From Promethearchaeota archaeon (lineage in GTDB: Archaea; Asgardarchaeota; Thorarchaeia; Thorarchaeales; Thorarchaeaceae), in the NCBI GenBank assembly GCA_048939765.1, contig JBHLPF010000017.1, positions 1 to 64,000 on the forward strand: a stretch of DNA of 64,000 bases. Direction: 5' to 3'. The notes beneath the pieces were generated by a model. The model was not told the origin of the DNA. It made no database searches and saw nothing but the letters and a program-made list of their open reading frames with translations. Shown one piece after another: positions 1 to 64,000 of the stretch. The position numbers were made by a program, and so were the translations under genes. Positions within the stretch are counted from its first letter, which is position 1, and each line of letters begins with the position of its first letter.

Positions 1-275
1 ACGGTCATATGTGGCCATAATGCGTAGTTCTGGAAGCACATTCCTGTGTTCCGTTTGTGAGGAGGAACAGTTGTCATCTCTTTATCGTCAAAGTAAATCT
101 TCCCATGATCAGGGATATAGAATCCAGCGATTAAGCGTAGAAGAGTAGTTTTCCCACACCCAGATGGTCCAAGAAGTGTAGCAAGCTCACCCTCTTCAAT
201 GACTATATTTACCTCATCGGTTGCAACTACTTCACCAAATGTTTTTCGCAAATTCTCAGTTTTAATCACAACCAT
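1..275 (-). CDS. ABC transporter ATP-binding subunit (FbpC/PotA-like), 3' end outside window
   Basis: Manual translation from ATG at 275: MVVIKTENLRKTFGEVVA...LLGPSGCGKTTLLRLIAG...GMCFQNYALWPHMT (Walker A, Q-loop); GAGGTG RBS; follows permease. Confidence 0.93.
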   Translation of the reverse strand, partial: MVVIKTENLRKTFGEVVATDEVNIVIEEGELATLLGPSGCGKTTLLRLIAGFYIPDHGKIYFDDKEMTTVPPHKRNTGMCFQNYALWPHMT

Positions 276-285
276 TGTTTGCACC

Positions 286-2370
286 TCATATCCCTGTAAT
301 GGCTGCAGATCTTGCTCCTAGTATTCTATTTGTGACTGATATCACAATCCATTGCACAGTCATCAATAGCACGCCTAAACAGGCGGCACTGGTTGCCCCG
401 CCCCATTCACCTATCATCTCCAGCACCCTAGACGTCCAATATGTAATGGGTGCTTCCGAATGCCCAACACTACCTAATAGAAGGCTTGTGCTAACCTCGC
501 TCACTGAATATACAAATGAGAGAAGGGATCCTGCAAGAAGACTCACACCTATGAGTGGTAATGTGATCTTAACGAATGTCCTATTCTTGCTGGCACCCAG
601 GTTTTGTGATGCCTCCTCCAAAACCACAGGCGTTGACATCAATCCAGCGTATGCAGCTCTGACAGTAAATGGGAATTTCCGTACTGTATATGACATGATT
701 ATCAGGAACGCCGGATGGCCAATTGGGAATATTGGAGTACTATAAAACAGAGTAAAGAAACCTGTAGCAATCACTATTCCTGGAAGTGCTATCGGAGCAG
801 TCACGAGAAGATCAAGTGCGGTCTTTCCAGGGATATCCTTTCTAGCAATTATATAGGCCGCACTAGCACCCAAGAGAACAATGAATATTGTTGCTATAAT
901 CCCATAAATAATGGTGACGTAAACCGAGTGAGCTACATCTGGAAACGCCCATAGAACCTCAAAGTTGCTCAGAGTCCATGAATCAGGCAGAAGGTTTTGC
1001 TGTTGCCATGAGCCAGCGAGGGAAATCATGATAACACTGATCTGGGGTATTAATGCAAGAAATAGTATGGGGATCAAAGCACAATAGAGAAGGACTTGAA
1101 CCTTTTTGCTTAGCTTTCTGGTCCTTGGATTCCACTGTCCGCCTTTTGTCCCTGAGTCATACGATCTTAGAGCTGTGTATTTTCGAATTGCCAAGAATCC
1201 AATTAATGCAAACACTAGTAGCACAATGCCTATGGCAGGTCCTTCAGCACCAACCACTCCAGCTTGGGTTGCAACTGCTTGAAAGACTCTGAATGCGAGT
1301 GTGTTCCTCGCGGTTGGGTGATCCTGAAATACTATAGGGGAACCCAAGTCCTCTATACTAAGAATGAAGGTCAAAATTGCTCCAGCTTGAATGCCTGGCA
1401 TAGCAAGAGGGAATGTGACGGAACGGAAAAGCTTGAAACCAGTTGCTCCAAGATTCTCTGCTTGCTCCTCCAAGGAGGGATCAATGCTCATGAAGGATGA
1501 ATAGGCATTCAGATATACCAATGAGAATAACGAGAAGGACTGCACGAAAATCATTCCCGCAAGCCCTTGAAGCACGATGGCAGACGGCAGGATGTGAAGG
1601 GTATCATAGAGCAGCTTGTTGATGAAGCCATCGAGTGAAAGGAATTCTTTGATTCCAATGGCACCTACAAATGGAATAGCCAAGATTGGGAATATCAATA
1701 ATGTGCGAATAACTCTTTTGCCGAAGAACTCATACTTGGCCATAAGAAATGCGAAAAAGACTCCAAGGGCAACCGCGGCTCCTGTAACTATTACTGCGAC
1801 ATACATTGAGTTCAATATAGCTCCGAAGTCCCATCCCCAGATTGCCACAGCATTAAGCGCTTCACTGTATGCGGCAGCATTGAGATTAATGTAGACATCT
1901 ATTCCACCAGATGCGTTGGGAATGAATGGCCAAATTCTTGGGTTCGAAAAGATATCTGCAAAGTTGCTCAGAGTAAATTGCCCAGATGTAGTGAAGAAAG
2001 CGTAAATTCCGACACTCAGAAGAGGCATAATCAGAAAAAGTGTGAACACGCCAACAACTGCAATCAGTTGTATAGCTGTGATCTTATCTAACTCGCGACG
2101 GGTTCTTCGGGCACCCTCGACCGCCCTCATGCGGGTTCTTGAAGCCCACTGCTGAGTGCTTGTCTTTGGGTTCCTAAAGAAGCCCTCGATTCTAGTCAAG
2201 CCCCTGTCAATCCGAAGAGTAGCTGAATAGCTTCTTCGGGAGAACGATGAGGCTAAACCAATAGGAGCACCCTTGAGGGTACTCACTAGGCTGCTCCGCC
2301 GATCTGCCGGAACTAGCTCGGAGTCTTCCTCAAGGATGTCCATTTCTTGTACTTCTGTGTCTTTGGTCAT
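286..2370 (-). CDS. ABC transporter permease, Fe3+/thiamine (FbpB/ThiP) type with two TM modules
   Basis: Two EAA loops (LEEQAENLGA, LEEASQNLGA), many TM helices; lies between SBP and ATPase. Confidence 0.92.
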   Translation of the reverse strand: MTKDTEVQEMDILEEDSELVPADRRSSLVSTLKGAPIGLASSFSRRSYSATLRIDRGLTRIEGFFRNPKTSTQQWASRTRMRAVEGARRTRRELDKITAIQLIAVVGVFTLFLIMPLLSVGIYAFFTTSGQFTLSNFADIFSNPRIWPFIPNASGGIDVYINLNAAAYSEALNAVAIWGWDFGAILNSMYVAVIVTGAAVALGVFFAFLMAKYEFFGKRVIRTLLIFPILAIPFVGAIGIKEFLSLDGFINKLLYDTLHILPSAIVLQGLAGMIFVQSFSLFSLVYLNAYSSFMSIDPSLEEQAENLGATGFKLFRSVTFPLAMPGIQAGAILTFILSIEDLGSPIVFQDHPTARNTLAFRVFQAVATQAGVVGAEGPAIGIVLLVFALIGFLAIRKYTALRSYDSGTKGGQWNPRTRKLSKKVQVLLYCALIPILFLALIPQISVIMISLAGSWQQQNLLPDSWTLSNFEVLWAFPDVAHSVYVTIIYGIIATIFIVLLGASAAYIIARKDIPGKTALDLLVTAPIALPGIVIATGFFTLFYSTPIFPIGHPAFLIIMSYTVRKFPFTVRAAYAGLMSTPVVLEEASQNLGASKNRTFVKITLPLIGVSLLAGSLLSFVYSVSEVSTSLLLGSVGHSEAPITYWTSRVLEMIGEWGGATSAACLGVLLMTVQWIVISVTNRILGARSAAITGI

Positions 2371-2403
2371 ACCGAATATCGACGCCTTGAACTAGGTTAA
2401 GTC

Positions 2404-3906
2404 CTATAATGCCTCGACCAATGCCTGGACCGCTTGATACTGTGCGATAGCTGCAGCAGTCCATGCATTCTGGAAGAATACCCTGGCTCCACCATAGTCA
2501 TGATGCATTGCAGCGTCCAGCTCAATGGCCTTGTCAACGTCGAATAGACCGCCAGTAAAGCCGTATGTTGCATTGAAACCAGTGACGTCCAACATTGCAG
2601 CCATCTGACCTGCCCAATACTCTACTCCAGCATCGTCTATCGTATCAGCCGCTCGTGCATCAGCAATCGCCTTCCAGCAATCCCTGAGATAATCATGAGC
2701 GTTGGTGAAGACAGCTTGGAAGTATGCTCGGTAGGAGTAACTTGTGAGTGCGGACAGAGTGTCATTGAACTCAAAGCCAGAAGCTACGACTGCCTCTGCA
2801 GTTTCGGTGAAGACATTCTCGAGGAATGGACCCCAGAATGGATCAGCAGTAGGTTCGTCAAAAGCCTCAATCATGACTGGAAGCCTGAGAGCTTCAGGGT
2901 TTGTCCAGACAGCCTGACCCTCAGCACTTAGAACATAATCTACGAAGACCTCAGCAAGTCCTTTCTGAGTACTTGTAGAGGAAATTGCAATTGGATCTCC
3001 GTTGACGATGTTGTAGTCACCAGGGCTGATGTATACGACATTCGGATTGACATTCGTTGATTGAAAACCATAGAAGTCAATTGTTAATCCATAGCCAACT
3101 GCACCCTGTTCAGCTGCTTCCTTGACAGCTGAAGATCCACTGAAGAATCCACCGTTTCCGACAATTCGTGCCAGAATCGACCAACCATCATCCCATCCAT
3201 AGCCTTGGGTGATGATCTCATATGCGCGTCTGACTGATGATGATGCATATGCATCTGCAACAGCAACTGTTGGCAGTATAGGTAGATATTGAGCTAGTCC
3301 AGGGCTAGCCAAATCAGTCCAGTTCGCAACAATTGTGGAGTTTGGCAGAGACTTTTCATCACAGAAGTAGTCATTGACTGTGAATCCGAATCCAGAGGTA
3401 GCTGCTGACACCCACATGATGTCACCACCTGTGTTGTTTCTCTTCAAGTCAACTCCTGCATAGGTATCAGGAACTCTTGCAGCAGCTGCTACCATCATAG
3501 CACTTGTCCATGGCTCGAGGTAGTCGTCAGCAATGAGATTGTCGAACACAGTTGGTCCGCCACCCCAAATGACGTCTGCCCATCCCTCGTCAAGTATGGG
3601 AGGCCATAGATTGTCGTATGGATCTTGCCACTCAATGTCGGTTATGCCAGCGTCTTTCGCTGCGTCAGTCGCTAAGAACTCTGCTTCATATAGATTCTGA
3701 ATAGCCGTACTATGTCTGGTAAGAATGTGTAACGTATATTCATCTCCAGGGGTGGTGGTTGTCGTTGTGGTTGTTGTTGTTGTTGTAGTCGTAGGAGGTG
3801 CCAATCCACCTAGGAAGACATACGTTAGTCCGGCGGTTCCAATGATCGCGATTATCAAAACTGCGACAAACGCAGTCCTAGAAACGCCGCCTGAATATTC
3901 ACTCAT
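2404..3906 (-). CDS. ABC transporter substrate-binding protein (FbpA/AfuA-like), membrane anchored
   Basis: N-terminal TM helix, poly-Thr linker, ADVIWGGGP, GDPIAI and FVDYVLSAEGQ motifs. Confidence 0.88.
   Translation of the reverse strand: MSEYSGGVSRTAFVAVLIIAIIGTAGLTYVFLGGLAPPTTTTTTTTTTTTTTPGDEYTLHILTRHSTAIQNLYEAEFLATDAAKDAGITDIEWQDPYDNLWPPILDEGWADVIWGGGPTVFDNLIADDYLEPWTSAMMVAAAARVPDTYAGVDLKRNNTGGDIMWVSAATSGFGFTVNDYFCDEKSLPNSTIVANWTDLASPGLAQYLPILPTVAVADAYASSSVRRAYEIITQGYGWDDGWSILARIVGNGGFFSGSSAVKEAAEQGAVGYGLTIDFYGFQSTNVNPNVVYISPGDYNIVNGDPIAISSTSTQKGLAEVFVDYVLSAEGQAVWTNPEALRLPVMIEAFDEPTADPFWGPFLENVFTETAEAVVASGFEFNDTLSALTSYSYRAYFQAVFTNAHDYLRDCWKAIADARAADTIDDAGVEYWAGQMAAMLDVTGFNATYGFTGGLFDVDKAIELDAAMHHDYGGARVFFQNAWTAAAIAQYQAVQALVEAL
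3751..3792 (-). repeat. ACN-codon low-complexity run encoding a poly-Thr linker
   Basis: GGT/TGT/CGT triplet run on + strand; about 14 consecutive Thr in the SBP. Confidence 0.85.
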
Positions 3907-4166
3907 TTCTCTCTTTCTCCTAATACGTACAGAACAAAGAGTTCAGTTCTGTGGAGGAAACATTTGCCACAGCTTGTAATAAGTTCTACTGCATGAAAAA
4001 CATTCAGAAACAGGGTCGTTCATATGCAAAAGCACGCTGTTCAAGATATTCTTGCACCGCCTCCCTATTTTAGGAAACGCCAAAGCCCAGGCAGTCAGAC
4101 CTGTCGATTTTTGATATTCCGCATACCTTCATATTGCTTCAGACCGACTCAAAATAGCTGCAAAAG

Positions 4167-4814
4167 TTGAGGGAGCATCGGATAGGGATGTATGATAGAC
4201 TTGTACCCGATGACTACGAGAGAGAGATAGAGGTAGATATACTCAGGGCATTTGGGTGGTCCATAATCGAGTTTGAGCCGGTTCTATATCAGAAATATCT
4301 GCATATGTCAGCTCGAAGTTCAGTCATGCTAGAGGTTGATTTCAAGAAGCAATTGCAGGAGATGCACGCAAAGGGCTTCGTTTCACCTCTCGAATTTCAT
4401 GGAAAGAAAGCTTGGAGGAAGCTCGTCGTCGAGTCAGATATGGAAGAAGAACTTCAAGATGAGGATGAGATTCGGGCACTCATTGAGGCGGCAAAGCGAG
4501 CGCGTCACAAGCAGAGGAGGAAGAAGAAGACTCCTCATGGCAGAATTGTGACTGAGTCCAGAGTCATTGCAGAAGAGATTCTGAGTACTCTGAGGGACAA
4601 AGTGATTCGTGGGGAGATGTCAGACCAAACGGCCAGGGACATCCTCATGCAACATATAGAGGGAATGCGACGAGCACTGCTAGAATCTCCTGACGAGTTC
4701 ATGAGATATGTCAGAAGAAACATTCCTGGCATGAGAAAACCTATGAAGCATATTCTGGCGTCTAAGGGAGAAGATGTGCTTCTTCTAAGTCTACGTCTGA
4801 TCGGCAATGAATAG
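4167..4814 (+). CDS. Hypothetical protein (possible N-terminal winged helix); start may be ATG 4188
   Basis: 215-aa ORF filling the gap, natural charged helical composition. Confidence 0.7.
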   Translation: MREHRIGMYDRLVPDDYEREIEVDILRAFGWSIIEFEPVLYQKYLHMSARSSVMLEVDFKKQLQEMHAKGFVSPLEFHGKKAWRKLVVESDMEEELQDEDEIRALIEAAKRARHKQRRKKKTPHGRIVTESRVIAEEILSTLRDKVIRGEMSDQTARDILMQHIEGMRRALLESPDEFMRYVRRNIPGMRKPMKHILASKGEDVLLLSLRLIGNE

Positions 4815-4818
4815 CGCT

Positions 4819-5967
4819 TTAGAATGCCCTTGTAGTGAGAAACACTGAGAGTTCCAACAAGAACTCTAGGTACTGAGGGTCAAGTGGAGGAGTAGCATTC
4901 TTCAGAGCGAATTGCGCCTCATTGAGTAAGCGATCTCTGATTTCCTCAGTGGCATTAAGCGCACCAGACTCGCGGAAGATCGATCTGACACTCTCAACAT
5001 CAACTCCTTTCATTCCTTCCTTCCCGAGAAGGTCTTGTAATATGTTCCTTTGCTCAGGATTTGACAGTTCGAGCGCCTTTATCAGGAGCATGGTCTTCTT
5101 TGCCTCTCTGATATCCCCTTCAGCAGACTTCCCTGTTACTTCTTCTTCGCCGAATGAACCGAGGATGTCATCCTGCATTTGGAAGGCCTGCCCTACCTTA
5201 GTTCCGAACTCACTGAAGGCTTCGAGTTGAGAGTCAGTAGCTCCTGCAACTGTGGCGCCCATCTGGAGAGCTTTCTGAAACAGGGTGGCAGTCTTTCTAT
5301 AGACCATCTCCATATAGGTGGCCTCTTCCACCGTTGGATCCTTAATCATGGTCATTTCAAGAAGAACCCCCTCCACCAAATCACTGAATCCTTGCTGGTA
5401 GTAGTTTAGCAGCTTCATCCCGATGTCCGGACTGAGCTTCGATGCGTTGATTGCTTCAGCACCCAAATTGATGAGTGAGTCTCCACCAAGAATAGCCAGA
5501 GTCATGCCAAAGTCTGCCGCTCTCTCAGGAGTACTCCCGAAATGATCTTTGAACCATTCACGATAGCGAGCATGAAATGTGGGACCCCCTCGTCTTGTTT
5601 CGTCATGATCAATAAGGTCATCGTGTAGTAAGGACCCATTGTGTAGAATCTCCAGAGAACAGGCTGCTCGATAGAGATGCTCAACCTCGATCTCCTTCTT
5701 GACAGCTTTATGAGCAACGATTATAGCCAAAGGTCGGAGTCGTTTTCCTCCACGCATGATATACTCCTTGATGTTGTCATAGTATTCATCATGGATGACA
5801 CCCATATGGGATGCCCGTTCCTTCTTCAACCTGATGAATTCATTAAGAGCCGCATTGATTTTCTCTACTTCTTCCTTCCAAATCTCCTCGAATCTGCTCA
5901 TGTGGAACCCTCTCATCAAGCGATGTACATCCGAGTTTGGAGTTCCGCTCCTTTTTAGGATTTCCAA
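4819..5967 (-). CDS. idsA: Polyprenyl diphosphate (GGPP) synthase; start may be ATG 5901
   Basis: GGKRLRP, first Asp-rich motif LLHDDLIDHDETRRG, KTA, second motif FQMQDD. Confidence 0.92.
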   Translation of the reverse strand: MEILKRSGTPNSDVHRLMRGFHMSRFEEIWKEEVEKINAALNEFIRLKKERASHMGVIHDEYYDNIKEYIMRGGKRLRPLAIIVAHKAVKKEIEVEHLYRAACSLEILHNGSLLHDDLIDHDETRRGGPTFHARYREWFKDHFGSTPERAADFGMTLAILGGDSLINLGAEAINASKLSPDIGMKLLNYYQQGFSDLVEGVLLEMTMIKDPTVEEATYMEMVYRKTATLFQKALQMGATVAGATDSQLEAFSEFGTKVGQAFQMQDDILGSFGEEEVTGKSAEGDIREAKKTMLLIKALELSNPEQRNILQDLLGKEGMKGVDVESVRSIFRESGALNATEEIRDRLLNEAQFALKNATPPLDPQYLEFLLELSVFLTTRAF

Positions 5968-6003
5968 GTGTCGAACTTCACTTGGGATTTAGACGAAACG
6001 CGG

Positions 6004-7365
6004 CTATTGACCAACAATCTCTGTGCCTGATATCGCTATGGTGGGCATGACACGGTTGTCATGAACCTCCAAGTCCGAACCAAACATAACTTCGCGCTGG
6101 ATGGACTCATAGAGATTTCCTACAAGCAGCGCATACTTGATCTTAGTTGTCAGCTCGCCATTCTCAATCAGCTGCGCATTACGGATTTCATTGGAAAATG
6201 TGCCAGCAAGCGGATCCACCTGTGGCCAAGCAAAGTGCTCAATGTAGACGCCGTGCTTCACCTCACTGATTATGTCATCCACGCTCTTTGCGCCAGCCGG
6301 GACTTCAAGTGTTGTTGACGTGCATCGAACAGGGCTAGAAAACGAGCCATGTGCGTCGCGAGAGTTTCGTCTCATACCGTTTCCAGTTGATTTCAAATCA
6401 ACTTGTGCTGCATTATAGCTGTCATATAGATATGATTTCAGTACACCTTTCTCAATAACGGATGTCTTCTGCATTGGTGTCCCTTCATCATCTACCAAGG
6501 CACTCAACAGACCTTTCTCAGAGAGACCATCATCGACGACTGTCACGCTTTCGTGCGCAACTGACTCACCCATTTTGTCAGCCCATGGGCTTGATCGATT
6601 GTTCACATTCTCAGCTAATACAGCATATCCAATCATGCTTCCAAGCATTTCGCTGCCTTCACTGGGAGCCAGCACAGCTATAGCATCTTTCCAGTTCTCT
6701 TTGAACCCTTTGGCTTGAATCACATCTAGGGCTTGATGCTGCAGCTTTGCTCCAATTTGTGCAAAATCGACGTCTTCGAGGCTCCGAGACCAGCATCTCT
6801 GTACACCTTCACCAACCAAACCTGATTCTTCAGCCTTTGCCGTGAAATAGCCAAAGACCATGGTAGACTTAGATTCTGCATCTGCACCAAGAGAGTTCGT
6901 GATTCTGAAATCAGTAGAACTCGTTCTGAGGACTCCATTTGGAACACTCACACTATCTCCAGCTGCTGATGAAACAAGTGTCATTGTCTTCTCAAGCAAG
7001 ACATCACTATCAGCCTCCCCTGTCGGTCGGTCATAGAATTGGTCGACTGAGCCGCGAGGTTTCCTAGGATCAGGTAGTGAAACGAACTTCTCATCCTCTG
7101 CGGAAACCTTTGTCATAGACCCCGCACGCGCGACTACATCTTCAATAGACTCAGACAAAAGAGTGGAACTAGTAAAACCAATTCTCTTGCCTATGATGAA
7201 CTTGAGCCCGACACCTACCTCCTCCTTCACGTCTGCAATCTTTGGGATGTTGTCATCAATGTAAATGCTGGATGTCTTGGCTAGGATCGCATATGCTTCA
7301 GCTTGTGTTGCACCAGCCCCCTCTGACCTAGTCACTAATGCTCTGGCAATCTCACTCAGGTTCAT
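6004..7365 (-). CDS. pmbA: TldE/PmbA family protein
   Basis: DDEGTP, STGNG motifs, no HExxxH; paired with TldD; start set at MNLSEIAR. Confidence 0.88.
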   Translation of the reverse strand: MNLSEIARALVTRSEGAGATQAEAYAILAKTSSIYIDDNIPKIADVKEEVGVGLKFIIGKRIGFTSSTLLSESIEDVVARAGSMTKVSAEDEKFVSLPDPRKPRGSVDQFYDRPTGEADSDVLLEKTMTLVSSAAGDSVSVPNGVLRTSSTDFRITNSLGADAESKSTMVFGYFTAKAEESGLVGEGVQRCWSRSLEDVDFAQIGAKLQHQALDVIQAKGFKENWKDAIAVLAPSEGSEMLGSMIGYAVLAENVNNRSSPWADKMGESVAHESVTVVDDGLSEKGLLSALVDDEGTPMQKTSVIEKGVLKSYLYDSYNAAQVDLKSTGNGMRRNSRDAHGSFSSPVRCTSTTLEVPAGAKSVDDIISEVKHGVYIEHFAWPQVDPLAGTFSNEIRNAQLIENGELTTKIKYALLVGNLYESIQREVMFGSDLEVHDNRVMPTIAISGTEIVGQ

Positions 7366-7366
7366 T

Positions 7367-8755
7367 TCACCCACCTCCAACGATGAGCTCGGCGCGCATG
7401 TGAGGACCCCCACTAGTCACAGAGACCAGGTCCTCTTCACCTTTGCCACATGTTCCTCCAGAGAATTGAATGTCTTTGCTGACTGCATCAACAGTTGCTA
7501 GGATATCCAGCACCTTCCCAGTCAAGGCATTGCTTCTTACAAGCTGCTGTTTCTCTCCGTTCTTTATGACATAGCCCTTCAGACAACTCACCTGAACTCC
7601 ACCGCCAACCACATCCTCCATACCACTCATAGGTTTTTGAATGTAGAGACCATCCTTGGTGTCTGAGATCATCTCGTCTATGGACCACTCCCCGGGTTCA
7701 AAGAATGTATTACTCATTCGAGCGAAGATTCTGCGATTGTAGTCCTGAGCTCGTCCATTCCCTGTCGGCTCTACTCCCATTAGAGCCGCGGTTTCCAAGG
7801 TATGCATATAGCCACTGAAAACCCCATCTTTGATGATGAATGTCTTCGAAGCAGGTGTGCCCTCAGAGTCATATGGAAAGGATCCCAATTTGTCTTCAAG
7901 TGTTCCATCATCAACCATTGTGACCAAATCTGACCCAACTCTCTTTCCAACCAAGCCTGTCAGAAATGAGCGTTCTTTGACCACCTCATCAGCCTCACTT
8001 CCATGACCACAGACCTCATGAGCAATAGTCCCAGATGTATCACCATCCATTATAATGGTCATCTTGCCTGAAGGCGGCTTCTCTGCTTTCAGCAAATCCA
8101 AGGCACCTTTCGCGGTTTTTTCGGTGAATTCGTTTGTGTCTACTCCTCTGATTAGCTCGTATCCGGTCTGGCCACCAACAGTGTCATAGTCGTAATGCAT
8201 CCTGTCGCCCTCTCGTGCCACGGGGTACGCAAAGACTCGAATTCGGAGTTCATCCCACTCAAGCCTGGCCCCTTCAGAATTGACCAGTCTAGAAACTAAA
8301 TTCCAGTCTTGGTAGCTAGTGTTGGTACTGATAATTCGGTCATCAATCTTCAGACCCTTGTCAATAGCCATTACAAACTCGATCTTCTCCTCTGTCGAAA
8401 CATTCTGCGGATCTTCCTTCACAGATAGCCAAACAGACTTCTGTTCAGAATTAGCGTTAGAAAGGTCAATGTCCTTCCGGGAATACTTCGCGCTCGCCTT
8501 TGCCATCTTTGTTGCTTCAGATAGAAGTGCGTCAATACGCGCCTTGGTCAATTCCTGCGTTGTTGACGCCTGTCCCCAACACTCACCAACAAGGACTCTG
8601 GCAACTGTGCCAGCTCTATTCGTGCGGTTGAAGCGTCTTAATGCGCCATTAATAACTGCGAGCACGCTCCCTTCGCGGGACTCATGGCGGATATCTGCGA
8701 ATGTAACCTTCTTGTCAGAGATGCCTTCGATTGCTTTGCTCATGAGGTCTAGCAT
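7367..8755 (-). CDS. tldD: TldD family metalloprotease
   Basis: HEVCGHGSEAD zinc motif, YDSEG, PTGNGR, RMSNTF, CGKG...GGPH C-terminus. Confidence 0.92.
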   Translation of the reverse strand: MLDLMSKAIEGISDKKVTFADIRHESREGSVLAVINGALRRFNRTNRAGTVARVLVGECWGQASTTQELTKARIDALLSEATKMAKASAKYSRKDIDLSNANSEQKSVWLSVKEDPQNVSTEEKIEFVMAIDKGLKIDDRIISTNTSYQDWNLVSRLVNSEGARLEWDELRIRVFAYPVAREGDRMHYDYDTVGGQTGYELIRGVDTNEFTEKTAKGALDLLKAEKPPSGKMTIIMDGDTSGTIAHEVCGHGSEADEVVKERSFLTGLVGKRVGSDLVTMVDDGTLEDKLGSFPYDSEGTPASKTFIIKDGVFSGYMHTLETAALMGVEPTGNGRAQDYNRRIFARMSNTFFEPGEWSIDEMISDTKDGLYIQKPMSGMEDVVGGGVQVSCLKGYVIKNGEKQQLVRSNALTGKVLDILATVDAVSKDIQFSGGTCGKGEEDLVSVTSGGPHMRAELIVGGG

Positions 8756-8825
8756 GGGTTTTCACATTGCAAGGACCAAAGCATAGCTAAGATAAGGCTT
8801 TGGAGGCGCGCATAACCAAGTCCAG

Positions 8826-9749
8826 CTAGATGTATATCGTCCCAGTCATGACCAAGACGCCAGTCCCACTCACCTTGACAAGCTCGATGTTCTCCCTGTC
8901 ACCTCTGACTTCGACAAAGCTCCTTCCTGGACGACCAACGCTGTGGCCCTGCTCGATAATAATACTGGCAACTCCAAGAGTGTCGTCAACAATTCCATAT
9001 CTGATCAAATAGCTAGCCACGCAAGCTGCTGCTGCACCGCTTACGGGCTCTTCATTGACACCAAGTGAAGGAGCGAAATGTCTTACTTGAGCATCCGAAG
9101 TTTCATCATGTGTATCCCTAGTAAACACGCAGACTGACCCAAAATCAGCACCCTGCTGCAATTCAACTAGACGGTTCCAGTCACAGTCAATCTTCTCAAA
9201 GGCCTTCGATGTTGAGAGGGGTATGACGAGAATAGGAATACCAGTCGAAACTGTCTGCATTGGGACTAGACGGTCAATGTCCGCGAGAGTAAGGCCAAGT
9301 GCCTCATTGAAATCGTTCGGGTCGTAAGTATCAAGAAACCGCGGTCTCTGATGAGTGATTTGCACCTCATGCAACCGGGTGGTTTCGTTCTTCACGATGT
9401 CAGCCTGCAATAGACCTGCTTTGGTTTCGAAACTCACCATAGTTTCGTCCCTGTATATCTCCACGAGGCCTGCATGAATCAGGGCATGGAAGGCTGCTAT
9501 TGTTGCATGTCCTGAGAAATCTATCTCCCCTCTCGGGGTCATGTATCTGAAGCGGTGGTCAGCAACCTTCGACTTAAGGACGAAGACAGTCTCTCGGACA
9601 TTCATCTCTTGAGCTATCTTCTCCATGTCTTCGTCATTCAGACTCTCCGGAGCCAGAATGACTGCTGCAGGGTTCCCACCATAGGGTGTATCTGTGAAGA
9701 CATCAACCTGTAGTAGCTTGAGCTCACGCCTCTGATTCATAATGAACAT
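8826..9749 (-). CDS. PhzF family epimerase/isomerase
   Basis: VDVFTDTPYGGNPAAV, ETVF, EIDFSGHAT, EEPVSGAA, EQG motifs. Confidence 0.92.
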   Translation of the reverse strand: MFIMNQRRELKLLQVDVFTDTPYGGNPAAVILAPESLNDEDMEKIAQEMNVRETVFVLKSKVADHRFRYMTPRGEIDFSGHATIAAFHALIHAGLVEIYRDETMVSFETKAGLLQADIVKNETTRLHEVQITHQRPRFLDTYDPNDFNEALGLTLADIDRLVPMQTVSTGIPILVIPLSTSKAFEKIDCDWNRLVELQQGADFGSVCVFTRDTHDETSDAQVRHFAPSLGVNEEPVSGAAAACVASYLIRYGIVDDTLGVASIIIEQGHSVGRPGRSFVEVRGDRENIELVKVSGTGVLVMTGTIYI

Positions 9750-9816
9750 CCGACATCGAAAGGGGCTGGATGCTAATTAAGGATTTTATCTGGCATCATT
9801 TGAATGAATGGAAATT

Positions 9817-9955
9817 AGGAGGTGGCGAGCACGCGGGAAATCGTGGTAGGAGGGGGGAGTTTCGTAATTGAGGGCATGTAACGAAAAACTAGCCCACATG
9901 CTCGCCTTGCGTATATTACGGTGATGGATATGTCCCACACACCCACCTCGTCCAT
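9817..9955 (-). ncRNA. Candidate structured small RNA (family member A)
   Basis: 14-bp helix 9824-9837/9893-9906, perfect on - strand with two G-U pairs; inner UUUCGU/ACGAAA hairpin; TTTAATAA box at 9975-9982; shares motifs with 21316-21415. Confidence 0.55.
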
Positions 9956-10186
9956 GGCGTATTGCTGAGCTAACTTATTAAAGTTATGGCATGCGGACAG
10001 CACATCTTTTAAAGTATTCTTAAAGTCCGCCATAGAGTCGGATTTCGAGATTTTCGCAAAGCGCGCCCTTGTTGCATTCTTTGAACATTCTAGCACCTTT
10101 TCACCAAGTTGGAACTGAAAAGCAACAATGTGCTCAAAGCATCTGAATTGAACAAAAGGTGTTTCTTAAAGCAAAAACAGAATGAG

Positions 10187-10212
10187 GGATGAGGAGCAGT
10201 GCTCCTTCATCC
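10187..10212 (-). terminator. Hairpin followed by T-rich tract downstream of tes
   Basis: GGATGAGGAGC...GCTCCTTCATCC inverted repeat, then TGTTTTTG on - strand. Confidence 0.5.
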
Positions 10213-10225
10213 AGTCTTTGAAGGT

Positions 10226-11869
10226 CTATCCCTTATAGGGCTCTGAGATACTATCTTCCTCAACCTGGCTAGGCTTGTGCCTGCTCCTCCACTGATCCAA
10301 TGGCTGAGCGAACTTGTCCTCCAGCCTCGACCGGTGGATGGTGTTCATGGTGCAGAACGGAATAATCCTGCCATCAGGCGCTGCATAGTTGACATCGCAG
10401 TGTTGAACTCTCTCCAGATCCAGATTGTATGGATCCTGAAAATGCATCAGGCCTATCATGATAATCCTACGCATGAACTTCGCCAATGACTCGTAGTCGC
10501 CTCGATTGAGGAAAGCAGAGAGAAGGTCTTTGATGATTCCCTTCCTCTTGATATGCCTAGCACCAGCAGCAAGCTTGGCTTTCGCCCTTGCACTTGCGCC
10601 TCTCTTCTCCTGGGCAAAGAGATTGGATATGTCTTCAAGAAGCACGAGGAACTTGCTCACATCAATCAGATTGGTTATTGGCTCATAATCGCCGTCCTCA
10701 TTGATGTAGATGAATGTGGACATCCCACATGCAAAATGAGTGCTGAGCTCAAGTTGGGGAGTACCTTTCATGAGACCCAGGGCTCTACCTACGGGCATCA
10801 TCGCTGGAACCGGATACCATGCATCAAGCGGTATCTTTCCACCAGTCTGTTCCTCAATCAGATGGATGACATCGGGAATGGTGATTCTCATCTCGTTCCG
10901 TGCATTATGGTCAATGCGACCGGTGATGCTCACTGGCTGAAAGTTGACACAACGAATTACATCCCTGTTCTCAACTGCATACTCGATGATACCGCCAACT
11001 TGGTCGTCGTTCACACCTCTGACGACGGTTGGTACAAGAACCAGAGACTCCATCCCAATCTCTCGAGCATTCTGAATGGCTTGCTTCTTGATAGGCAACA
11101 AATTTGAGCCTCGTGCTGCGATGTAGGGATCTGGCGTAATGCCGTCAAACTGCATATACACCGTTGACAGTCCTGCGTCTCTGAGTTCCTGGAAATACTC
11201 CTTGCTCTTTCCAATCCTGATAGCGTTGCTCGCAATCTGGACGTGCCTAAAGCCCAACTCCTTGGCCCATCTTATGTACTGAGGTAGATGTTTGCTGACT
11301 GTTGGCTCACCACCAGCAAACTGAAGCGCAGGCGCCGGTACTGGCTCGTTGCTCCTGAGATTCTTCATCATGTCGAAGACTTCCTCAGGGGTAGGCTCGT
11401 AGACCGTTCCGCCTTCTGCAGCCACAGCAAAGCAGATTGGACATCTTAGATTGCATCTGTTCGTGACATCCAGAAGAGCCAGTGCAGTGTGTGATTTGTG
11501 TTCGGGACACTGTCCGCAGTCCTCTGGACATCCCTTTACTGTTTCAGTTCTGGGATTGTCTAGACCGACAGACTTGTACCACCACTTAGACGCCTCCCTG
11601 AACATCTTGGCGTCACCCCAATAAACGTCAATGAACTCGCCATGCTCATCACAGGTCTTCTTGTACATGACCTTCCCATCTTCTTCATAGAGCGTGGCGT
11701 CAATTACCTTAACATCATTATTTGTCAAGAAGCACTCAGGACAGATCGATTGTGTCTTGTAGGGAAGTTGCCTCTCGGGATACTTCTCTACCTGATACCT
11801 AGCATAACCGCCAGAATCCTCATGAGTGATGGGTTCCTCTGGAACCGGCTTGACTTCATCAGTTGCCAT
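10226..11869 (-). CDS. tes: Radical SAM tetraether lipid synthase (Tes/GDGT-MAS, MJ0619 family)
   Basis: N-terminal SICPEC...KTCDEHG, CPEDCGQCPEH, CNLRCPICFA radical SAM motif, HFACG, FQDPYNLDLERVQHC and IPFC C-terminal Cys. Confidence 0.88.
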   Translation of the reverse strand: MATDEVKPVPEEPITHEDSGGYARYQVEKYPERQLPYKTQSICPECFLTNNDVKVIDATLYEEDGKVMYKKTCDEHGEFIDVYWGDAKMFREASKWWYKSVGLDNPRTETVKGCPEDCGQCPEHKSHTALALLDVTNRCNLRCPICFAVAAEGGTVYEPTPEEVFDMMKNLRSNEPVPAPALQFAGGEPTVSKHLPQYIRWAKELGFRHVQIASNAIRIGKSKEYFQELRDAGLSTVYMQFDGITPDPYIAARGSNLLPIKKQAIQNAREIGMESLVLVPTVVRGVNDDQVGGIIEYAVENRDVIRCVNFQPVSITGRIDHNARNEMRITIPDVIHLIEEQTGGKIPLDAWYPVPAMMPVGRALGLMKGTPQLELSTHFACGMSTFIYINEDGDYEPITNLIDVSKFLVLLEDISNLFAQEKRGASARAKAKLAAGARHIKRKGIIKDLLSAFLNRGDYESLAKFMRRIIMIGLMHFQDPYNLDLERVQHCDVNYAAPDGRIIPFCTMNTIHRSRLEDKFAQPLDQWRSRHKPSQVEEDSISEPYKG

Positions 11870-11994
11870 GAATCATTCCACTCCATAGTCACTATATGGT
11901 ACCACCACTGAACAGGGTGGTATTTTGAACTCGGCTGCGAGGTTTTCGCAATATAACCTTTGTCCGAAACTTCCGAGTATGAAAAGGGGCATGG

Positions 11995-12306
11995 CTATTC
12001 TGACATCTTGAGGATGAATCCTTTATCGAATCCACCCCTCTCTTGGCGTTTCTTCAGTCGAATATCCTCAAGTGCTGCACGGCCGATTGATCGATGAACT
12101 AGAAGAGCTTCCAATGCTTCGAGGACGTCTGCAATCTCCTCATCCACTCCTGAATCTAGCAGTTCTTGAGATTCCTCTACTATTTTATGTCGGATGAGCT
12201 TGTCAAGTTCAGTTCCAGTAGCAATACGAACCTGTGGGTTCCCACCGTTTTGCCTAATGATCTCAGGAATCCTGTCACGAACCAGCTTCTCTGGCAATAT
12301 CTTCAC
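11995..12306 (-). CDS. MazG-like/phosphoribosyl-ATP pyrophosphohydrolase family NTP pyrophosphatase
   Basis: KLVRDRIPEII, EE..E, EEIADVLE, KRQERGGF motifs. Confidence 0.88.
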   Translation of the reverse strand: MKILPEKLVRDRIPEIIRQNGGNPQVRIATGTELDKLIRHKIVEESQELLDSGVDEEIADVLEALEALLVHRSIGRAALEDIRLKKRQERGGFDKGFILKMSE

Positions 12307-12318
12307 CTTATACCTAAG

Positions 12319-12987
12319 TCAAAGGACAAGTGCAGTTTCAACTTGATAACGAGCTTCAGCCAGAAATGCATCGATGGCGATTCCAAGGTCATCAGGTATC
12401 TCTGTAGTCCATGGTTCCTCAGCATCTCGTGCCATAGACTCAGTCATAGCACTGAAAGGGAGATACTTTGGGGTGAGTGTTTTGTCAAAGGAAACCGTGC
12501 CTATCCACTGGCCGTTGTGGATGACTTCGTATGTTGGCTGGTATTTCCTCAATGAATCAGGAACAATTGCATTCCAAAAGAAAGACATCCCATTGAATTG
12601 CCCGGGCTTCCCAAGAGCGATGGTATAGGTATCCATAGTGGCCTTTGCAGACTCCAAATCGTAGAGAATGCCAATGCGACAATTCAGGCATTGATTGAAC
12701 TCGAGACCATCGCCGTTCGGTTTCACATAAGCGATGCCATTCTTCTCAATATTGTCGTCATTACAATGCACACACAAGTCCATTCCCCATCGAACTTCAA
12801 GATGATCCGCAAAAGGTCCTTGGAGGAATCGAACTCTGGCTTCTTCAAAAGCGGTTCGAACTGCGTCCTCACCTTCGTTGTCCATCTTCTTTCGAATAAC
12901 GCTCCAGACTTCAAGAAGGTCTTGCCAAAGGACATTCAGTACCATGTCCGCGAGCTTGTCTAAAGGCCTGTCTTCAAGTGAACTCAT
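12319..12987 (-). CDS. Hypothetical protein with two CxxC pairs
   Basis: 222-aa ORF, CVHC and CLNC; RBS-like GGGTGA upstream; co-oriented with MazG-like gene. Confidence 0.7.
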   Translation of the reverse strand: MSSLEDRPLDKLADMVLNVLWQDLLEVWSVIRKKMDNEGEDAVRTAFEEARVRFLQGPFADHLEVRWGMDLCVHCNDDNIEKNGIAYVKPNGDGLEFNQCLNCRIGILYDLESAKATMDTYTIALGKPGQFNGMSFFWNAIVPDSLRKYQPTYEVIHNGQWIGTVSFDKTLTPKYLPFSAMTESMARDAEEPWTTEIPDDLGIAIDAFLAEARYQVETALVL

Positions 12988-13271
12988 ATCCTTAGATCAC
13001 CCTCGACTTCTTGATTACAGGAACTCTTCCATCGCAAGTGGCAATTAAGTCTTGGTCGTTTCAAGGTGCCAATATGAAGGTCAAGTATGGTTAGCCTAAG
13101 CTTTTTAACGGGGTCGGATGCAGGGAGGAGTACTAAAGGTGGACAAGGATGGATTGCCAAATTCACTAACACATGTGAAACTCAACGTAGTCCATTCTCT
13201 GATTGCGAACCTGTTCGGCTTTTGAAGAATTCTAGCTGCATGGATAATCAGTACAGGAGTCGGTGATATAG

Positions 13272-16200
13272 ATGTTCGAGCCAGTACCCAATCAAGTTGA
13301 TTTCGTTGCGCAGGAATATGAGACACTTAGGTTTTGGGAAGAGAAGCAGATCTTTGAGAAGCTGAGGAGATTGAGGGCGAAAGGCCCGATATGGTCCTTT
13401 ATTGATGGTCCTATCACTGCCAACAATCCTATGGGCGTTCATCATGGATGGGGACGAACATACAAGGACCTATACCATCGATTGAAAGCGATGCAGGGGC
13501 ATCATACACGCTATCAGAATGGCTTTGATTGTCAGGGACTCTGGGTTGAAGTCAACGTTGAACGAGATATGGGTTTCAGGGGCAAGCAAGACATAGAAGA
13601 CTATGGATTGGAGAAGTTCATCATATTGTGCAAGCAGCGGGTCTTGAAATATGCTGGAGTTATGACAGAGCAAAGCAAACGTCTAGGTTTTTGGATGGAC
13701 TGGGACAACCTGGAGACTCTGAAGACACTACATGATGCTCTTGATGATAATCCAGTGGCAGTGATGACTCTCGAGGGTGTTGAAGGTCCAGTTACTGGCA
13801 CGGTTGAGCAGCTCGTAGGAAGACTTGGTATGCCTGAACTTGGCGGATCATACTTCACATTCTCAGAAGAGAACAACTATACTATATGGACTGTGCTGAA
13901 GTCATGTCACGATAGAGGATGGATATACAAGGGCAGAGATGTCATGCCCTGGTGCGCTAGGTGTGGTACAGCCATCAGCCAACATGAAATAGTGACTGAA
14001 GGCTATCGCGAGCTGACTCATCCTAGCATAACGTTGAGATTCCCTTTGTTGGATCATGCGGGTGAAAGTCTCTTGGTATGGACAACGACTCCTTGGACTC
14101 TAAGCAGTAATGTGGCAGCTGCTGTTGGTCCCGAACTGACCTATGTCAAGGTTCGCCAGGGAGAGGAAACATTCTACTTAAGCCGTGGGACTCTGCATAT
14201 GTTGAAGGGCGACTATGAAGTCGAGGAGGAGCTGCTTGGCTTTGACATGGAGGGCTGGGTCTATCATGGCCCCTTTGATGAGCTACCAGCTCAAAAAGAG
14301 AGCGGAGTTTCAGGAAAGCACAAAGTGATACTGTGGGATGAAGTGGGAGAAGAGGAAGGAACTGGTATAGTGCACATTGCTCCTGGATGCGGAGCTGAGG
14401 ACTTCCAACTCTCCAAGGAGTTTGACCTTGTCGCAATAGCGCCTCTTACAGAAAATGGCATCTTTATCGATGGGTTTGACTGGTTGTCGGGGATGAGTGT
14501 CAAGGAAGTTGCCCAGCCAATCTTTGACAATCTGACTGAGAAGGGATTGACATACAAGGTTGAGGACTATACGCATCGATATCCTGTGTGCTGGCGTTGT
14601 CAGGAAGAATTGGTCTTTCGTCTTGTTGATGAGTGGTTCATATCCATGGGGACCAAACTTGACGTACCCTATGAGGAGGTCACGGATGAGCAGAAAGACG
14701 CCAATCTCCGTTATCAGATAATGGAGGTAGTTACTGATGAAACCAACTGGCACCCCTCATTTGGAAAAGAGAGAGAGCTAGATTGGCTGCGGAACATGGA
14801 TGACTGGATGATCTCCAAGAAACGATATTGGGGCCTTGCACTGCCCATATGGGAGTGTGCGAGCTGCAGTCATTTCGAAGTGATAGGCAGCAGAGAGGAA
14901 TTGAAAGAACGTGCTGTTGTTGGCTGGGACTCCTTCGAAGGTCATTCACCTCACAGACCATTCATCGATGAAATAGAGATAGAATGTGGTGAATGCGGCC
15001 AGAGAATGAAACGAATACCGGACGTGGGTAATCCCTGGTTGGATGCAGGAATAGTAGCAATGAGTACAATGAGGTACAACTCAGATAGGAAGTATTGGAA
15101 CAAGTGGTACCCGGCAGAACTCATCAGCGAGAGTTTTCCAGGTCAATTCAGAAATTGGTTCTATAGCCTACTCGCAATGAGCACGATACTCGAACGCAAA
15201 GCACCATTCAGGCATGTCTTCACCTATGCAACTCTGACGGCTGAAGATGGGAGAGAGATGCACAAGTCATGGGGGAATATGATAGAGTTCAATGAAGCTG
15301 CTGATTCAATGGGTGTGGATGTGATGCGATGGCTCTTTTGTACTCATAAACCTGAAAAGGACCTTGCCTTTGGGTATTCTCGAGGCGACGAAGTACGACG
15401 GCATTTTCTCATCCCTCTTTGGAATGTCTATTCATTCTTTGTCACATATGCACTCATAGACGGGTGGGTTCCCAAGACGGACCTGAAGACCTCGCCTAGC
15501 TTGCTAGACCGATGGATACTCTCCCGGATGAATGAGGTTACTCGAGATGTCACTGCGTATTTGGAGTCATACGAACCTAACATGGCGGCAGCTGTTGTAG
15601 ACCGATTCATAGATCATCTGAGTAACTGGTATCTCAGACGAAGTCGTCGCCGCTTCTGGGTAGAAGCCGGGTCGAGTGATGAGGAAGATGCTGACAAGAA
15701 TGCGGCTTATGATACATTATATCGAGTCTTAGTGACCCTCTCTCGATTGCTAGCACCATTTGTACCGTTCGTGTCTGAAGTCATACATCAGAATTTAGTC
15801 CGTAGCGTGGAGTCAGGTGCACCAGAGAGCGTACATCATTGCGATTGGCCCTTGAGCGATTCTGTTGATGAGGAGCTTAACAGCGAGATGGCGCTTGTAC
15901 TTAGATTGGTTTCTTTGGGACATGCAGCAAGAAACCAGGCAAATCGCAAGCTTCGACAACCATTGTCTGAGATAGCATTTGCTGTTGGAATGGACAAGGA
16001 GCGAGATGTCGTTATGCGCTATGCAGATTTGGTGGGGGATGAATTGAATGTCAAGCATGTTCGATTATTGGATGTTACTGGAGAAGTAGTGAGCTATCAG
16101 CTAAAACCGCTTCCAAAGCAACTGGGTCAGAAGTACGGCTCTCATTTCCCTGCACTTAGAAATGCAATACTCGGTCTAGATCCCCGTGAATCGTCGACAC

Positions 16201-16625
16201 ATCTTCAGGCTGGCGAATCCATTGAAGTAGAGGTGAACGGTGAGAAATTCGAGATACTACCTGATGAAGTCGAAGTCATAGTTGAAGCTAAAGAGGGCTT
16301 TTCGACAGCATCCGAGGGAGGATATCTTGCTGCCCTGACTACCGAGTTAACGCCGGAACTGGAACTTGAAGGATTGGCAAGAGAATTTGTGAGACGGGTT
16401 CAAAACGTACGCAAGTCAGCCGATCTGAATGTTAATGATAGGATAGACATTCAGTATTCCTCAAGCAGCCGATTGGCGGAGGCGGTTGAGTCTCATCAGC
16501 AATATATCACAGAAGAAACACTAGCGAATAGCTTGAAACAGGCGAAGAAACCTGCTGGAGATTACCGAGAGGAATACAAGTTTGGCGACGAGAATCTTAT
16601 GATAGCGATAGCTCTTAGTGAATAG
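13272..16625 (+). CDS. ileS: Isoleucine--tRNA ligase (type 2) with GVHH/EMHKS signatures
   Basis: DGPITAN, GFDCQGL, VWTTTPWTL, GTGIVHIAP editing domain, DWMISKKRYWG, type-2 C-terminus EGLAREFVRRVQ. Confidence 0.96.
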   Translation: MFEPVPNQVDFVAQEYETLRFWEEKQIFEKLRRLRAKGPIWSFIDGPITANNPMGVHHGWGRTYKDLYHRLKAMQGHHTRYQNGFDCQGLWVEVNVERDMGFRGKQDIEDYGLEKFIILCKQRVLKYAGVMTEQSKRLGFWMDWDNLETLKTLHDALDDNPVAVMTLEGVEGPVTGTVEQLVGRLGMPELGGSYFTFSEENNYTIWTVLKSCHDRGWIYKGRDVMPWCARCGTAISQHEIVTEGYRELTHPSITLRFPLLDHAGESLLVWTTTPWTLSSNVAAAVGPELTYVKVRQGEETFYLSRGTLHMLKGDYEVEEELLGFDMEGWVYHGPFDELPAQKESGVSGKHKVILWDEVGEEEGTGIVHIAPGCGAEDFQLSKEFDLVAIAPLTENGIFIDGFDWLSGMSVKEVAQPIFDNLTEKGLTYKVEDYTHRYPVCWRCQEELVFRLVDEWFISMGTKLDVPYEEVTDEQKDANLRYQIMEVVTDETNWHPSFGKERELDWLRNMDDWMISKKRYWGLALPIWECASCSHFEVIGSREELKERAVVGWDSFEGHSPHRPFIDEIEIECGECGQRMKRIPDVGNPWLDAGIVAMSTMRYNSDRKYWNKWYPAELISESFPGQFRNWFYSLLAMSTILERKAPFRHVFTYATLTAEDGREMHKSWGNMIEFNEAADSMGVDVMRWLFCTHKPEKDLAFGYSRGDEVRRHFLIPLWNVYSFFVTYALIDGWVPKTDLKTSPSLLDRWILSRMNEVTRDVTAYLESYEPNMAAAVVDRFIDHLSNWYLRRSRRRFWVEAGSSDEEDADKNAAYDTLYRVLVTLSRLLAPFVPFVSEVIHQNLVRSVESGAPESVHHCDWPLSDSVDEELNSEMALVLRLVSLGHAARNQANRKLRQPLSEIAFAVGMDKERDVVMRYADLVGDELNVKHVRLLDVTGEVVSYQLKPLPKQLGQKYGSHFPALRNAILGLDPRESSTHLQAGESIEVEVNGEKFEILPDEVEVIVEAKEGFSTASEGGYLAALTTELTPELELEGLAREFVRRVQNVRKSADLNVNDRIDIQYSSSSRLAEAVESHQQYITEETLANSLKQAKKPAGDYREEYKFGDENLMIAIALSE

Positions 16626-16659
16626 CAGGAACCAGTTGATGAGATGCTTGAAACAGGGG

Positions 16660-18021
16660 TCATAGCCCTCCTGGCTTTCTCAAGAGAACATCAATCAGGG
16701 TGTGATAGAAATCAGCGTTCTCCTTTATTGAGGAAATCGATACCCACTCGTTGGGCCCGTGGGTGTTACCACCACGAGGGCCAAAGTCGAATAGCTCGCA
16801 CCCCTCTCCGGCAAAGAAACGAGAATCAGATGCGCCATATCCCTCTATCACTCTGTACGGGATCTGTTCCTTCTCAAGTGCCCAACGTGCGGCTCGTATC
16901 AGGCGGGAATTTGGATCAGTGTCGACATACCCGACGCCAGGGCTCACACGTAATGAGAATAGATTAACACGTCCTTCCAATGCTCTCTGGATAGCCCTCT
17001 CCACAGCCTCTCCGTCATTTGTCATTGCACGAATATCACAATAGAGAGACCAGAGGTCACCCTCAATGGATAACAGATTGGGCGAGATTATTCTCCCGTG
17101 GTCTGAATATTCAGTTGAGAAGGCCGCATTTGATAGGGGAAGAAGTGCTCTCATAAGTCCAGTCAGAGCTTCATCATACTCTGACTCCGGTTGTGACTCA
17201 TCAGGATGGAGGAGGTCAACCTCAATCCATCCAGGTACGACATTTGATTTCAGGAAAGCTCCTCTAACATCCTTCACGACAGTATATGGATTTACATCAA
17301 GATATTTGGAGGCGGCTAGCATCGCATGCCGATCTACACTTGGCCGCATGTAGGCTGAGTGGCGGGATGTTGAGCCGAAAACATCGGTTTCGAATCTAAT
17401 CGTTTCTGCTCGGCCTCGCATCTTGGCCATTGACTTCTTTGCCTTGATGTAGGTGGGCAAGACATTCCGTCGCCGATGAATGATTTGCTGACCAACGCTA
17501 TCAGCTATGACTACATAATCTGGAAAAAGGCCCTGCTTGACTAGATGTTCCTTGAGCTTGAATGCCCCATTTCTGCCTCCAATCTCCTCATCCCCACTAG
17601 CAGCGATGGTAACAGTACACGGAAAGGCACTCTCTTTCAGTCTATCCGCCAAGAGAAGAAGTGACACAATATTCCCCTTATTGTCGGATGAGCCTCGGCC
17701 ATAGGCGATATCTCCATCAACACGGAGCTTGAAGGGATCAGACTCCCATCCTTCACCCACAGGTACGACATCAAAATGGGCTAGGAAGAGAATTTTGAAC
17801 TCACCCTGGCCATAGCGCCCATAGACCGTATGATAGCCCTCAAATTCGATTATTTCTGAGATAAGCCCAGCTTCTTCAAGTCTACTACCGATATACTGTG
17901 CGCAGTCTAGGTTTGCTCTTTTATCCAGTGGATCACTTATTGTCTGAAATGATACCAATGTTTCCAGTTCTTCTACAACATCCCCGTTCATTGCACTTGA
18001 CCATGCCACATGGCTGGACAA
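16660..18021 (-). CDS. M20/ArgE-DapE family metallopeptidase
   Basis: AHFDVVP, GRGSSDNKG, DEEIGG, HGPNE. Confidence 0.9.
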   Translation of the reverse strand: MSSHVAWSSAMNGDVVEELETLVSFQTISDPLDKRANLDCAQYIGSRLEEAGLISEIIEFEGYHTVYGRYGQGEFKILFLAHFDVVPVGEGWESDPFKLRVDGDIAYGRGSSDNKGNIVSLLLLADRLKESAFPCTVTIAASGDEEIGGRNGAFKLKEHLVKQGLFPDYVVIADSVGQQIIHRRRNVLPTYIKAKKSMAKMRGRAETIRFETDVFGSTSRHSAYMRPSVDRHAMLAASKYLDVNPYTVVKDVRGAFLKSNVVPGWIEVDLLHPDESQPESEYDEALTGLMRALLPLSNAAFSTEYSDHGRIISPNLLSIEGDLWSLYCDIRAMTNDGEAVERAIQRALEGRVNLFSLRVSPGVGYVDTDPNSRLIRAARWALEKEQIPYRVIEGYGASDSRFFAGEGCELFDFGPRGGNTHGPNEWVSISSIKENADFYHTLIDVLLRKPGGL

Positions 18022-18093
18022 ATATCCATCGATGTAGAGATATGAAAAGAAAGTGGTGGAGCGAAGACCAGCTGGTCGTCGCTCATGGTCATT

Positions 18094-20307
18094 CTAGGTT
18101 CGTTTGTAGATCCATCGACTCCAAGAGCCTATAGATGGCATTTCCTCCGGCATACCTTTCCTTGCTCGAATCTCCAGAATCTTCTCTTCCTGCATATTTC
18201 CAGGGACTGGTTCAAAGCCTCGAAACTCGTAACCGAAGAAGCTTCTACCGGCAGCAGCACTGCGAAATTCATCTGCAATGCCAATTGTTTCCGCTGTCGG
18301 TAATGTGCCTCTGATTGTGACTGTGTCTTCCTCAGCCTCAATCGTAACAATCTGACCTCGATGACCAGTAAGCACTTTGATGATGCCCCCCTGCGTGTCA
18401 GTTGGAGTCTTGATGTCCGCATTCAGAATTGGCTCGTAGAGACCTGAAGCCCCAGTGAGGAAGCTCATGTTAAGACCAGAGCTGGTCATCGTAGCGACCT
18501 CGTTGTAGCCAGTGTGCGCAGGATCAGTGTGAACTGTTGCATCTGTAAGGACTACCTTCACACCCATGACGGGCTCTCTTGCTATCGGTCCTTGGTCTAT
18601 GAACTCACGAAATGTGGTCTCGAGATATGAGTAGATTCTGTCGAATCGCTGCACACCGCTCATGGCATCAACAAGCATGCTTGATTCGTAGATATCCAGA
18701 ATCTTGCGGGCTTCCTTCGCATCCCATCCTGCCTCGTCACGGAGAATGGCTGCACGCTCGCGCGAGTTCATGTCCCTCGTAATCCGCTTTTTCCTGATGA
18801 GCTCAATAGCCTTCTCATCTAGGGGCTCTACATACAGTCTTAGACGATTATGACCGTTTGGAGATTTGGTGTGGAACTCTTGGCCACGTTCAGTAATCTT
18901 CTCACGATAGACAATGATTGGCTCAGATATGATGATCTTCACCTGTTCATTGATACGTTTGGTCAGAATCTCAATTTGAAGAGGGTCAATCCCATCCAGT
19001 CTGTATTCTCCGGACTCCTTGTCGTGAATGAATCTCGCTGTTGGGTCAGCCATGATCCACTTTGAAACGACCTCACCTAGCTTCGCGATGTCCTGAGGAT
19101 CAACTGGCTTGATGCTTCTGCTGACTACAGGTTCGCTTACATATTCAATGGCTTCAAAGCCATGCATCTCAGAGTCCACTGCTACAAAAGACTCTCCGGA
19201 TGGACACATAAATCCGAACACAGAGAAGAGATTCCCTGCTGGAACTTCTTCCATTGGCAGAATGTCAGTAATCTCTTGTACGCCAAGTCGTTTCACAGTG
19301 ACGCTTTTCCTCATGTTGACAAGACGGATTGACTGTCCTGATTTCACAGTACCTGAGAAAACTCTACCAATCAGTGTGGGCCTCTTGCTCTTTGGGTCGA
19401 CAAAGATCTTGGTGATCATTCCGAGTAGCGGGCCTTTGCGATCACACTCAAGAAGTGCCTTGCCTTCTGTGCTGTCAAGATCACCTTTCCAGATTCTCGG
19501 AATCTTGTAGGCTTGTGCTTCCTTTGGGTTGGGGAGGTGGTGTACTATCATCTCAAGAAGGGCATCATCCAGTGGGAGGTTCTCACGAAGCCACATCTCG
19601 TCGCCCTCGTTGTATTTCTCGAATACTACTTTGGCAGGAACACCTTTCTTTGCGAGCGTCTTATTTGTGAAAGCCCAACCGGTCTTTGCGCTTCCAATTG
19701 CAACACTGCCTTCCTCAAAGTTGACTCTCCATTCCTTTGCATATTCAGGAGGAGCAACTTTCTTGATGAGTTCATTGACCTTTGAAGCTATGATGACAAG
19801 TCGCTCTCCAACCTTCTCAGGGGGGAGCTTCAACTCATTGATCAATCTGTCCACTTTGTTAATGAAGAGGACTGGCTTGCATGCCTCGCCGCCTACTGCA
19901 AGTCGGATGTTCGTTTCAGTCTGCGTCATGACTCCCTCAAGTGCATCAACCAGAATGACGGCACCATCACTAGCGCGCAATGCACGTGAAACTTCTCCTG
20001 TGAAAGAGAGGTGTCCAGGCGTATCGGACAGCTGTACTAAATACTCTTCTCCATCAACTTCGAAGTTTAGCAGAACAACAGAGGTGAAGATCGTGATTCC
20101 TCTTTCCTGCTCCTCGTCGTCACTGTCTGTCATAAGAGCCTGCCCAGCGGCTGCGTCACTCATGAGACCTGCACGGCGCATCAGATAGTCTGTTGTTGTT
20201 GTCTTGCCGTGATCGATGTGAGCGCTGATAGAGATGATTCTCTTATGCTCATAGTCATCTGACATTATTAGTCTCTTAATTGCGTCTGGGTCCTTTATCT
20301 TGACCAA
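18094..20307 (-). CDS. Elongation factor 2 family GTPase, probably the archaeal paralog aEF-2p
   Basis: AHIDHGKTT, ERGITI, DTPGH, NKVD; domain IV KSPNGHNR; loop HTDPAHTG instead of HxDxxHRG; not in the str operon; TTG start with AGGTGA RBS. Confidence 0.9.
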   Translation of the reverse strand: MVKIKDPDAIKRLIMSDDYEHKRIISISAHIDHGKTTTTDYLMRRAGLMSDAAAGQALMTDSDDEEQERGITIFTSVVLLNFEVDGEEYLVQLSDTPGHLSFTGEVSRALRASDGAVILVDALEGVMTQTETNIRLAVGGEACKPVLFINKVDRLINELKLPPEKVGERLVIIASKVNELIKKVAPPEYAKEWRVNFEEGSVAIGSAKTGWAFTNKTLAKKGVPAKVVFEKYNEGDEMWLRENLPLDDALLEMIVHHLPNPKEAQAYKIPRIWKGDLDSTEGKALLECDRKGPLLGMITKIFVDPKSKRPTLIGRVFSGTVKSGQSIRLVNMRKSVTVKRLGVQEITDILPMEEVPAGNLFSVFGFMCPSGESFVAVDSEMHGFEAIEYVSEPVVSRSIKPVDPQDIAKLGEVVSKWIMADPTARFIHDKESGEYRLDGIDPLQIEILTKRINEQVKIIISEPIIVYREKITERGQEFHTKSPNGHNRLRLYVEPLDEKAIELIRKKRITRDMNSRERAAILRDEAGWDAKEARKILDIYESSMLVDAMSGVQRFDRIYSYLETTFREFIDQGPIAREPVMGVKVVLTDATVHTDPAHTGYNEVATMTSSGLNMSFLTGASGLYEPILNADIKTPTDTQGGIIKVLTGHRGQIVTIEAEEDTVTIRGTLPTAETIGIADEFRSAAAGRSFFGYEFRGFEPVPGNMQEEKILEIRARKGMPEEMPSIGSWSRWIYKRT

Positions 20308-20448
20308 TTGCTTTCACCTTATTTGCGAATAGTCTGACCCCAACTCCAAAGTCATAGTTCCGGGAGAACTAGGTCAGGGTCAACCGAAGGCCTCGGTGGC
20401 TAGCGCGGAGAGCCTTATAGATTCTTAAAAGATTATCGTCATAGGACC

Positions 20449-21234
20449 CTATTTTGTGGCTACTACAACCATACGCTCAGAATTTGCGGCATATGGCATC
20501 TTCGGAAGTTTGTTTTGCCCGTAGAGTTCGCTCCTGGAAAAGCCCACCTGTCTTAGGAGATCGCGAATTTCAAGTGCAGTGTACATTCGGATGTCGTTGC
20601 CAGCGAGTGCATCCTCATTCATCTCGATTATGCGGCCATTAGCCACATCAATGAATGATGCTGGCCGTCCTCTCAGAACTCCCGCTGGTGCATCGAGTAC
20701 ATGAGGCTCACTTAACAGATAGCCATCTTCTAGCTTTGTCCATGTCTTATGGAAACGCGGAAGATTGTAGGGATTCATCAGGTCAAGCAGAAGCTTCCCG
20801 CCTTCGACGAGCGCATTGAATGACCCCTCAAGAACACGCTTGTTCTCATCATGATTGAAAAAGCCAAAGCTGTGACTCAGAAGCACTGCAGCATCAAACT
20901 GGCTTGGAAAATCAATCTCCCTCATGTCACCCATTGAGAGATTCACCTCAAGATTGGCCTCAGCTGCCTTCTCCTTAGCAATTTTAATCAGCCTTGTTGA
21001 AAGGTCGAATCCAGAAACATTGATTCCGCGTTCTGCAAAAAGGATGCTCTGATCACCGGCTCCACAGGCTATGTCGAGCAGCTTCTTTCCTTTCTTCAAG
21101 CTCAAGGCATCCAGGCAGAATTCAACTACCATCTCATCATATTGTTGAATTCCCGGAATGATTTGACGATATTTGACCCTGAACACTTCAGCCCAGAATT
21201 CATCCCAGCCAAAATCAACGCGCTCCATGTTCAC
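20449..21234 (-). CDS. Class I SAM-dependent methyltransferase
   Basis: LLDIACGAG motif I, GDMR, FDAAV, SFGFF. Confidence 0.9.
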   Translation of the reverse strand: MNMERVDFGWDEFWAEVFRVKYRQIIPGIQQYDEMVVEFCLDALSLKKGKKLLDIACGAGDQSILFAERGINVSGFDLSTRLIKIAKEKAAEANLEVNLSMGDMREIDFPSQFDAAVLLSHSFGFFNHDENKRVLEGSFNALVEGGKLLLDLMNPYNLPRFHKTWTKLEDGYLLSEPHVLDAPAGVLRGRPASFIDVANGRIIEMNEDALAGNDIRMYTALEIRDLLRQVGFSRSELYGQNKLPKMPYAANSERMVVVATK

Positions 21235-21315
21235 TCACTTGGCGATTCTTCTAAGTGCAGGTTGATATGAAGCTTGTTATGAGAATGACAGCTATTGTCG
21301 TGATCGAAAAGCAGC

Positions 21316-21415
21316 AGGAGGTGGAGAAGACCCGCAGCCTGTTGATCTCCGCCGGGAGGGACGCAGACTGAAGCAACAGGAACACAAAGCGTGAACGCGG
21401 GCCTTGCGTCTCCAT
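21316..21415 (-). ncRNA. Candidate structured small RNA (family member B)
   Basis: Nested helices UGGAG/CUCCA, AAGGCCCGC/GCGGGUCUU, CCUGUUG/CAACAGG; possible GACGCA/UGCGUC pseudoknot; TTTATA at 21439-21444. Confidence 0.55.
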
Positions 21416-21584
21416 CGTTTTGAGACGGCCGTTTGGCCTATAAATCTATAGGTTTTCGCTAAAATGCGCGCGCTCTTCGAAAAATCGAAAGTTCTTTCTT
21501 TTAGTTTTATATAGCAAAAATCGAAGTCAAAAGTCCGCTTTTGGCTGAAGGAGAAATCTATTGAACGGAAACAGCGTAAAAGGG

Positions 21585-21660
21585 TGGTAGCCCCGCCAGG
21601 ACTCGAACCTGGGTCCAGTGGGCCAGAACCACTGATGCTGGACCGCTACACCACGGGGCT
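21585..21660 (-). tRNA. tRNA-Gln(CUG), CCA encoded, no intron
   Basis: AGCCCCG...CGGGGCT-A-CCA acceptor stem; anticodon arm AGTGG-TTCTGGC-CCACT; T arm CCAGG-TTCGAGT-CCTGG. Confidence 0.96.
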
Positions 21661-21758
21661 ATTGATAGAGGACCGATCTCTGGAGCTTCGCTCGTTCTGA
21701 ACACCAAATTATCTTTTCGGTCAAGCTCGCATGAAAGAAGTACATGGCAAATAGTAGA

Positions 21759-22652
21759 CTAAACGCCGACCTTGAAGATGAGCGAGTCCCTCAAGATGCG
21801 CTGAAACATCCTGAGGAGGTTCTTTCCTTCGGTGGCAACGGTGGCAAATACGGGATATCCTTCAAGCCCTAGCATCTGAATCATGCGGTCCACTGGGAGA
21901 GCATTTGGCAGGTCTCGTTTGTTCAGAGAAACCACGATGGGCAAGGTTGCCAGCCGATCGGTTCCAAGGGCGATTCGAAGCTCCTGAATCGAGGCCAGAT
22001 TCTCATTCATCTGCTCGGGTGTGGAGTCTGCCATGAATATCATGCCATCTACTCCTCGAAGAACGTTTATCCGCTGAGTAGCATGTCTTCGCTGACCCGC
22101 GACAGTAAAGACATCAAAAACCACCTTTTCACCAGCAGAAACAGGGATGAAGTCAAAGTAAGTAGTCCGACCAAGCTCGTCTGAGATTTCAACAATTCTG
22201 CCCTTAGCTAGAGCTCTCACATTGGCAAAGAGCCACCTGAGTGCAGTTGTCTTTCCGGAGAGAGATGGACCATAGAATACGATCTTTATATGGATGCGTC
22301 CTTCCTCATCGCGCTTCAATGCCTCGCCAGCGACAATTTCTGATACCGATTGAGGTCTGATTTGCGCGGCGCGCGCAATATTGGAGGTTGCTTCTTCATC
22401 AATCCTCAGCTCAGTTGTAGCTGTACTAGCCACAAGTGTTCCAGTTGGAAGCGGTTCACGCCGCCCCACGCGGGGGGTTTCGCGGGGCGCCATGAAGGGT
22501 TCTCCCGGTGCAACTTCAATCTCAACGGGAGGGGTCGTTTCACGAGGTTCTCCTAGGGGCTTACCTGATTCTGGAGCAGCATCTGGAGCCTCTTCTGCTT
22601 TCGGCTCTTCCTTCTTTTTGCCTTTGAATCGAGAAGCCAGCCTCCTGAGCAA
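21759..22652 (-). CDS. MglA-like small GTPase with about 115-aa disordered N-terminal extension
   Basis: IKIVFYGPSLSGKTT, GRTTYFDF, TVAGQ, NKRD. Confidence 0.88.
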   Translation of the reverse strand: MLRRLASRFKGKKKEEPKAEEAPDAAPESGKPLGEPRETTPPVEIEVAPGEPFMAPRETPRVGRREPLPTGTLVASTATTELRIDEEATSNIARAAQIRPQSVSEIVAGEALKRDEEGRIHIKIVFYGPSLSGKTTALRWLFANVRALAKGRIVEISDELGRTTYFDFIPVSAGEKVVFDVFTVAGQRRHATQRINVLRGVDGMIFMADSTPEQMNENLASIQELRIALGTDRLATLPIVVSLNKRDLPNALPVDRMIQMLGLEGYPVFATVATEGKNLLRMFQRILRDSLIFKVGV

Positions 22653-22763
22653 TTACAACCTCTCTCCGAAGATTTAGGGAGATGAAACCGGTCTTAAATC
22701 TTGGGGGGATTGTGTCCGCAGTGAGAGTGAGCTTTATCTGGTGCTTCAACTGGAAAACAAGGC

Positions 22764-23888
22764 ATGCCCGAAGTAATCGACTCCAATTTTGTCCAGAGGA
22801 TGTTCCCCACCTTATTAGATATGGCCTATCTCAACAATGCTGCAACTGGCATCCCACCTATGACATGTGTGACGGCCATGAAGGAGTATTTGGACGATAG
22901 AATCACGGCCAAGGGAGATTTTGATGAAACGCTTGAGAAAATAAAGGAAATTCGGGAACTCCTAGCGAATCTCTTGGGCGGAGCACGAAGAAACTTCGGG
23001 TTCATGCCTAACACTACATCTGGTGTAAACACGTTTGCTCACAGCATAGAATATCCTGGGGGCTCTAATGTGGTACTATGCGACCTAGAGTTTCCAGCTA
23101 ACTATATTCCTTGGCAGCATCTTTGTAGACAGCAAGGAGTGGAGTTGAGAGTTGTGAAGTCAAAGGAAGGGGCCGCTCCAACTGATGCCTTCAAGGAACT
23201 GGTTGATGAGAATACGAGAGTATTGGCAGTTAGCCAAGTGCAATTCGGTTCGGGATTTCGGTCAGACTTGAAGGCCCTTGCTGAGATAGTTCACGATATC
23301 GGAGGCTACCTCGTAGCTGACATCATTCAGGCTGCTGGATGGGCGGATACAAATCTTGTCAAGGAGGACGTGGATTTTGCGGCAGGACACGCACCAAAGT
23401 GGATGCTTGGCCCAATTGGAGCTGGCTATGTCTATGCGAGTGATAGTATTATGGAAGAGTTGACACCAAAGTATTTGGGTTGGTGGGGAGTCAAGGAATT
23501 CAGAGAGTTTGGGTACTTCGAGAGGGAACCATTTCCGGATGCGAAGATGTTCCAAATAGGGTCTCCAGCAATGATCGCGTATGTTGGACTGCTTGAATCT
23601 CTCCGGATGCTCACATCACTGCCAGCTAAGGAACGCGAAAGAAAGGCACTTGATAATGCGGACTATCTTCGGAAACGTCTTCGTGAGAAGGGTATTGAAT
23701 ACTACGAATTCGAGGAGAATCAGAGGTCGCCCATTGTTTCGTGTTCACCAGAAGATGTCGAAACCCTTGACAAGAAGCTAAAGAAGAATAGGATATACTG
23801 CTCAGTTCGTAACGGAAGACTCAGAGTTTCGCCGCATTTCTATAATAATGAAGCCGAGATTGATAGATTGGTGGAGTTTATGGGGTGA
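22764..23888 (+). CDS. Class V PLP-dependent aminotransferase
   Basis: YLNNAATG, NTTSG, DIIQAAG, PKWMLGP (PLP Lys), LRVSPHFYN. Confidence 0.9.
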   Translation: MPEVIDSNFVQRMFPTLLDMAYLNNAATGIPPMTCVTAMKEYLDDRITAKGDFDETLEKIKEIRELLANLLGGARRNFGFMPNTTSGVNTFAHSIEYPGGSNVVLCDLEFPANYIPWQHLCRQQGVELRVVKSKEGAAPTDAFKELVDENTRVLAVSQVQFGSGFRSDLKALAEIVHDIGGYLVADIIQAAGWADTNLVKEDVDFAAGHAPKWMLGPIGAGYVYASDSIMEELTPKYLGWWGVKEFREFGYFEREPFPDAKMFQIGSPAMIAYVGLLESLRMLTSLPAKERERKALDNADYLRKRLREKGIEYYEFEENQRSPIVSCSPEDVETLDKKLKKNRIYCSVRNGRLRVSPHFYNNEAEIDRLVEFMG

Positions 23889-23892
23889 CGAG

Positions 23893-24576
23893 ATGTTTAG
23901 ACAAATCAGTGATAATGTCTACATCAGAGTAAGCAACTCCTTTGACTCAAATATCATCTTCATAAACGGAGGAAACAAGCAGATTCTAATCGATGCTGGG
24001 ACTGGAATGAACCCGGATGGGCTGAATCAGGATCTTGTAGAGATTGGCTCATCTGTGGGAGAATTGACAGACATCATACTCACCCATAGTCATATAGATC
24101 ACATCGGGGGTGTCCCACCAATCATCGCAGAATACAGTCCGACTCTGCACCTTCACAAATCTGAAGGGGATATGATCAACTCTGGCGATATGCGACTGAC
24201 CCTTTCTACCACCTTTGGAGTAGAACTACCACAGATGAAGATAGATAGCCTTCTTGAGGAAGGGCAGGACCTTTCCCTTGGTGACGTTTGCTTCAAGGTA
24301 CATAGCACTCCAGGTCACTCTATTGGCAGCATATGTCTGCATATCGAAGATCAGGGGATTCTGATCACAGGTGACACCTTATTCTCAGGAGGTAGTTTCG
24401 GACGAGTTGACTTTCCCACAGGAGATCCTAACCAATTGGTTGAATCGTTGCGGAGGATCACAGAGTGGGAATTCGTCATAGCACTTCCAGGACATATGAA
24501 TGCAATCACAAGTAATGCGAAGCAACACGCAGAGGCATCATTCGCCATGGCAAGTAGAATGTTTAGGTACCAGTGA
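23893..24576 (+). CDS. MBL-fold metallo-hydrolase (glyoxalase II-like)
   Basis: LIDAG, THSHIDHIGG, TPGHSIGS, GDTLF, PGH. Confidence 0.92.
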   Translation: MFRQISDNVYIRVSNSFDSNIIFINGGNKQILIDAGTGMNPDGLNQDLVEIGSSVGELTDIILTHSHIDHIGGVPPIIAEYSPTLHLHKSEGDMINSGDMRLTLSTTFGVELPQMKIDSLLEEGQDLSLGDVCFKVHSTPGHSIGSICLHIEDQGILITGDTLFSGGSFGRVDFPTGDPNQLVESLRRITEWEFVIALPGHMNAITSNAKQHAEASFAMASRMFRYQ

Positions 24577-25552
24577 TCGCTCGTTCTACCTCTTCCACCG
24601 ACAACGGAGATACTTTGCCTGCATCTTTCTCGAATTTGGTGACTTTTGACTCGAGAGCCTTCACAAGTGCATAGACAGACTCGCTCAGAGGGGTTTCAAT
24701 GCCAAGATCTTTTGCTAGTCGTATAACCTCTCCCGTGATCGAGTCAATTTCGGTCTGCTTGCAGCATCGGATGTCTTGAAGCATGGAGTTGATGTTATCT
24801 GAAGTGGCCTTAGCAGTTCCAAGAGCATATCGGACTGGGTCGTCAGTGGTGAGCTCTATGCCCAATGCATCAGCCACGCTGGCGGTTTCCTCTACAAGCT
24901 TGATGACAAGTTCTCGAAGGCGCATGTCATTATAGATCTCTCCATTAGTCATGCCTGTGAGTGCCCCTATGGGATTGATACCGCAGTTGACAATAGTCTT
25001 GGTCCAAACAACACCCTCGATATTCTCAGAAGAAACTACATTGAACCCTGCATTTCTCATTATCGCAACTACTGCCTCGACCATTTCCTGATTCTCTGGG
25101 AAGTGAGACCCAATCTCAGTGATTCCAGCCCCTGTAACAGTGACTTCTCCAGGTGCGGTCATTAATGCACCCATACAGGTTGTGGCCCTCAGTACTCTAC
25201 GAGTTTCGAGGACCTTGGCTACTCTCTTCTCTGTACCGATTCCATTCTGGAGAACTAGAAAGTACGTCCCTCTCTTCACTAGGTGTTTCATTTTGCCTGC
25301 CGCTTCAACTGCATCATATGCTTTGGTTGTAATGAGGACTAAGTCAGCAGCATCGATATCCTCACTGTTTTGTGTGGCCCTAAGGGGGAGTGTGTGTTCG
25401 CCCAACACACCTTTGATTCTCAAGCCGCGTTTGTTGATAGCATCCACATGGGGCTTTCTCCCTACTAGAAGAGTCACTTCTTCACCAGCAAGACTCAGCA
25501 ATCCGCCATAGAGGCTTCCTATTGCTCCAGAGCCCATAATCACAATCTTCAA
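24563..25552 (-). CDS. panE: 2-dehydropantoate 2-reductase
   Basis: GSGAIG, TKAYD, LQNGIG, WTKTIVN, SMLQD, TEID. Confidence 0.93.
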   Translation of the reverse strand: MKIVIMGSGAIGSLYGGLLSLAGEEVTLLVGRKPHVDAINKRGLRIKGVLGEHTLPLRATQNSEDIDAADLVLITTKAYDAVEAAGKMKHLVKRGTYFLVLQNGIGTEKRVAKVLETRRVLRATTCMGALMTAPGEVTVTGAGITEIGSHFPENQEMVEAVVAIMRNAGFNVVSSENIEGVVWTKTIVNCGINPIGALTGMTNGEIYNDMRLRELVIKLVEETASVADALGIELTTDDPVRYALGTAKATSDNINSMLQDIRCCKQTEIDSITGEVIRLAKDLGIETPLSESVYALVKALESKVTKFEKDAGKVSPLSVEEVERAITGT

Positions 25553-26337
25553 GGTTCGACCTCCTCGTAAGCCGCTTCAATTTGAGTAGCGAGATGAGTT
25601 TTTATGAGAGAGACCCCTCGACTTAGATTCCTCTGATTATCAAAGTCTGCAACAAGAGCATCCAGTTTTGCATGAGGCCAATCCTTCATCTCACGAGCGT
25701 ACTGCACCATAAGGGGTACAGCCCTTACTATATTATCAACAATAGTGATGTCGGAGAATATCGCTGTGCGTGACATCGGATTTAGGTCAATAGTTATCAC
25801 AAACTTGCCAATTGCCTTCAGCGCCTCTGTCCTGTCTCCATCTTCGAGAGGGACCAATACCACATCGGCCCTAGCTATCCCTTCTGAGTCAACCTTTCGT
25901 CTGTTGCTACTTAATTCGGGGATTGTTTCAGACGGCCTATCGTGTGTCCCCAGTACTTCTTTTGCACCAGCAGCCAGTAGAGCCTCAAGAATGGCATCTT
26001 CTCTCTCTGGCCGATAATAGAACAGGTTGATCTCCAGTGGTGCCTTAGTGAGCTCCGACAACTCAACGAGCTCATCTGGAACCAGAGCACAGACATTTCC
26101 ATTTACACTGATGACAGGATGCTCTGCTAGCAGCATTGCAGCAACTGCGGCTCTGCATGCTCCTATAGCCTCGGTGTTTGTGATTTCACCAATCATATAG
26201 TCGAATGCCTCTCCACGACCATGAGCTAGAAGACCAGCGGTAGCAACAATTTTCTTCTCATGCCCCTCAATTATCTTCTCTCGAATGTCCAATGAAACTT
26301 TTCGAGGATGGTCTGCGGGCACGTCTATTTTCGTCAT
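25549..26337 (-). CDS. 4-phosphopantoate--beta-alanine ligase (phosphopantothenate synthetase)
   Basis: HPR, AHGRGEAFDY, SVNGN, VPLEDGDR, IDLNPMSRT, DNIVRA. Confidence 0.95.
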   Translation of the reverse strand: MTKIDVPADHPRKVSLDIREKIIEGHEKKIVATAGLLAHGRGEAFDYMIGEITNTEAIGACRAAVAAMLLAEHPVISVNGNVCALVPDELVELSELTKAPLEINLFYYRPEREDAILEALLAAGAKEVLGTHDRPSETIPELSSNRRKVDSEGIARADVVLVPLEDGDRTEALKAIGKFVITIDLNPMSRTAIFSDITIVDNIVRAVPLMVQYAREMKDWPHAKLDALVADFDNQRNLSRGVSLIKTHLATQIEAAYEEVEP

Positions 26338-27269
26338 AGAACCAACCTCCCACCATCTTCTGAAATGCCGGTCAGCTGGACTTGATTAGGATCCCAGATG
26401 TTTGACAAAATGCCAATAGCTTGCCCGGACTCATCATTCCGGCAGATGCAGAAAATTGAGTCCCCAAGCATCACCATACTTGAGTCATTTAGTCCGACCG
26501 CTTCAAGTTCATCAAGTGCTGATTGAACTTTAGGTGTCATTAGTCCAATTGAGTGAGCAAACTGTTTTGAATAGTGGATGATGCTCTCAAATGTAGGATT
26601 CGTTACAAGTTCCTCCATTAGCTCATCAGCTACTTTGATAATATGCCCTCTATGCTCTTTGTTTGTGAGCACACTCTTGGTGTCAAGACCTGGAGCACCA
26701 GCAAGGACAATATCAAGGGATTCCTCGACAGGAATCTTGACAGCCTCCCCAATTCCGGGTGCACCTGGTTTTGTACGGATTTCCACCCCGCCTGTTGTCT
26801 GTGCAATCACATCTCCAAGTCCAGTGCGATTGACGACCTCAGCATAATGTGCATGTTGTGCTGCAGCTAGAGAATCAGAATCAACGAGACTAGAGAGTGC
26901 AATTGCTGTTCCCAAAGCTCCTGCCCCAGAAGCACCAAAGCCTACACCAATAGGGAGCATCGACTCATGGTCAACCTCCACTTTGCAGACTCTTCCGTGT
27001 AGTTGTAGCAATCTCTGAATCACCGTCGTTGTCACTGGGGCTTTGATTGGTCTGCCGTTATACGCGACTGACACCTCTAGCTTCACGTTGTCCACCAATC
27101 TCACAGTCGTGCTAGTGCCGATATCCACACAGAATCCCGCTCCTATGGACCCACAACGAAGAGGGTCTTCATGCTCATCATGGATTCGAAAGATCCCTGT
27201 GATGTGTCCTGGCACAAAGGCTTGGGCAGTATCTAACGGGTTCTCTCCCTGTGATTTCAAGGTGGTCAT
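26334..27269 (-). CDS. Pantoate kinase (GHMP family)
   Basis: FVPGHITGIF, GSIGAG, PIGVGFGASGA, TGLGDV, PGAPG; adjacent to PPS. Confidence 0.93.
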   Translation of the reverse strand: MTTLKSQGENPLDTAQAFVPGHITGIFRIHDEHEDPLRCGSIGAGFCVDIGTSTTVRLVDNVKLEVSVAYNGRPIKAPVTTTVIQRLLQLHGRVCKVEVDHESMLPIGVGFGASGAGALGTAIALSSLVDSDSLAAAQHAHYAEVVNRTGLGDVIAQTTGGVEIRTKPGAPGIGEAVKIPVEESLDIVLAGAPGLDTKSVLTNKEHRGHIIKVADELMEELVTNPTFESIIHYSKQFAHSIGLMTPKVQSALDELEAVGLNDSSMVMLGDSIFCICRNDESGQAIGILSNIWDPNQVQLTGISEDGGRLVL

Positions 27270-27365
27270 ATCATCGCCTGCTTTTGTGCCTAATATATTC
27301 AACCATATACAATGTATCTTGTGTATATACATCAACCTACTAAACTATACAGCTTTCCGTATGTT

Positions 27366-28214
27366 CTACCCCTTCCCAAGGGGAACCAGACTGGTATATT
27401 GTTTGATGCGGGGGTCTGTGTTCTTTGGTGCGGGGAACCCCCATCTAGCATCTATATCACGGCCGCTGAGGTCGAAAACCTGAAAGCTTCCAGAGGACCA
27501 GGTGAGAGGACTAAAGCCAAGAAGAAGCGTCTGAGTCCTCCAGCTGGTGACAACCATATGCCGATGCATACCCGCGGTTGGCACCACAAGGAATACGTTT
27601 GACAACTCCATTAGCAACGATGTGCTGATTCTGTAGAAGAAGCTATATGTCTTACGATGCTCCTCGGTGCCCTGTTCGCGAAGGTCATTCAGATAGCGAA
27701 TGATTGTTTCATCATGAACTGTAGGATCCATCACATCAGAGAGGTCTTCAACATCTACTACTACTGCGGTTTCGAAGTAGTAAGCAAGAGGGAACTCTGT
27801 GATGTGAAAGAGAATGAACTTGTCTTGAGTGATTATATTGTACAGATGTTGGAATATAGCCTGCTTTGAGAATAGCATACTGACATCCAATTTGGCTGGT
27901 TCGAACTTGTCGGAGGCCTCAGAAACGACAAGGCGGAACATGTCATCAAGCATGTCGCCGTCGTAGCCAATACGAACGACATGATAGGGCAATTCGCTAG
28001 AGTTCGGTTCCTTGTACCCTCGATAGGTCAAGAATTCATTGAAGTCACGCTGAAAAATGTCAACCTCATTGTCATTGTCAAGCACAAACAGAGATTGACT
28101 TGGAGTCCCAAAGGATGAGTGTACCTTGTCATATGCCTGAAATCTGGCCCTCTTCTCAGGAATGAATTCACTGAAGATGTCAGGATCATGAGAAGAGTTA
28201 GCCAAAGTATTCAC
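27366..28214 (-). CDS. Hypothetical protein inside the CoA biosynthesis cluster
   Basis: 282-aa ORF with globular composition; no recognised motif. Confidence 0.7.
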   Translation of the reverse strand: MNTLANSSHDPDIFSEFIPEKRARFQAYDKVHSSFGTPSQSLFVLDNDNEVDIFQRDFNEFLTYRGYKEPNSSELPYHVVRIGYDGDMLDDMFRLVVSEASDKFEPAKLDVSMLFSKQAIFQHLYNIITQDKFILFHITEFPLAYYFETAVVVDVEDLSDVMDPTVHDETIIRYLNDLREQGTEEHRKTYSFFYRISTSLLMELSNVFLVVPTAGMHRHMVVTSWRTQTLLLGFSPLTWSSGSFQVFDLSGRDIDARWGFPAPKNTDPRIKQYTSLVPLGKG

Positions 28215-28492
28215 ACCGCCCTTAATGCTGGAAGATTCATCTTATTCATTCATCATGTTCTTGTCGGTCTTGCGTAAGAAACGTGCCCAACATGGCTTGA
28301 TTGCCGCATCTGCCCTGTTTCGGCACTCCCGCACATTCAAGTCGACTCATATATTCTTTACCCACGTCTTGTCGGATGGTATTAAAGAAATGGTGTCCCT
28401 CTTCCTAAGAAGCTTGGTGCGACAGATTACAGGACTAGAGAGTTCGTTCAGTTTATCAACATGTGTTGATTGGTGTATCATGGGCGATTCTG

Positions 28493-29731
28493 ATGACACA
28501 CACATCCAAACTCATCATCGGAAGCTTGAGTCAGTCGCTGAAAGGCAAGAAGATCGCATTGGGAATCACTGGCAGCGTAGCAGCAGTTGAGTGTGTGACC
28601 ATTTCGAGGCTCTTGATGCGACATGGTGCAGAGGTATACCCGATAATGAGTCCAATGGCCCACAGGATAATCCATCCACACTTAATCGAGTGGGCGACGG
28701 GAAATCCCGTAGTTGTCGAGCTCACTGGGCAAATTGAACACGTTGGTCTTGCTGGCAATCATGACGAACGGGTAGACCTCTACCTTATTGCACCCGCGAC
28801 TGCGAATACTATTGGAAAAATCGCGAACGGCATAGATGACACACCGGTGACCACTACAGCTACTTCTGCGATTGGTGCAGGAATCCCACTTCTGGTTGTA
28901 CCAGCAATGCATCGCTCTATGTATGATCACCCAGGTGTTCTTGAAAACATGGAGAAACTTAGAGGAATGGGAGTACAAGTGATGAGTTCCAGGATGGAGG
29001 AAGCAAAGGCAAAGATACTGTCGCCTGATGCGATTCTTGAACAAGTCATCTCAATGCTCAGTCCACAGGATCTTAATGGCAAGCACTTCGTTGTCACTGC
29101 AGGACCAACAAGAGGATGGATAGACAGAGTCAGATTCATCACAAATCCGTCAAGTGGAAGAATGGGGATTGAACTAGCAAGGGAGATAGCCTTCAGAGGT
29201 GGCACTGTAGACCTAGTTATTGGCCCTACAGAATCAGAGCCTCCGACGGGCGTGGAAGTTGTCAATATTGAAACGACAGGTGAAATGTTGGATGCTGTAT
29301 TGAGCTCTCTGAAGAGGACCAAGACGAGCGCTCTGATTTCTGCAGCAGCAGTTCTTGATTACACCCCACTCGAGAAGGAGGAGAGCAAGTTGGCGTCAGG
29401 TAAGAGCGGGCTCTCAATCAAACTCAGACCAACTCCGAAGATAATCGAGGTGGTCCGTGAGAATTACAAGAAGATGTACATTGTTGGCTTCAAGGTAGAA
29501 TCTGAAGTGTCAGACAAAGAGCTGGAGAAGCGAGCCAAGGCAAAGATTGAAGCAGGAATCTGCGATTTGGTAGTGGCTAATGATGCCTATCGAGAAGGAG
29601 TTGCGTTTGGTACTGACACAAACGAGGTGCTGATTGTTGGTTCTGAGGGAGTTGTGAAGAAGGTTCCACTATCTTCTAAGAGAGATGTGGCTAGAGAGAT
29701 AGTGGATGTTATGATCCAGAGAATGAAATGA
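28493..29731 (+). CDS. coaBC: Bifunctional phosphopantothenoylcysteine decarboxylase/synthetase
   Basis: GITGSVAA, APATANTIGK, PAMHRSMY, TAGPT, VRFITNPSSGRMG, AAVLDY, VGFK, VVAND. Confidence 0.96.
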   Translation: MTHTSKLIIGSLSQSLKGKKIALGITGSVAAVECVTISRLLMRHGAEVYPIMSPMAHRIIHPHLIEWATGNPVVVELTGQIEHVGLAGNHDERVDLYLIAPATANTIGKIANGIDDTPVTTTATSAIGAGIPLLVVPAMHRSMYDHPGVLENMEKLRGMGVQVMSSRMEEAKAKILSPDAILEQVISMLSPQDLNGKHFVVTAGPTRGWIDRVRFITNPSSGRMGIELAREIAFRGGTVDLVIGPTESEPPTGVEVVNIETTGEMLDAVLSSLKRTKTSALISAAAVLDYTPLEKEESKLASGKSGLSIKLRPTPKIIEVVRENYKKMYIVGFKVESEVSDKELEKRAKAKIEAGICDLVVANDAYREGVAFGTDTNEVLIVGSEGVVKKVPLSSKRDVAREIVDVMIQRMK

Positions 29732-29766
29732 TGAGAAGACCACAATCTTCCCAATAGCCATTGGCT

Positions 29767-30129
29767 TTAGAGAATCTCGATCAATTTGTCAGCCATTCTT
29801 CGCATATCTACGAATATGAGGCCTAGCTGAGCATCAGGTCGCGCTAGGACCAGGATGAGCGCATGGTCGCCAACAGAAGTCATGAGGGTGTAGCCTTTGT
29901 CACCTTTGACATAGATCTCCATGAGACTTCCCCTATCCAGTTCATTCGTTGCCTTCTCTCCCAAGGAGAGTATCGCAGCGCTAATGGCTGCAACCATTTC
30001 TTGCTCACTCTCAGGCAATGCTGAAGAAATGGGAAGCCCATCAAGAGAAACCAGAGCAGCACCTTCTACTCCAGGCACTGTTTCAAAGTCACGAATGATC
30101 TTATTGATGGTATCTACACGGCTGGACAT
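29767..30129 (-). CDS. Roadblock/LC7 (MglB-like) protein
   Basis: GVEGAALVSLDGLPISS, AAISAAILSLGE, LGLIF pattern; start MSSRVD. Confidence 0.92.
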   Translation of the reverse strand: MSSRVDTINKIIRDFETVPGVEGAALVSLDGLPISSALPESEQEMVAAISAAILSLGEKATNELDRGSLMEIYVKGDKGYTLMTSVGDHALILVLARPDAQLGLIFVDMRRMADKLIEIL

Positions 30130-30229
30130 TCTAAAGCCTCTGGGGTGTCCTAACGGAGATAGGTCGATTCGTGATGCTATAAAACCTTGCTGTAACAGAG
30201 TCATAACAGACCGCTATTTTTGCGCATTT

Positions 30230-33200
30230 CTAGACCCCAAAGAACTCCTTTGGATCGGCCTTTGCATCCTCCTTCTTGCGCCATTCGCGTTCTGCCTTCC
30301 GACGACGACTTTCCTCCTTCTCACGTCGACGCTCTTCCTTGCTCATGCGCTTCGTCTTCTTGGACACTCTGTCGCCACGTTTTCTCCTAGTATAGATTGA
30401 GGCTCCAACAATTGCAGCGAACACTCCTCCAACCAATAGGAGTAGTTCCCATGGAAAGGCACGGATGGTCATGAAACCATGTAGAACTACTGTGAGTGAG
30501 TCATATCCCGCTTTTGCACCAGTCAAGTGCAAACTATACGTACCGACACGGCCCCGTGTCCAGTCTTCAGTAAGTGTCATTGTATACAGACCAGGTTCTG
30601 CTGATGCAACGACTGTGATCTCGGTCGAATTCAACCATGAATGCAGGCTGACTTGCCCAATACCAGCACCACTGCGAGTCGTGATTTCCAGCGTAATGAT
30701 GACTCGATCGCCCTCCCAGATGATAATCTGATTCAGACTTGCTGCATGAAGAACCAACGATGGCATGCTACTCCACAATGCAGCATTTACGACCGTCTGG
30801 TTGCGAGCAGTCCCAGTAGGACGCGTTGTAGTCACAGCAAGCTTCCCTGAACCAACCACGCCTGCCAAGATGACCGGATTTGTGCCCTCCGTGGCTAGAA
30901 CCGTCATGTTCTCTGGAAAGGAAGTGAAATGATCTTGATAGTCAATTGATGACGTCAATACATTTGGCATTGACATGAGCGGATGATTCGGGTCCTCAAT
31001 CACAATTGTTGAACCGGAGCTTGTGCCTGTGGACACTGCCCAAGGGAGCCAACTCAAATCACCCGAAACACCCATGAGAACGAGTGTACCGCCTAGCTCG
31101 ACATAGCTCTTGATGTCTTGGGTCATCGGGACCAGGCCTGTTGAGAGAGATGGAAGCGAACCGGGCTCAACCAAAACAGTAGATCGTAGAGGCAAGAGCC
31201 ATTGAGAATCCGTAATATTTGAATCATCATAGAAATCATGAGCTATTGAAAAATCATCCAGAGTTCGGGGCAGGTAATCAGTTGTACCTAGAGCAGCGAC
31301 TGCTGGAACTCCTCGGCCCGGCTGATGTTCATCAAGTGATATATCACCTGGATCAACAGAAGAGATTCGCGGGGAACTTGCCGGAGAGTATAGATGCACT
31401 TCTGGATCACCAAAGAGCACCTGCTGGTCCCCATAGTCACGTGGATCACGACCTATCAGCGGATCAGAATAGTCGTGCGAAATCCTAGCAAGGGCCTCAC
31501 TGAGGGCAGAACCCGTCGTGTTGCCACTACAGAGAGCTTCAGTTATCTGAATTGAAAGAGTCCCTGCGGGCTGGAAGTATACTGTCCGAGGAGAAGCGAC
31601 CACTCCCACGGCTCCGTGCTCCATTAGCATGATAGGGAGCCTTGTCCCACCTAGTAGGCAGGCAGTCAAGATGACGATTGGAGAGCCAATGTTACCTATT
31701 GTAGCCTCCAAATCGTCAGTTGATTTCATCACATGATGAGCGTATTCAGCTTCATAGGCAACTGGGTTCACCAGATGATCAGCGTCAGAGGGACTTTCAC
31801 GGGTTGTCTCACTGACTTCAAATCCCCATTTGGCATCTTGGTCCCTTAGAGAGAAAAGACCTGGGCCATTCGGTCGCTGAGGAGGGTCTCGAGGGCCTTG
31901 GGTCAGAGTACCATGAGTGCTCATAGACCAAAGAGCAAGCTGAGTGTCTACTGTGGCAAAGACTTCATCGGCACCGACGTGAGTTACTACATTGAAATCA
32001 GCGTCCTGAAGGGCCGTTGTGGTGTCTTCAATCTGCCAAATCTCATAGCCATTGAGGAAGTTATCTACGAAGGGCGATCCATCAGTGTAGGCATAGAATG
32101 TTAGCATCGCATCATCGGCGGAGTCAGATGTCAGGAATAGGAATCTATGATGTGCAGCCCTGTTAATCAGGACCGAAGCTAGTGCGGGGTCTCCAGTCGG
32201 TATGCGTCCAGCTTGGAAATGACTCTGCAATGATCTATCGAAGCTGACTTTGATGAGCTCTGGCGAAGACACAACAACGACTGATTGCGGATCAGTTGCA
32301 TTGTATGCCCCGCGATCGGCAAGAAAGACTTCAAAATCATTCACCGATTGCCTCATTGAGTAGGTATTTGGAATTCGTTCATCATACCAGCCATTTTCGT
32401 GCCTTGTAGTCCATCTACTTGTTATGTAGATGTCAATCTCGGGACCTATCAGATATGGCGCCCAAGTTTCCTCGGCTCTTGTTGTGAGGTAATTGTCATC
32501 ACCGCACAGTGAGAATATCGGCGCGCCGTGAAATGCCGCTGAATATGCAGCAGGGGCGAATACTTCATTTCCATTTCCGAAGGGCACAGTCACCACAATG
32601 TCATTCTCTTCAGACAACGCCCTAATCCATTGTGTCGTCAGAAGGTAGCTCTCCAAGGAAGTTAAGAAGGAGAAGGCGTCGAGTTCGGTTTCCAGGGCAG
32701 CGGCATGGATGTTTGCAGGATCGACCAGAAAGCTGACATTGACACCTAGTTTCTGAACTGCATTGCGTGTGGCTTCTGGAATTGAATCCTCTGTCACGTA
32801 GAGTAGCGGCGCATTGAGCAATGATGCAAGAACAGCTCCATTAGCTGCCGATTCGAGATATGCCTGGAGGCCAGAGGGCAATGTTGATACGGCCCAAGAG
32901 AGATCCACATTATTCTCTTCTTCGGTGGCATCAATCCAGGATAGCAGTATTGTCCAGTCCCCGGCCACGGGGTATGGAATCTCCACTGTTTCACTGCTAA
33001 GGCCAGCCAAGATACTGCCTGCAGGAGCCCATTGAACCAGTCTACCACTTGGACCCACGAGTGCCAGATTGAGATCTGTTGCGGAGTTATCCCAGGTTAT
33101 CGTGGCATTGAGCCATTGAGCATCCGAGGGAACAGATACCGTTTGAGTAAAGCCCGGATGATATTTCACCTCACAGCTTAGGTCGGTAGTTCCAGATGAT

Positions 33201-34072
33201 AGGCGCTCAACAGCCATGGTCCAGGTTCCGTCTTGTGTCTTCGGGTACCAGAACTTCAGGGGAACTAGCGAAGCAACATATGATGGCTGTCGCTCGAAAT
33301 ACACTTGACTATATACGGAGTAGTCTACAATTGCACCGTTTGGATCGCGAAGTTGATGTGTATGCAGGTCACTACCTGACCAATCGAATGATCCTTCCAT
33401 CCAACCTGCGGATGTAGGAGGCGTGAAGGTGATGTTAGCAATTTCTGTGTAATTGACAATTGTATTTGAGGTATAAGAAGACAAAGCCGCGTCAACAAAC
33501 TGGAAACTTGCTTCTCCAGATGTCACTGAGGGTGCCGGGAAACTGTCCTTGGCCAATGCGAAGACTGCAATATCGCTTGTAGCCCAATCCATCGCTGCAA
33601 GTTGTGCTGCAACCTCTGCGGAGTCAGATGCTGTGATCCGAGGATATACCTGTACTCCGGTCATGTCCTGAATGCTATCCACAAGAGAGTTGGACAGGTT
33701 TCCGACACCAACTATCTGGGTAGGACCCCCATCTGGTTCAAGATATTCAGTCCAATCATTTACAAGCCATGCTTCGGACTGAGAACCGGAGGCCATGATG
33801 AGGGGAGATATGTATTGATTTCCTCCGGATAGAAAGACACTATTTGGAATACCAGCCATATATGCGAATTCGTCGAAATATGAGGAGGAATCCTGAGCAA
33901 CGAAGGTAGCTCTCCTCATTGGAATGGTTTCATTTGGCATGCTGCTTAACAATGATTCTTGTAGCGGTGCAACGGTACTGGCGCTATACATTTTGCTAGG
34001 TAGTGCTACAAGTGGCATGAAAAGAGGCGCCAGGATCAAGAACAGCAGCAAAACCGCCATTTGCTTCTGCAT
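30230..34072 (-). CDS. Large membrane-anchored surface protein with CWB2-like repeats and a peptidase C25-like domain
   Basis: Signal peptide; GAVLASLLNAPLLYV and AAYSAAFHGAPIF; STHG...LTACL...LFGDP; C-terminal TM helix and basic tail. Confidence 0.75.
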   Translation of the reverse strand: MQKQMAVLLLFLILAPLFMPLVALPSKMYSASTVAPLQESLLSSMPNETIPMRRATFVAQDSSSYFDEFAYMAGIPNSVFLSGGNQYISPLIMASGSQSEAWLVNDWTEYLEPDGGPTQIVGVGNLSNSLVDSIQDMTGVQVYPRITASDSAEVAAQLAAMDWATSDIAVFALAKDSFPAPSVTSGEASFQFVDAALSSYTSNTIVNYTEIANITFTPPTSAGWMEGSFDWSGSDLHTHQLRDPNGAIVDYSVYSQVYFERQPSYVASLVPLKFWYPKTQDGTWTMAVERLSSGTTDLSCEVKYHPGFTQTVSVPSDAQWLNATITWDNSATDLNLALVGPSGRLVQWAPAGSILAGLSSETVEIPYPVAGDWTILLSWIDATEEENNVDLSWAVSTLPSGLQAYLESAANGAVLASLLNAPLLYVTEDSIPEATRNAVQKLGVNVSFLVDPANIHAAALETELDAFSFLTSLESYLLTTQWIRALSEENDIVVTVPFGNGNEVFAPAAYSAAFHGAPIFSLCGDDNYLTTRAEETWAPYLIGPEIDIYITSRWTTRHENGWYDERIPNTYSMRQSVNDFEVFLADRGAYNATDPQSVVVVSSPELIKVSFDRSLQSHFQAGRIPTGDPALASVLINRAAHHRFLFLTSDSADDAMLTFYAYTDGSPFVDNFLNGYEIWQIEDTTTALQDADFNVVTHVGADEVFATVDTQLALWSMSTHGTLTQGPRDPPQRPNGPGLFSLRDQDAKWGFEVSETTRESPSDADHLVNPVAYEAEYAHHVMKSTDDLEATIGNIGSPIVILTACLLGGTRLPIMLMEHGAVGVVASPRTVYFQPAGTLSIQITEALCSGNTTGSALSEALARISHDYSDPLIGRDPRDYGDQQVLFGDPEVHLYSPASSPRISSVDPGDISLDEHQPGRGVPAVAALGTTDYLPRTLDDFSIAHDFYDDSNITDSQWLLPLRSTVLVEPGSLPSLSTGLVPMTQDIKSYVELGGTLVLMGVSGDLSWLPWAVSTGTSSGSTIVIEDPNHPLMSMPNVLTSSIDYQDHFTSFPENMTVLATEGTNPVILAGVVGSGKLAVTTTRPTGTARNQTVVNAALWSSMPSLVLHAASLNQIIIWEGDRVIITLEITTRSGAGIGQVSLHSWLNSTEITVVASAEPGLYTMTLTEDWTRGRVGTYSLHLTGAKAGYDSLTVVLHGFMTIRAFPWELLLLVGGVFAAIVGASIYTRRKRGDRVSKKTKRMSKEERRREKEESRRRKAEREWRKKEDAKADPKEFFGV

Positions 34073-34201
34073 TCCAGCCGTCAAGGTACGTACTCCTATC
34101 TCTGAATGCAAAACACATCAGAATGTGACATATAGTGTTTTTTCATGTGGCTTCTTGTGTGAAATATCAATAAAATCCGCCATGGGACGAACATATGCCT
34201 G

Positions 34202-35134
34202 CTACTCGACGAAATCCAGAAGGTCTTCATCAAAGTCGTCATCTGGACCTTCAGGTTCCTCTTCTTCATCAGGTAATGCATCGATTATATCGTCAATCAC
34301 CCGTCTCAACCTACGTCTAGTAGATTTGGGTATGTCCCAGAGCTTCTGTTCCGCCCGCTCAACAACCTCTCTCGCAATATCGTAGATTTCCGCATCCAGA
34401 TAGTTCTGTGCTGCCTCAGTGAAGTGCTCAGCGGACTTCCTCTGATTCCCATCCATCTCTGCAATGTCTCCCAGTAGGGAAAGAGCATCCGCTATTCCTG
34501 CTTTGTCGTCAATGTCACGATAGATCTTGAGAGCCTTCTTGAACTCCTTATCAGCTGACACCCAATCTTCCTTATCTGCATAGGCATTGCCAACATCCAT
34601 AATGGTGCTAGCTACACCCTGCTGATTGTCAACTGTTTTGTAGGCCTTCTGAGCTTTCTTGAAGAAGGATAGAGCTTGATCGAACTCACCGAGACCGTTT
34701 TTTGCGAGGGCCAGCGCATACATTGCATCCGCAGCACCGTCCTCATTAGATGTCTTTTGAAAGAGCTTGATTGCTTTCTCACATGATTTAGCGGCTTCCT
34801 CCCATTGTTCGAGGTTGATTTGTGCCACTCCGAGGTTGTACAAGGCATCACTGATGCCATTTTCATCTTTCAGCTCGGTGTAGATATTCAGCGAGTCCTT
34901 GAAGCAATTTAGCGCCTCTTCATATTCAGCTACTGACATGTAGATGTTTCCGACTGCATTGAGTATTTTCGCTGCATCGTCTTTTGCTCCAGCTTCTAGG
35001 GCTGCATTTGCCTGCTCCAAAAGCTCAGCTGGATCCAAATCATCTATTTCAGCATCTTCTTCGCTCAAGAGGGACTCACCTTCAAGTGAAGAAAGTGGCG
35101 GACTCCATCTCTTTTGAGCCTTTCTGCGCATCAC
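34202..35134 (-). CDS. Tetratricopeptide repeat protein
   Basis: Repeated A..L..LG..Y...G.Y.EA...F..AL units; acidic termini. Confidence 0.9.
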   Translation of the reverse strand: MMRRKAQKRWSPPLSSLEGESLLSEEDAEIDDLDPAELLEQANAALEAGAKDDAAKILNAVGNIYMSVAEYEEALNCFKDSLNIYTELKDENGISDALYNLGVAQINLEQWEEAAKSCEKAIKLFQKTSNEDGAADAMYALALAKNGLGEFDQALSFFKKAQKAYKTVDNQQGVASTIMDVGNAYADKEDWVSADKEFKKALKIYRDIDDKAGIADALSLLGDIAEMDGNQRKSAEHFTEAAQNYLDAEIYDIAREVVERAEQKLWDIPKSTRRRLRRVIDDIIDALPDEEEEPEGPDDDFDEDLLDFVE

Positions 35135-35835
35135 TAACGAGCCATTATCAAGTTGGGATTCTCTAGAAGAGCTCTTACAGCATCCTTAACCTCAAATTGT
35201 TCGTCGCCAACCTGCACTTCAAGGAGCTTTCTAAGCTCGAATCTTCGAAGGTATCCGACTGCCTGTTCTCTTTCGACATTGAGCCCCTTCATTAGTTTCG
35301 CGAGGCCATTCTTGGATCCGCTGTACTCTGCAAACTTGGAGAAGACACTACTCCATTGCATCATAGTGAGGAACAGAAGTGTTCTCAGAACTCTGTCAAC
35401 GTTTTCACCGGTCTTTGCAGAGCACGGAATCACCGCTTGACCAGCCAGGAATGTCATGTTATTGCGAAGTTGGTCCACTGGCCTGGCTTCAGGTAAGTCC
35501 TGCTTGTTTGCAGCCACAACACAGGGCACTCCTGGAAGAAAGAATGCAATTTCTCTGAAGAACAACTTTGCTCTTGCGTCGGACTCTGGATCAGCCGAGT
35601 CAACTGCAAAGATTATTCCGTCTGCGCCTTCACTCAGGATTTTCCTTATAGTTCTGAACCGGAGAAGGCCCGGTGTTCCGAACAGAAAAACACTAAGTCC
35701 CCCAACATTGGCCATGCCATGGTCCATAGCTATGGTGGTGCCTCGACGTTCGATATTGATGCATTGGCCATCAGTAATGTGATTCACAAGGAGGCTTTTT
35801 CCAGATTCGTACGGCCCTGTGACGATAATCTTCAT
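35134..35835 (-). CDS. MglA/CvnD-like small GTPase with C-terminal wHTH-like extension
   Basis: GPYESGKS, TTIAMDHG, LFGTPG, ANKQD, CSAK. Confidence 0.88.
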   Translation of the reverse strand: MKIIVTGPYESGKSLLVNHITDGQCINIERRGTTIAMDHGMANVGGLSVFLFGTPGLLRFRTIRKILSEGADGIIFAVDSADPESDARAKLFFREIAFFLPGVPCVVAANKQDLPEARPVDQLRNNMTFLAGQAVIPCSAKTGENVDRVLRTLLFLTMMQWSSVFSKFAEYSGSKNGLAKLMKGLNVEREQAVGYLRRFELRKLLEVQVGDEQFEVKDAVRALLENPNLIMAR

Positions 35836-35996
35836 GGAACTGCACCTGTGTTCTTACAGAGGGTTGATTCCAGAGTAAAACTCTGAGTGTTAAATGGTTT
35901 GCCGTCTTCTACTCAGCCTGTTATAATCCGCTCCCTTTCGTTTACACTTGTAGAAATGAGTGACAAAGTGAGACCGGCCGCTCGCAGCAGCAGTCC

Positions 35997-36040
35997 TCCA
36001 CCTTCATCCCGTGAGTGGTTTACGAAAGATATCATGGGAA
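35997..36040 (-). promoter_or_regulatory. Candidate eukaryote-type SECIS element overlapping the selD stop codon
   Basis: - strand CC-AUGAU-AUCUUUCGU-AAA-CCACUC-ACGGGA-UGAA-GG: AUGA/GA core, helix, apical AAA. Confidence 0.6.
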
Positions 36041-37075
36041 CTCGGTCTCAATGAACTCTACACCCTTAGCCAGTTTGGCCTCAGGCGTTCCCATGGGCTC
36101 TGCTGATTCGCCAATGATCCAGCAAGGCAGCCCTTTCCCTCTGAGAATGTCACAGAACTCATTTACTTTTTCGGGTTGGAGGAAGACTAGCATCCCCCCA
36201 GCTGTTTCAGCAGCTAATCCCGCTCTGAGTTTGTGACCAAAGAAGGCGGCCAAATCAAGACTTCCTTGTATAACAGGTACCTGATTTATCAGAACATCTA
36301 CGCCGCTTCTTCTGGCGACAGTTCTCGCATGGCCTAGAAGGCCAAATCCTGTGACATCTGTCGCCGCTTGAGCACCGACCTCCTTCATAGCTTCAGCAAC
36401 CTCAAGATTGCTAAATGTCATGATTTTCACTGCAGTTTCCTGCATTTTACGGAGTTCTTGCTCATTGAACTCAGCTAGAAGTGCATCACGTTTTTCATCC
36501 TGTAGATCTCTGTAGGACCTCATGGCAGATTGGATGCCAAGAGGCTTTGTCAAGACTATCTTGTTGCCGGGTTTGGCTCCATGAGAGTAGATTATTTCGT
36601 GTGGCTGAGCAATGCCAAGACATATTCCTCCAAAGACAGGGATGGGGTTCGTAATTGTCTGGCCACCGGTAACGCTGCTATCGTGCCGTTTCATGAAATC
36701 ATCCATCCCTTTGAGAACGCCAACAACGATATCTACATCCATCTCCTTAGGATAACCAACGAAGGCTTGAAGCGATACGAGTTGAGTCGCCCCCATAGCG
36801 AAGACGTCATTGGAAGCATTGCAGGCCACAATCTCTCCCTGTATGTGCGGGTCATCGTGAATTGGCGTAAAGATGTCGACATTCTCGACTATGGCCACCT
36901 GGTCGTTGAGGACGCGAACCACAGCATCATCGCCGACTTCACTCGCGCACGAAGTACCTAGCGACAGAATGCCTGTTTTCTCTAGAAGAAGGTCTAGATC
37001 GCCTTGCTTGACTTTACAGCTTCATCCATGGGTAGTAACCATTGCAGTCAGTCGCACCTTATGCACTTGGTACAT
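36032..37075 (-). CDS. selD: Selenide,water dikinase (selenophosphate synthetase), selenoprotein with Sec at codon 18
   Basis: ATG 37075 with GGAGG RBS; MYQVHKVRLTAMVTTHG-U-SCK, in-frame TGA at 37022-37024; continues into GDDAV, DIFTP, NDVFAMG, LTKPLG, TDVTGFGLLGH, ETAGG; 347 aa. Confidence 0.95.
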
Positions 37076-37208
37076 CGCCTCCGATTATTTATGGCCATAG
37101 GCCCAAAATGCTTAGTGGATGGCCCAGTAATAAAATGTCTTGTGGGCTGCTTCACAATCCTTATAGCAATATCCAGAAACCTGTCTTGTCAACCAGGAGT
37201 GAGAGGTC

Positions 37209-38654
37209 GTGAATATCAAAAAGCTGTCTGAGAACCTGTTCGAGATTCCTCAAGATACAAAACCATGCATGACTGTGCCTGTCAAAATCTATGCTTCTAG
37301 TTCTCTTGTCCAAAAGATGAAGCAAGACAAGACATTCGAGCAGGGGGCAAACGTTGCATGTCTGCCAGGCATATATTCTCACAGCACTATTCTTCCGGAT
37401 GGCCATCAAGGGTATGGTTTCCCGATTGGCGGAGTAGCAGCCACTGATTATGAGAGTGGAGTGATATCCCCAGGTGGAGTGGGCTATGATATCAATTGTG
37501 GCGTTCGGGTGCTAACAACAAATCTGGATGAGGGAGATGTCAGACCGAAGCTAAGAGACCTGATAGAAACTCTCTTTCGTGATGTGCCCACTGGAGTAGG
37601 AAGAAGCGGAAAAATCCAGCTCTCAGATATGAGAGGCATTGAAGAGGTTCTAAAGAATGGGGCAGCTTGGGCTGTGGAAGAGGGATATGGGTGGGAAGAA
37701 GACCTGGACCATATCGAGGCGGGCGGTAATCTCGATATTGCAGATGCGTCAAAGGTTTCACAGCATGCAAAGAAGAGGGGGATGAGTCAGGTAGGAACAC
37801 TCGGATCCGGAAATCACTTCCTCGAAATACAACTGGTCGATGAGATTTATGATGAAGTCGCCGCAAGAGCCATGAACATAACAAGGAAGGGACAAGTCAC
37901 GGTCATGATACATAGCGGCTCGAGAGGACTAGGTCATCAGGTATGCAGCGATTACATCAAGACTATGACCCAGGCCATGTCGAAGTATAACATTCAGGTT
38001 CCGGACAGAGAGCTCTGCAGTGCGCCTACAACATCTCCAGAGGGGCAGGCGTACCTTGGTGCAATGAGTGCAGCTGCCAACTTTGCGTGGGCCAACAGGC
38101 AGACCATGATGCACTGGACACGCGAGGTGTTCTCAAAAATTATGGGACAGTCCGCTGAGGAGTTGGAGATGAAACTGATCTACGATGTTGCTCACAACAT
38201 GGGAAAAGTGGAGGAGCATGACATCGAAGGAAGAAGAAGGAGAGTTGTTGTCCATAGAAAGGGTGCAACTCGTGCATTTCCAGCAGAGCATCCAGAAACC
38301 CCTTCGGAGTACAAGAGCATAGGACAACCCGTCCTGATTCCGGGCACAATGGGAACGGCATCCTATATCCTTGTAGGAAATCCTAAGGGCATGGAGCTGA
38401 CGTTTGGCTCAACCGCCCATGGAGCAGGCCGGTTTATGAGCAGAAGTCGGGCCAAGAAGCAATTCTACGGTAAGGAGATTCAAAGCAGTCTTGCACGAGA
38501 AGGCATCATCGTGAAAGCTGCAAAGGGAATAGTCATCGCAGAAGAAGCCCCAGGAGCCTACAAGGATGTAGATGAAGTTGTGAGGGTTTCAGACGCTGTC
38601 GGTATTGCTACCAAGGCTGTGAGACTTCGTCCCATTGGTGTCATCAAGGGCTAG
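37209..38654 (+). CDS. rtcB: RNA-splicing ligase RtcB
   Basis: PDGHQGYGFPIGG, VGYDINCG, GSGNHFLE, HSGSRG, HRKGAT, PGTMG, STAHGAGR, EAPGAYK. Confidence 0.97.
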   Translation: MNIKKLSENLFEIPQDTKPCMTVPVKIYASSSLVQKMKQDKTFEQGANVACLPGIYSHSTILPDGHQGYGFPIGGVAATDYESGVISPGGVGYDINCGVRVLTTNLDEGDVRPKLRDLIETLFRDVPTGVGRSGKIQLSDMRGIEEVLKNGAAWAVEEGYGWEEDLDHIEAGGNLDIADASKVSQHAKKRGMSQVGTLGSGNHFLEIQLVDEIYDEVAARAMNITRKGQVTVMIHSGSRGLGHQVCSDYIKTMTQAMSKYNIQVPDRELCSAPTTSPEGQAYLGAMSAAANFAWANRQTMMHWTREVFSKIMGQSAEELEMKLIYDVAHNMGKVEEHDIEGRRRRVVVHRKGATRAFPAEHPETPSEYKSIGQPVLIPGTMGTASYILVGNPKGMELTFGSTAHGAGRFMSRSRAKKQFYGKEIQSSLAREGIIVKAAKGIVIAEEAPGAYKDVDEVVRVSDAVGIATKAVRLRPIGVIKG

Positions 38655-39581
38655 GTTTCTGCTGCGCTCCTTTGAGGCGATGTCCACCATAACTAATGCA
38701 ATTCCGAGTAGAATCACACCAAAGCCAATCATAGTCAGCGCCGTTGGCATTTCCCCAAGAAATATGACTGCAAGCAATGTTGCACCAATCGGCTCGCCCA
38801 GTACAGCAGAGGATACCACGTAGGCGGGCACCAAAGTGAGCAGATAATTGTTTACGGAGTGTCCAAGCGCGGTTGGAAAGATAGCAAGTGCCAGAAATAT
38901 GATGACTTCGCGTGGGTCAAAGACAAGAACATTCAGACCCAGTGCCATGCAAAGCGGCAGAGTGGCAACTGCTGCGGATAGATAGACAACCGAAGTGTAC
39001 ACCGTAATGGGTAGTCCTTCAGCATACCTCCTTCCACCTATGAAGTAGACTGCCAGAAAGAGAGCACTAAGCAGTGCAAGGGAGTCACCAGTGAGTGCGC
39101 CAAATCCTTCAGATATGAGGTCATTCCAAGCAAGAAGAATTGCTCCTCCCACTGCAACCAAAACGCCCATCCATGATTTTCTTCTCAACGATTCACCAAG
39201 AACCAACGTGGAAAAGATGGCGGTAAAGATTGGTGATGTATTCACTAGAACCACACTTGCGGCAACGGTTGTCATGAAGAGAGATGTGAACCAAGTTGCG
39301 AAGTGAAAAGAGAGGACGATGCCAATGGCGGCTAACCAAATCCAAGTTGCCTTCAATTGCGATCTCCGAAACGCTTTGAAATCCCCTCTGACTGCGCCGA
39401 CACTGGCCATGATTATTGACCCATAGAGAGTCCTCCAGAAGACGATTACCAAGGGAGGAGAGAGAATTGGATTGGCGAATCTGATTAGTATGCTCGCACT
39501 TGAAACCATTGAAACAGCAAGAATTAGGAGCATTACTGTGCGCGAATTGATGCCTGAGTCAATTCTTGGCTGTTCAATCAT
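38589..39581 (-). CDS. DMT/EamA family transporter
   Basis: About 10 TM helices, two repeats, EPIGATLLA. Confidence 0.9.
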   Translation of the reverse strand: MIEQPRIDSGINSRTVMLLILAVSMVSSASILIRFANPILSPPLVIVFWRTLYGSIIMASVGAVRGDFKAFRRSQLKATWIWLAAIGIVLSFHFATWFTSLFMTTVAASVVLVNTSPIFTAIFSTLVLGESLRRKSWMGVLVAVGGAILLAWNDLISEGFGALTGDSLALLSALFLAVYFIGGRRYAEGLPITVYTSVVYLSAAVATLPLCMALGLNVLVFDPREVIIFLALAIFPTALGHSVNNYLLTLVPAYVVSSAVLGEPIGATLLAVIFLGEMPTALTMIGFGVILLGIALVMVDIASKERSRNLALDDTNGTKSHSLGSNTDSV

Positions 39582-39594
39582 CTCAAAATCACAC

Positions 39595-40083
39595 TCAGGT
39601 TGTCAGTGAATTGCACGAAACACAGCGAAGTTGATCCTTGGATGCTTCAACGACATGAGAATCGCAAACGGGACAATCATCAACAATGAGGCTAGCATAG
39701 TCGATTCTGTCTAACACTTGCGTCACTTCATCGATATCTAGATAATTGAAAAGCACTTTCCCTGGCGCCCCAGCAACCATTCTTGATAGACCTCCAGATG
39801 CGGAGTCAAAGAACATAAGGATTGGCTTGGATAGCTCGATTGCCAGCATAATCTCCATTCCAACACCGTGTGAGGGACTTGAAACTTCTGCGACAAGAAA
39901 ATCGCAGGCTCGCACCATGCGAACGTCTCGTTCATAGATTTCCTCTGGACCTGCAGGAGGATAGAGTTGAGGGGCAAAGACCTCAATCCCTTTCGCTTCT
40001 AGCAGATCAATGACGACTCTGTAGAAATCATCACGCCTGTCTTCAGCATGGATTATTGGACCGGATAGATATGCCAAGGTCAT
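39595..40083 (-). CDS. Nucleoside 2-deoxyribosyltransferase/RCL-like N-glycosidase with C-terminal Zn ribbon
   Basis: YLSGPI, IYERD, AEVSSPSHGVGME, LSRM; CPVC...CVSC. Confidence 0.85.
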   Translation of the reverse strand: MTLAYLSGPIIHAEDRRDDFYRVVIDLLEAKGIEVFAPQLYPPAGPEEIYERDVRMVRACDFLVAEVSSPSHGVGMEIMLAIELSKPILMFFDSASGGLSRMVAGAPGKVLFNYLDIDEVTQVLDRIDYASLIVDDCPVCDSHVVEASKDQLRCVSCNSLTT

Positions 40084-40114
40084 TCTTGACTTCACCACGA
40101 TACGCAATGGCGAC

Positions 40115-40516
40115 CTATTCGCTTATCTCATCAGTCGGTGGCCTTTTTCTCAATTCTGAAATGGATGGAAGGGACTCATCGTCTTCAATGATCTCGAACC
40201 GTCCAGAGTGTCCAAGCGAGAGCTGCATCTTGCCCTGCCATTCTTTGGCCCAGCCGTCTGTGATCTTGATGACCAATCCAGCAGAAAGTGCGGCGCCTTG
40301 ACCAAAACCCCATAGACTCAGAATAGTGGTTCCGGTATGGTCAGCTACAAGGACCTCAGTGAGCTGTGTCTTGCGGCCTCCTCGAGCTCGAACAATTCGG
40401 GGGGGCGCAACTGAAACTACTCTTACAATTAGGTCAGATACATTCTTTCCTATTTCGACTTCATTCAGCTTCAAATGATTACCTCGCAGTGACTGCGTTT
40501 CCTCGAACGTGTACAC
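40115..40516 (-). CDS. Single OB-fold ssDNA-binding protein (crenarchaeal SSB/RPA-like); true start may be downstream
   Basis: VADHTGTTILSLW, KITDGWAKEWQGKMQLSLG. Confidence 0.85.
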   Translation of the reverse strand: MYTFEETQSLRGNHLKLNEVEIGKNVSDLIVRVVSVAPPRIVRARGGRKTQLTEVLVADHTGTTILSLWGFGQGAALSAGLVIKITDGWAKEWQGKMQLSLGHSGRFEIIEDDESLPSISELRKRPPTDEISE

Positions 40517-40565
40517 AATGGGTATACGGTCTCAGATGAGTCTTACGTGCAATTCAGAAATGAGT

Positions 40566-42320
40566 CTATGGATTCTCGTCACTTGACTCGTCTTCTGTTT
40601 TGTCGTCGGAAGAAGTACCTAGAATCGAATCTATCTCGAAAATTGCGTCCAAGTCCACTGAAGCTATGTCGGCAGAGGCCTTTTCTTTTCTGGATGGTTC
40701 GAATACATCAAGAATCAAATCTAATTCTTTCTTCAAATCATCATCCAGTTCTTTATCGACTTCCTCTTCTTCTCCGTTTACCGGGAGAACTTCGTCGTGG
40801 GAGAATGCTTCTAATGCGGTTTCAAGATCTTCTTTCGATACCTTCTCAATCTCAGCACTGATGATTTCATCAGCTTCCAAAGCCTCAAAGATGAGATCAA
40901 TAGCCATTTGGCGCCCATTGTCCTCAACAACCATTTCCTCTGCTGGCGACTCCTCAGGAACAAACTCAATGTTCACTTGATCTCCCGCATGTGAGATTGG
41001 CTCAGCCTCGACTTCCACTATTCCCAGTTCTTCTTCAGATGGCTCAGAGGCTTCTCCAGGAATCTCTTCGTCCACAGCAACTTCAGCTGTGACGTCCTCA
41101 ACCATTTCCACGTCAGGGACTTCGTGAAGCTCCATTGCGAGTTCATCCTCAAATAGCTCTTCGGCTTCTGCTTCTTCCTCTTCCGCAGCTTCATCTTGTG
41201 CGGCTTCAATTGCCTCTGTTTCTTCAGGCTCAGTCTCCTGTGGCGCCGCTTCATCAATCTCCTCAACAACTTCTTCGATTACCTCGTATTCCTCTGCGTC
41301 CTCTATTATATGACCATCCTCGTCGACGAGAATCTCCTCAACTACCTCAACTTCTTCGTAGTCCTCATCCTCTTCGTGCAAACGCGCAGCCCTGGCCTCC
41401 ACTTCTGCGATGGCATCCTCAGTTGCTTCATCTGCAAATCTCAGCAGTTGTCTAGCAGGTAGGTCTGGTAAGGCAACACCAACATATGTTGCAGCAGCGT
41501 TCATCAGAATCCGTAGCATCTCATCCCGTCTGCTCTTATCTATCGCCACCATTGGATAGGTGGGAACTCCGAGGATTTTCTGTACAACTTCAGGTTTCAT
41601 CACATTGGGCTTGTCCTGCTTATTCGCGATTGCAAACAAAGGCACCTTAGGAGCATCCCTTCTAATCAGTTTGAGAATATCCTTGCTGATAATAACATTA
41701 CGAAGGGAAGAGTCGCATACCAAGAATATGACGTCCGCACCGTGGAAGTAGAAGCGCCATAGTTTTCTGAAACGTTCCTGGCCTGCAAAGTCCCACAAGA
41801 CCAGGGAGTAGTTCCCGAAACGGATATTCTCCACTGTTTCAAGATTTAGAGCGATTGTTGGTACATACTGGGTTGGTGGTGTGTCTCCTAGAAGCAAGTG
41901 CAGAGTAGTTGTCTTTCCAACACCGCCCTCACCAACTAGAGCTATTTTGAGTTTAGTTATGATTGATGATTCAATAATGAATTCGTACTCATTTATCATT
42001 GTCTGTAGTCCGGACTGGAGTATTCGGTTCTTGATGGCTATCGCTCCATCTCGCAGCTTATCTGTGATTGCTCGTTCATCCTCATGCGCATCTGTCACAT
42101 AGACCAGCAAGAGGTCTTCGACTACTTCGGTCGCCATGTACTTGTCTTCATCAATGACAAGTGGTAGCTCGGTGAAACTATCGGGAGAAGATTCCTGAAT
42201 CTCACTCCTCGTTCCTAGAAACTCACGAATCTCGCTTTCTGGAACATCTATTGGCCAATACTTCGAGCTCGCAAGAATTTGGCTTGTGGATATGCGTATC
42301 AGGTAGGTCTTGATGATCAA
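40566..42320 (-). CDS. Arf-like small GTPase with N-terminal longin-like domain and long acidic C-terminal tail
   Basis: GEGGVGKTT, YVPTIALN, WDFAGQERFRKLWRFYF, ANKQD; about 290-aa Glu/Asp-rich tail. Confidence 0.88.
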   Translation of the reverse strand: MIIKTYLIRISTSQILASSKYWPIDVPESEIREFLGTRSEIQESSPDSFTELPLVIDEDKYMATEVVEDLLLVYVTDAHEDERAITDKLRDGAIAIKNRILQSGLQTMINEYEFIIESSIITKLKIALVGEGGVGKTTTLHLLLGDTPPTQYVPTIALNLETVENIRFGNYSLVLWDFAGQERFRKLWRFYFHGADVIFLVCDSSLRNVIISKDILKLIRRDAPKVPLFAIANKQDKPNVMKPEVVQKILGVPTYPMVAIDKSRRDEMLRILMNAAATYVGVALPDLPARQLLRFADEATEDAIAEVEARAARLHEEDEDYEEVEVVEEILVDEDGHIIEDAEEYEVIEEVVEEIDEAAPQETEPEETEAIEAAQDEAAEEEEAEAEELFEDELAMELHEVPDVEMVEDVTAEVAVDEEIPGEASEPSEEELGIVEVEAEPISHAGDQVNIEFVPEESPAEEMVVEDNGRQMAIDLIFEALEADEIISAEIEKVSKEDLETALEAFSHDEVLPVNGEEEEVDKELDDDLKKELDLILDVFEPSRKEKASADIASVDLDAIFEIDSILGTSSDDKTEDESSDENP

Positions 42321-42471
42321 TTAGGTTTCACCATCTAATTGGCAAATCATGGTTTATTTCCGATACTAAGATTAGCTTCGAATGCTATTTTAAAGCATTC
42401 ACGGTCAACCCTTCGTATTTGGCATTATGTTGCCTTATACAGAATTCTAACGTGGCAGAAACAGATAGACT

Positions 42472-42720
42472 GTGTTGGGACGCAGAGGCTCGCCAGGCGA
42501 CCCTCCGCATCCGTCGGGCCTTCAGGCTGAACGCAGCGAAAATTCTCTTTGCGCAAGTATTGTTTGCAAGGGGATTCATCCTCTTGAAGCGCATGCTCCA
42601 AGAGTCCAATGCTAGAACTCGTAAGGGACCGTGTGTTGTGAATGCGAGTTCTTTTGACGGGGAAGTCGTGCGTTCCGCGACAAAGGCAGCCCACACCATA
42701 CGGTGCGGACCAACCGACAC
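42472..42720 (-). ncRNA. Candidate about 250-nt multi-hairpin structured RNA
   Basis: Hairpins 42689-42710, 42614-42652, 42581-42604 and 42478-42512; three rely on G-U pairs on the - strand; ends can pair. Confidence 0.55.
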
Positions 42721-42865
42721 CTTGATGCTGTAACATAAGAAGCTTTCTGGTTTCCGAAATAACGAATAGACGGTTCATGAACGGATAGTGGCCCCAAAAA
42801 AGGGTGTTTGACAGACCAGCATTTGCTGAGGGGTATAGAACATGAAGTGGATTACGAAACTCCGC

Positions 42866-44005
42866 CTATCGTGGAAAGTTGTCCCTCAGAAGTCGCAGAT
42901 GGTGATGAACCATCTCCATCGCCCTTGGATCATCAGGAGTCTTCTCCAGATCAGTGACCAATGTCTGGAGGAAGTACTCAGGGAAGAAGAGCCTTACACG
43001 AATATCGTTGAGAAGGAACAGCCATTTGTCATATTCACCGGATGCTCCCTTTCTTCTTCGTTCCGAAACCACTCGATACTTCTTCAAGGTTTGAATAGCC
43101 TGCTTTAGTTCCTTGGGAGGAATGCCAAGGGTGGCTTCGAGCTCGGAGATGTTTACGGGTCTACGCCTGAGCTCATTCAGAGTGTCGTAGCAGTCTGGAT
43201 CTGCAAGAATAGATGCTACGGATACGGTATCCTCAGGTGTCTTTTGCCATTCTGTAAGGAACTCAAGGACCTCTGACTTGTACTCCGCAGTGAGTTCGGG
43301 ATCAAGCACAGATCCTGCAGATTCCATTGCCAGCAACGGAGGAGCGCGAAACACCTCAAGATCCTTTATCATGAATACACAGGTTCGGCCGATTTCATCG
43401 ACCCATTCACTCTTTACAAGACCTAGCTCTTCGAATGGAGCGATGATTGAATCGACCGAAACGCTAGGTAGACCGGTAACCATCTTGAGCCATTCCTCAA
43501 GATCCTCTTTGGAGATGCCTCCCTTCCAGAGTTTTGGGAAGACCGCTCGTGAAATCTCATCCGAAAAGAGACGGGCAAGTCGTGACTCATCAGTCATGCC
43601 AGCCAGTCGAATAATCCGTCTGTATGTGTTGTCGAGCTCTGTCTTGAGCTCTGCATCAGTCATCGCAACAACAGCATTCGTTAGCGGGGATACAATTGAA
43701 GTAATTGCAGCCTCGTAGACCTTAGGATCTTCAGAGGGGGTCAGTAGCAAACTGATACAGTATTGCTCCTCCTCTCTTACAATCCCAGTATAGTAGGAGG
43801 CTACATTGTATTCTTCTCCTCCAATGCGAACACTGAGGGATGAGAAACCAGCTGTGGCGTCACCCATAGCGTGCGAGGTGAATATTCTCATGATCTCGGT
43901 GTTCAAGTCTTCTCGGTAATAGTCCGCGAAGTCGGCTGGAACCTTGGCCTTCAGCACTGCGCCAATTTTACTGTCCCAGTCGATCAAGAGCATGGCAACG
44001 GGCAT
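42866..44005 (-). CDS. Longin/uDENN-like domain protein with C-terminal winged helix
   Basis: N-terminal LLIDWDSKIGAVLKAKVP (uDENN/longin-type hairpin), QYCISLLL strand; C-terminal ISELEATLG...AIQTLKKYRVV. Confidence 0.6.
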   Translation of the reverse strand: MPVAMLLIDWDSKIGAVLKAKVPADFADYYREDLNTEIMRIFTSHAMGDATAGFSSLSVRIGGEEYNVASYYTGIVREEEQYCISLLLTPSEDPKVYEAAITSIVSPLTNAVVAMTDAELKTELDNTYRRIIRLAGMTDESRLARLFSDEISRAVFPKLWKGGISKEDLEEWLKMVTGLPSVSVDSIIAPFEELGLVKSEWVDEIGRTCVFMIKDLEVFRAPPLLAMESAGSVLDPELTAEYKSEVLEFLTEWQKTPEDTVSVASILADPDCYDTLNELRRRPVNISELEATLGIPPKELKQAIQTLKKYRVVSERRRKGASGEYDKWLFLLNDIRVRLFFPEYFLQTLVTDLEKTPDDPRAMEMVHHHLRLLRDNFPR

Positions 44006-44140
44006 CTTTCTATCTCCGGTCCCTGTATAGACTGGTCTATAGGAGCTAGTCTGAGACGTTCAACGGTGAGTGCCTAAAAAAGCTTGTCACTAGATGCTCC
44101 GCATAACCCTATGGGGCTCCCTTTTGGAGCCATTTGGACC

Positions 44141-44803
44141 TCAAGTTTGACCATTTTTCTGCTTCTGGATGTACTCCGTGATATGATAATGTACCTCGGC
44201 AGTCACAAGCTCTATTGATCTCCTTGCATCAATGAAGACGAAATTGCCTATGTCCTCCTCAGTCATCTCAAGGTATGCCCGTCGAACCCTGACCAAACGA
44301 TCATATTGCTCAAACTGCGCATTGAGGCTGCCTTTTCTTTCGCTGACTCTTTTCAGGCCCATTTCAACTGGCACATCAAGAATAAACACGATGTCAGGCT
44401 CTGGGGCGGATATCTCCTCTCGATTCCGCCTCAAGATGTCCTTCCAATGCAATCCAGTGCTTGCAGACTGATATGCTCCAGTTGCAAAGAAATACCGGTC
44501 CATGAGGATAATCTTCCCTGATTCTAGAGCTGGTAGAATACGATTTTGGACGTGCCATTCTCTGTCACGAATAAACAACTCCAGCTCTTCTTCCGGGGTG
44601 AGTTCACCCTTTAGAGACCGTGCCCGAATCTCTTGACCCCAATCACTCTCATCTGTTGGCTCTCTAAGCCTCTTGACATCATAGCCTTCATCAATCATAG
44701 CATCAATTAGTCGGTCGCATACGGCCGTTTTTCCAGCACCATCCACGCCCTCTAGGACAAAAAGCATACCTTTCACAGTTGAGATTACTCCTATGTCATG
44801 CAT
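44141..44803 (-). CDS. tmk: Thymidylate kinase; start possibly 44776 or 44767
   Basis: EGVDGAGKT, REP, DR..H, MDRYF, AYQ, PDIVFILD. Confidence 0.95.
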   Translation of the reverse strand: MHDIGVISTVKGMLFVLEGVDGAGKTAVCDRLIDAMIDEGYDVKRLREPTDESDWGQEIRARSLKGELTPEEELELFIRDREWHVQNRILPALESGKIILMDRYFFATGAYQSASTGLHWKDILRRNREEISAPEPDIVFILDVPVEMGLKRVSERKGSLNAQFEQYDRLVRVRRAYLEMTEEDIGNFVFIDARRSIELVTAEVHYHITEYIQKQKNGQT

Positions 44804-44933
44804 TGAATTCCCGGACTCGCTCCTGTATTAGATGCTTCGGTGATGTAATATGTCCGGATAGCACCATCTACTCACCCATGAGTAGCTTCCTATCGCCATA
44901 CAATGTTTATTAGGAACATGAATCAGTATTCAT

Positions 44934-45141
44934 GTGAGAACCAAGGGGATCTCAAGGTATTCTCTCGACGTGGACACTCGAGGTGAGAAATCGGTAGGGC
45001 ATCCCCCTCCCATGTAACAAACTGCGATAGCGACTTGCGTCCAACCGCGTTCGTTCGTTCTTTGGGTCCCCTTTATAGGGGGGCCAAGGTCCCCTTGCAG
45101 AGTTCTCATGCCCCCGATTCGCTATGTCGTGTGTCCACGAC
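44934..45141 (+). ncRNA. Candidate pseudoknotted RNA or riboswitch-like leader of the cobalamin uptake locus
   Basis: Long closing helix, internal hairpins, three loop-to-3'-tail complementarities; TTTATTA at 44906-44912. Confidence 0.6.
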
Positions 45142-45191
45142 CCAATTCAAATCAAAGGTCAAATCAGGAATGTTTATTTGTCAACAACTTG

Positions 45192-45213
45192 TAGGATAGG
45201 TTAACCTATCCTA
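45192..45213. promoter_or_regulatory. Perfect 22-bp palindrome, probable repressor operator
   Basis: TAGGATAGGTT|AACCTATCCTA between a TTTATT box (about 45173) and GTG start 45222. Confidence 0.7.
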
Positions 45214-45221
45214 GGGATTGA

Positions 45222-45746
45222 GTGGGCTTGAACCGTCTGAGAATATTGATGCTTGTCATTGTATTAATGGTGATTCCTGTAGGCGCTTCGAGCCACAATG
45301 TTGCCATTTCGCACTATCTTGGACCAAATGCTAGTGGCGTATCGCTGCATATCGACTACGGTAATGGGACCACATCTACCCATACCGAGGTTGAAGGGCT
45401 GACTGTTCTAGACATCACTGAATCCGTGGCAATAGTTCAAGTGGACTGGACTGGCGATCTTGCCTTTGTATATTCAATCAATGGAGTGTCCAGTAAGGAA
45501 GAAACAGGACTCTGGTGGCAGTTTTGGGTCAACGGTGAATTCTCTTCAGTCGCAGCTAACCTCTATGAGGTTCAGGAGAACGATACGATAATCTGGAGAT
45601 TCACTGACTCCCAAGTGGAACCTCCATCGACCACAACGCCTGAGAACCCTGGACGGTATGCACCACTTGCTGTTGCGTCTGTTGGACTTGGATCTCTGGG
45701 AGTAGGTTTCTTGGCAGCCCTCTACCTAATGAGAAGGAGGAACTGA
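45222..45746 (+). CDS. DUF4430 (transcobalamin C-terminal-like, CbrS-like) membrane-anchored protein
   Basis: TVLD, FVYSINGV, WWQFWVNG...VAANLY...DTIIWRF; signal peptide and C-terminal TM. Confidence 0.85.
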   Translation: MGLNRLRILMLVIVLMVIPVGASSHNVAISHYLGPNASGVSLHIDYGNGTTSTHTEVEGLTVLDITESVAIVQVDWTGDLAFVYSINGVSSKEETGLWWQFWVNGEFSSVAANLYEVQENDTIIWRFTDSQVEPPSTTTPENPGRYAPLAVASVGLGSLGVGFLAALYLMRRRN

Positions 45747-45754
45747 TAACAGAT

Positions 45755-46501
45755 ATGAAGAAACAAGCCAGTCCATTCTTTCTTATTGTGCTTTTCCTCA
45801 TCGCGCCAGCTACAGGAACTCCAACGGATTACAATCCGAATCTTATGCCAAGGGATTCCGTCCCCACTAGAATAACTTGGAATGTAATAGAGGCTCCTGA
45901 AGCAGCATTTTCCTTATGGTTCTCAGGGACAGGGAATTGGCTGGCTCAGGAAGGCAGTCAAATGACATTCAATATTACCGGTATCAATAGCGACGTAGAG
46001 GGGCAATTGGAACTTGGTAATGTCACCTTGACATCAAATGATACAAACATAGCCAAGGATCTAACGCTGGGGGTGTGGGGCCTCACTCCCTGGCATCCAG
46101 GCCTAGTAGTGAAAATTGGAGATATCAACCTTGAGAGTCTGAACCAGACTGCATTCGCTGCTGCCGAGAGAGTTGCAGGCAACTATCTAAATGGTACAAT
46201 GGAGTCATCCTTTGAACCTGTGGAATCTAATGGAAGACTGTATGATTGTATTGTCTTTCAATATGAACAGGATCCTACAGGCTTTGGAGAACCGCAAATG
46301 ACCACTCTTGCTTATGATACTGAAACGGGAGTTCTTGTAAAAGCCAACACGAGCTACTCATTTGGTGTTCCCTATATCCTGATTCTTGGGCTCGAAGGAA
46401 TTCATATTCCCGGAGTGGACCCAATCCTTGTCTGGGCAGGATTCGCGATTGCTGGAGTGGTGCTAATCATAGTTACTGTTGTCATTAGAACCAGAAGATA
46501 G
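45755..46501 (+). CDS. Hypothetical exported protein with C-terminal membrane anchor
   Basis: Signal peptide, YDTETGVLV beta-rich region, C-terminal TM plus RTRR. Confidence 0.8.
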   Translation: MKKQASPFFLIVLFLIAPATGTPTDYNPNLMPRDSVPTRITWNVIEAPEAAFSLWFSGTGNWLAQEGSQMTFNITGINSDVEGQLELGNVTLTSNDTNIAKDLTLGVWGLTPWHPGLVVKIGDINLESLNQTAFAAAERVAGNYLNGTMESSFEPVESNGRLYDCIVFQYEQDPTGFGEPQMTTLAYDTETGVLVKANTSYSFGVPYILILGLEGIHIPGVDPILVWAGFAIAGVVLIIVTVVIRTRR

Positions 46502-46512
46502 AATGGAGTTGC

Positions 46513-47118
46513 ATGGAATTGCAGATGGAGATCAATCAGCAGGCGTCGATAGCACGAAGCCGCCAAGTCGCCATAACTGCAATCATGACTGCTCTCGCAC
46601 TGGTGGGCAACTATGTCTTTGTTGCTATACCCAATGTAGAACTAGGTTCCGGGATTCTCTTTGTGACGGCGTACCTATTTGGATTCCAGACTGGCGCTTC
46701 ATGTGCAGTGCTGATGGCCATCATTTTTGGCTCAATAAACCCTTGGGGAGGCCTTGTACCACAAATCTGGCTAACACAAGTCATAGGATGGTTATACATT
46801 ACTGCTGCAGGTGCTCTAATGGGGAGAGATAGGCATGGATTTAGTCACTCTATGAGAGATGTATGGATACTTGGATTCATGGGAGCATTCCTGACATTCT
46901 TCTTTGATATGCTCACGAATCTTGGCTATTCATGGGCGTTTGGAATACCGTATTGGCTTGCTATTGTTTCAGGATTTCCCTTCATGGTCGTTCATATAGT
47001 ATCAAATGCCATAATCTTTGGAGCTGTGGCGCCCCGACTGGACATAATAATCCGGAGCCAATTCTCGTCACAAATATGGAGTACTGAAACAGAAATATTG
47101 GGGCTGAGCGAAGAGTAA
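46513..47118 (+). CDS. ECF transporter S component, CbrT (cobalamin)-like
   Basis: AITAIMTAL (AxxxA motif), IPNVE, six TM helices, HIVSN. Confidence 0.8.
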   Translation: MELQMEINQQASIARSRQVAITAIMTALALVGNYVFVAIPNVELGSGILFVTAYLFGFQTGASCAVLMAIIFGSINPWGGLVPQIWLTQVIGWLYITAAGALMGRDRHGFSHSMRDVWILGFMGAFLTFFFDMLTNLGYSWAFGIPYWLAIVSGFPFMVVHIVSNAIIFGAVAPRLDIIIRSQFSSQIWSTETEILGLSEE

Positions 47119-47141
47119 AAAGTGAGCCTGGATAGAAGAGT

Positions 47142-47789
47142 TTGGAGCGTCCTAGCGTGTCTTGGAAAGAGAAATTCATTCAGCTTGTAGGGGCAGCAGA
47201 TGGCAGAGTGGCTCCTGCATTCGGACCTCATCATGCAGCAGTGGCTTTGGTGATGATTGGACGTGAACAGCCACTCGGCAGATATGAGCTCTGCCAGAAT
47301 CTTTCTGTGGGAGAAGGAAGTGCGCGTACTCTTTTGAAGCGTCTAACAGAGTCTGGGTATATTTCTCCGGAAGGAAAGCAGGGGCAGAGGCTGACTGATA
47401 GAGGACAGGAGCTGTTTGAGGAGGTTTCTAAGGAAGTCCCTATAGGCCTATTTCTTGATGCACCAGCTCTTGTCATGCATAAGAATGCATATGCAAATCT
47501 CATCAGAAACAAGGGCGATGACGTGAAGGACGGGATTAGGCAAAGAGATGAAGCTATCATTCAAGGAGGAGGATATGATAGTGCAGGAGCTACTACTCTG
47601 ATTATGAGAAATGGCTCTATTGTCATGCCGCCAGATGACTTTCATACACTCATTGAGTATGAGAGAGAGACTCTTCTAATTCTTGAGAGCTTAAGACCTG
47701 AAGAAAATGATGTCATTATCATTGGGTCAGCAGACGACCCCAATCTCGCGCGCGAAGTTGCAATGGCAGCTGTTATGACGCTTTTCTGA
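47142..47789 (+). CDS. wHTH transcriptional regulator (DUF4443/DUF2111-like)
   Basis: PLGRYELCQNLSVGEGSARTLLKRL HTH, GIRQRDEAI, GATTL. Confidence 0.8.
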   Translation: MERPSVSWKEKFIQLVGAADGRVAPAFGPHHAAVALVMIGREQPLGRYELCQNLSVGEGSARTLLKRLTESGYISPEGKQGQRLTDRGQELFEEVSKEVPIGLFLDAPALVMHKNAYANLIRNKGDDVKDGIRQRDEAIIQGGGYDSAGATTLIMRNGSIVMPPDDFHTLIEYERETLLILESLRPEENDVIIIGSADDPNLAREVAMAAVMTLF

Positions 47790-47800
47790 GAGGAATCAAT

Positions 47801-48628
47801 ATGCAGATGGACCTGTTCGGGAATGTCCCTCAAGTTGTGATAGATGTCCATGAAACGGGCGGAAAACGAACAAATGCAGTCAAACAACTAATGAGCATGC
47901 TTGACAAGGAAGAGATTTCCTACACTGTAGAGAAAATACCTATTGGAGACGTTTTGGGACCTGAAGGGATTGCAATAGAGAGAAAGACAGTATCTGACCT
48001 TGTCAACACCCTAAAGGGCAGTGCAGCTGGAGTACCTCGATTCACGAAGCAGATGGACGCACTTCTCAAGTACGACAAGCCGTATCTTCTGATTGAGAAT
48101 ATTCTAGCAATTCGACGCGATCCACTGAAAGGCTGTGTATATGTGCCATTCAAGACAAAGCAGACAAAGGGACGGCCTTACGTTGTCACAATGGAGAGGG
48201 CAAATTACATTCACCCAAGCGCTCTGGATGCCCTGATTGAAAGCGTACAGGAAAAAGGAATCAAGGTAATCTCAGGGTTTAACGCCTCACATTCTGCGGG
48301 ATTGCTATTCGGCATAATCACTGAGCAGACAGAGAATGAAGACGGAAAAGGAAGAAGGCTTCCAGTAATCAGAACTCGAAAAGGGCTGGACTCAGTTGAG
48401 GATGAGCAGGAGTTCTTTGTAGCCGGATTTCCCGGCATCAATGTCGTTCGAGCAAGAAGTTTGCTGGAGAGATTTGGGTCTCCTTTTGAGATCGTCACTC
48501 GCACTGATGAGTGGACTAAGCTACCTGGAATAGGACCAAAGACAGTCGAGTCAGCTAAGAAATTGCTCTACTCAGATTATGTGCCACCAAAGGACAATGA
48601 TGAGAAGATAGATGAGGAAGAGGGCTAG
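47801..48628 (+). CDS. xpf: Short XPF/ERCC4 structure-specific endonuclease with HhH2
   Basis: IDVHE, IGD, IERKTVSDL, FPGIN and LPGIGPKT HhH; no helicase domain. Confidence 0.88.
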   Translation: MQMDLFGNVPQVVIDVHETGGKRTNAVKQLMSMLDKEEISYTVEKIPIGDVLGPEGIAIERKTVSDLVNTLKGSAAGVPRFTKQMDALLKYDKPYLLIENILAIRRDPLKGCVYVPFKTKQTKGRPYVVTMERANYIHPSALDALIESVQEKGIKVISGFNASHSAGLLFGIITEQTENEDGKGRRLPVIRTRKGLDSVEDEQEFFVAGFPGINVVRARSLLERFGSPFEIVTRTDEWTKLPGIGPKTVESAKKLLYSDYVPPKDNDEKIDEEEG

Positions 48629-48693
48629 CTCGCAAGTTTTAAAAAGTGAAACTATTCTATGGCGATATAATACCTAGGAGAAGGTGCTATCTC

Positions 48694-49782
48694 GTGGGAG
48701 ACGTTCGCATAGCGATTGCAGGACTTGGGAACTGTGCATCTGCATTGATCCAAGGAGTGCATTATTACAAAGACGCAAAGGCTGAGGATGAAGTACCAGG
48801 TCTGATGCATGTTGATTTCGGAGGATACTTCCCCAAAGATTTGAAGTTCGTGGCTGCTTTTGAAGCCAATAGGAGAAAAATCGGAAAGGACATCGCAGAC
48901 GCAATATGGGAGGAGCCAAACTGCTGTGTGCCCTTCTATCGTGATGTCCCAAAGACAGGTGTAGAAGTCCTGCCAGGACCGATATCAGATGGAGTAGCCC
49001 CACATATGAGAGAATCGTTCTTCGCCTATGACGAGAACGAAACGGAACCTGTCAATGTTGCAGAGGAACTTAGAAAGTCAAAGGCAGATATGTTAGTTTC
49101 ATATCTTCCTGTCGGTAGTGCAGAAGCTGCAAGAATCTACGCAGATGCGGCGATTGAAGCGGAAGTCGGTTTCATAAATGCATTTCCTGAATTCATCGTT
49201 TCAGATCCGAATAGCCCCCATGCTCAAGCCTTTGAAAAGAAAGGAATTCCTGCTGCAGGAGATGATATTAAGAGCCAGCTTGGCGCCACTATTCTGCACC
49301 GCGTTCTAGCTCAACTCTTTGATAAGAGGGGTTTAATCCTCCAAAACACATACCAGCTGAACATAGGCGGAAACACAGACTTTGAAAATATGCAGGTCGA
49401 GAACAGACTTCAATCCAAGAGAATCAGTAAGACCGAGGCAGTCACAAGTTGCGTTGAGTATGAACTACCTACAAAGATTGGGCCCAGTGACTATGTCCCG
49501 TTCCTTGAGGACAACAAGGTGTGCTACATCAGCATGCGTTCCAAGGCTTTTGGAGACCTGCCAATTGATCTCAGTCTGAAACTGTCTGTTCAAGATTCAC
49601 CCAATTCAGCCGGTGTAATAATTGACGTTGCCAGGGCTGTCAAGATCGCTCTGGACCGTGGTATTGGCGGCGAACTTTCGAGCATTTGCTCCTATAGCTT
49701 CAAACACCCAAGGTACCAGATAGATGATTTTGAAGCAAGAAAGCGTGTCGATGAGTTCATCGAAGGAAAGCGCGAGAGATAG
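48694..49782 (+). CDS. ino1: myo-Inositol-1-phosphate synthase
   Basis: GLGNCASALIQG, YLPVGS, GDDIKSQLGAT, QLNIGGNTDF, DSPNSAG. Confidence 0.95.
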   Translation: MGDVRIAIAGLGNCASALIQGVHYYKDAKAEDEVPGLMHVDFGGYFPKDLKFVAAFEANRRKIGKDIADAIWEEPNCCVPFYRDVPKTGVEVLPGPISDGVAPHMRESFFAYDENETEPVNVAEELRKSKADMLVSYLPVGSAEAARIYADAAIEAEVGFINAFPEFIVSDPNSPHAQAFEKKGIPAAGDDIKSQLGATILHRVLAQLFDKRGLILQNTYQLNIGGNTDFENMQVENRLQSKRISKTEAVTSCVEYELPTKIGPSDYVPFLEDNKVCYISMRSKAFGDLPIDLSLKLSVQDSPNSAGVIIDVARAVKIALDRGIGGELSSICSYSFKHPRYQIDDFEARKRVDEFIEGKRER

Positions 49783-49803
49783 AACACATGGATGATGGAA
49801 TCC

Positions 49804-49835
49804 ATCTGGTCCAGCCTTCGCATACTGGACCAGAT
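49804..49835. terminator. 11-bp inverted repeat between convergent genes
   Basis: ATCTGGTCCAG-N10-CTGGACCAGAT. Confidence 0.55.
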
Positions 49836-49849
49836 ATCTCTTCTAGAAA

Positions 49850-51001
49850 CTAGAGCTCAGTGAAGCTCTTGACAGTCTTTTCATCGAGCCTCTTTATCAC
49901 TTCAACTAGAAGACCTATGGCATTCTCGACATCTGACAGGTCAATCATTCCATGATGCGAATGAACATGTCTCGTTGGAATCCCGATAAACAGTGAAGGA
50001 GCGCCCATTCCCGTGATGTGGATAACTCCAGCATCAGTTCCTCCGAACTTCAGAAATGCTGGTTGATGTCTGAAACCCTTCTCCTCTGCGATATCCAGGA
50101 CGAACTGACGGAATTTCGGATTTGGGATCATTGATCCATCTCCAGCTGAGATTGATACACCTTTACCCATCTTTTGAACAAGGCCCTTGACTCCAGGCAC
50201 ATCACCCGAAATATCGACATCAAGTGCAAATCCTATATCTGGTAGAAGCATCTGTGCAGCTGTTCTGGCACCTCTCAATCCAAGCTCCTCTTGCGTCGTG
50301 GATACTGCATAGATGATGTTTGGATGCGAGATGTTCTCCTCAGACAGTCTTCTCAGTACTTCTAGTGCAATAAAGACACCAATCCGATCGTCGAATGCTT
50401 TTGAAACCGCTAGCGTGACGTCTCTGACTTCTTCTTCCGCATCTTTATCGTCTTCGTTCTTCTTCTCTTTCCGGGTTCGCTCCATTATCCTAAAAATGGA
50501 GTTTGGTACAGCGGGGTCGCCAACTCGAATTCCTAACTCCTTCACCTCTTTCGGCGAGTTGCACCCGACGTCAATGAACATCTTCTCCTTTGTAACCACC
50601 TTGGAACGTTCTTCAGGGCTCAGTACATGGGGAGGAGGAGCTCCGATAACACCAATAATCTTCTCAGTTCCGCGAGAGGGTTTGATTATGACTTCTTGTG
50701 TGAGAAGCGTCTGGTCCCACCAACCGCCTAGTTGATGAAAACGGAGATATCCATTCTTTTCGATTTCAGTTATCACAAAACCGATTTCGTCTACATGCCC
50801 TGCAAGCATGAGTTTTGGTCCTTTGTCCCCTCTGCGGAACACAACCGAGCCCATTCGGTCATAAAGGACCTCATCTGCGTACTTGGCCCCATGGTCTCTA
50901 GCAATCTTCTGCGCCTCATGTTCATGACCGCTAGGCCCGAATGAATTGCATAAGGCTTCTAGGAGTTTGACATCAATCTTCTTTCCTGCCATTGAACTCA
51001 C
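49850..51001 (-). CDS. M42 (TET-type) aminopeptidase
   Basis: GPSGHE, AGHVDEIG, KAFDDRIG, QEELGLRGA, GGTDA, RHVHS. Confidence 0.94.
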   Translation of the reverse strand: MSSMAGKKIDVKLLEALCNSFGPSGHEHEAQKIARDHGAKYADEVLYDRMGSVVFRRGDKGPKLMLAGHVDEIGFVITEIEKNGYLRFHQLGGWWDQTLLTQEVIIKPSRGTEKIIGVIGAPPPHVLSPEERSKVVTKEKMFIDVGCNSPKEVKELGIRVGDPAVPNSIFRIMERTRKEKKNEDDKDAEEEVRDVTLAVSKAFDDRIGVFIALEVLRRLSEENISHPNIIYAVSTTQEELGLRGARTAAQMLLPDIGFALDVDISGDVPGVKGLVQKMGKGVSISAGDGSMIPNPKFRQFVLDIAEEKGFRHQPAFLKFGGTDAGVIHITGMGAPSLFIGIPTRHVHSHHGMIDLSDVENAIGLLVEVIKRLDEKTVKSFTEL

Positions 51002-51087
51002 TTCAGAGTAGTTTCTGTAGAATGATGCTCCAGGGATTCAAATCAGGTAAAGTAGTTTCGGTCCAGGCAGGAGAGATGATGTACTTG

Positions 51088-51624
51088 CTAAATGCTCGAT
51101 TTTGCAAGCAGGCTGAATGCTTCTTCCACGTTTTGGCCACTCAATGCGCTGGTCTCCAGGTAGGCCACCAGATTATATTCTTGAGCAAACTCCATACCCA
51201 TCTCAGTGGTGATAACACGCTCATGTTCAAGATCAACCTTGTTGGCAAGGAGGATTATAGGAATCCGTTCGCCCAAGGCATTCTCTGTTTCTTCTATCCA
51301 TTTGGGAAGCTCAATGTATGTGCTTTTTCTGGTGGTGTCAAAAACTAGCAGGGCACCTTTCGACCCTCTATAGTAGCTCCCACGAATGAAATCGAATCGC
51401 TGCTGTCCAGCTAAGTCCCAGACCAAGAGTTTGACTACGACAGAGTTTCCATTATTATCCGGCACCGCCACAGTCTTCACTGCAAACTGGGAACCGATGG
51501 TTACTATATACTGCTCCGAAAACTTCTGCGTAAGGAACCGATTTACAAGTGCGGTCTTGCCACTGCCACCGGCTCCTATCATGACAACCTTACGCATGAA
51601 ATCAAATTCCGCAGCTTTAGCCAA
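51088..51624 (-). CDS. Rab-like small GTPase
   Basis: GAGGSGKT, TIGSQF, KLLVWDLAGQQRF, YYRGS, LVFD, ANKVD, ETSA. Confidence 0.93.
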   Translation of the reverse strand: MAKAAEFDFMRKVVMIGAGGSGKTALVNRFLTQKFSEQYIVTIGSQFAVKTVAVPDNNGNSVVVKLLVWDLAGQQRFDFIRGSYYRGSKGALLVFDTTRKSTYIELPKWIEETENALGERIPIILLANKVDLEHERVITTEMGMEFAQEYNLVAYLETSALSGQNVEEAFSLLAKSSI

Positions 51625-51855
51625 GTCGGTCCCTCGTGAAATCCATTATGCTCGTTCATATCTCAGCAGTGCACAATGCTGGAATCAATGAGAGCTGGGT
51701 TTGACCATATTTAGCCTTTTATGGCATTTAATGGAGTGGCAAACTCATTCTCACATCAAAATAGGTTGGCGCCCTATTCATAGTTTCGCGTCTGAGTCTG
51801 GAAGAGATTATAACGGGTGTTACCGGGGTCGTACCTGTCGGGAGGACGACGCAGC

Positions 51856-52041
51856 ATGCGGCTTATCACTGTAAAGATGAGTGAGATTTATGCAGATGGA
51901 TTGGATAAGCTGGTTGAGATTGGTATGTATCCGTCCAGGAGCGAAGCAATAAGAGTGGCAATCCGTGATCTGTTGCGCCGAGAGCTGTGGCCGAGAGATG
52001 GAGGGCCTCTTTTGATGGATGATGACACCGACTCAGGGTGA
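51856..52041 (+). CDS. Ribbon-helix-helix protein, CdrS/CopG-like
   Basis: MRLITVKM...LDKLVEIGMYPSRSEAIRVAIRDLL; GGAGG RBS. Confidence 0.88.
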   Translation: MRLITVKMSEIYADGLDKLVEIGMYPSRSEAIRVAIRDLLRRELWPRDGGPLLMDDDTDSG

Positions 52042-52123
52042 GCTGCATTCCCCCCCAAAACACAAATTAGTATAAATCTGTGAACCAAATCATATAGAGC
52101 GTACAATCGGAGGTTTCACGCCA

Positions 52124-52645
52124 TTGAATCTCAGAGTTCTTTTCAAGAGTATAAAATTCGCTTTCCGCGCCAAGAGACGTGTGTTTACTTTCATTGTAAT
52201 CTATGCGTTTCTAATTGTGATGGTGTCACGTGGACTGGCCTCAGGAACAGATCAACTCCTTTGGCTCTTTGCCGCATTTGTGCTGGCAACACTATATGCA
52301 GTCCTGATTGCACAGTCCAGAGCAAAGGATATCGCGATTCTCAAATGTGTTTCATGGAACAACAATGACATATTCCTAATCATGGTCGGAGAAGTGGTTC
52401 TTGTATCACTCTCGGCATTCCTATTGGTGTTTCAAATAAGTGTTGAACTGCTTGGTTTAGTGGCTTATTTCGAACCATTGTTTGACACAGGCTTTCTCGA
52501 TGGTCTACAAGCATTGCTTGCAGTTCCACTTGGGGACCTCCTGGTCACTCTATTTGTAATTGTGGTATTGCAGCTACCAGGCCTCTATCTGGCGCAACGA
52601 AGAGCCATGATGATTGCACCGATGAGAGCACTAAGGGAGGAATGA
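52124..52645 (+). CDS. Short FtsX/MacB-type ABC permease
   Basis: RAKDIAILKCVSW, IAPMRALREE C-terminus; four TM helices. Confidence 0.8.
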   Translation: MNLRVLFKSIKFAFRAKRRVFTFIVIYAFLIVMVSRGLASGTDQLLWLFAAFVLATLYAVLIAQSRAKDIAILKCVSWNNNDIFLIMVGEVVLVSLSAFLLVFQISVELLGLVAYFEPLFDTGFLDGLQALLAVPLGDLLVTLFVIVVLQLPGLYLAQRRAMMIAPMRALREE

Positions 52646-53325
52646 AAATGGCAAACGCAATAATCCAACTCGAAGATGTAAACAAGGAGTTCGGCAAAGG
52701 GAAAAACACTGTCGCTGCGCTGAAAGACATCAATCTTGAGATTCAACAAGGCGAGTTCGTAGCTGTGGTGGGACCGTCAGGATGTGGAAAATCCACATTG
52801 CTTCATGTTATGGCTGGCCTAGAACAACCGACAACCGGTAGAGTTCTCCTAGATGCTGTTGATGTCACTCTAATCAGTGAGAGGGACCTCCCCAAAGTGA
52901 GAGCTCAAAAGATAGGATTCGTCTTTCAGGCATTCCTGCTCATAGAGGATCTCACCGCATACGAAAATGTTGAGTCAGTCCTCTGGCCAAATGAAGAGCT
53001 GACAAAAGAATCCCAAGAGAAGATGGCACTAGAAGTTCTCCGAGATGTTGACATGCTCGAGAGAAGAGATCACTTTCCGCGTCAGATGAGCGGCGGGGAA
53101 CAGCAGCGTGTGGCAATTGCGAGAGCTTTAGTAAATAGGCCTCCAATTCTCTTCTGTGATGAACCCACCGGAAATCTAGACAGCAAGATAGGCGACAGCA
53201 TCATGAAGGAGATTGCGAACCTTGCCAGAGAAAAGAACATGACCGTCGTCTTAGTCACACATAATGAGGACTTGACCAAGTACGCTAAGCGCGTTCTTCG
53301 CATGAAGGATGGAGCCATCAGATAG
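52642..53325 (+). CDS. ABC ATP-binding protein (LolD/MacB family)
   Basis: GPSGCGKST, IGFVFQ, MSGGEQQRVAIARAL, DEPTGNLD, VTHN. Confidence 0.95.
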   Translation: MKMANAIIQLEDVNKEFGKGKNTVAALKDINLEIQQGEFVAVVGPSGCGKSTLLHVMAGLEQPTTGRVLLDAVDVTLISERDLPKVRAQKIGFVFQAFLLIEDLTAYENVESVLWPNEELTKESQEKMALEVLRDVDMLERRDHFPRQMSGGEQQRVAIARALVNRPPILFCDEPTGNLDSKIGDSIMKEIANLAREKNMTVVLVTHNEDLTKYAKRVLRMKDGAIR

Positions 53326-53418
53326 ACCTCACTGATTGAAGTGCCTTGACCTGGCTGAACCAAAGCTTAAGATGGATAATCAGCCAGGTCTGTACATCTT
53401 TTTGGAGCGCAGACGAAA

Positions 53419-54249
53419 ATGCAAAAGGCCAACTGCAGCAAGCAAGAGGAACTCGCTGAAGAGAAAGCTGCAGATGGATTCAATGAGGAGGCGATGGACC
53501 TCTTTGAATCAGCCGCAGAGTGTTGGAGACGCTGGGAGTCATTTGCTAGAGCTGCCAACTGCTTCGAACGTGCCTATGAGCACGCAATGCTCGCCCACAG
53601 GTATTCAAAGGCTGCTAATGCTATGATTGAAGGAGGGTACTCGTGGATCAAAGAGGGACATCACGACAAGTTTGAGATTGACTGCCAAATAGCAGCGGAA
53701 GCATACATCTTAGCTGCTGAGAATGAAAAGGACCCGTCTTATTTTGTGGAGGGCTCATTGTGCGCTATAACCGGCGGTGATATTGAACTGGCAAAACAGC
53801 TTATACATGCAGCTGCTGAAACTACGAAGGGACAGATTAGAGAACTGATTATCTTTGCCTTGATGTTGAGTGAATATGACTTCGGAGATGCAGACCGCTA
53901 TATTGAAGAAGTCCTCCAAACAGCGGTCGATAGGATGACTGTCGGTAAGGCGCATCGATACCTCTACTTGATTCTTACAGGTTTCATTCGTACATCATTG
54001 GAATCTGAAGCAGCTGTTACAATGACAAGTCTGGTTGAAAGTACAGGCATGAAAGAGGAGAAACTGGCAAAATTGGTGAGAAAAGGCATTCAGGAAGGAT
54101 TGATTCCCGCCTACTATGATACGGACTCTAGGGAGCTTGTTGTAGACACTGACAGATACGATGTTTCTGCACTCGCAGATAGAAAAGGTCCGATCATGAG
54201 CCGGGATCTAGATGACCCTGGCGCTTGGGACCTTGATTTGGAGGAGTGA
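53419..54249 (+). CDS. Alpha-SNAP/TPR-like solenoid with C-terminal PCI-like winged helix
   Basis: EAMDLFESAAECW...AANCFERA repeats; C-terminal LVRKGIQEGLIPAYYD. Confidence 0.65.
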   Translation: MQKANCSKQEELAEEKAADGFNEEAMDLFESAAECWRRWESFARAANCFERAYEHAMLAHRYSKAANAMIEGGYSWIKEGHHDKFEIDCQIAAEAYILAAENEKDPSYFVEGSLCAITGGDIELAKQLIHAAAETTKGQIRELIIFALMLSEYDFGDADRYIEEVLQTAVDRMTVGKAHRYLYLILTGFIRTSLESEAAVTMTSLVESTGMKEEKLAKLVRKGIQEGLIPAYYDTDSRELVVDTDRYDVSALADRKGPIMSRDLDDPGAWDLDLEE

Positions 54250-54399
54250 CTGCTACTGCAACATCCAATTAACATTGATATTCGAATCATAGCATGATTG
54301 AAGCTGCATTCACTGGCTTCGATATCCGAGTCAGCAGCAAACGTTTTTAGTACGATTGCAGACTCTCAATCGACGGCCCCCATTGCAAAGGTGGTTTAG

Positions 54400-54621
54400 A
54401 TGGCTGAAGGCCTAAAGTGGTTGCAGTGCCCTGTCTGTAAGAAGACGATTTCTTGGAAGGTTCCAGACCAGGCACTCAAGAAAGTCACACGCTTTCCTGT
54501 GGCTATAGTCGTCAAGCACGATGACCACAATTTGGTCTGTTATGTTGATAGTCATCTACAACTCGCTGATACTGAGGTTGCAGCAGCCTATGTAGAAGGC
54601 AAATCAAAGGATGATGAATGA
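54400..54621 (+). CDS. Small putative Zn-binding protein
   Basis: CPVC...H..H..VCYVD; GGTGG RBS. Confidence 0.75.
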   Translation: MAEGLKWLQCPVCKKTISWKVPDQALKKVTRFPVAIVVKHDDHNLVCYVDSHLQLADTEVAAAYVEGKSKDDE

Positions 54622-54637
54622 GCGTCCGAATCTGTTT

Positions 54638-55201
54638 TCACTTCAGACCATTATCCATAGCCCATTCAAGCACTCTCGATGCTTGCGCGCTGGCCATGCC
54701 CCAATTCATGAGCTTGTCAATCAAGCTGCGGATGCCTGACACCCAATCCGAAAGAACATCCTCAATTCTCCCACGCATGCCTGGCTCATGGACCTCTTTA
54801 AGAAATGGCAGTAGCTTATCGACCCAAGTCTGAGATAGGACTAATAGAGTTTCGAGTCTTGCAATCCACTCTTGTCGTGGCAAGCCGCTGAGAGTCTGAG
54901 CAACAGCTAAGTGATAGTCATACTGCGCAGTAATATATCTCAAGCGCCAGCTAATGACCTCAATCAGAAGTGTGCGATAGTCATTATTCGGTGCAGTTCT
55001 GATCAGAAGGGTTAGGAAACGTTCGGACATCTCGTCTGCAGACTGACTCGCTTCATAGTATAATGCCATGGCTTGCTGATGCTGCTCATCAGCCAGAAGC
55101 TCATCAGCCTCACTCACTGCACTCTTGAAACGTTCAAGCAGCTGGCGAGTGGTGCTGTCTGAGGGAAGGTCTGCATCATTCTGGTCCAGGTTCACTAACA
55201 T
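54638..55201 (-). CDS. Hypothetical all-helical protein
   Basis: 187-aa ORF, GGTGA RBS, amphipathic helices. Confidence 0.7.
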   Translation of the reverse strand: MLVNLDQNDADLPSDSTTRQLLERFKSAVSEADELLADEQHQQAMALYYEASQSADEMSERFLTLLIRTAPNNDYRTLLIEVISWRLRYITAQYDYHLAVAQTLSGLPRQEWIARLETLLVLSQTWVDKLLPFLKEVHEPGMRGRIEDVLSDWVSGIRSLIDKLMNWGMASAQASRVLEWAMDNGLK

Positions 55202-55367
55202 TCACCGACTAGCTTAGTGGAATAGCAGGAAACAAACAGGCAGAAGTGGATGAAATTTGCCTCATCGAGGAAGTCCACACATCAATGTTGTCTTCCAGCG
55301 CCAATTTTGTCCATTGGTTCCTTGCATGATTCGCGATTCTTCAAGCGATAAACGCCCTAAAAGATGT

Positions 55368-56372
55368 CTATGATGTCCTCGCCTTGTCAAGAGCACCGTC
55401 TAGCGGCGGAATGTTGCTCTTCTTGTAGTCATCAGAGGCTTCAGTCCAATGCATAAACTCAGGGGATGGCGGATACTCAGAATAGAGAGAAGGCCTCGTT
55501 GATTCCAGACACCGATTCTCGATTGCAAGCGACTCTGCCACACTCACAATATGATTGCCGGCGCTTTCAGCAACCTCCTTGATGGGATGCAGCCAACTTG
55601 ACCACTTCTTTGATCTCATGAGGTGGTGGTCAACAACGACAAGTGGAATTCTGGTTGCAAGACTCGTTAGTGATAGAAATGCAGATTGTCTATGGTGTTC
55701 CTCGAATTTTCTCAAATAGATAGGCGGCCCACCAACTAGCAAAATATCAGGAGACGTAGACAGGATATACTTCAAATCCTCTTGAACGACAGGACCCTGA
55801 AGGTCAGGAGCAAACGTCACAGAGTGGCCCTCATGTTCGATTGAGGTTGCGATTACGTACCCGAGTCTTGTGTCATAGGGTCCATGTGATAGTGGCTTTG
55901 AGCAAACAACCTTCGTCGCTCCAAATTCAAAGGTTCTGCCGTCGCTCCAATTTAGCCTCTCTGAGATTGGTTGAACATCCTTCTCAAAATAGAATCCTCT
56001 TCGCCGCTGAGAGGGATTGATATTGTCTCTATTGTCCTTTGCAAGAATCACCTTCCCATCGAACAGCCTTCGAAGTTCTTCGCGCGAACTCAAGTTGTAG
56101 CGGAAATCTGTAAATCCCGGACGAACATGGTCATAATGATAGTGAGATATTGAAAGGACATCTGCCTTCCTTGACTCCACAAAGATTCTCTCAAGGCTTT
56201 TAATGAGTGTTTGATACTCAATGGGATGAGGCTCAAGACGCTCTCGCATTGCCAGCGCAGCTGAGGGATCAAGCGCCATCGAGATGTCAGGAGTCTTCAC
56301 CAATGTGCAAAACGACCGCACTCCTAGGCTTTCTGCGGCTAGGGGCACAACTTCTATTTCGCCAGTTCGCAC
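55368..56372 (-). CDS. UPF0282 family MBL-fold hydrolase
   Basis: AAESLGVRS, DP..AL, SHYHYDH, INPSQRRR, DHHLMR. Confidence 0.9.
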   Translation of the reverse strand: MRTGEIEVVPLAAESLGVRSFCTLVKTPDISMALDPSAALAMRERLEPHPIEYQTLIKSLERIFVESRKADVLSISHYHYDHVRPGFTDFRYNLSSREELRRLFDGKVILAKDNRDNINPSQRRRGFYFEKDVQPISERLNWSDGRTFEFGATKVVCSKPLSHGPYDTRLGYVIATSIEHEGHSVTFAPDLQGPVVQEDLKYILSTSPDILLVGGPPIYLRKFEEHHRQSAFLSLTSLATRIPLVVVDHHLMRSKKWSSWLHPIKEVAESAGNHIVSVAESLAIENRCLESTRPSLYSEYPPSPEFMHWTEASDDYKKSNIPPLDGALDKARTS

Positions 56373-56872
56373 TATGCAGCCTTCCTGTAGTAGTTTAGTG
56401 TGTAATCTCCTTTATCATGCTCTAACTCAGCTTCGTATACATATGGAGTGTCATTCGCCTCCCTAAAACAGTCAAACATGAACAAATCAGATGGTAGGAA
56501 TTCGGAACGACGCGCATCAATCTCATCCAAAGTGAAGAGCGCCAGTTCACCTTCTCTATGCGATTCACTGTAGCTGTCAATCTCACCATAGCCGACGAAA
56601 ATCAAGAAGTGATTCACGAGCGCACTATCGCTTTGGACTAATCTTTCCGAGACAACTCCTCTATACTCGTAGCTGGGGAGGGAGGCTGCACCGGTTTCTT
56701 CCAAGACCTCTCGTTTTGCTGCTTCAAGTATATGTTCCCCAATTCCTACCTTCCCACCTACTAGGCTCCACAGGTTCTCGTAGGGGTAGTTTGCACGCTT
56801 TAGGAAGAGATACCGGTCCTTGTAGCGGAGAATGCTTATCACGATTGGAATCATGGAAGTCACCGGGAACAC
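56372..56872 (-). CDS. NUDIX hydrolase; start may be 56854
   Basis: GGKVGIGEHILEAAKREVLEETG Nudix box. Confidence 0.92.
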   Translation of the reverse strand: MFPVTSMIPIVISILRYKDRYLFLKRANYPYENLWSLVGGKVGIGEHILEAAKREVLEETGAASLPSYEYRGVVSERLVQSDSALVNHFLIFVGYGEIDSYSESHREGELALFTLDEIDARRSEFLPSDLFMFDCFREANDTPYVYEAELEHDKGDYTLNYYRKAA

Positions 56873-56986
56873 CTCACAGTGTATGTTTTGACAATAGCTA
56901 TTTCGGCGAGCTCGGCTTTAAACCTAGGGAGTGAAGGAGGCGAACATTCAAAGCGCTCGCTATCTCTTGGGCTGTAGGTCTTTAGA

Positions 56987-58432
56987 GTGAGCACAATCAT
57001 CTCCGAAGCAATAGCGGACGAAGTACTGTCGAAGATTATGCCAACCAAAGAGGAGATTGAGAATCAGGCCACAGTGATTTCAAACCTCAGGAATGCTCTT
57101 GAACGATATGCGATTGAGAATGGATTTGCATTTCATTCGATCGAGCCTCAAGGCTCGACAGGGGAGAAACAGACGCAACTCAGAGGTGCTTCAGATATAG
57201 ATCTCTTTGTCATTCTCTCGCAAGACGACTACCCAGAGATAATGAGTTGGGATCCAAAGAGAAAAGGAAAGGCCGTAGACAGCCTCATGGACAGCATGGT
57301 GGATAACTGGTTCAAACCAGCACTGTCTAGAATCGAAGCTAGTTCGATTCAGAAAGCGTACTCTCAGCATCCCTATTTGTCCCTTGAGATGATGGGATTT
57401 GAAGTCGATATAGTGTCCTGCTTTCTCATTTCTCAGAAAGATTTAGAGAGAAACGGGCCAATTACTGCGATGGACAGGACTGTCCATCATTCCAAATATG
57501 TATCCAAGAATATAGGATCGCTTCGAAATGATGCTAGGATTCTGAAGTCATTTGTACGAGCTTGCCACGCTTACGGAGATAGATGTGCTGTCGGACATAT
57601 GGGATTCACAGGCTATGCCCTAGAGCTTCTTGTCATTTTGAAGGGAGGAGTTGATGAGGCTATTAGAGCAATTCTTGATCTCGGCACTACTCCTCTGGAT
57701 CCTTTCCATAGGAGCTTGGCGGACCTCAGAAAGACGCCAGCCTTCAGAGATGACAGCATATTCATCATAGATCCTACGGACCCGGGCAGGAATGTCGCAT
57801 CAAGTTTTGACCAGAGATCGTTTCGACTCTTGAAGGTATTATCAAGTCAATTAATTGCAGCAGCCAAGGAAGGTAATTCCAGCAAAGTCCAGGAGCTTCT
57901 CTTAGAGAAACCAATCCCGACTACTGCGGTGCCAAAATGGTTTGAAAAACACAGTTCTGTTCGTGAATTCAAATCGGATGGCTCAGTCCACTATACCATC
58001 TTGAGAGATAAGATTCATAGTTTCGCAAGAAGAGCCGCTGGCGAGTTATCCAAAGAGAATACGGGAGAACCGCGATTTGGCGAAATACTCACCGAGGTAT
58101 ACTTTGAAGGATCTTCATACGCTGTTGGATTCATAATTGAGAAGCCCGAAATACCGGAGAAGTACGATAGAAAAGGCCCGCCGATATCGATGAGAGATGC
58201 CTCAGGCAGCTTCCGTCAGGCACATCCAGATGCCGTTGAGAGAGATGGACATCTTTGGATAGAAGAGACACGTATGTGGACCTCTGGAGAGGATTATGTT
58301 GAATCCCTTATGGAGAGTGTTGCTATCAGTGGCCTTGCACTGACAATCAAAACTGAAACCTCTTCCAAGCTGTTGAATATCATGATGGACTGGGTGCTTC
58401 TCGCTGAGCCCGACTATCCTTCATTGAAGTGA
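56987..58432 (+). CDS. cca: Archaeal (class I) CCA-adding enzyme
   Basis: GS...T.LRGASDIDLF, YSQHPY, VDIV, TAMDRT..H, GFTGY..ELL, IDPTDPGRNVA. Confidence 0.92.
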   Translation: MSTIISEAIADEVLSKIMPTKEEIENQATVISNLRNALERYAIENGFAFHSIEPQGSTGEKQTQLRGASDIDLFVILSQDDYPEIMSWDPKRKGKAVDSLMDSMVDNWFKPALSRIEASSIQKAYSQHPYLSLEMMGFEVDIVSCFLISQKDLERNGPITAMDRTVHHSKYVSKNIGSLRNDARILKSFVRACHAYGDRCAVGHMGFTGYALELLVILKGGVDEAIRAILDLGTTPLDPFHRSLADLRKTPAFRDDSIFIIDPTDPGRNVASSFDQRSFRLLKVLSSQLIAAAKEGNSSKVQELLLEKPIPTTAVPKWFEKHSSVREFKSDGSVHYTILRDKIHSFARRAAGELSKENTGEPRFGEILTEVYFEGSSYAVGFIIEKPEIPEKYDRKGPPISMRDASGSFRQAHPDAVERDGHLWIEETRMWTSGEDYVESLMESVAISGLALTIKTETSSKLLNIMMDWVLLAEPDYPSLK

Positions 58433-58463
58433 AAGAGTTTAAGGAGACCCTTGTTCTTTCTAA

Positions 58464-59552
58464 GTGGTGGAGATAGAATTGGTGATTAGGGGAATAGCTT
58501 TCATCCATCAACCTCTATCTGACTCGCATGCCCAACCGTTCCCCAAGCCAAATATCGAAGCGTTCGAAACTCCGCTGAGAATTCAGGTGGCTTACAAGTA
58601 CCTTGAAGAAAGTGGCGTGCTTAGAGAGATGAAAGTATGCGAAGCAAATCGTGCCAAGCTTGATGACGCACTGCTAGTTCACTCGCCATACCTTGTTCAT
58701 ACAGTTGAGATAATGTCAGACTTGGGAAGTGGATATCTTGGCGAATCATCATACGCGAGTCCTGGCTTGCTTCGCTCTGCATTGCATGCCCTTGGCGGCG
58801 CAATTCAATCTGCAAAGCTTGTATCAGAAGGTGACACCAGACATGCCTTCGCATTGGTACGGCCGCCTGGACATCATGCATCGACTTCAACTTCGATGGG
58901 TCTATGCTACTTCAACAACATTGCCGTTGCTGCGAGGACTGTGATTGCAAGAGAGGACGTAAATCGAATTACGATTCTTGATATTGACAATCACTTTGGA
59001 AATGGGACAGCAGAGATATTCTATGCGGATCCGAATATCCAGTATATCTCTGTGCATGAATATGACTACGAGAATTTTGGCGTAGGACACTTTGACGAGA
59101 TTGGATGTGGTAAGGGGAAGGGAAAGACCATCAACATACCCCTTGTTGAAACGAGCCCTAACATATCCTATGAGTCGGCATTGAAGCAGATAGTAACTCC
59201 AGCTTTAGAAAGCTTCAAACCAGACATCATAGGAGTCTCTGCTGGATTCGATGCGCACTATGCGGACCCAGTAGGAAACATGGATGTCGATTCGAGAACC
59301 TACTGGCTCATTGGAAAGCTCGTGGAGAAGACTGTGTCTGCGTTGAGAATGAAGGGTTCATTTTGGATTCTTGAAGGAGGATACAATCCATTTGTGCTTG
59401 GTTCAAGCATAAGAGCGAGTCTGGAGGGCCTGCAAAGCAAGAAACTCCCTCAACTCGATGACCAGGTCGATCGCGAGAGGCACGAGATGGTAATAGAGTC
59501 CAATGAGGAGATTATTGAGAAGGTCTTGGAAACAGTCTCACCCTATTTCTGA
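58464..59552 (+). CDS. Histone deacetylase family protein
   Basis: RPPGHHA, GLCYFNN, DIDNHFGNGT, SAGFDAH..DP, LEGGY. Confidence 0.94.
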   Translation: MVEIELVIRGIAFIHQPLSDSHAQPFPKPNIEAFETPLRIQVAYKYLEESGVLREMKVCEANRAKLDDALLVHSPYLVHTVEIMSDLGSGYLGESSYASPGLLRSALHALGGAIQSAKLVSEGDTRHAFALVRPPGHHASTSTSMGLCYFNNIAVAARTVIAREDVNRITILDIDNHFGNGTAEIFYADPNIQYISVHEYDYENFGVGHFDEIGCGKGKGKTINIPLVETSPNISYESALKQIVTPALESFKPDIIGVSAGFDAHYADPVGNMDVDSRTYWLIGKLVEKTVSALRMKGSFWILEGGYNPFVLGSSIRASLEGLQSKKLPQLDDQVDRERHEMVIESNEEIIEKVLETVSPYF

Positions 59553-59655
59553 GGAAGGTAAGCAACAATTTGCTAGGACTGCCAAATAGTTCCATGCACA
59601 ACGTTTTAAGGCCACACAACTTGGGCGATTTCAGAACCAGCAATGGTGAGCATAT

Positions 59656-59943
59656 TTGGGTAAAAAGAGAAAATCCGGTGGCCGAAGCAAGGGCAGCGCA
59701 GGAAAGTCCAAGACCGTCCAGTGCTCCAAATGTGGACGAATTGTCCCAGCTGATAAGGCCAAGAGATATACAAAGCGGGTATCGGCTGTGGATCCACAGC
59801 TTGCACGTGAACTCCGCCAACAAGGGAGTTTCATTCAAACCCGTAAGACCACAGCATATTACTGCATCAGCTGCGCAGTGCACTCTGGAAAGGTCCAGAT
59901 TCGACAAGCAACTGAGCGGAAAACAAAACCTGGCCGCCGCTAA
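59656..59943 (+). CDS. rps26e: 30S ribosomal protein S26e
   Basis: KKRKSGGRSK, VQCSKCGRIVPADKA, YCISCAVH; TTG start with GGTGA RBS. Confidence 0.96.
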   Translation: MGKKRKSGGRSKGSAGKSKTVQCSKCGRIVPADKAKRYTKRVSAVDPQLARELRQQGSFIQTRKTTAYYCISCAVHSGKVQIRQATERKTKPGRR

Positions 59944-60018
59944 TAGACTAAACACAACATGTCAGATATTACTGTCTCGCGTACATCGAGGGACCCATCA
60001 TATTAGCTGGTTCTCCAA

Positions 60019-60621
60019 ATGATGGAACAAGTAACTCATCTGAGATTCATTTTGTATTTGCCTCAACTCGCTGAAGCTGGGAGCTTCCATCTCAAAGACT
60101 TGCCAGGATCAGGAAAAAGAATAGACGTTCTATGCCGCTCTCTGGCCGCATGTTTCGACTGGGGACCTTCAACTCTTGATAAATCCAGATTAGAGGTTAT
60201 TGCCCTTGATGGTAAGGCAGCTTGTCTTCGAATCAGAGATCCAGATACAGATTTGCCAAGGGGGGAGGTCTGGTGGGCAAGTGCAGTCAAAGATGCATTG
60301 AACGGAGATCCTCCTCCGTTCATAGATGTTGAAAATCAGACCTTGGAGAGCCTCTTCAAGGAAATCTTGGCCAATGACGATGAACGCCTATGGGTGCTAG
60401 ATGAAACCGGTAAAGCCTTACTCGAAGAGAATGAGTCGATATTGAATGCTCAGAACAGCTTCGTCATTGGGGGATATAGAGGATTTGATTCTGAGGCGCT
60501 GAAAGCCTTTGATGACCACAGCATTTATCGACTCTCTCTAGGAACAAATAGCTACCTTACGAGTCATTGCATTGCAGCGATAATATCAATATATGAAGAG
60601 ATGATTCATGATGTCAGGTGA
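60019..60621 (+). CDS. trmY: tRNA (pseudouridine54-N1)-methyltransferase, SPOUT family
   Basis: FHLKDLPGSGKRIDVLCR, LDETG, FVIGGYRG, LSLG..SYLTSHCI. Confidence 0.85.
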   Translation: MMEQVTHLRFILYLPQLAEAGSFHLKDLPGSGKRIDVLCRSLAACFDWGPSTLDKSRLEVIALDGKAACLRIRDPDTDLPRGEVWWASAVKDALNGDPPPFIDVENQTLESLFKEILANDDERLWVLDETGKALLEENESILNAQNSFVIGGYRGFDSEALKAFDDHSIYRLSLGTNSYLTSHCIAAIISIYEEMIHDVR

Positions 60622-60958
60622 AATGTCCAAAAGGCAGTCAAGAGCGGTAGAAAGACTCGTGAACAAACTGACCAAGGAAATGCTCTGGATTTACATTCTT
60701 AGACTGCTCCAAGAAAGACCACACTATGGGTATGAGATTAAGGAACTCGTGACGAAGAGATTCGGATTTTCGCCTGCTACAGTGAGCGGATATGCAATCA
60801 TTTACCGTCTACAGAGAGATGGTCTCATACAGAGTCAAGCGTCTGGTGATTCAACAAGAAAATACTACGAGATAACGGAGAAAGGCATTGAAGCAATGAT
60901 ACTTGCCAAGGATTTCCTCTCTTCAACCATATCAAGAGTGTTCGATGTCACCGAGTAA
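60608..60958 (+). CDS. PadR family transcriptional regulator
   Basis: ILRLL..RPHYGYEI, Y..IYRL...GLI, RKYYEITEKG. Confidence 0.92.
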   Translation: MMSGEMSKRQSRAVERLVNKLTKEMLWIYILRLLQERPHYGYEIKELVTKRFGFSPATVSGYAIIYRLQRDGLIQSQASGDSTRKYYEITEKGIEAMILAKDFLSSTISRVFDVTE

Positions 60959-61849
60959 TTAGCGAATAGTGATTCCCTCAAGTATTTGCTCAGTCCTCTG
61001 TTGAATAACATTGCGTTCCAATCTGAAATCGATACCTGCGGGGGACTCAACAACAATGCTTGCAACGGCTGAGGCGAAGGCTCCGCATTCTGAGATTGGA
61101 TTTTCTTCTAGCATCTTTGCAGCAAAAGCGGCCAGATATGAATCGCCTGCGCCAATGCCATTGGCCGTATTGATTTTGTAAGCAGGAATACGGTAGAAAT
61201 CCTTTCCGTCGAACGCAATACTACCTTCATCCGAAAGCGTGACTATTCCTAAGTCGGATCCTGATTCAACCAGCATCTCAACAGCCAGAAAGGGATCATC
61301 TTCACCCGTCAATATCTTGGACTCTAGACGATTTGGCTTCACAACATCAATGAAGCCTAGTATTTCGCCTGCTACGCGATGATTCCCCATAAGTCGGACT
61401 CGATTGTCATCACTAACTCTCCTAAACCGGGGGTCGAGAAGAATGATTGAGTCAGAAGAGTCATGCAGCCATTCAATAAACTCAGCGTGAATCTCACGAA
61501 GTACTGGGCTGAGCAAAATCATCTTTGCCCTTAGGAATTCATCTGGAATGTCGCGAATTCTTATCTCATTCCTTGTTCCGATCAAGTTCGCGAATTCGTT
61601 CCCTTTTAGGTCTAGAGCGACTTGAAACCTACTAGTTTCATCAGATTCAGTCAAGAAGAACTCGATATCGTGTCTGTCAAGGACCTGAGTTGCCTCACTC
61701 AGGAACTCATTACCAACAGTTCCCACTAATGCGACATTCTCGATCCCCAAATTCGCCGCTGTGACTGCGGTATATACAGCTCCACTTGCTAGCACCATGG
61801 AGCCATTCTCATAATAGGCTGGATTGCCAATGACAACAATGTCATACAT
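60959..61849 (-). CDS. PfkB family carbohydrate kinase
   Basis: VGTVG, LDP, KPNRLE, VTLSDEGS, GIGAGDSYLAAF. Confidence 0.9.
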   Translation of the reverse strand: MYDIVVIGNPAYYENGSMVLASGAVYTAVTAANLGIENVALVGTVGNEFLSEATQVLDRHDIEFFLTESDETSRFQVALDLKGNEFANLIGTRNEIRIRDIPDEFLRAKMILLSPVLREIHAEFIEWLHDSSDSIILLDPRFRRVSDDNRVRLMGNHRVAGEILGFIDVVKPNRLESKILTGEDDPFLAVEMLVESGSDLGIVTLSDEGSIAFDGKDFYRIPAYKINTANGIGAGDSYLAAFAAKMLEENPISECGAFASAVASIVVESPAGIDFRLERNVIQQRTEQILEGITIR

Positions 61850-61853
61850 CGGC

Positions 61854-62573
61854 CTATTCTTCACCCTCCGTTTGCAGGATGATCTTGTGCGCATATGCCA
61901 ACCGTTGAACTACAGTAATGTGTGACAGTATTCCGACTATTACTACGCACAGCGTTAGGATGTTTGTTATTCTAATAGCCACAAACAAATCCATCACAGC
62001 CCCAGGCAATATAGCCAAGAAATCAAACCAGATGTTCGTCGAGGGTAGCGCCAGTAGTAGAATCCCTGCAAAAGTGAGGATGAGCTTCTCCTGTCTCTCA
62101 GCAATGCCCACTGAGCAGTTCTCCATTCCTCCTACCGACTCTGCCTTGGCTCGTGAAAAACTTGCCATAATCATTCCGAATAACGAGAAGACTCCCCAGA
62201 ACCACGGGAGATAGCTCTCGTTTGGTGTTATAATCCACCATGCGACTGGTGTCGTCACAGTGGGTCCCATCATCAATCCCAAGATGAATAGAAACTCAGC
62301 ATATCGGTCAAGAGTGTGGTCGAATGTTGCCCCGAACTTTGATCCCAGATTTGCCGCCCGGGCAACGGCTCCATCAAACATGTCCATGACGACTGTTAGG
62401 AGCATGAGAAGAAAGCCTATCATGAGATCACCTAGAAAGAAGAAGTATGCACTCACCAGAGCAACCAACACGGTGAGTCCAGTTATCATATTTGGAGTAA
62501 GTCCAGTCCTAGCTAACACTCGCCCCACTGGCATCATGATGTTCTGATATCTTTCTCGCAGTTTTCCAAGCAT
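61854..62573 (-). CDS. CDP-alcohol phosphatidyltransferase (probable archaetidylinositol phosphate synthase)
   Basis: TPNMIT, DMFDGAVAR...SKFGATFDHTLDRYAE, SFSRAKAES, GIAERQE. Confidence 0.9.
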   Translation of the reverse strand: MLGKLRERYQNIMMPVGRVLARTGLTPNMITGLTVLVALVSAYFFFLGDLMIGFLLMLLTVVMDMFDGAVARAANLGSKFGATFDHTLDRYAEFLFILGLMMGPTVTTPVAWWIITPNESYLPWFWGVFSLFGMIMASFSRAKAESVGGMENCSVGIAERQEKLILTFAGILLLALPSTNIWFDFLAILPGAVMDLFVAIRITNILTLCVVIVGILSHITVVQRLAYAHKIILQTEGEE

Positions 62574-62647
62574 GAGCTTCACATTTCCAGGACCTGGGGT
62601 CGGGCTTCGCCGATTTGACTTGCGTTAATAAACGTGTTGTGGGGTGC

Positions 62648-64000
62648 TCAAAGCACACTCGTAATGCGATTGAGAACCCAGTCATTGCCAAGAAGGTTTA
62701 GGAAGCCACCCAATCTTGGACCTGATTTTCGGGATAACAGAACCCTATAGAGAACAACAAATGCTCTCTTATCCTTCAGGCCCACTGAACGAGCAGTTTC
62801 AAAGACTTTGCTCTGCAAATCCTCATCATCAAGAGGCTCACCCTTCAAGACCTCAGAGAATCTTCGAAGAAAATCGCGGTCATTATCAGTTAGAGTGTTT
62901 ATAATCTCCTTAGGCACAGATTCCGAAACCTCGACCTTGTCACGGTCGGTTCCATACTCATGGGCCCAAGTTTTTGCCCGATGGAGTCTGATTTGAATCA
63001 GCTCTCTTGCTTCAGGGGGTACTGCATCGAGTCCATGCTGCTTCTTGAGTACTTGCTCGCATCTCTCGAGCATAGTCTTTGACCCAAGGATATCCTCCAT
63101 CTGTGAGGTTATGACAGCGAATTTGAACGGTAGCTTTGGAATATACTCCTCTGGAACATCTCCAACAAGACAAAGAGGGTACAAAAGCCGGATGTATTCG
63201 GCTCGCTCCTCAGTAGTTTCCTCAAGACCATAGTAGGCCCTCTCGAATCTATCAAAGTCATCCACCGCGTCAGGAATTCGTTCAGGTTGTAAGTCAATTG
63301 CTCTCTCAAGCGGGGGTCTTAGCACTATGTATCGATAAAGCTCAGGAGGCGCGATAGACAACCAGACCTTTGGGCTGAACACAATACCTTCAGAGGTTGA
63401 CATGTCACGTCCTCCAATGCGTACCCACTCAAAAGGAACTTTCACTGGGCCCTCCCAGCCAAAGACTCGTCGTGATATCTCCAGACCAGTGTCAAAGGAA
63501 CCGCCTTTCACAGAATGGTCTTTTCCTGCTGGCTCACATGTCACGTTTAGCACGTACCATTTAGCTGGCCAATCAATTCTCCAAGAGAGTTTTACTCGAA
63601 GTCCATCAAGAGGCGCTTCATCACTGTGACCACATGACGGACATGAAAAGGATGCCTTGTCAGTAACAGGATCATAGTCTGTGATTCTGTTAACAACTAT
63701 TTCCCCCTTCGCACCTGCCTGAATACGTCCACAGGAGGGACAGAATACAGAGGCGGGATACCAATTCTTCATAGATTCGACATAGTCTGCCTTTTGTTCA
63801 TCATTGAAATCACTGGCTACATATTCAATGAGTATCTCACGAATGACTTCCGTGTTCTTCAAACACAACCTAATGGCTTCCAGCATTTCCGGAGTTTCGT
63901 ATAGTTTGCTTTGCCATATCACTTCTGGATTAACACCGAATTGTGGAAATGTTTCTATGAACTCATTGGCCGCATGAGCCGCGAAACTCTCGCAACAACC
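62648..64000 (-). CDS. lysS: Lysine--tRNA ligase class I, 5' end outside window
   Basis: Frame open to the window edge (GCCESFAAH...); CPSCG, KLSWRIDWPAKW, EPAGKDH, DMSTSEG, SGPRLG. Confidence 0.95.
   Translation of the reverse strand, partial: GCCESFAAHAANEFIETFPQFGVNPEVIWQSKLYETPEMLEAIRLCLKNTEVIREILIEYVASDFNDEQKADYVESMKNWYPASVFCPSCGRIQAGAKGEIVVNRITDYDPVTDKASFSCPSCGHSDEAPLDGLRVKLSWRIDWPAKWYVLNVTCEPAGKDHSVKGGSFDTGLEISRRVFGWEGPVKVPFEWVRIGGRDMSTSEGIVFSPKVWLSIAPPELYRYIVLRPPLERAIDLQPERIPDAVDDFDRFERAYYGLEETTEERAEYIRLLYPLCLVGDVPEEYIPKLPFKFAVITSQMEDILGSKTMLERCEQVLKKQHGLDAVPPEARELIQIRLHRAKTWAHEYGTDRDKVEVSESVPKEIINTLTDNDRDFLRRFSEVLKGEPLDDEDLQSKVFETARSVGLKDKRAFVVLYRVLLSRKSGPRLGGFLNLLGNDWVLNRITSVL

Follow-up and report, generated by a model that had tools for sequence, protein, structure and literature searches.

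Two structured RNA elements on the minus strand

The window, that is, the whole 64,000-nt stretch of Promethearchaeota DNA analysed here (contig JBHLPF010000017.1), carries two intergenic structured elements, A and B, both read on the minus strand (Table 1). The four motifs that the initial annotation had described in each of them, namely AUGGA, ACGCAAGGC, CCCUCC and CCACCUCCU, were all located on that strand at the positions listed, and TATA-like boxes were present upstream of both AUGGA starts at a spacing of ~25-26 nt. The boxes, ~25 nt ahead of the RNA starts, are conserved; a pyrimidine/U-rich, terminator-like tract lies 3′ of each RNA; and the G-U pairs of the helices are compatible with the minus strand only. 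B is preceded by a tRNA-Gln(CUG) gene with the same orientation, and among 23 B loci spanning many genera 15 retain this linkage. When the whole window was searched with Rfam 15 (4227 models) at the gathering score, only tRNA-Gln was returned, and at E ≤ 10 the two intergenic regions gave just two chance-level CRISPR-repeat hits, outside A and B. The Rfam search without a match bears out the statement that neither element belongs to a known family. No virus match was obtained for A or B among the viral contigs searched.

Table 1. Positions of elements A and B, their parts and their flanking features in the window
Feature	Position	Strand	Remarks
A core	9906-9824	-	Clamp helix and loop
A start AUGGA	9955-9951	-	~25-26 nt below TATA-like box
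A TATA box CTTTAATAAG	9975..9984	-	Within ATAACTTTAATAAGTTAGCT, most positions identical in 7 genus members
A 5′ G-rich hairpin GGUGGGUGUGUGGGACAUAUCCAUCACC	9920..9947	-	Kept in genera g1, g9 and g10 only
A clamp helix P1, 5′ strand GGCGAGCAUGUGGG	9893..9906	-	Covariation
A clamp helix P1, 3′ strand CCCGCGUGCUCGCC	9824..9837	-	Covariation
A inner hairpin P2, UUUCGU/ACGAAA, loop UACAUGCCCUCAAUU	9860..9886	-	
A unpaired C-rich tract CUCCCCCCUCCUACCA	9844..9859	-	Invariant in 29 aligned family members
A CCCUCC	9854-9849	-	
A ACGCAAGGC	9912-9904	-	Flank and start of helix
A tail motif CCACCUCCU	9825-9817	-	
A 3′ tail ACCUCCUAAUUU	9812..9823	-	ACCU alone conserved; remainder variable, pyrimidine/U-rich, terminator-like
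Upstream element common to A and B, ATTTCGAGATTTTCGCAAAGCGCGCCC	10040..10066	+	Inverted relative to A
B RNA, full covariance-model match	21315..21416	-	Model R3
B start AUGGA	21415-21411	-	~25-26 nt below TATA-like box
B TATA box TTTATAGG	21437..21444	-	In 30/32 B loci, many genera
B P1	GGAGA 21413-21409 with UCUCC 21327-21323	-	
B P2	GGCCCGC 21403-21397 with GCGGGUC 21335-21329	-	
B P3, variable arm	21396-21383	-	
B P4, conserved arm	21380-21338	-	
B apical hexaloop CCUCCC	21354..21359	-	Closing pair C21360-G21353
B CCCUCC	21360-21355	-	
B ACGCAAGGC	21409-21401	-	Internal loop and P2
B tail motif CCACCUCCU	21324-21316	-	
B upstream region	21463..21524	-	Two TCGATTTTT repeats and palindrome-like TTTTCG-N4-GCGCGCGC-N-CGAAAA
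tRNA-Gln(CUG)	21585..21660	-	Upstream of B, same strand

Element A is a member of a clamp-loop RNA family

With 107 bits (E 3e-26) against covariance model R2, element A belongs to a family of RNAs whose 5′ and 3′ termini pair into a covarying clamp of 14-25 bp, enclosing a near-invariant loop of ~50 nt. The loop contains a U-rich tract (UUUUCGU), ACAUGCCCUCA and ACUCCCCCCUCCUACCA, and ACAUGCCCUCA was invariant across 29 aligned members. These members represent three paralog types (A-type, M-type and S-type), which have the loop in common despite differing helices and genomic contexts, and each type is syntenic across genera. Element A is of the A-type; an M-type copy (C74:11318-11413) and an S-type copy (C31:5393-5267) bring the total in this genome to three, and the copy number ranges from one to nine per genome. 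The core pattern was found in 81 of 86 family genomes with no control hits, a search that yielded over 200 family members, and model R2 matched 26/26 sampled family genomes and the one sister-family genome (1/1), as against 0/123 other Asgard genomes. The organism names behind the family genomes are those of Thorarchaeota MAGs.

The view that both elements fold well was upheld, and their helices are backed by covariation in relatives. For the A clamp P1, compensatory changes occurred in 9 of the 14 pairs among 16 A-type orthologues; across 32 family members 93.4% of the P1 cells were paired, compared to 32-48% in slid controls, and 18 of 20 pairs were compensatory. These family-wide alignments were obtained by modelling the A-type first and then realigning all three types with the model, given that direct MAFFT alignment misaligned the helices; RNAalifold found nothing on the MAFFT alignment of the three types. 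A GGGC/GCCC pseudoknot is unsupported, because its 5′ partner is altered in two genera while the loop remains unchanged. Outside the genera that keep the 5′ G-rich hairpin, A-type genes lack it and the promoter lies directly before the clamp. AUGGA is not conserved in the A orthologues.

Element B is a distinct single-copy RNA

Element B is an RNA of ~100 nt in which a closing stem (P1/P2) surrounds two arms, one variable and one conserved. It scored 99 bits against covariance model R3 and displays the P1/P2 stem, the variable arm and the CCUCCC arm, and CCCUCCC is kept in 26 of 27 B orthologues. In its helices 94.7-97.4% of the cells were paired (45-52% in slid controls) with 6-10 compensatory pairs, the top figures (97.4%, against 45-51% in slid controls, and 10 pairs) being those of the model-fitted alignment. 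Exactly one copy was identified by R3 in each of the 26 sampled family genomes (26/26), and no convincing match was obtained outside the family.

Flanking sequences and neighbouring genes

The initial annotation had pointed to sequences shared by the upstream flanks of A and B. The likeness is genuine and stands out in this genome (3.37 Mb), where the A and B loci are the only ones with TTTCGA-N1-2-TTTTCG and GCGCGC-N2-8-CGAAAA, but elsewhere in the A family it was seen at just 2 of 56 loci. ATTTCGAGATTTTCGCAAAGCGCGCCC upstream of A is conserved in the closest relatives only, and a role as a family-wide regulator site was rejected on this ground. Upstream of B, the TCGATTTTT element recurs in many other genera.

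On the downstream side, 13 of ~19 A-type loci have a PhzF-like gene in the same orientation as the RNA, and a SAM methyltransferase gene is often located 3′ of B. Together with the conserved unpaired nucleotides and covarying stems, a pattern reminiscent of riboswitches, this arrangement would be compatible with cis-regulatory leaders, A controlling the PhzF-like gene and B the methyltransferase. We consider such a role highly unlikely, as each of the two downstream genes is provided with a conserved TATA-like box of its own, located between the RNA and its start codon, and the terminator-like tract comes after each RNA. Moreover, the M- and S-type paralogs carry the same loop in unrelated contexts where the downstream gene is not conserved, and genes other than the methyltransferase follow B in several genera.

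Open frames of 46 and 54 codons from AUGGA (9955-9815 and 21415-21251) could in principle make A and B small protein-coding genes, and assembly breaks inside some A-family copies, along with the 8-9 copies present in some genomes, could point to remnants or ends of mobile elements. Both are extremely improbable. The AUG start codons are not conserved, the indels (in the spacer and in C-run lengths) are not multiples of three, changes in the helices are compensatory rather than synonymous, and no Pfam hits were obtained. As to mobility, every paralog type remains at its syntenic position, and neither flanking repeats nor viral hits were found. A MITE or other mobile element was likewise rejected given the three A-family copies here, the paralog synteny across genera, the single-copy state of B and the lack of a mobile-element signature.

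A and B are not one family

A and B had been proposed to represent diverged members of one family with four colinear motifs, a functional anti-Shine-Dalgarno (anti-SD) 3′ tail and a common protein. All four motifs are indeed present in both; the layout (promoter, closing helix, exposed CCCUCC and CCAC past the helix) is common to the two; both are confined to the same archaeal family; and they share the rare upstream element in this genome. Nevertheless, reciprocal covariance-model searches were negative. With filters off, the A-family model R2 detected A only in the window, with no B hit at E ≤ 10, and the B model R3 detected B only, with no hit on A or on 8 other A-family loci. The motif chain was at chance level: of 300 dinucleotide shuffles, 165 matched the shared colinear chain of 5-mers and 36 that of 6-mers, the two shared 9-mers have 12 and 25 genomic occurrences where ~26 are expected, and the best local A-B alignment, located in the tail, was reached in 16 of 500 shuffles. 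The failure of the reciprocal searches and these shuffle tests indicate that A and B are not one family.

Furthermore, ACGCAAGGC is structurally displaced between the two, falling in the flank and helix start of A and in the internal loop and P2 of B. The folds also differ, A being a clamp around one large loop and B having two arms inside a closing stem, as do the copy numbers (1-9 per genome for the A family, exactly one for B), and B has neither ACAUGCCCUCA nor the long C-tract. The single-family proposal is therefore largely refuted and we regard it as very unlikely. The accompanying view that A and B are not recent duplicates stands.

Conservation of the anti-SD-like sequence in the internal loop

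The tail CCACCUCCU had been taken as anti-SD-like, but it is not conserved: a CCUCC tail was retained in just 4 of 16 A-type and 2 of 27 B orthologues, and within the genus CCACCUCCU changes to ACCUUUUAC or similar. A functional anti-SD tail was rejected because of this within-genus variation. The internal C-rich motif is the sole one of the described motifs that is conserved in the orthologues of both A and B, and the CCUCC-type sequence is unpaired in each, within the invariant loop of A and as the CCUCCC hexaloop of B. The conserved anti-SD-like sequence of A and B is therefore the internal loop and not the tail.

The C-rich tract CUCCCCCCUCCUACCA of A includes CCUCCUA, a 7-mer that also occurs in the 3′ end region of the 16S rRNA of this genome (GAUCACCUCCUAAG). 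In this genome only, CACCUCCU of the 16S 3′ end (helix 45 plus GAUCACCUCCU) is also found past the closing helix of A and B. However, the likeness is limited to 7-10 nt, A and B are without an h45-like hairpin, and the tail part is lost in orthologues. The genome does use SD sites, GGAGG being ~5-fold enriched at positions -16 to -6.

Comparison with known RNA classes

Intergenic archaeal sRNAs can carry loops complementary to ribosome-binding sites (RBS), as described for sRNA154 and sRNA41 of Methanosarcina mazei (PMC5867862). Like these, A and B are stand-alone intergenic genes with stable stem-loop folds, an unpaired RBS-complementary loop and lineage-restricted conservation; both display the SD/RBS-complementary unpaired loop that is one feature of the anti-RBS class. 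Sequence and structural homology is absent, though: the A loop is far longer and more invariant, that of B belongs to a fold with a pair of internal arms, and the A family comprises several copies in three stable paralog types.

Bacterial sRNAs with C-rich loops, e.g. RsaE/RoxS, pair with Shine-Dalgarno regions; they resemble A and B in their conserved unpaired C-rich loop motifs and in having several motifs or copies, but belong to another domain of life and show no homology. The pairing of 5′ and 3′ ends into a long stem round a large conserved loop, a size of ~100 nt and several paralogs are reminiscent of Y RNAs in the Ro60 RNP. The loop sequence of the A family is unrelated to theirs, however, and there was no Rfam Y RNA match; this class was rejected since a TROVE/Ro60 gene was found in 0 of 5 Thorarchaeota genomes (the Deinococcus control being positive). 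H/ACA or C/D guide sRNAs were discarded as well, no such boxes being seen on inspection and no Rfam snoRNA hit obtained; the triplet past the helix, where an ACA box would be expected, is ACC, ACA, ACU or AUU. The duplex energies of all conserved loops with the organism's own 16S and 23S rRNA equalled those of shuffled loops, which speaks against rRNA guides or rRNA pairing. Mimicry of rRNA, SRP or RNase P sites was rejected, with matches of 7-10 nt only. Finally, a tRNA-like or acceptor mimic was rejected: ARAGORN finds tRNA-Gln only, and ACCU rather than NCCA follows the helix in most orthologues.

Possible functions of A and B

A and B belong to two undescribed families, and each is a stand-alone structured small RNA gene of an Asgard lineage. 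Their gene-like anatomy, structure, conservation and distribution are shown by the data above, as is the fact that they are different families. Our overall reading, which includes the mechanism proposed below and is given somewhat less than even confidence, is that of separate small non-coding RNA genes, found in Thorarchaeota alone and each transcribed independently. Of the earlier interpretation, the parts that held are those of structured, undescribed Asgard RNAs that are neither recent duplicates nor MITEs and that expose a CCUCC-type motif, whereas the single family and the anti-SD tail did not.

Judging from the loop sequences, A and B might act in trans through their exposed CCUCC-containing loops, which are copies of the 16S anti-SD core. 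The partners of the loops would be mRNAs with purine-rich GGAGG regions for ribosome binding, whose translation or stability would be altered by the pairing, as is the case for sRNA154 and sRNA41 of Methanosarcina. We regard this mechanism as possible, with considerable reserve. The genome showed no excess of sites complementary to the loops (298 10-mer hits, ~295 expected), and duplex energies at approximate start regions equalled those of the reversed query. A single 12-nt match (C10:6439-6453) lay inside a NifS/IscS-like coding region, where the apparent start codon is an internal Met, and was not conserved. No functional theme emerged from the neighbours of the three A paralogs and of B (radical SAM/PhzF, OsmC/NAD synthase, tRNA-Gln/methyltransferase).

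The ~28 invariant loop nucleotides of A exceed what a pairing seed needs, which suggests a protein or a tertiary fold, and the loop nucleotides of A outside the C-rich motif probably contact a protein partner. Rather than pairing with mRNA, A and B could thus be protein-bound RNAs (scaffold, sponge or decoy) whose invariant loops are the binding sites of a conserved protein that is titrated or delivered, a doubtful but credible option. Long invariant single-stranded tracts held by helices that vary and covary are a typical mark of RNAs that bind proteins or ligands, the same loop recurs in three paralog types, and complementary targets are not enriched. CCUCCUA is moreover a 16S 3′ end motif, and according to the citing text in PMC3326319 an archaeal Dim2-like protein binds a 16S 3′ end fragment (Jia et al. 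2010). A candidate class would be KH-domain or other binders of the CCUCC-containing 16S 3′ end, e.g. Dim2/Pno1 with aIF2-alpha, or Nob1. On the other hand, the paralog types have no common conserved neighbour gene, the Ro60/TROVE partner was not found in the five Thorarchaeota genomes, and the candidacy of Dim2 comes from a 7-nt likeness.

A further option, which we consider unlikely, is that the A-family and B RNAs mimic the 16S anti-SD end by presenting CCUCC(UA) in a rigid clamp. They could then adjust SD-dependent initiation on a global scale, or tie up factors of 30S maturation or initiation by which the 16S 3′ end is recognised (Dim2/Pno1-aIF2-alpha, Nob1).

Among known prokaryotes the Asgard archaea are the most closely related to eukaryotes, and no paper on Asgard small RNAs was found in the literature searched. 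The present results undo a merger of the two families that was appealing but mistaken: Thorarchaeota carry an A family with several copies per genome and exactly one B, both equipped with promoters, strongly conserved and absent from databases, and models R2 and R3 can be used for the annotation of the A family and B, respectively. The invariant exposed C-rich loops lead to a directly testable hypothesis, i.e. that they pair with RBS or capture a factor by which the 3′ end of 16S rRNA is recognised. If mimicry of the 16S end were true, these RNAs would add to the translation control of an Asgard archaeon an RNA-based layer specific to its lineage.

Elements A and B represent two RNA families

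All four colinear motifs on which the initial annotation had joined elements A and B into one small RNA family, ending in a tail that resembles an anti-Shine-Dalgarno (anti-SD) sequence, are present on the minus strand of the window, and a TATA-like box does precede each AUGGA by ~25-26 nt (see table). That observation is correct as sequence but was over-read as a pattern, as neither covariance models, motif frequency, shuffle tests nor motif conservation bore out a single family. With filters off, the model of the A family (R2, a clamp helix P1 around a ~50-nt loop) gave a single match in the window, at A (107 bits), and left B unmatched up to E = 10, and the model of B (R3) recovered B alone (99 bits) and failed on all nine A-family loci. 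The motifs ACGCAAGGC and CCACCTCCT occur 12 and 25 times in the genome, at or below expectation. Dinucleotide shuffles equalled the shared colinear chain in 165 of 300 cases for 5-mers and in 36 of 300 for 6-mers; the highest-scoring local alignment between A and B, located in the tail, was equalled in 16 of 500. Furthermore, AUGGA is lost in A within the genus, and ACGCAAGGC forms the helix foot in A but spans the internal loop and P2 in B. Just 4 of the 16 A-type orthologues and 2 of the 27 for B retain the CCUCC tail, which within the genus gives way to ACCUUUUAC and similar sequences, so that it appears to belong to a variable pyrimidine/U-rich termination tract. Of all the motifs, only the internal C-rich one is conserved in both A and B. 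What stands is the interpretation as undescribed Asgard small RNAs with an anti-SD-like motif, without the single family and without the tail as a functional motif.

Coordinates of elements A and B, their motifs and neighbouring features in the window (motifs as read from the sequence)
Feature	Coordinates	Strand	Element
AUGGA	9955-9951	minus	A
AUGGA	21415-21411	minus	B
ACGCAAGGC	9912-9904	minus	A
ACGCAAGGC	21409-21401	minus	B
CCCUCC	9854-9849	minus	A
CCCUCC	21360-21355	minus	B
CCACCUCCU	9825-9817	minus	A
CCACCUCCU	21324-21316	minus	B
TATA-like box CTTTAATAAG	9984-9975	minus	A
TATA-like box TTTATAGG	21444-21437	minus	B
Upstream unit (inverted)	10040-10066	plus	A
Upstream region with TCGATTTTT repeats and the unit	21463-21524	minus	B
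Conserved core, ~60 nt	21382-21320	minus	B
Radical-SAM (HMPTM-type) gene	10226-11869	minus	flanks A
PhzF-like gene	8826-9749	minus	flanks A
tRNA-Gln(CUG)	21585-21660	minus	flanks B
SAM methyltransferase gene	20449-21234	minus	flanks B
Small GTPase-domain protein gene	21759-22652	minus	
Weak B-model match	22700-22816	plus	
Third conserved element	42321-42865	minus	
50-nt core of third element	42662-42610	minus	

The upstream flanks do share a unit, TTTCGA-N1-2-TTTTCG-N4-GCGCGC, with just two occurrences across the 3.37-Mb genome, one upstream of B and one, inverted, upstream of A, and the A-B upstream alignment score was equalled by only 1 of 500 shuffles. At A the unit is kept in the closest relatives only (2 of 56 A-type loci overall; background rate ~0.003 per 300-nt window). 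Upstream of the B promoter, TCGATTTTT occurs twice and recurs in many genera. The unit belongs to neither RNA family as a feature; in this species group it may serve both loci as a transcription-factor site.

No Rfam family fits A or B, SRP RNA and RNase P RNA are both located elsewhere in the genome, and tRNA-like, Ro/Y-like, mobile or viral identities were ruled out. Neither element is coding, since indels do not come in multiples of three and starts are not conserved, and neither is a leader, because the downstream genes have conserved TATA-like boxes of their own and paralogs lie in unrelated contexts. The SRP RNA of this genome (G000:C12:26313-26623, on contig C12) scores 87.9 bits against Rfam Archaea_SRP, under the gathering score of 96.5, and standard annotation would therefore miss it.

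The A family

A BLAST search of the genome with A recovered a partial copy on another contig, and a motif search a third copy. A near-identical ~50-nt stretch is common to all three, flanked by inverted segments that differ in sequence while retaining pairing. Of the 86 genomes in the same GTDB family, 81 contain the pattern ACATGCCCTCA-N0-14-CTCCCCCC, with 1 to 8 copies per genome among those listed, and its reversed control gave zero matches in the same search. Three paralog types are told apart by their spacer: the A-type, which includes element A, has AAUUACGAAA, the S-type UAA and the M-type UUACAYAA. R2 detected the family in every family genome sampled (26 of 26) and in the single genome sampled from the sister family, whose copy keeps the clamp and U-tract as well as UGCCCUCA and ACUCCCCCCUCCUA; it gave no match in 123 genomes from 25 other Asgard families. 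The organisms carrying it are Thorarchaeota MAGs in public records.

Among 16 A-type orthologues, the 14-bp P1 closing helix shows compensatory changes at 9 pairs. Across all types (32 members, covariance-model alignment), 93.4% of cells are paired versus 32-48% with the partner slid, with double changes at 18 of 20 pairs, although this alignment leans towards structure because it was fitted to the model. Both ACAUGCCCUCA and CCCCCCUCCUACCA are invariant across 29 aligned sequences, and the inner hairpin UUUCGU/ACGAAA is confined to the A-type. A CTTAWTAGG box lies 21-22 nt ahead of the helix in S- and M-type genes, including the own-genome copies, and three genera have A-type genes in which a G-rich 5′ hairpin stands between promoter and clamp. 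In two A-family genes that belong to different types, L009:1460-1594 (+) and L014:1434-1559 (-), the C-rich loop is interrupted between UCC and UACCA by similar hairpin inserts (...GGGAUUACCC...CGGGGAA...).

Synteny is specific to each type: at 13-16 loci the A-type gene has the radical-SAM gene on one side and the PhzF-like gene on the other, and the S-type gene is divergent from an OsmC-like gene. Assembly breaks fall inside A-family genes in several genomes (e.g. G045:C13:1-68, G046:C7:1-68, G042:C224:1-91), and matches are numerous in genomes G060 (9), G042 (8) and G006 (8). The family has therefore expanded in some lineages, and near-identical copies disturb assembly.

The B RNA and a third conserved element

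BLAST with the B intergenic region found the B core in 66 of the 86 family genomes, usually with the A-type gene ~11 kb away, in this genome too; this spacing is conserved gene order. The 32 orthologues folded gave the same structure every time: P1 (GGAGA/UCUCC, then a 5-nt internal loop), P2 (GRCCCGY/RCGGGUC), P3 (a variable arm whose sequence changes while the hairpin is kept) and the conserved arm P4 (CCUGUUG ... GUCU-G-CGUC[CCUCCC]GGCG-G-AGAU ... CAACAGG). Paired cells reached 94.7% in the MAFFT alignment (45-52% when slid; 6 compensatory pairs) and 97.4% in the model-fitted alignment (10 compensatory pairs). R3 found B in all 26 family genomes sampled, always as a single copy, with no match in the sister family and, elsewhere, one match at chance level (E 0.003).

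At 30 of 32 loci the box TTTATAGG stands ahead of the RNA. In 15 of the 23 loci, drawn from many genera, a tRNA-Gln(CUG) gene lies upstream on the same strand, roughly 150-300 nt away; the linkage is stable even though B possesses a TATA box of its own. Further along lies a gene whose 297-aa product contains an Arf/Ras-family small GTPase domain and is a typical 'eukaryotic signature' protein of Asgard archaea. The weak B-model match between this gene and the next (12.6 bits, E 0.14), comprising a closing helix and a CCCCACCUU tail, is probably due to chance.

A third conserved, ORF-free element shows 78-92% identity over ~330 nt across the genus, and its core, with the hairpin GAACUCG...CGAGUUC, also occurs in three other genera. 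It gave nothing against Rfam at E<=10, and is neither SRP RNA nor RNase P RNA, which sit on other contigs. The sequence UCUGCGUCCC is common to this element and B.

Possible function

The 16S 3′ end region reads GAUCACCUCCUAAG. CCUCCUA lies within the invariant loop of A, and CCUCCC is the hexaloop of B. SD sites are in use in this genome, GGAGG being ~five-fold enriched at -16..-6 and a 5-mer SD present at ~18% of approximate starts. Such CCUCC-type loops and SD use fit the anti-RBS small RNAs sRNA154 and sRNA41 of M. mazei (PMC5867862). The target search in this genome found neither an enriched nor a conserved target for the loops, and no complementarity of the conserved loops to the organism's own rRNA was found. 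That ~28 nucleotides of the loop do not vary hints, in addition, at contact with a protein or at a tertiary contact. Two roles are put forward tentatively, each as possible rather than probable and at about the same strength: A and B may pair through their loops with purine-rich RBS regions, or may serve as protein-binding or decoy RNAs.

Follow-up and report, generated by a model that had tools for sequence, protein, structure and literature searches.

Between the gene for a conserved 379-residue protein (called up379 below) and a gene for an Arf-like GTPase, the window (the whole stretch of 64,000 nucleotides of a Promethearchaeota archaeon analyzed here) has an intergenic region in which a large RNA with several hairpins can be drawn on the minus strand, at positions 42472–42720. 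Is this RNA a part of one of the two neighboring messengers or a gene of its own, does it belong to a known class, and what could it do in the cell? The original prediction, made from the letters of the window, had left the choice between an undescribed large noncoding RNA and a regulatory leader. To our knowledge, almost nothing is known about the noncoding RNAs of Asgard archaea beyond the universal ones.

An RNA gene on the minus strand

The elements of the locus are, in the order of transcription:

42866–44005, minus strand: up379, a 379-aa longin + winged-helix protein (NPRL2/NPRL3-like), the proposed regulated gene
42796–42801, minus strand: T6 run after up379, a likely archaeal terminator
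42734–42749, minus strand: BRE/TATA-like putative promoter, CAGAAAGCUUCUUAUG
42475–42711, minus strand: RNA gene of about 240 nt (from the abrupt end of conservation, the match to the covariance model R1, the z-score of the fold and T-runs)
40566–42320, minus strand: Arf-like GTPase gene (584 aa)

The region 42472–42720 is a genuine structured noncoding RNA gene, uncatalogued and in single copy. The sequences and helices quoted in the original prediction are all present there on the minus strand. The minus-strand RNA folds with –105 kcal/mol (z = –4.72), and none of 200 shuffled sequences is as stable; for the plus strand, the z-score is –2.59. The covariance model R1, built from 15 sequences of the genus and used throughout (it misses the most divergent genera), matches 42471–42730 at 277 bits. 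The choice of the minus strand had been based on G-U pairs, which would be A-C on the opposite strand, and it is fixed by these pairs together with the promoter-like element and the matches of the model.

When the alignment is read from up379 downstream, a strongly conserved block of about 240 nt follows the promoter-like block. Conservation within the genus breaks off sharply at 42475 and, beyond that point, the species of the genus are completely different. The spacing from the TATA-like element would place the 5′ end of the RNA at about 42711, the first base of the 5′ hairpin described below. For the 3′ end, the probable range extends from the base of the terminal hairpin (42478) to a weak T-run at about 42460, or to about 42455 at most; T-runs occur 4–18 nt past the terminal hairpin in most homologs. 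We infer from the sequences that the RNA is expressed, and likewise the ends and the level of the transcript.

The promoter-like block (family consensus ACYAGRAAG-NUUC-WUAUG) is conserved directly upstream in all genera, with the BRE/TATA-like element 22–27 nt before the RNA. It resembles the TATA-like elements found before the RNase P RNA and before up379, and it would function as the promoter of the RNA. Further upstream, the T6 run is conserved in the genus as TTTTTT(G); the spacer between up379 and this run varies, with indels that are not multiples of three.

The gap between up379 and the Arf-like gene measures 545 nt, the RNA inside it is on the same strand as both genes, and the whole family shares the gene order tmk–up379–RNA–Arf-like–ssb-like–deoxyribosyltransferase–EamA. 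Such an arrangement would suit a cis-acting element, which could belong to up379 as a structured 3′UTR or to the Arf-like GTPase gene as a 5′ leader or riboswitch. Since the whole gene order is kept, however, adjacency alone says little. The RNA has its own conserved promoter-like element, and the T-run parts it from up379. In addition, insertions separate it from one neighbor or the other: 1.2 kb lie between up379 and the RNA in L028, and the distance to the Arf-like gene grows to 2.4 kb in L029 and L044 and to 1.1 kb in L032. In these four cases, the promoter-like block is still found directly upstream of the RNA and has thus moved with it. Toward the Arf-like gene, conservation stops about 155 nt before the start codon, and what follows is not the same from one species of the genus to another. 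Because it has its own promoter-like element and can be parted by insertions from either neighbor, the RNA is neither a leader nor a 3′UTR, and we consider a cis-acting role very improbable. Of the two options first proposed, the leader is thereby dropped (own promoter-like element, up to 2.4 kb from the Arf-like gene), and the noncoding RNA is retained (conserved, covarying, noncoding, absent from Rfam, and about 240 nt long).

A small protein gene, or an extension of up379 by read-through of its TAG stop codon, was also considered. There are ORFs of 104–117 aa in three frames over the region, and, past the TAG, the reading frame of up379 stays open for 147 codons. But the stop codon is TAA in several relatives, and the spacer that follows it cannot be aligned and has indels of lengths not divisible by three, so that read-through by pyrrolysine or otherwise is rejected. 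Within the element, the variable columns are distributed over the three codon phases as 38/36/37, that is, without periodicity; pairwise indels in the core are mostly of 1–2 nt (66 of 71); peptide segments switch frames between homologs; and the ORFs over the element have no Pfam matches. The overlapping ORFs are not conserved as frames, and the original prediction was right to read them as noncoding. The probability left to a coding function is next to nil, and the coding and cis-element readings are both close to excluded.

Distribution in Thorarchaeota

By BLAST, the element is detected in 14 of the 16 genomes of the genus, and its core hairpin also in three other genera; its orientation with respect to up379 never changes. 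In an exact-pattern scan with one genome per prokaryotic species, 27 contigs were retrieved; 26 are Asgard MAGs, nearly all labeled Thorarchaeota, and the remaining match, in Adlercreutzia, is ascribed to chance. Model R1 recovers full-length matches of 38–297 bits in all 26 Asgard contigs. Over the class, 65 of 87 genomes have a single copy by this model, and they belong to 13 of 17 genera; there is none in 124 genomes from 26 other Asgard families. Of the four genera missed by R1, three (g2, g27, and g29) have divergent copies directly downstream of the up379 ortholog. In g10, which belongs to a sister family, there is no RNA at the position downstream of the up379 ortholog. The sequences thus indicate an RNA kept across one family of Thorarchaeota.

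Secondary structure

In the consensus structure (RNAalifold), a long-range helix closes a multi-helix junction, and a terminal hairpin comes after it at the 3′ end. The elements are, from 5′ to 3′:

42688–42711, minus strand: 5′ hairpin GGUCCGCACC-GUAU-GGUGUGGGC, genus-specific, with compensatory changes in the genus
42667–42694, minus strand: 5′ strand of the long-range closing helix P1 (RNAalifold consensus)
42614–42652, minus strand: hairpin A, stem AGAACUCG/CGAGUUCU and conserved 23-nt loop (42644–42622), the most conserved core
42581–42604, minus strand: hairpin B CUCUUGGAGC-AUGC-GCUUCAAGAG, genus-specific
42552–42568, minus strand: hairpin C (UGCAA...UUGCG), which includes the conserved ACUUGCGCA (consensus)
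42537–42544, minus strand: U-rich single-stranded tract AAUUUUCG
42513–42536, minus strand: 3′ strand of P1 (consensus, covariation)
42478–42512, minus strand: 3′ terminal hairpin GGAUGCGGAGGGUCGC-CUG-GCGAGCCUCUGCGUCC, with the invariant ACGGAUGCGG before it (covariation)

In the alignment of 27 sequences to the model, 94.7% of the cells are paired and 33 of 65 pairs are changed on both sides, in an alignment that is itself fitted to the model and with a count of double changes that ignores phylogeny. In 500 shuffles, none of the five measures is ever equaled, and at most nine double-changed pairs are obtained with slid controls. Independent minimum free energy folds give the same architecture.

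Helix P1 (42694–42667 with 42536–42513; helices 3–5 of the model) has 16 of 18 pairs changed on both sides. In its inner segment, compensatory changes occur in nine of nine pairs, and this long-range helix replaces the local GUCG/CGAC pairing drawn in the original prediction. Four other helices drawn there are confirmed by comparison. In the 5′ hairpin (GUCCGCACC/GGUGUGGGC), which is specific to the genus, CACC/GGUG is replaced by CCCC/GGGG; this hairpin is absent in two species (G003 and G016), and other genera carry different 5′ structures. The helix AGAACUCG/CGAGUUCU is the stem of hairpin A (42652–42645 with 42621–42614, inside the junction) and has comparative support. Hairpin A is the sole part that BLAST finds in other genera, and in two genera outside the model its stem is fully swapped with compensation (AACCUGU/ACAGGUU in g29 and CAGAGGCUU/GAAGCCUCUG in g2). 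The helix CUCUUGGAGC/GCUUCAAGAG of hairpin B is again genus-specific, with a U-A pair changed into C-G; its 5′ strand takes the place of a sequence, UUGGUCCCC, that is present in other genera (box 2 below). In hairpin C, there are one-sided changes only, none of them compensatory. The terminal hairpin (GGAUGCGGAGG/CCUCUGCGUCC; helices 11–12 of the model) is supported by comparison, with 10 of 15 pairs changed on both sides.

An alternative CCGUC/GACGG pairing links two invariant segments and, hence, no covariation signal is possible for it. The helix GUGUCGG/CCAACAC, thought at first to close the whole structure and the sole candidate for a BHB-type pairing of the flanks, is not kept in relatives, and its 5′ strand is upstream of the presumed transcription start. 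The tract just before the 3′ strand of P1 is U-rich in all genera and might, at a guess, bind an Sm-like protein.

Comparison with known RNA classes

A search against Rfam, which the original prediction had called for, matched no family: Over the whole window, the only match at gathering score is a tRNA, and at E ≤ 10 nothing is found in 42200–43000. The family is a new one, with no entry in the known catalogues. Archaeal SRP RNA (RF01857) and archaeal RNase P RNA (RF00373) share with the element a length of 240–340 nt, a multi-helix fold, the single copy, and the type of TATA-like promoter. Both are encoded elsewhere in this genome: The SRP RNA is on contig C12 (26313–26623, full length, 87.9 bits) and the RNase P RNA on contig C46 (115653–115990, 163 bits). 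The element matches neither model, with no SRP RNA match in 42200–43000 and no RNase P RNA match to the element, in either case even at E ≤ 10. The two identities are ruled out, in agreement with the motif inspection reported in the original prediction.

Other classes were rejected on their own features. For a C/D box sRNA or a U3-like RNA, C (RUGAUGA) and D (CUGA) boxes forming a K-turn should be conserved; the C-box candidate GGAUGAAU is confined to the genus of the window, the D-box candidate CUGA at 42523–42520 becomes UUGA or CUAA in relatives, and the snoRNA matches in 42200–43000 at E ≤ 10 are all below threshold and outside the element. For an H/ACA sRNA, the terminal hairpin should contain a pseudouridylation pocket and be followed by ANA 14–16 nt from it; it is an uninterrupted 11-bp stem, and the tail past it is variable (CAACA, AAAUU, or CCCCU). 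The segment UAGCAUUGGUCCCCUUGCAA presumably resembles, locally, the AGC/ISL region of U6. No match to U6 snRNA (RF00026) is found at E ≤ 5–10 in the window or in six divergent homologs, and the AAAGAGA of the element, similar to ACAGAGA, is not conserved. The abrupt 3′ end of conservation called to mind the omega-RNAs of TnpB/IscB; this was rejected, with up379 having no transposase or nuclease domains and the locus being syntenic and not mobile.

GGUCCC boxes and the up379 leader

In 13 representative RNAs, GGUCCC is the most over-represented 6-mer (28 occurrences observed vs. 1.1 expected), and nine of the 13 RNAs contain two to four copies of it. The two sites to be compared in this genome are:

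42624–42631, minus strand: box 1, CGGUCCCU, in the loop of hairpin A, the sole perfect GGUCCC box of the RNA of this genome
44014–44024, minus strand: proposed target site in the up379 5′UTR, AGGGACC (44024–44018) followed by the Shine–Dalgarno sequence GGAG (44017–44014)

The probability that box 1 is unpaired is 0.77 here and 0.5–0.9 in most homologs; the mean is 0.37 here and 0.40 in that comparison. In other genera, box 2 (UUGGUCCCC) comes after hairpin A; in the genus of the window, it is degenerate and merged into the stem of hairpin B.

The up379 leader has the sequence AGGGACC-GGAG-N8-AUG (44024–44003, with the start codon at 44005–44003). In about 12 of 16 genera, GGGAC(C/U) adjoins the Shine–Dalgarno sequence of up379. 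The last residue of the site differs between genera, with GGGACU in g5 and g8. Boxes with the sequence AGUCCC occur in seven of the 15 genomes with a GGGACU site and in none of the 29 with a GGGACC site (one-sided Fisher p ∼2 × 10⁻⁴, computed by hand and without correction for relatedness). The G-to-A change in the box appears, from the sequences, to have arisen about three times (in a subclade of g5, in genome G066, and in a hairpin inserted in g8). GGUCCC still pairs with GGGACU through a G-U pair, whereas AGUCCC would leave a mismatch with GGGACC, which is the same asymmetry as that seen in the genomes. The boxes and the messenger site are thus conserved, complementary, and covarying. In this genome, box 1 and 44024–44017 are predicted to form a duplex of 8 bp (–16.6 kcal/mol); in the g5 subclade, the predicted duplex has 11 contiguous base pairs and runs through the Shine–Dalgarno sequence (–18.6 kcal/mol).

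The pairing core has only 6–8 bp in most genera, and with an RNA of 245 nt and a leader of 75 nt, a match as short as this should arise by chance in any one genome; for this reason, the support for the pairing is purely comparative. The most likely function, to which we give about even odds, is that of a trans-acting regulator that controls translation of the neighboring up379 by base-pairing. The stand-alone gene on the minus strand would be transcribed from its own BRE/TATA-like promoter into a folded RNA of about 240 nt. The scaffold would expose one to four unpaired (G/A)GUCCC boxes, with one perfect box in this genome, and a box would pair with the GGGAC(C/U) located directly beside the Shine–Dalgarno sequence of up379. 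The ribosome-binding site would then be covered or occluded, and translation of up379 most probably lowered. Presumptions in this scheme are the occurrence of the pairing in vivo, the sign of its effect (repression or activation), and the contribution of the scaffold.

Searches for further targets were negative. Throughout this genome, GGGACC is not enriched beside Shine–Dalgarno sequences (5–6 sites vs. 5.2–5.9 for permuted controls), and a wider GGGACC regulon is rejected. Among long antisense matches, the best have 13–15 nt, which is the chance level. The global energies of RNAduplex between the RNA and leaders are uninformative, with long spurious duplexes and z about 0. One paralog of up379 (on contig C38) has a GGGACC some 70 nt before it, which is not kept in two other genomes.

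Two resemblances of the box sequence were set aside. The 3′ acceptor strand of tRNA-Arg reads CGGUCCC, and nothing further supports a link with tRNA mimicry. The segment CCGGUCCCG is contained in site 2 of human ITS1, a cleavage site of RNase MRP (PMC13184271), which is taken as a coincidence.

Similarities and differences with regulatory RNAs

In RsaE, RNAIII, and LhrC, unpaired UCCC motifs bind G-rich Shine–Dalgarno regions and block initiation (PMC2790875, PMC4132741). The proposed regulator has in common with these and other UCCC sRNAs of Firmicutes (SprD, FsrA; same references) several unpaired C-rich motifs in loops or linkers facing a G-rich site at the ribosome-binding region, redundant sites in each RNA, and the same proposed outcome, a block of initiation. 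The bacterial RNAs belong to another domain of life, without sequence or structural homology. The thorarchaeal RNA is two to three times larger, with a junction of several helices closed by a long-range helix. It carries the 6-mer GGUCCC as its box, with a predicted pairing beside the Shine–Dalgarno sequence (overlap of 1–2 nt), whereas the UCCC motifs of Firmicutes pair with the Shine–Dalgarno sequence itself. Further, its single evident conserved target is the neighboring gene, and it is known here from sequence alone.

Closer in phylogeny, sRNA41 of Methanosarcina mazei is thought to mask ribosome-binding sites (PMC5867862). Like the thorarchaeal RNA, it is archaeal and intergenic, with a proposed role as a repressor pairing with ribosome-binding sites; it is independently transcribed, as the thorarchaeal RNA is predicted to be. 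The two are not homologous. The RNA sRNA41 is present at the level of the species and has several sites in polycistronic mRNAs, whereas the thorarchaeal RNA is family-wide, with strong structural covariation and a fixed synteny with its candidate target.

The proposed pairing leaves unexplained the multi-helix scaffold, the invariant segments CCCCGUC and ACGGAUGCGG, and the U-tract. Besides, four genera (g4, g24, g27, and g29) have the RNA and no GGGAC box in the up379 leader, so that up379 is not the sole reason why the RNA is kept; most of these four genera retain GGUCCC boxes. Such persistence would be natural if the RNA were a scaffold or sponge for proteins, or a subunit of an RNP, with the GGUCCC boxes, the U-tract, and the invariant segments as protein sites (for an Sm-like protein, a KH-type binder of C-rich sequences, or the winged-helix domains of the neighboring protein). 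The complementarity to the up379 leader would then be secondary or coincidental. One to four copies of a single 6-mer per RNA are reminiscent of the sponges CsrB and RsmY, where a short motif is also repeated at exposed positions of a structured scaffold; seed pairing requires neither so large a conserved architecture nor unpaired segments that are invariant; and a single copy throughout the family is what one expects from a housekeeping RNP component. However, the motif of CsrB and RsmY is GGA and not GGUCCC, and CsrA is not an archaeal protein. We know of no protein that recognizes GGUCCC, and the analysis yielded no candidate protein. With one perfect copy left in the genus of the window, the basis for a sponge is weak there. 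A pure protein site fails to predict that the G-to-A change in the box is confined to genomes with a U in the messenger site. Protein binding as the primary function is accordingly possible and, in our judgment, rather doubtful.

A ribozyme, or an RNA that belongs to a processing or modification machine particular to this lineage, could also have such a size, a junction of several helices, strong covariation, a number of unpaired segments that do not vary, and single-copy conservation throughout the family; the junction, CCCCGUC, and ACGGAUGCGG would then be the active or recognition site. However, much of the RNA (the 5′ hairpin, hairpin B, and the inserts of the terminal hairpin) is freely replaced between genera, unlike a catalytic core. 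The RNA is limited to one family, has no similarity to any ribozyme or RNP RNA of Rfam, and is devoid of C/D and H/ACA features. A catalytic or machine-bound RNA is, on these grounds, decidedly improbable.

The candidate target up379

The base-pairing regulator proposed above would act on a "eukaryotic signature" gene that ranks among the most conserved of its kind in these genomes and adjoins a longin-Arf-like GTPase. Across genera, up379 has 85%–94% amino acid identity, vs. about 60% for the adjacent thymidylate kinase. No Pfam family is found above threshold in up379, with weak winged-helix matches only (residues 267–333), and the nearest clusters in the ESM Atlas are Asgard hypothetical proteins only. 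With an alignment of eight sequences, the AlphaFold (AF2) model has a pLDDT of 83 and a pTM of 0.72 (pLDDT of 39.5 from the single sequence). In the model, an N-terminal longin-like alpha/beta domain is followed by two winged-helix-like modules. The recurrent full-length matches in Foldseek are to the NPRL2/NPRL3 chains of GATOR1 and of the SEA complex, FLCN/FNIP, Fuzzy–Inturned, and DENND1B. The E-values are modest (10⁻⁴ to 10⁻²), and the TM-scores are low because of the domain arrangement. The gene upstream of the RNA had been described at first as DENN-like; from the predicted structure and the Foldseek matches, NPRL2/NPRL3-like (longin and winged helices) fits better. It is a reasonable label at the level of the predicted fold, short of demonstrated orthology.

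If the pairing is correct, archaeal relatives of GATOR1/Rag-type GTPase regulators would be under post-transcriptional control by an RNA. The family gives a concrete and testable sRNA–target pair in organisms that are not yet amenable to genetics. If the pairing fails, the prokaryotes most closely related to eukaryotes still have here a structured and conserved RNA that awaits assignment. One could imagine, further, that the RNA is a sensor of a protein or a small molecule, or that it is a subunit of a complex with its NPRL2/NPRL3-like neighbor, coupling a signal to translation of the GATOR1-like GTPase-regulator module. This extension is unlikely, in our estimate; were it true, small-GTPase signaling of a proto-eukaryotic kind would be controlled at the RNA level in Asgard archaea, without known counterpart in eukaryotes or bacteria. 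Two or three paralogs of up379 are present per genome, with 24%–28% identity.

The longin/winged-helix protein and its leader

Two features on the minus strand lie upstream of the RNA:
42866-44005 (-), gene of the 379-residue longin/winged-helix protein (up379)
44006-44090 (-), up379 leader

Between genera of the family Thorarchaeaceae, the protein is 85-94% identical (the adjacent thymidylate kinase, about 60%). No Pfam family was found for it, and its AF2 model (pLDDT 83) has fold-level matches that point to the longin proteins NPRL2/NPRL3, SEA-complex, FLCN and DENN. Each genome carries two to three paralogs, with 24-28% identity.

At about 60 nt, the leader is longer than is usual in archaea; a conserved promoter-like sequence, GUGACAAGCUUUUUUAGG, precedes it. 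In several single-sequence folds, the Shine-Dalgarno GGAG can pair with a (G)CUCC that lies 35-45 nt upstream and is conserved. Such a pairing would possibly form a hairpin sequestering the Shine-Dalgarno sequence, with GGGACC (the proposed pairing site beside it, complementary to the GGUCCC box of the RNA) left in a bulge; the alifold consensus for this hairpin is not convincing.

Complementarity between leader and RNA

In genus g29 (loci L079 in genome G093 and L080 in G095), GGGACC is absent from the up379 leader. There, a leader segment (UUCGUACG in G093, UUCGUAGG in G095) shows 8 bp of complementarity to an RNA segment just 5′ of hairpin A (CGUACGAA or CCUACGAA), and the species difference between G093 and G095 within this match is mirrored in both molecules. 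The complementarity may nonetheless be due to chance, because this stretch of the RNA also belongs to an extended stem of hairpin A.

GGGACC occurs also about 70 nt upstream of an up379 paralog in the genome of the window (contig C38, 3299-4429, minus strand). In G095 and G025, the orthologs of this paralog have no such GGGACC upstream, so that its occurrence here is probably fortuitous.

Reading frames, flanks and U-rich tract of the RNA

Three features on the minus strand concern the RNA gene itself:
42425-42868 (-), 147 sense codons after the TAG stop of up379, in the same frame
42537-42544 (-), U-rich single-stranded tract of the RNA
42750-42775 (-), upstream block UUCGUUAUUUCGGAAACC

Two further open frames, of more than 100 residues each, overlap the RNA. 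Homologs do not preserve the reading frame of the stop-free stretch across the RNA, and the open frames look like a by-product of the composition of the RNA.

The block UUCGUUAUUUCGGAAACC, conserved in most genera, lies directly upstream of the BRE/TATA-like element of the RNA and could be a transcription-factor site controlling it. In some genera, insertions of 1.1-2.4 kb set the RNA apart from up379 or from the Arf-like gene (loci L028, L029, L044 and L032, which belong to other genomes).

All genera keep the U-rich tract (AAUUUUCG, GAUUUCUUCC or CAUUUUUG in the window and homologs), which immediately precedes the 3′ strand of the closing helix. With helices on either side, it resembles a possible Sm-type site.

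SRP RNA of the genome

For the SRP RNA of the same genome (contig C12, 26313-26623), the match to the archaeal SRP model is full-length and scores 87.9 bits. This score falls below the Rfam gathering threshold of that model (96.5 bits), so that default annotation would miss thorarchaeal SRP RNAs.

Follow-up and report, generated by a model that had tools for sequence, protein, structure and literature searches.

A Structured RNA Gene of Thorarchaeota and Its Probable Excision as a 138-Nucleotide Circular RNA by a tRNA-Intron-Type Pathway

Introduction

What kind of RNA lies upstream of a DUF4430 operon in a Thorarchaeota genome, and does it belong to that operon? The RNA in question occupies positions 44934-45141 of the window, the whole stretch of 64,000 nucleotides analysed here (contig JBHLPF010000017.1, positions 1 to 64,000). 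An earlier note, made from the letters of this DNA, described a switch-like RNA with several pseudoknots in front of a B12 uptake operon, proposed a ligand sensor or a ribozyme, and added that the RNA may be standalone. All features of the RNA discussed below are on the + strand unless another strand is named.

A Structured RNA Outside the Catalogued Families

The segment 44925-45150 folds more strongly than its dinucleotide shuffles on both strands (z about -2.8), and no Rfam family matches the RNA at the gathering score. Lowering the threshold to E<=10 for the region 44780-45260 returns only chance matches (CRISPR-DR10, SNORD50, potC), with no riboswitch, ribozyme, U6, rRNA, SRP or RNase P among them. 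The description of the locus as an uncatalogued structured RNA therefore holds. The earlier remark that a canonical B12 box is not evident also holds: none is present, and the comparison with cobalamin models, suggested at the time as a check, gives no match at the gathering score and none at E<=10 on 44780-45260.

Several other identities were considered and rejected. A universal RNA (SRP, RNase P or 5S) gives no partial match at E<=10, and the genome carries ordinary genes for these RNAs elsewhere (RNase P RNA on C46, SRP RNA on C12, 5S on C64). A fragmented or divergent piece of 5S or other rRNA is likewise unmatched in Rfam at E<=10, with the 5S gene located on C64. An RNase P/MRP-like RNA, suggested by the motif GGAAAGUCG in genus g6, is contradicted by a strand order of the helices unlike that of P1/P2/P4 and by the presence of a normal RNase P RNA. 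A C/D box guide of the kind found in the tRNA-Trp intron can be set aside, as neither a C box (RUGAUGA) nor a D box (CUGA) is seen in the excised part by inspection. The only tRNA of the window lies at 21588-21660, and an ARAGORN run for intron-bearing tRNAs flagged none.

Conserved Helices and the BHB Motif

The comparison of 25 homologues supports two long-range helices, T and X, and one hairpin, H, which provides the covariation in orthologous loci that had been asked of a genuine RNA. Across genera the alignments show a nearly invariant core and divergent flanks. Helix T is the outer processing stem, in which 44969-44981 pairs with 45127-45139, the "3′ exon". Both sides have changed in 7 of its 13 pairs, and in genera g9, g23 and g6 the whole helix is swapped for different complementary sequences. 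The pairing 44969-77/45131-39 proposed earlier is part of this longer helix. Helix X closes the core of the RNA by pairing AAUCGG-UA-GGGCAU (44989-45002) with AUGCCC-CCGAUU (45108-45119). This pairing had also been proposed, and it is borne out by 9 of 14 pairs in which both partners have changed (44989-94 and 44997-45002 with 45108-19). The UA bulge of helix X is paired in other genera, resulting in a perfect helix of 13-14 bp.

Between helices T and X lies a BHB motif. Its 5′ side (44982-44988) consists of the central-helix strand GGUG (44982-85) and the 3-nt bulge AGA (44986-88), and its 3′ side (45120-45126) of the strand CGCU (45120-23) and the 3-nt bulge AUG (45124-26). The 4-bp central helix thus separates two bulges on opposite strands. 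Both sides have changed in three of its four pairs, as seen in the variants GGUG/CGCU, GGCG/CGUU, GUGG/CCAC, CGUG/CACG, GUGA/UCAC, AUGG/CCAU and GCGG/CCGU. The geometry of two 3-nt bulges and a 4-bp helix is alike in all six genera that carry the RNA. The motif also fixes the strand, because its two central-helix G-U pairs would become A-C mismatches on the other strand; the G-U pairs in the helices of the motif and the orientation of the TATA box both point to the + strand.

Constructs from g1, g9, g23 and some g6 and g7 genomes fold as a canonical BHB. The flanks have the hBHBh′ form in G000, g1, g9 and g23, with an outer helix T of 12-13 bp and an inner helix X of 12-14 bp. In several g7 and g6 genomes the outer helix is shrunk to 2-3 bp or absent, leaving a relaxed form, so that cleavage there would need an enzyme of relaxed specificity.

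The remaining pairings of the earlier note fared less well. The pairing 45027-33/45119-25 is contradicted by a 3′ side that varies uncompensated, and the actual partner of 45120-23 is 44982-85. Three further elements, namely the CUCGA/UCGAG hairpin, the tail hairpin GUCGUG/CACGAC and the GUGAGAA repeat, are limited to the closest relatives, and the mutually exclusive folds built on them therefore lack comparative support.

A Circular Product in Environmental RNA

The fate of the transcript can be followed in environmental RNA. About one fifth of the sampled words from a 601-nt query matched in six metatranscriptome runs, four of which were mapped. The evidence consists of contigs assembled from the RNA runs, not of raw reads. 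In all four mapped contigs, one per run and from four studies, position 45125 is joined to position 44988. The contigs span 44988-45125 only, wrapping round, and the joint is placed without ambiguity. The ring contig of two runs is 168 nt long, which equals 138 + k-1 (k-1 = 30). In run X17 the contig stems from a relative whose hairpin H differs, while the joint is the same and the ring is otherwise identical.

The genomic DNA at the locus is linear: the window continues through both flanks, and the best-matching DNA runs contain nearly the whole 601-nt stretch, flanks included. RNA contigs of the four mapped runs do not cover the flanks or the operon, and the flanks may merely be unassembled.

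In pre-tRNA introns at position 37/38, the splicing endonuclease cuts after the second nucleotide of the bulge. Here, in both 3-nt bulges, the joint follows the second nucleotide, which matches BHB cut sites at G44987|A44988 and U45125|G45126. Since the contigs are confined to 44988-45125 and joined at the BHB cut sites, the product is a circular RNA of 138 nt. There is good reason to believe that this ring results from a tRNA-intron-type cut and closure of the transcript of a separate gene. That the ring is the end product, and not an intermediate, is suggested by the same contigs.

The enzymes of such a pathway are encoded in the genome. Two EndA paralogues (PF01974) are found at G000:C71:38118-38372 and G000:C37:124367-124627, in open frames of 192 and 235 aa, and a single RtcB gene (PF01139) lies in the window at 37341-38651 (+). 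EndA and RtcB are predicted to process the precursor. The presence of two paralogues points to a heteromeric EndA, a form able to accept relaxed BHB motifs; this would be relevant to the several g7 and g6 genomes whose outer helix is short. Tolerance of relaxed motifs has been reported for heteromeric EndA (PMC5829648).

The RtcB gene is located 6.3 kb upstream of the RNA gene, and a spacing of 6-9 kb recurs in four more RNA-bearing genomes. The same spacing is also kept in one genome without the RNA, which indicates plain synteny and not a functional linkage.

Architecture of the Ring

The minimum-energy fold of the 138-nt sequence as a circle recovers helix X and hairpins C and H, and adds one helix between the joiners. 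The ring has a stem X of 12-14 bp, which closes a junction containing hairpins C and H and two long, almost invariant joiners. Joiner J5 (CCCCCUCCCAUGUAACAAACU, 45003-45023) leads from helix X to hairpin C (45024-45058), which is built of three 4-bp tiers (GCGA/UCGU, GCGA/UCGU and UGCG/CGCG) and is invariant within the genus. Its loop carries a 32-nt insertion in L010 and L031, and by inspection its apical tier is compensated in g7 (UUGCG/CGCAA, UGCAU/AUGCA). Hairpin H (45062-45087), also noticed earlier, is variable and peripheral. It covaries by inspection (UCCCC/GGGGG, GCCC/GGGC, ACCC/GGGU) and is missing from genus g6.

Joiner J3 (AAGGUCCCCUUGCAGAGUUCUC, 45086-45107) contains the core GGUCCCCUUGCAGAGUU, the most conserved stretch of the RNA. 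The core hardly changes among the six genera, L037, L041 and L047 carrying single-base variants. In the circle fold, CUC (45007-09) and UGUAA (45013-17) of J5 pair with UUGCA (45095-99) and GAG (45100-02) of J3. Equivalent pairings are possible in other genera, where the changes are one-sided only, so we infer from the modelled circle that J5 may pair with 45095-45102 in the ring.

One frame of the minus strand is free of stops round the whole ring (138 nt = 46 codons). A coding ring was considered and rejected, as the + strand frames all contain stops and the stop-free frame belongs to the minus strand. The open frame is judged a matter of chance, because its probability is about 1 in 9 per frame, the ring length varies among genera and the RNA is on the + strand.

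The Leader and Its Pairing with the Invariant Joiner

The 5′ flank (44934-44987), the "5′ exon" or leader, forms a pseudoknot, P1*, with the ring sequence. Its segments GAGAAC (44936-41) and CAAGGGGAUC (44942-51) are complementary to 45088-45107. This duplex is the best one in nearly all of 19 homologues (z 0 to -4.3), and the leader motif is kept despite variable spacers and positions. The segments 44934-52 and 45087-45109 had earlier been paired as a closing helix. Their complementarity is confirmed in all genera, but the pairing is a leader pseudoknot with an invariant 3′ strand and does not close the structure. The J3 strand hardly varies, and one compensatory change is seen, in L047. The leader probably masks the invariant strand of the ring, GGUCCCCUUGCAGAGUUCUC, until excision. 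As the leader-J3 duplex overlaps the J5-J3 helix, the invariant strand probably switches its partner when the ring is released.

Promoters and the Downstream Operon

The RNA gene has a conserved promoter, AATGTTTATTAGGA (44902-44915), with the TATA-like box TTTATT at 44906-11. It is kept in all homologues of the same genus, and other genera have TATA-like boxes in its place. The position of the box places the likely transcription start at about 44932-36. No clear oligo-T terminator is found downstream of the RNA, which makes read-through into the operon possible.

The promoter and operator of the DUF4430 operon (45173-45213) lie outside the RNA. The second TATA-like box pointed out earlier, at 45173-79, is conserved together with the palindrome at 45192-45213 in all genera, whether or not they carry the RNA. 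The palindrome TAGGATAGGTTAACCTATCCTA is a perfect one of 22 bp, located just 3′ of the operon TATA box, and it has a single further site in the genome, a weak one (C37:104021). It is probably the operator for a repressor, for which the DUF4443/PH0730-like protein of the same operon (47142-47789) is a candidate. Judged by these motifs, the operon appears to be under protein operator control.

In genera g3 and g5, which have no RNA, tmk is followed by the TATA box and palindrome and then by DUF4430, with about 80 nt between the genes. The RNA is located upstream of the operon on the same strand in most genomes, and directly 3′ of it lie a PAS-domain gene in G024 and an SBP_bac_5 gene in G012. 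The earlier proposal to check whether homologues always precede B12 genes is answered in the negative by these two genomes and by the RNA-less operons of g3 and g5. The separate promoters, the RNA-less operons and the unrelated downstream genes together mean that the RNA is an insert between two divergent promoters, not a leader required by the operon. The caveat that it may be standalone was well placed: the RNA has its own promoter, and the operon a separate promoter and operator.

Two further motifs belong to this region. The sequence GTATTAGATGCTTCGGT (44825-44841), upstream of the tmk start, recurs with small variations in most of the family's genera; it probably represents the promoter region of tmk, on the minus strand. 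The sequence AATGTTTATT is common to the RNA promoter (44902-44911) and the DUF4430 promoter (45169-45178) in this genome and its closest relatives only. Such sharing could reflect promoter duplication, the trace of an insertion or merely a strong consensus.

For the reading of the genes as a B12 uptake operon, the DUF4430 domain is the whole basis of the link to B12. By hydropathy, within 45222-47118 of the window, the 174-aa DUF4430 protein and the 248-aa protein each combine a signal peptide with a C-terminal membrane anchor, and the 201-aa protein (46513-47118) has several membrane-spanning segments, resembling an ECF S component. NCBIfam gave no match for the three downstream proteins tested, and in Pfam and NCBIfam together a match exists only for the first of the three operon proteins (DUF4430). 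A sequence search of the PDB with the 248-aa protein returned nothing significant.

Distribution

A combination of blastn and covariance model R1 finds one copy per genome in 27 of the 86 genomes of the same family. The RNA is present in 12 of 16 genomes of g1, in all of g7 (7/7), g6 (3/3) and g9 (2/2), and in the single genomes of g23 and g8; by the same searches it is absent from g5 (0/28), g3 (0/7) and g4 (0/5). Of 151 genomes sampled from the whole phylum, model R2, which covers only the core of the RNA, is positive in 5, and these all belong to this family. Five other genera of the family, each represented by one genome of 94-99% completeness, gave no match to the same model at E<=1. When one genome per species (185,579 species) was scanned for an exact pattern, there were 20 matches, of which 11 are titled Thorarchaeota and the rest uncultured archaeon, Promethearchaeota or Hermodarchaeota, which places the host in the Thorarchaeota group of the Asgard archaea. 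A metagenome scan with the overly degenerate pattern ACTGCGAWWGCGANTTGC returned 80 loci, none of which matched R2. Within the searched genomes, the RNA is confined to six genera of one Thorarchaeota family.

Proposed Mechanism and Alternative Explanations

Taken as a whole, the locus is best explained as a stand-alone gene whose functional product is a 138-nt ring excised at a BHB, a view that we hold with considerable confidence. Transcription would begin about 25 nt past the TATA box at 44906, and the precursor would fold into the long processing stem, helix T, bearing the canonical BHB. The tRNA-splicing endonuclease would then cleave at G44987|A44988 and U45125|G45126, and the excised piece would be closed by an RtcB-type ligase into the ring, the presumed functional product. 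The leader (GAGAAC..AAGGGGAUC) would pair with the invariant joiner, masking it or guiding the folding until the ring is released.

The role of the ring is a more tentative matter. The ring exceeds the neighbouring protein genes in conservation, and this conservation, the dedicated promoter, the rRNA-like stem and the RNA found in four environmental studies argue that it has a real role in the cells of Asgard archaea. With reserve, we would suggest that the ring acts in trans, probably as the RNA component of an RNA-protein complex. It could be the RNA subunit of a Thorarchaeota-specific RNA-protein machine, or a trans-acting regulator, derived from a leader-inhibited "pro-RNA". As part of the same tentative proposal, the tRNA-splicing enzymes would free an active, invariant 20-nt strand from its leader. 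Searches for antisense targets of the invariant strand found no genome site with <=4 mismatches, leader-like bipartite sites occur at background level (2 in the genome and 3 in the control), and the invariant strand is not complementary to the leader of the DUF4430 mRNA (z above 0). These searches yielded neither a target nor a partner protein or ligand.

Three other explanations share part of the evidence. The DUF4430 mRNA might have a long 5′ UTR in which the RNA is a BHB intron; splicing would then tune the operon, and the ring would be a by-product or co-product. The shared strand and upstream position in most genomes, the missing terminator and the precedent of Haloferax HVO_1309 (PMC7714728) all suit such an arrangement. 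It is nevertheless unlikely, given that a conserved TATA box and operator intervene between RNA and operon in every genus, that the excised part is far more conserved than the supposed exons, and that the invariant strand does not match the operon leader. The operon is moreover unchanged in g3 and g5 without the RNA, and unrelated genes follow the RNA in G012 and G024. The proposed riboswitch, for cobalamin or another ligand, or a self-cleaving ribozyme controlling the downstream uptake genes, would account for the highly conserved core with variable peripheral helices, the pseudoknot and the DUF4430 gene downstream. Such control is highly improbable and the original proposal is abandoned: no riboswitch or ribozyme family is matched at E<=10, a promoter and operator intervene, and sister genera keep the operon without the RNA. 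Excision as a ring also means that the RNA cannot remain in a 5′ UTR, and the RNA is cut where a protein enzyme would cut a BHB substrate, not at the core of a ribozyme.

It may also be asked whether the ring is an intermediate that is re-opened elsewhere and becomes a linear RNA in permuted order, as happens when archaeal rRNA matures. Its long stem and BHB give the gene the layout of an rRNA processing stem, and many archaea re-linearise circular pre-rRNAs (PMC12918454). Against this course stand the ring-spanning contigs of four studies, two of which are cycles of exactly the circle length, and the lack of any sign of a second processing site, although contigs could miss one. Such re-opening is, in our estimate, quite unlikely, and the stand-alone gene with a functional ring is retained as the preferred explanation.

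Comparison with Known Systems

Asgard archaea are the closest archaeal relatives of eukaryotes. To our knowledge, a defined gene is rare among archaeal circular RNAs other than tRNA introns and rRNA intermediates. A literature search found no published RNA of this family, and the analysis removes one false candidate for an archaeal B12 riboswitch. Like the cobalamin riboswitches (RF00174, RF01482, RF01689), the RNA is structured, has long-range pairings and lies upstream of possible corrinoid genes; unlike them, it matches no cobalamin model, has no B12 box, is not part of a continuous 5′ UTR and is excised as a ring.

Another likeness is offered by the tRNA-Trp intron of Haloferax, Pyrococcus and Halobacterium, a stable circular RNA with a C/D box guide. 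In both cases the excised BHB "intron" is a functional RNA, here presumably so, and pairs with its own exon sequence, but the flanks of the Thorarchaeota ring are not tRNA and by inspection the ring has no C or D box. In Haloferax HVO_1309, a 46-nt BHB intron is located in a mapped 5′ UTR (Schwarz et al. 2020, PMC7714728). There too, a circular RNA is excised at a BHB from non-coding sequence ahead of a protein gene, but the Thorarchaeota ring is larger, its conservation far exceeds that of its flanks, and the genes downstream of it have a separate promoter and operator.

The precursor is organised like archaeal 16S and 23S pre-rRNA, in which the flanks form a long processing stem with a BHB and the excised RNA is circularised. 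Unlike pre-rRNA, the Thorarchaeota ring is 138 nt long, has no rRNA similarity, is lineage-specific and is dispensable in sister genera. The nearest parallel is the SRP RNA of Thermoproteus tenax and T. uzoniensis, which undergoes a BHB-type cut and is ligated to a stable functional ring (Plagens et al. 2015, PMC4731332). Both are stand-alone non-coding RNA genes with a tRNA-splicing endonuclease cut, predicted in the present case, and a ring as the result. The Thermoproteus RNA is a permuted universal RNA with the partners SRP19 and SRP54, whereas the Thorarchaeota ring belongs to no known family. It is a new RNA family, presumably made via the known archaeal BHB/EndA/RtcB route, and it extends the known moonlighting of the tRNA-splicing machinery.
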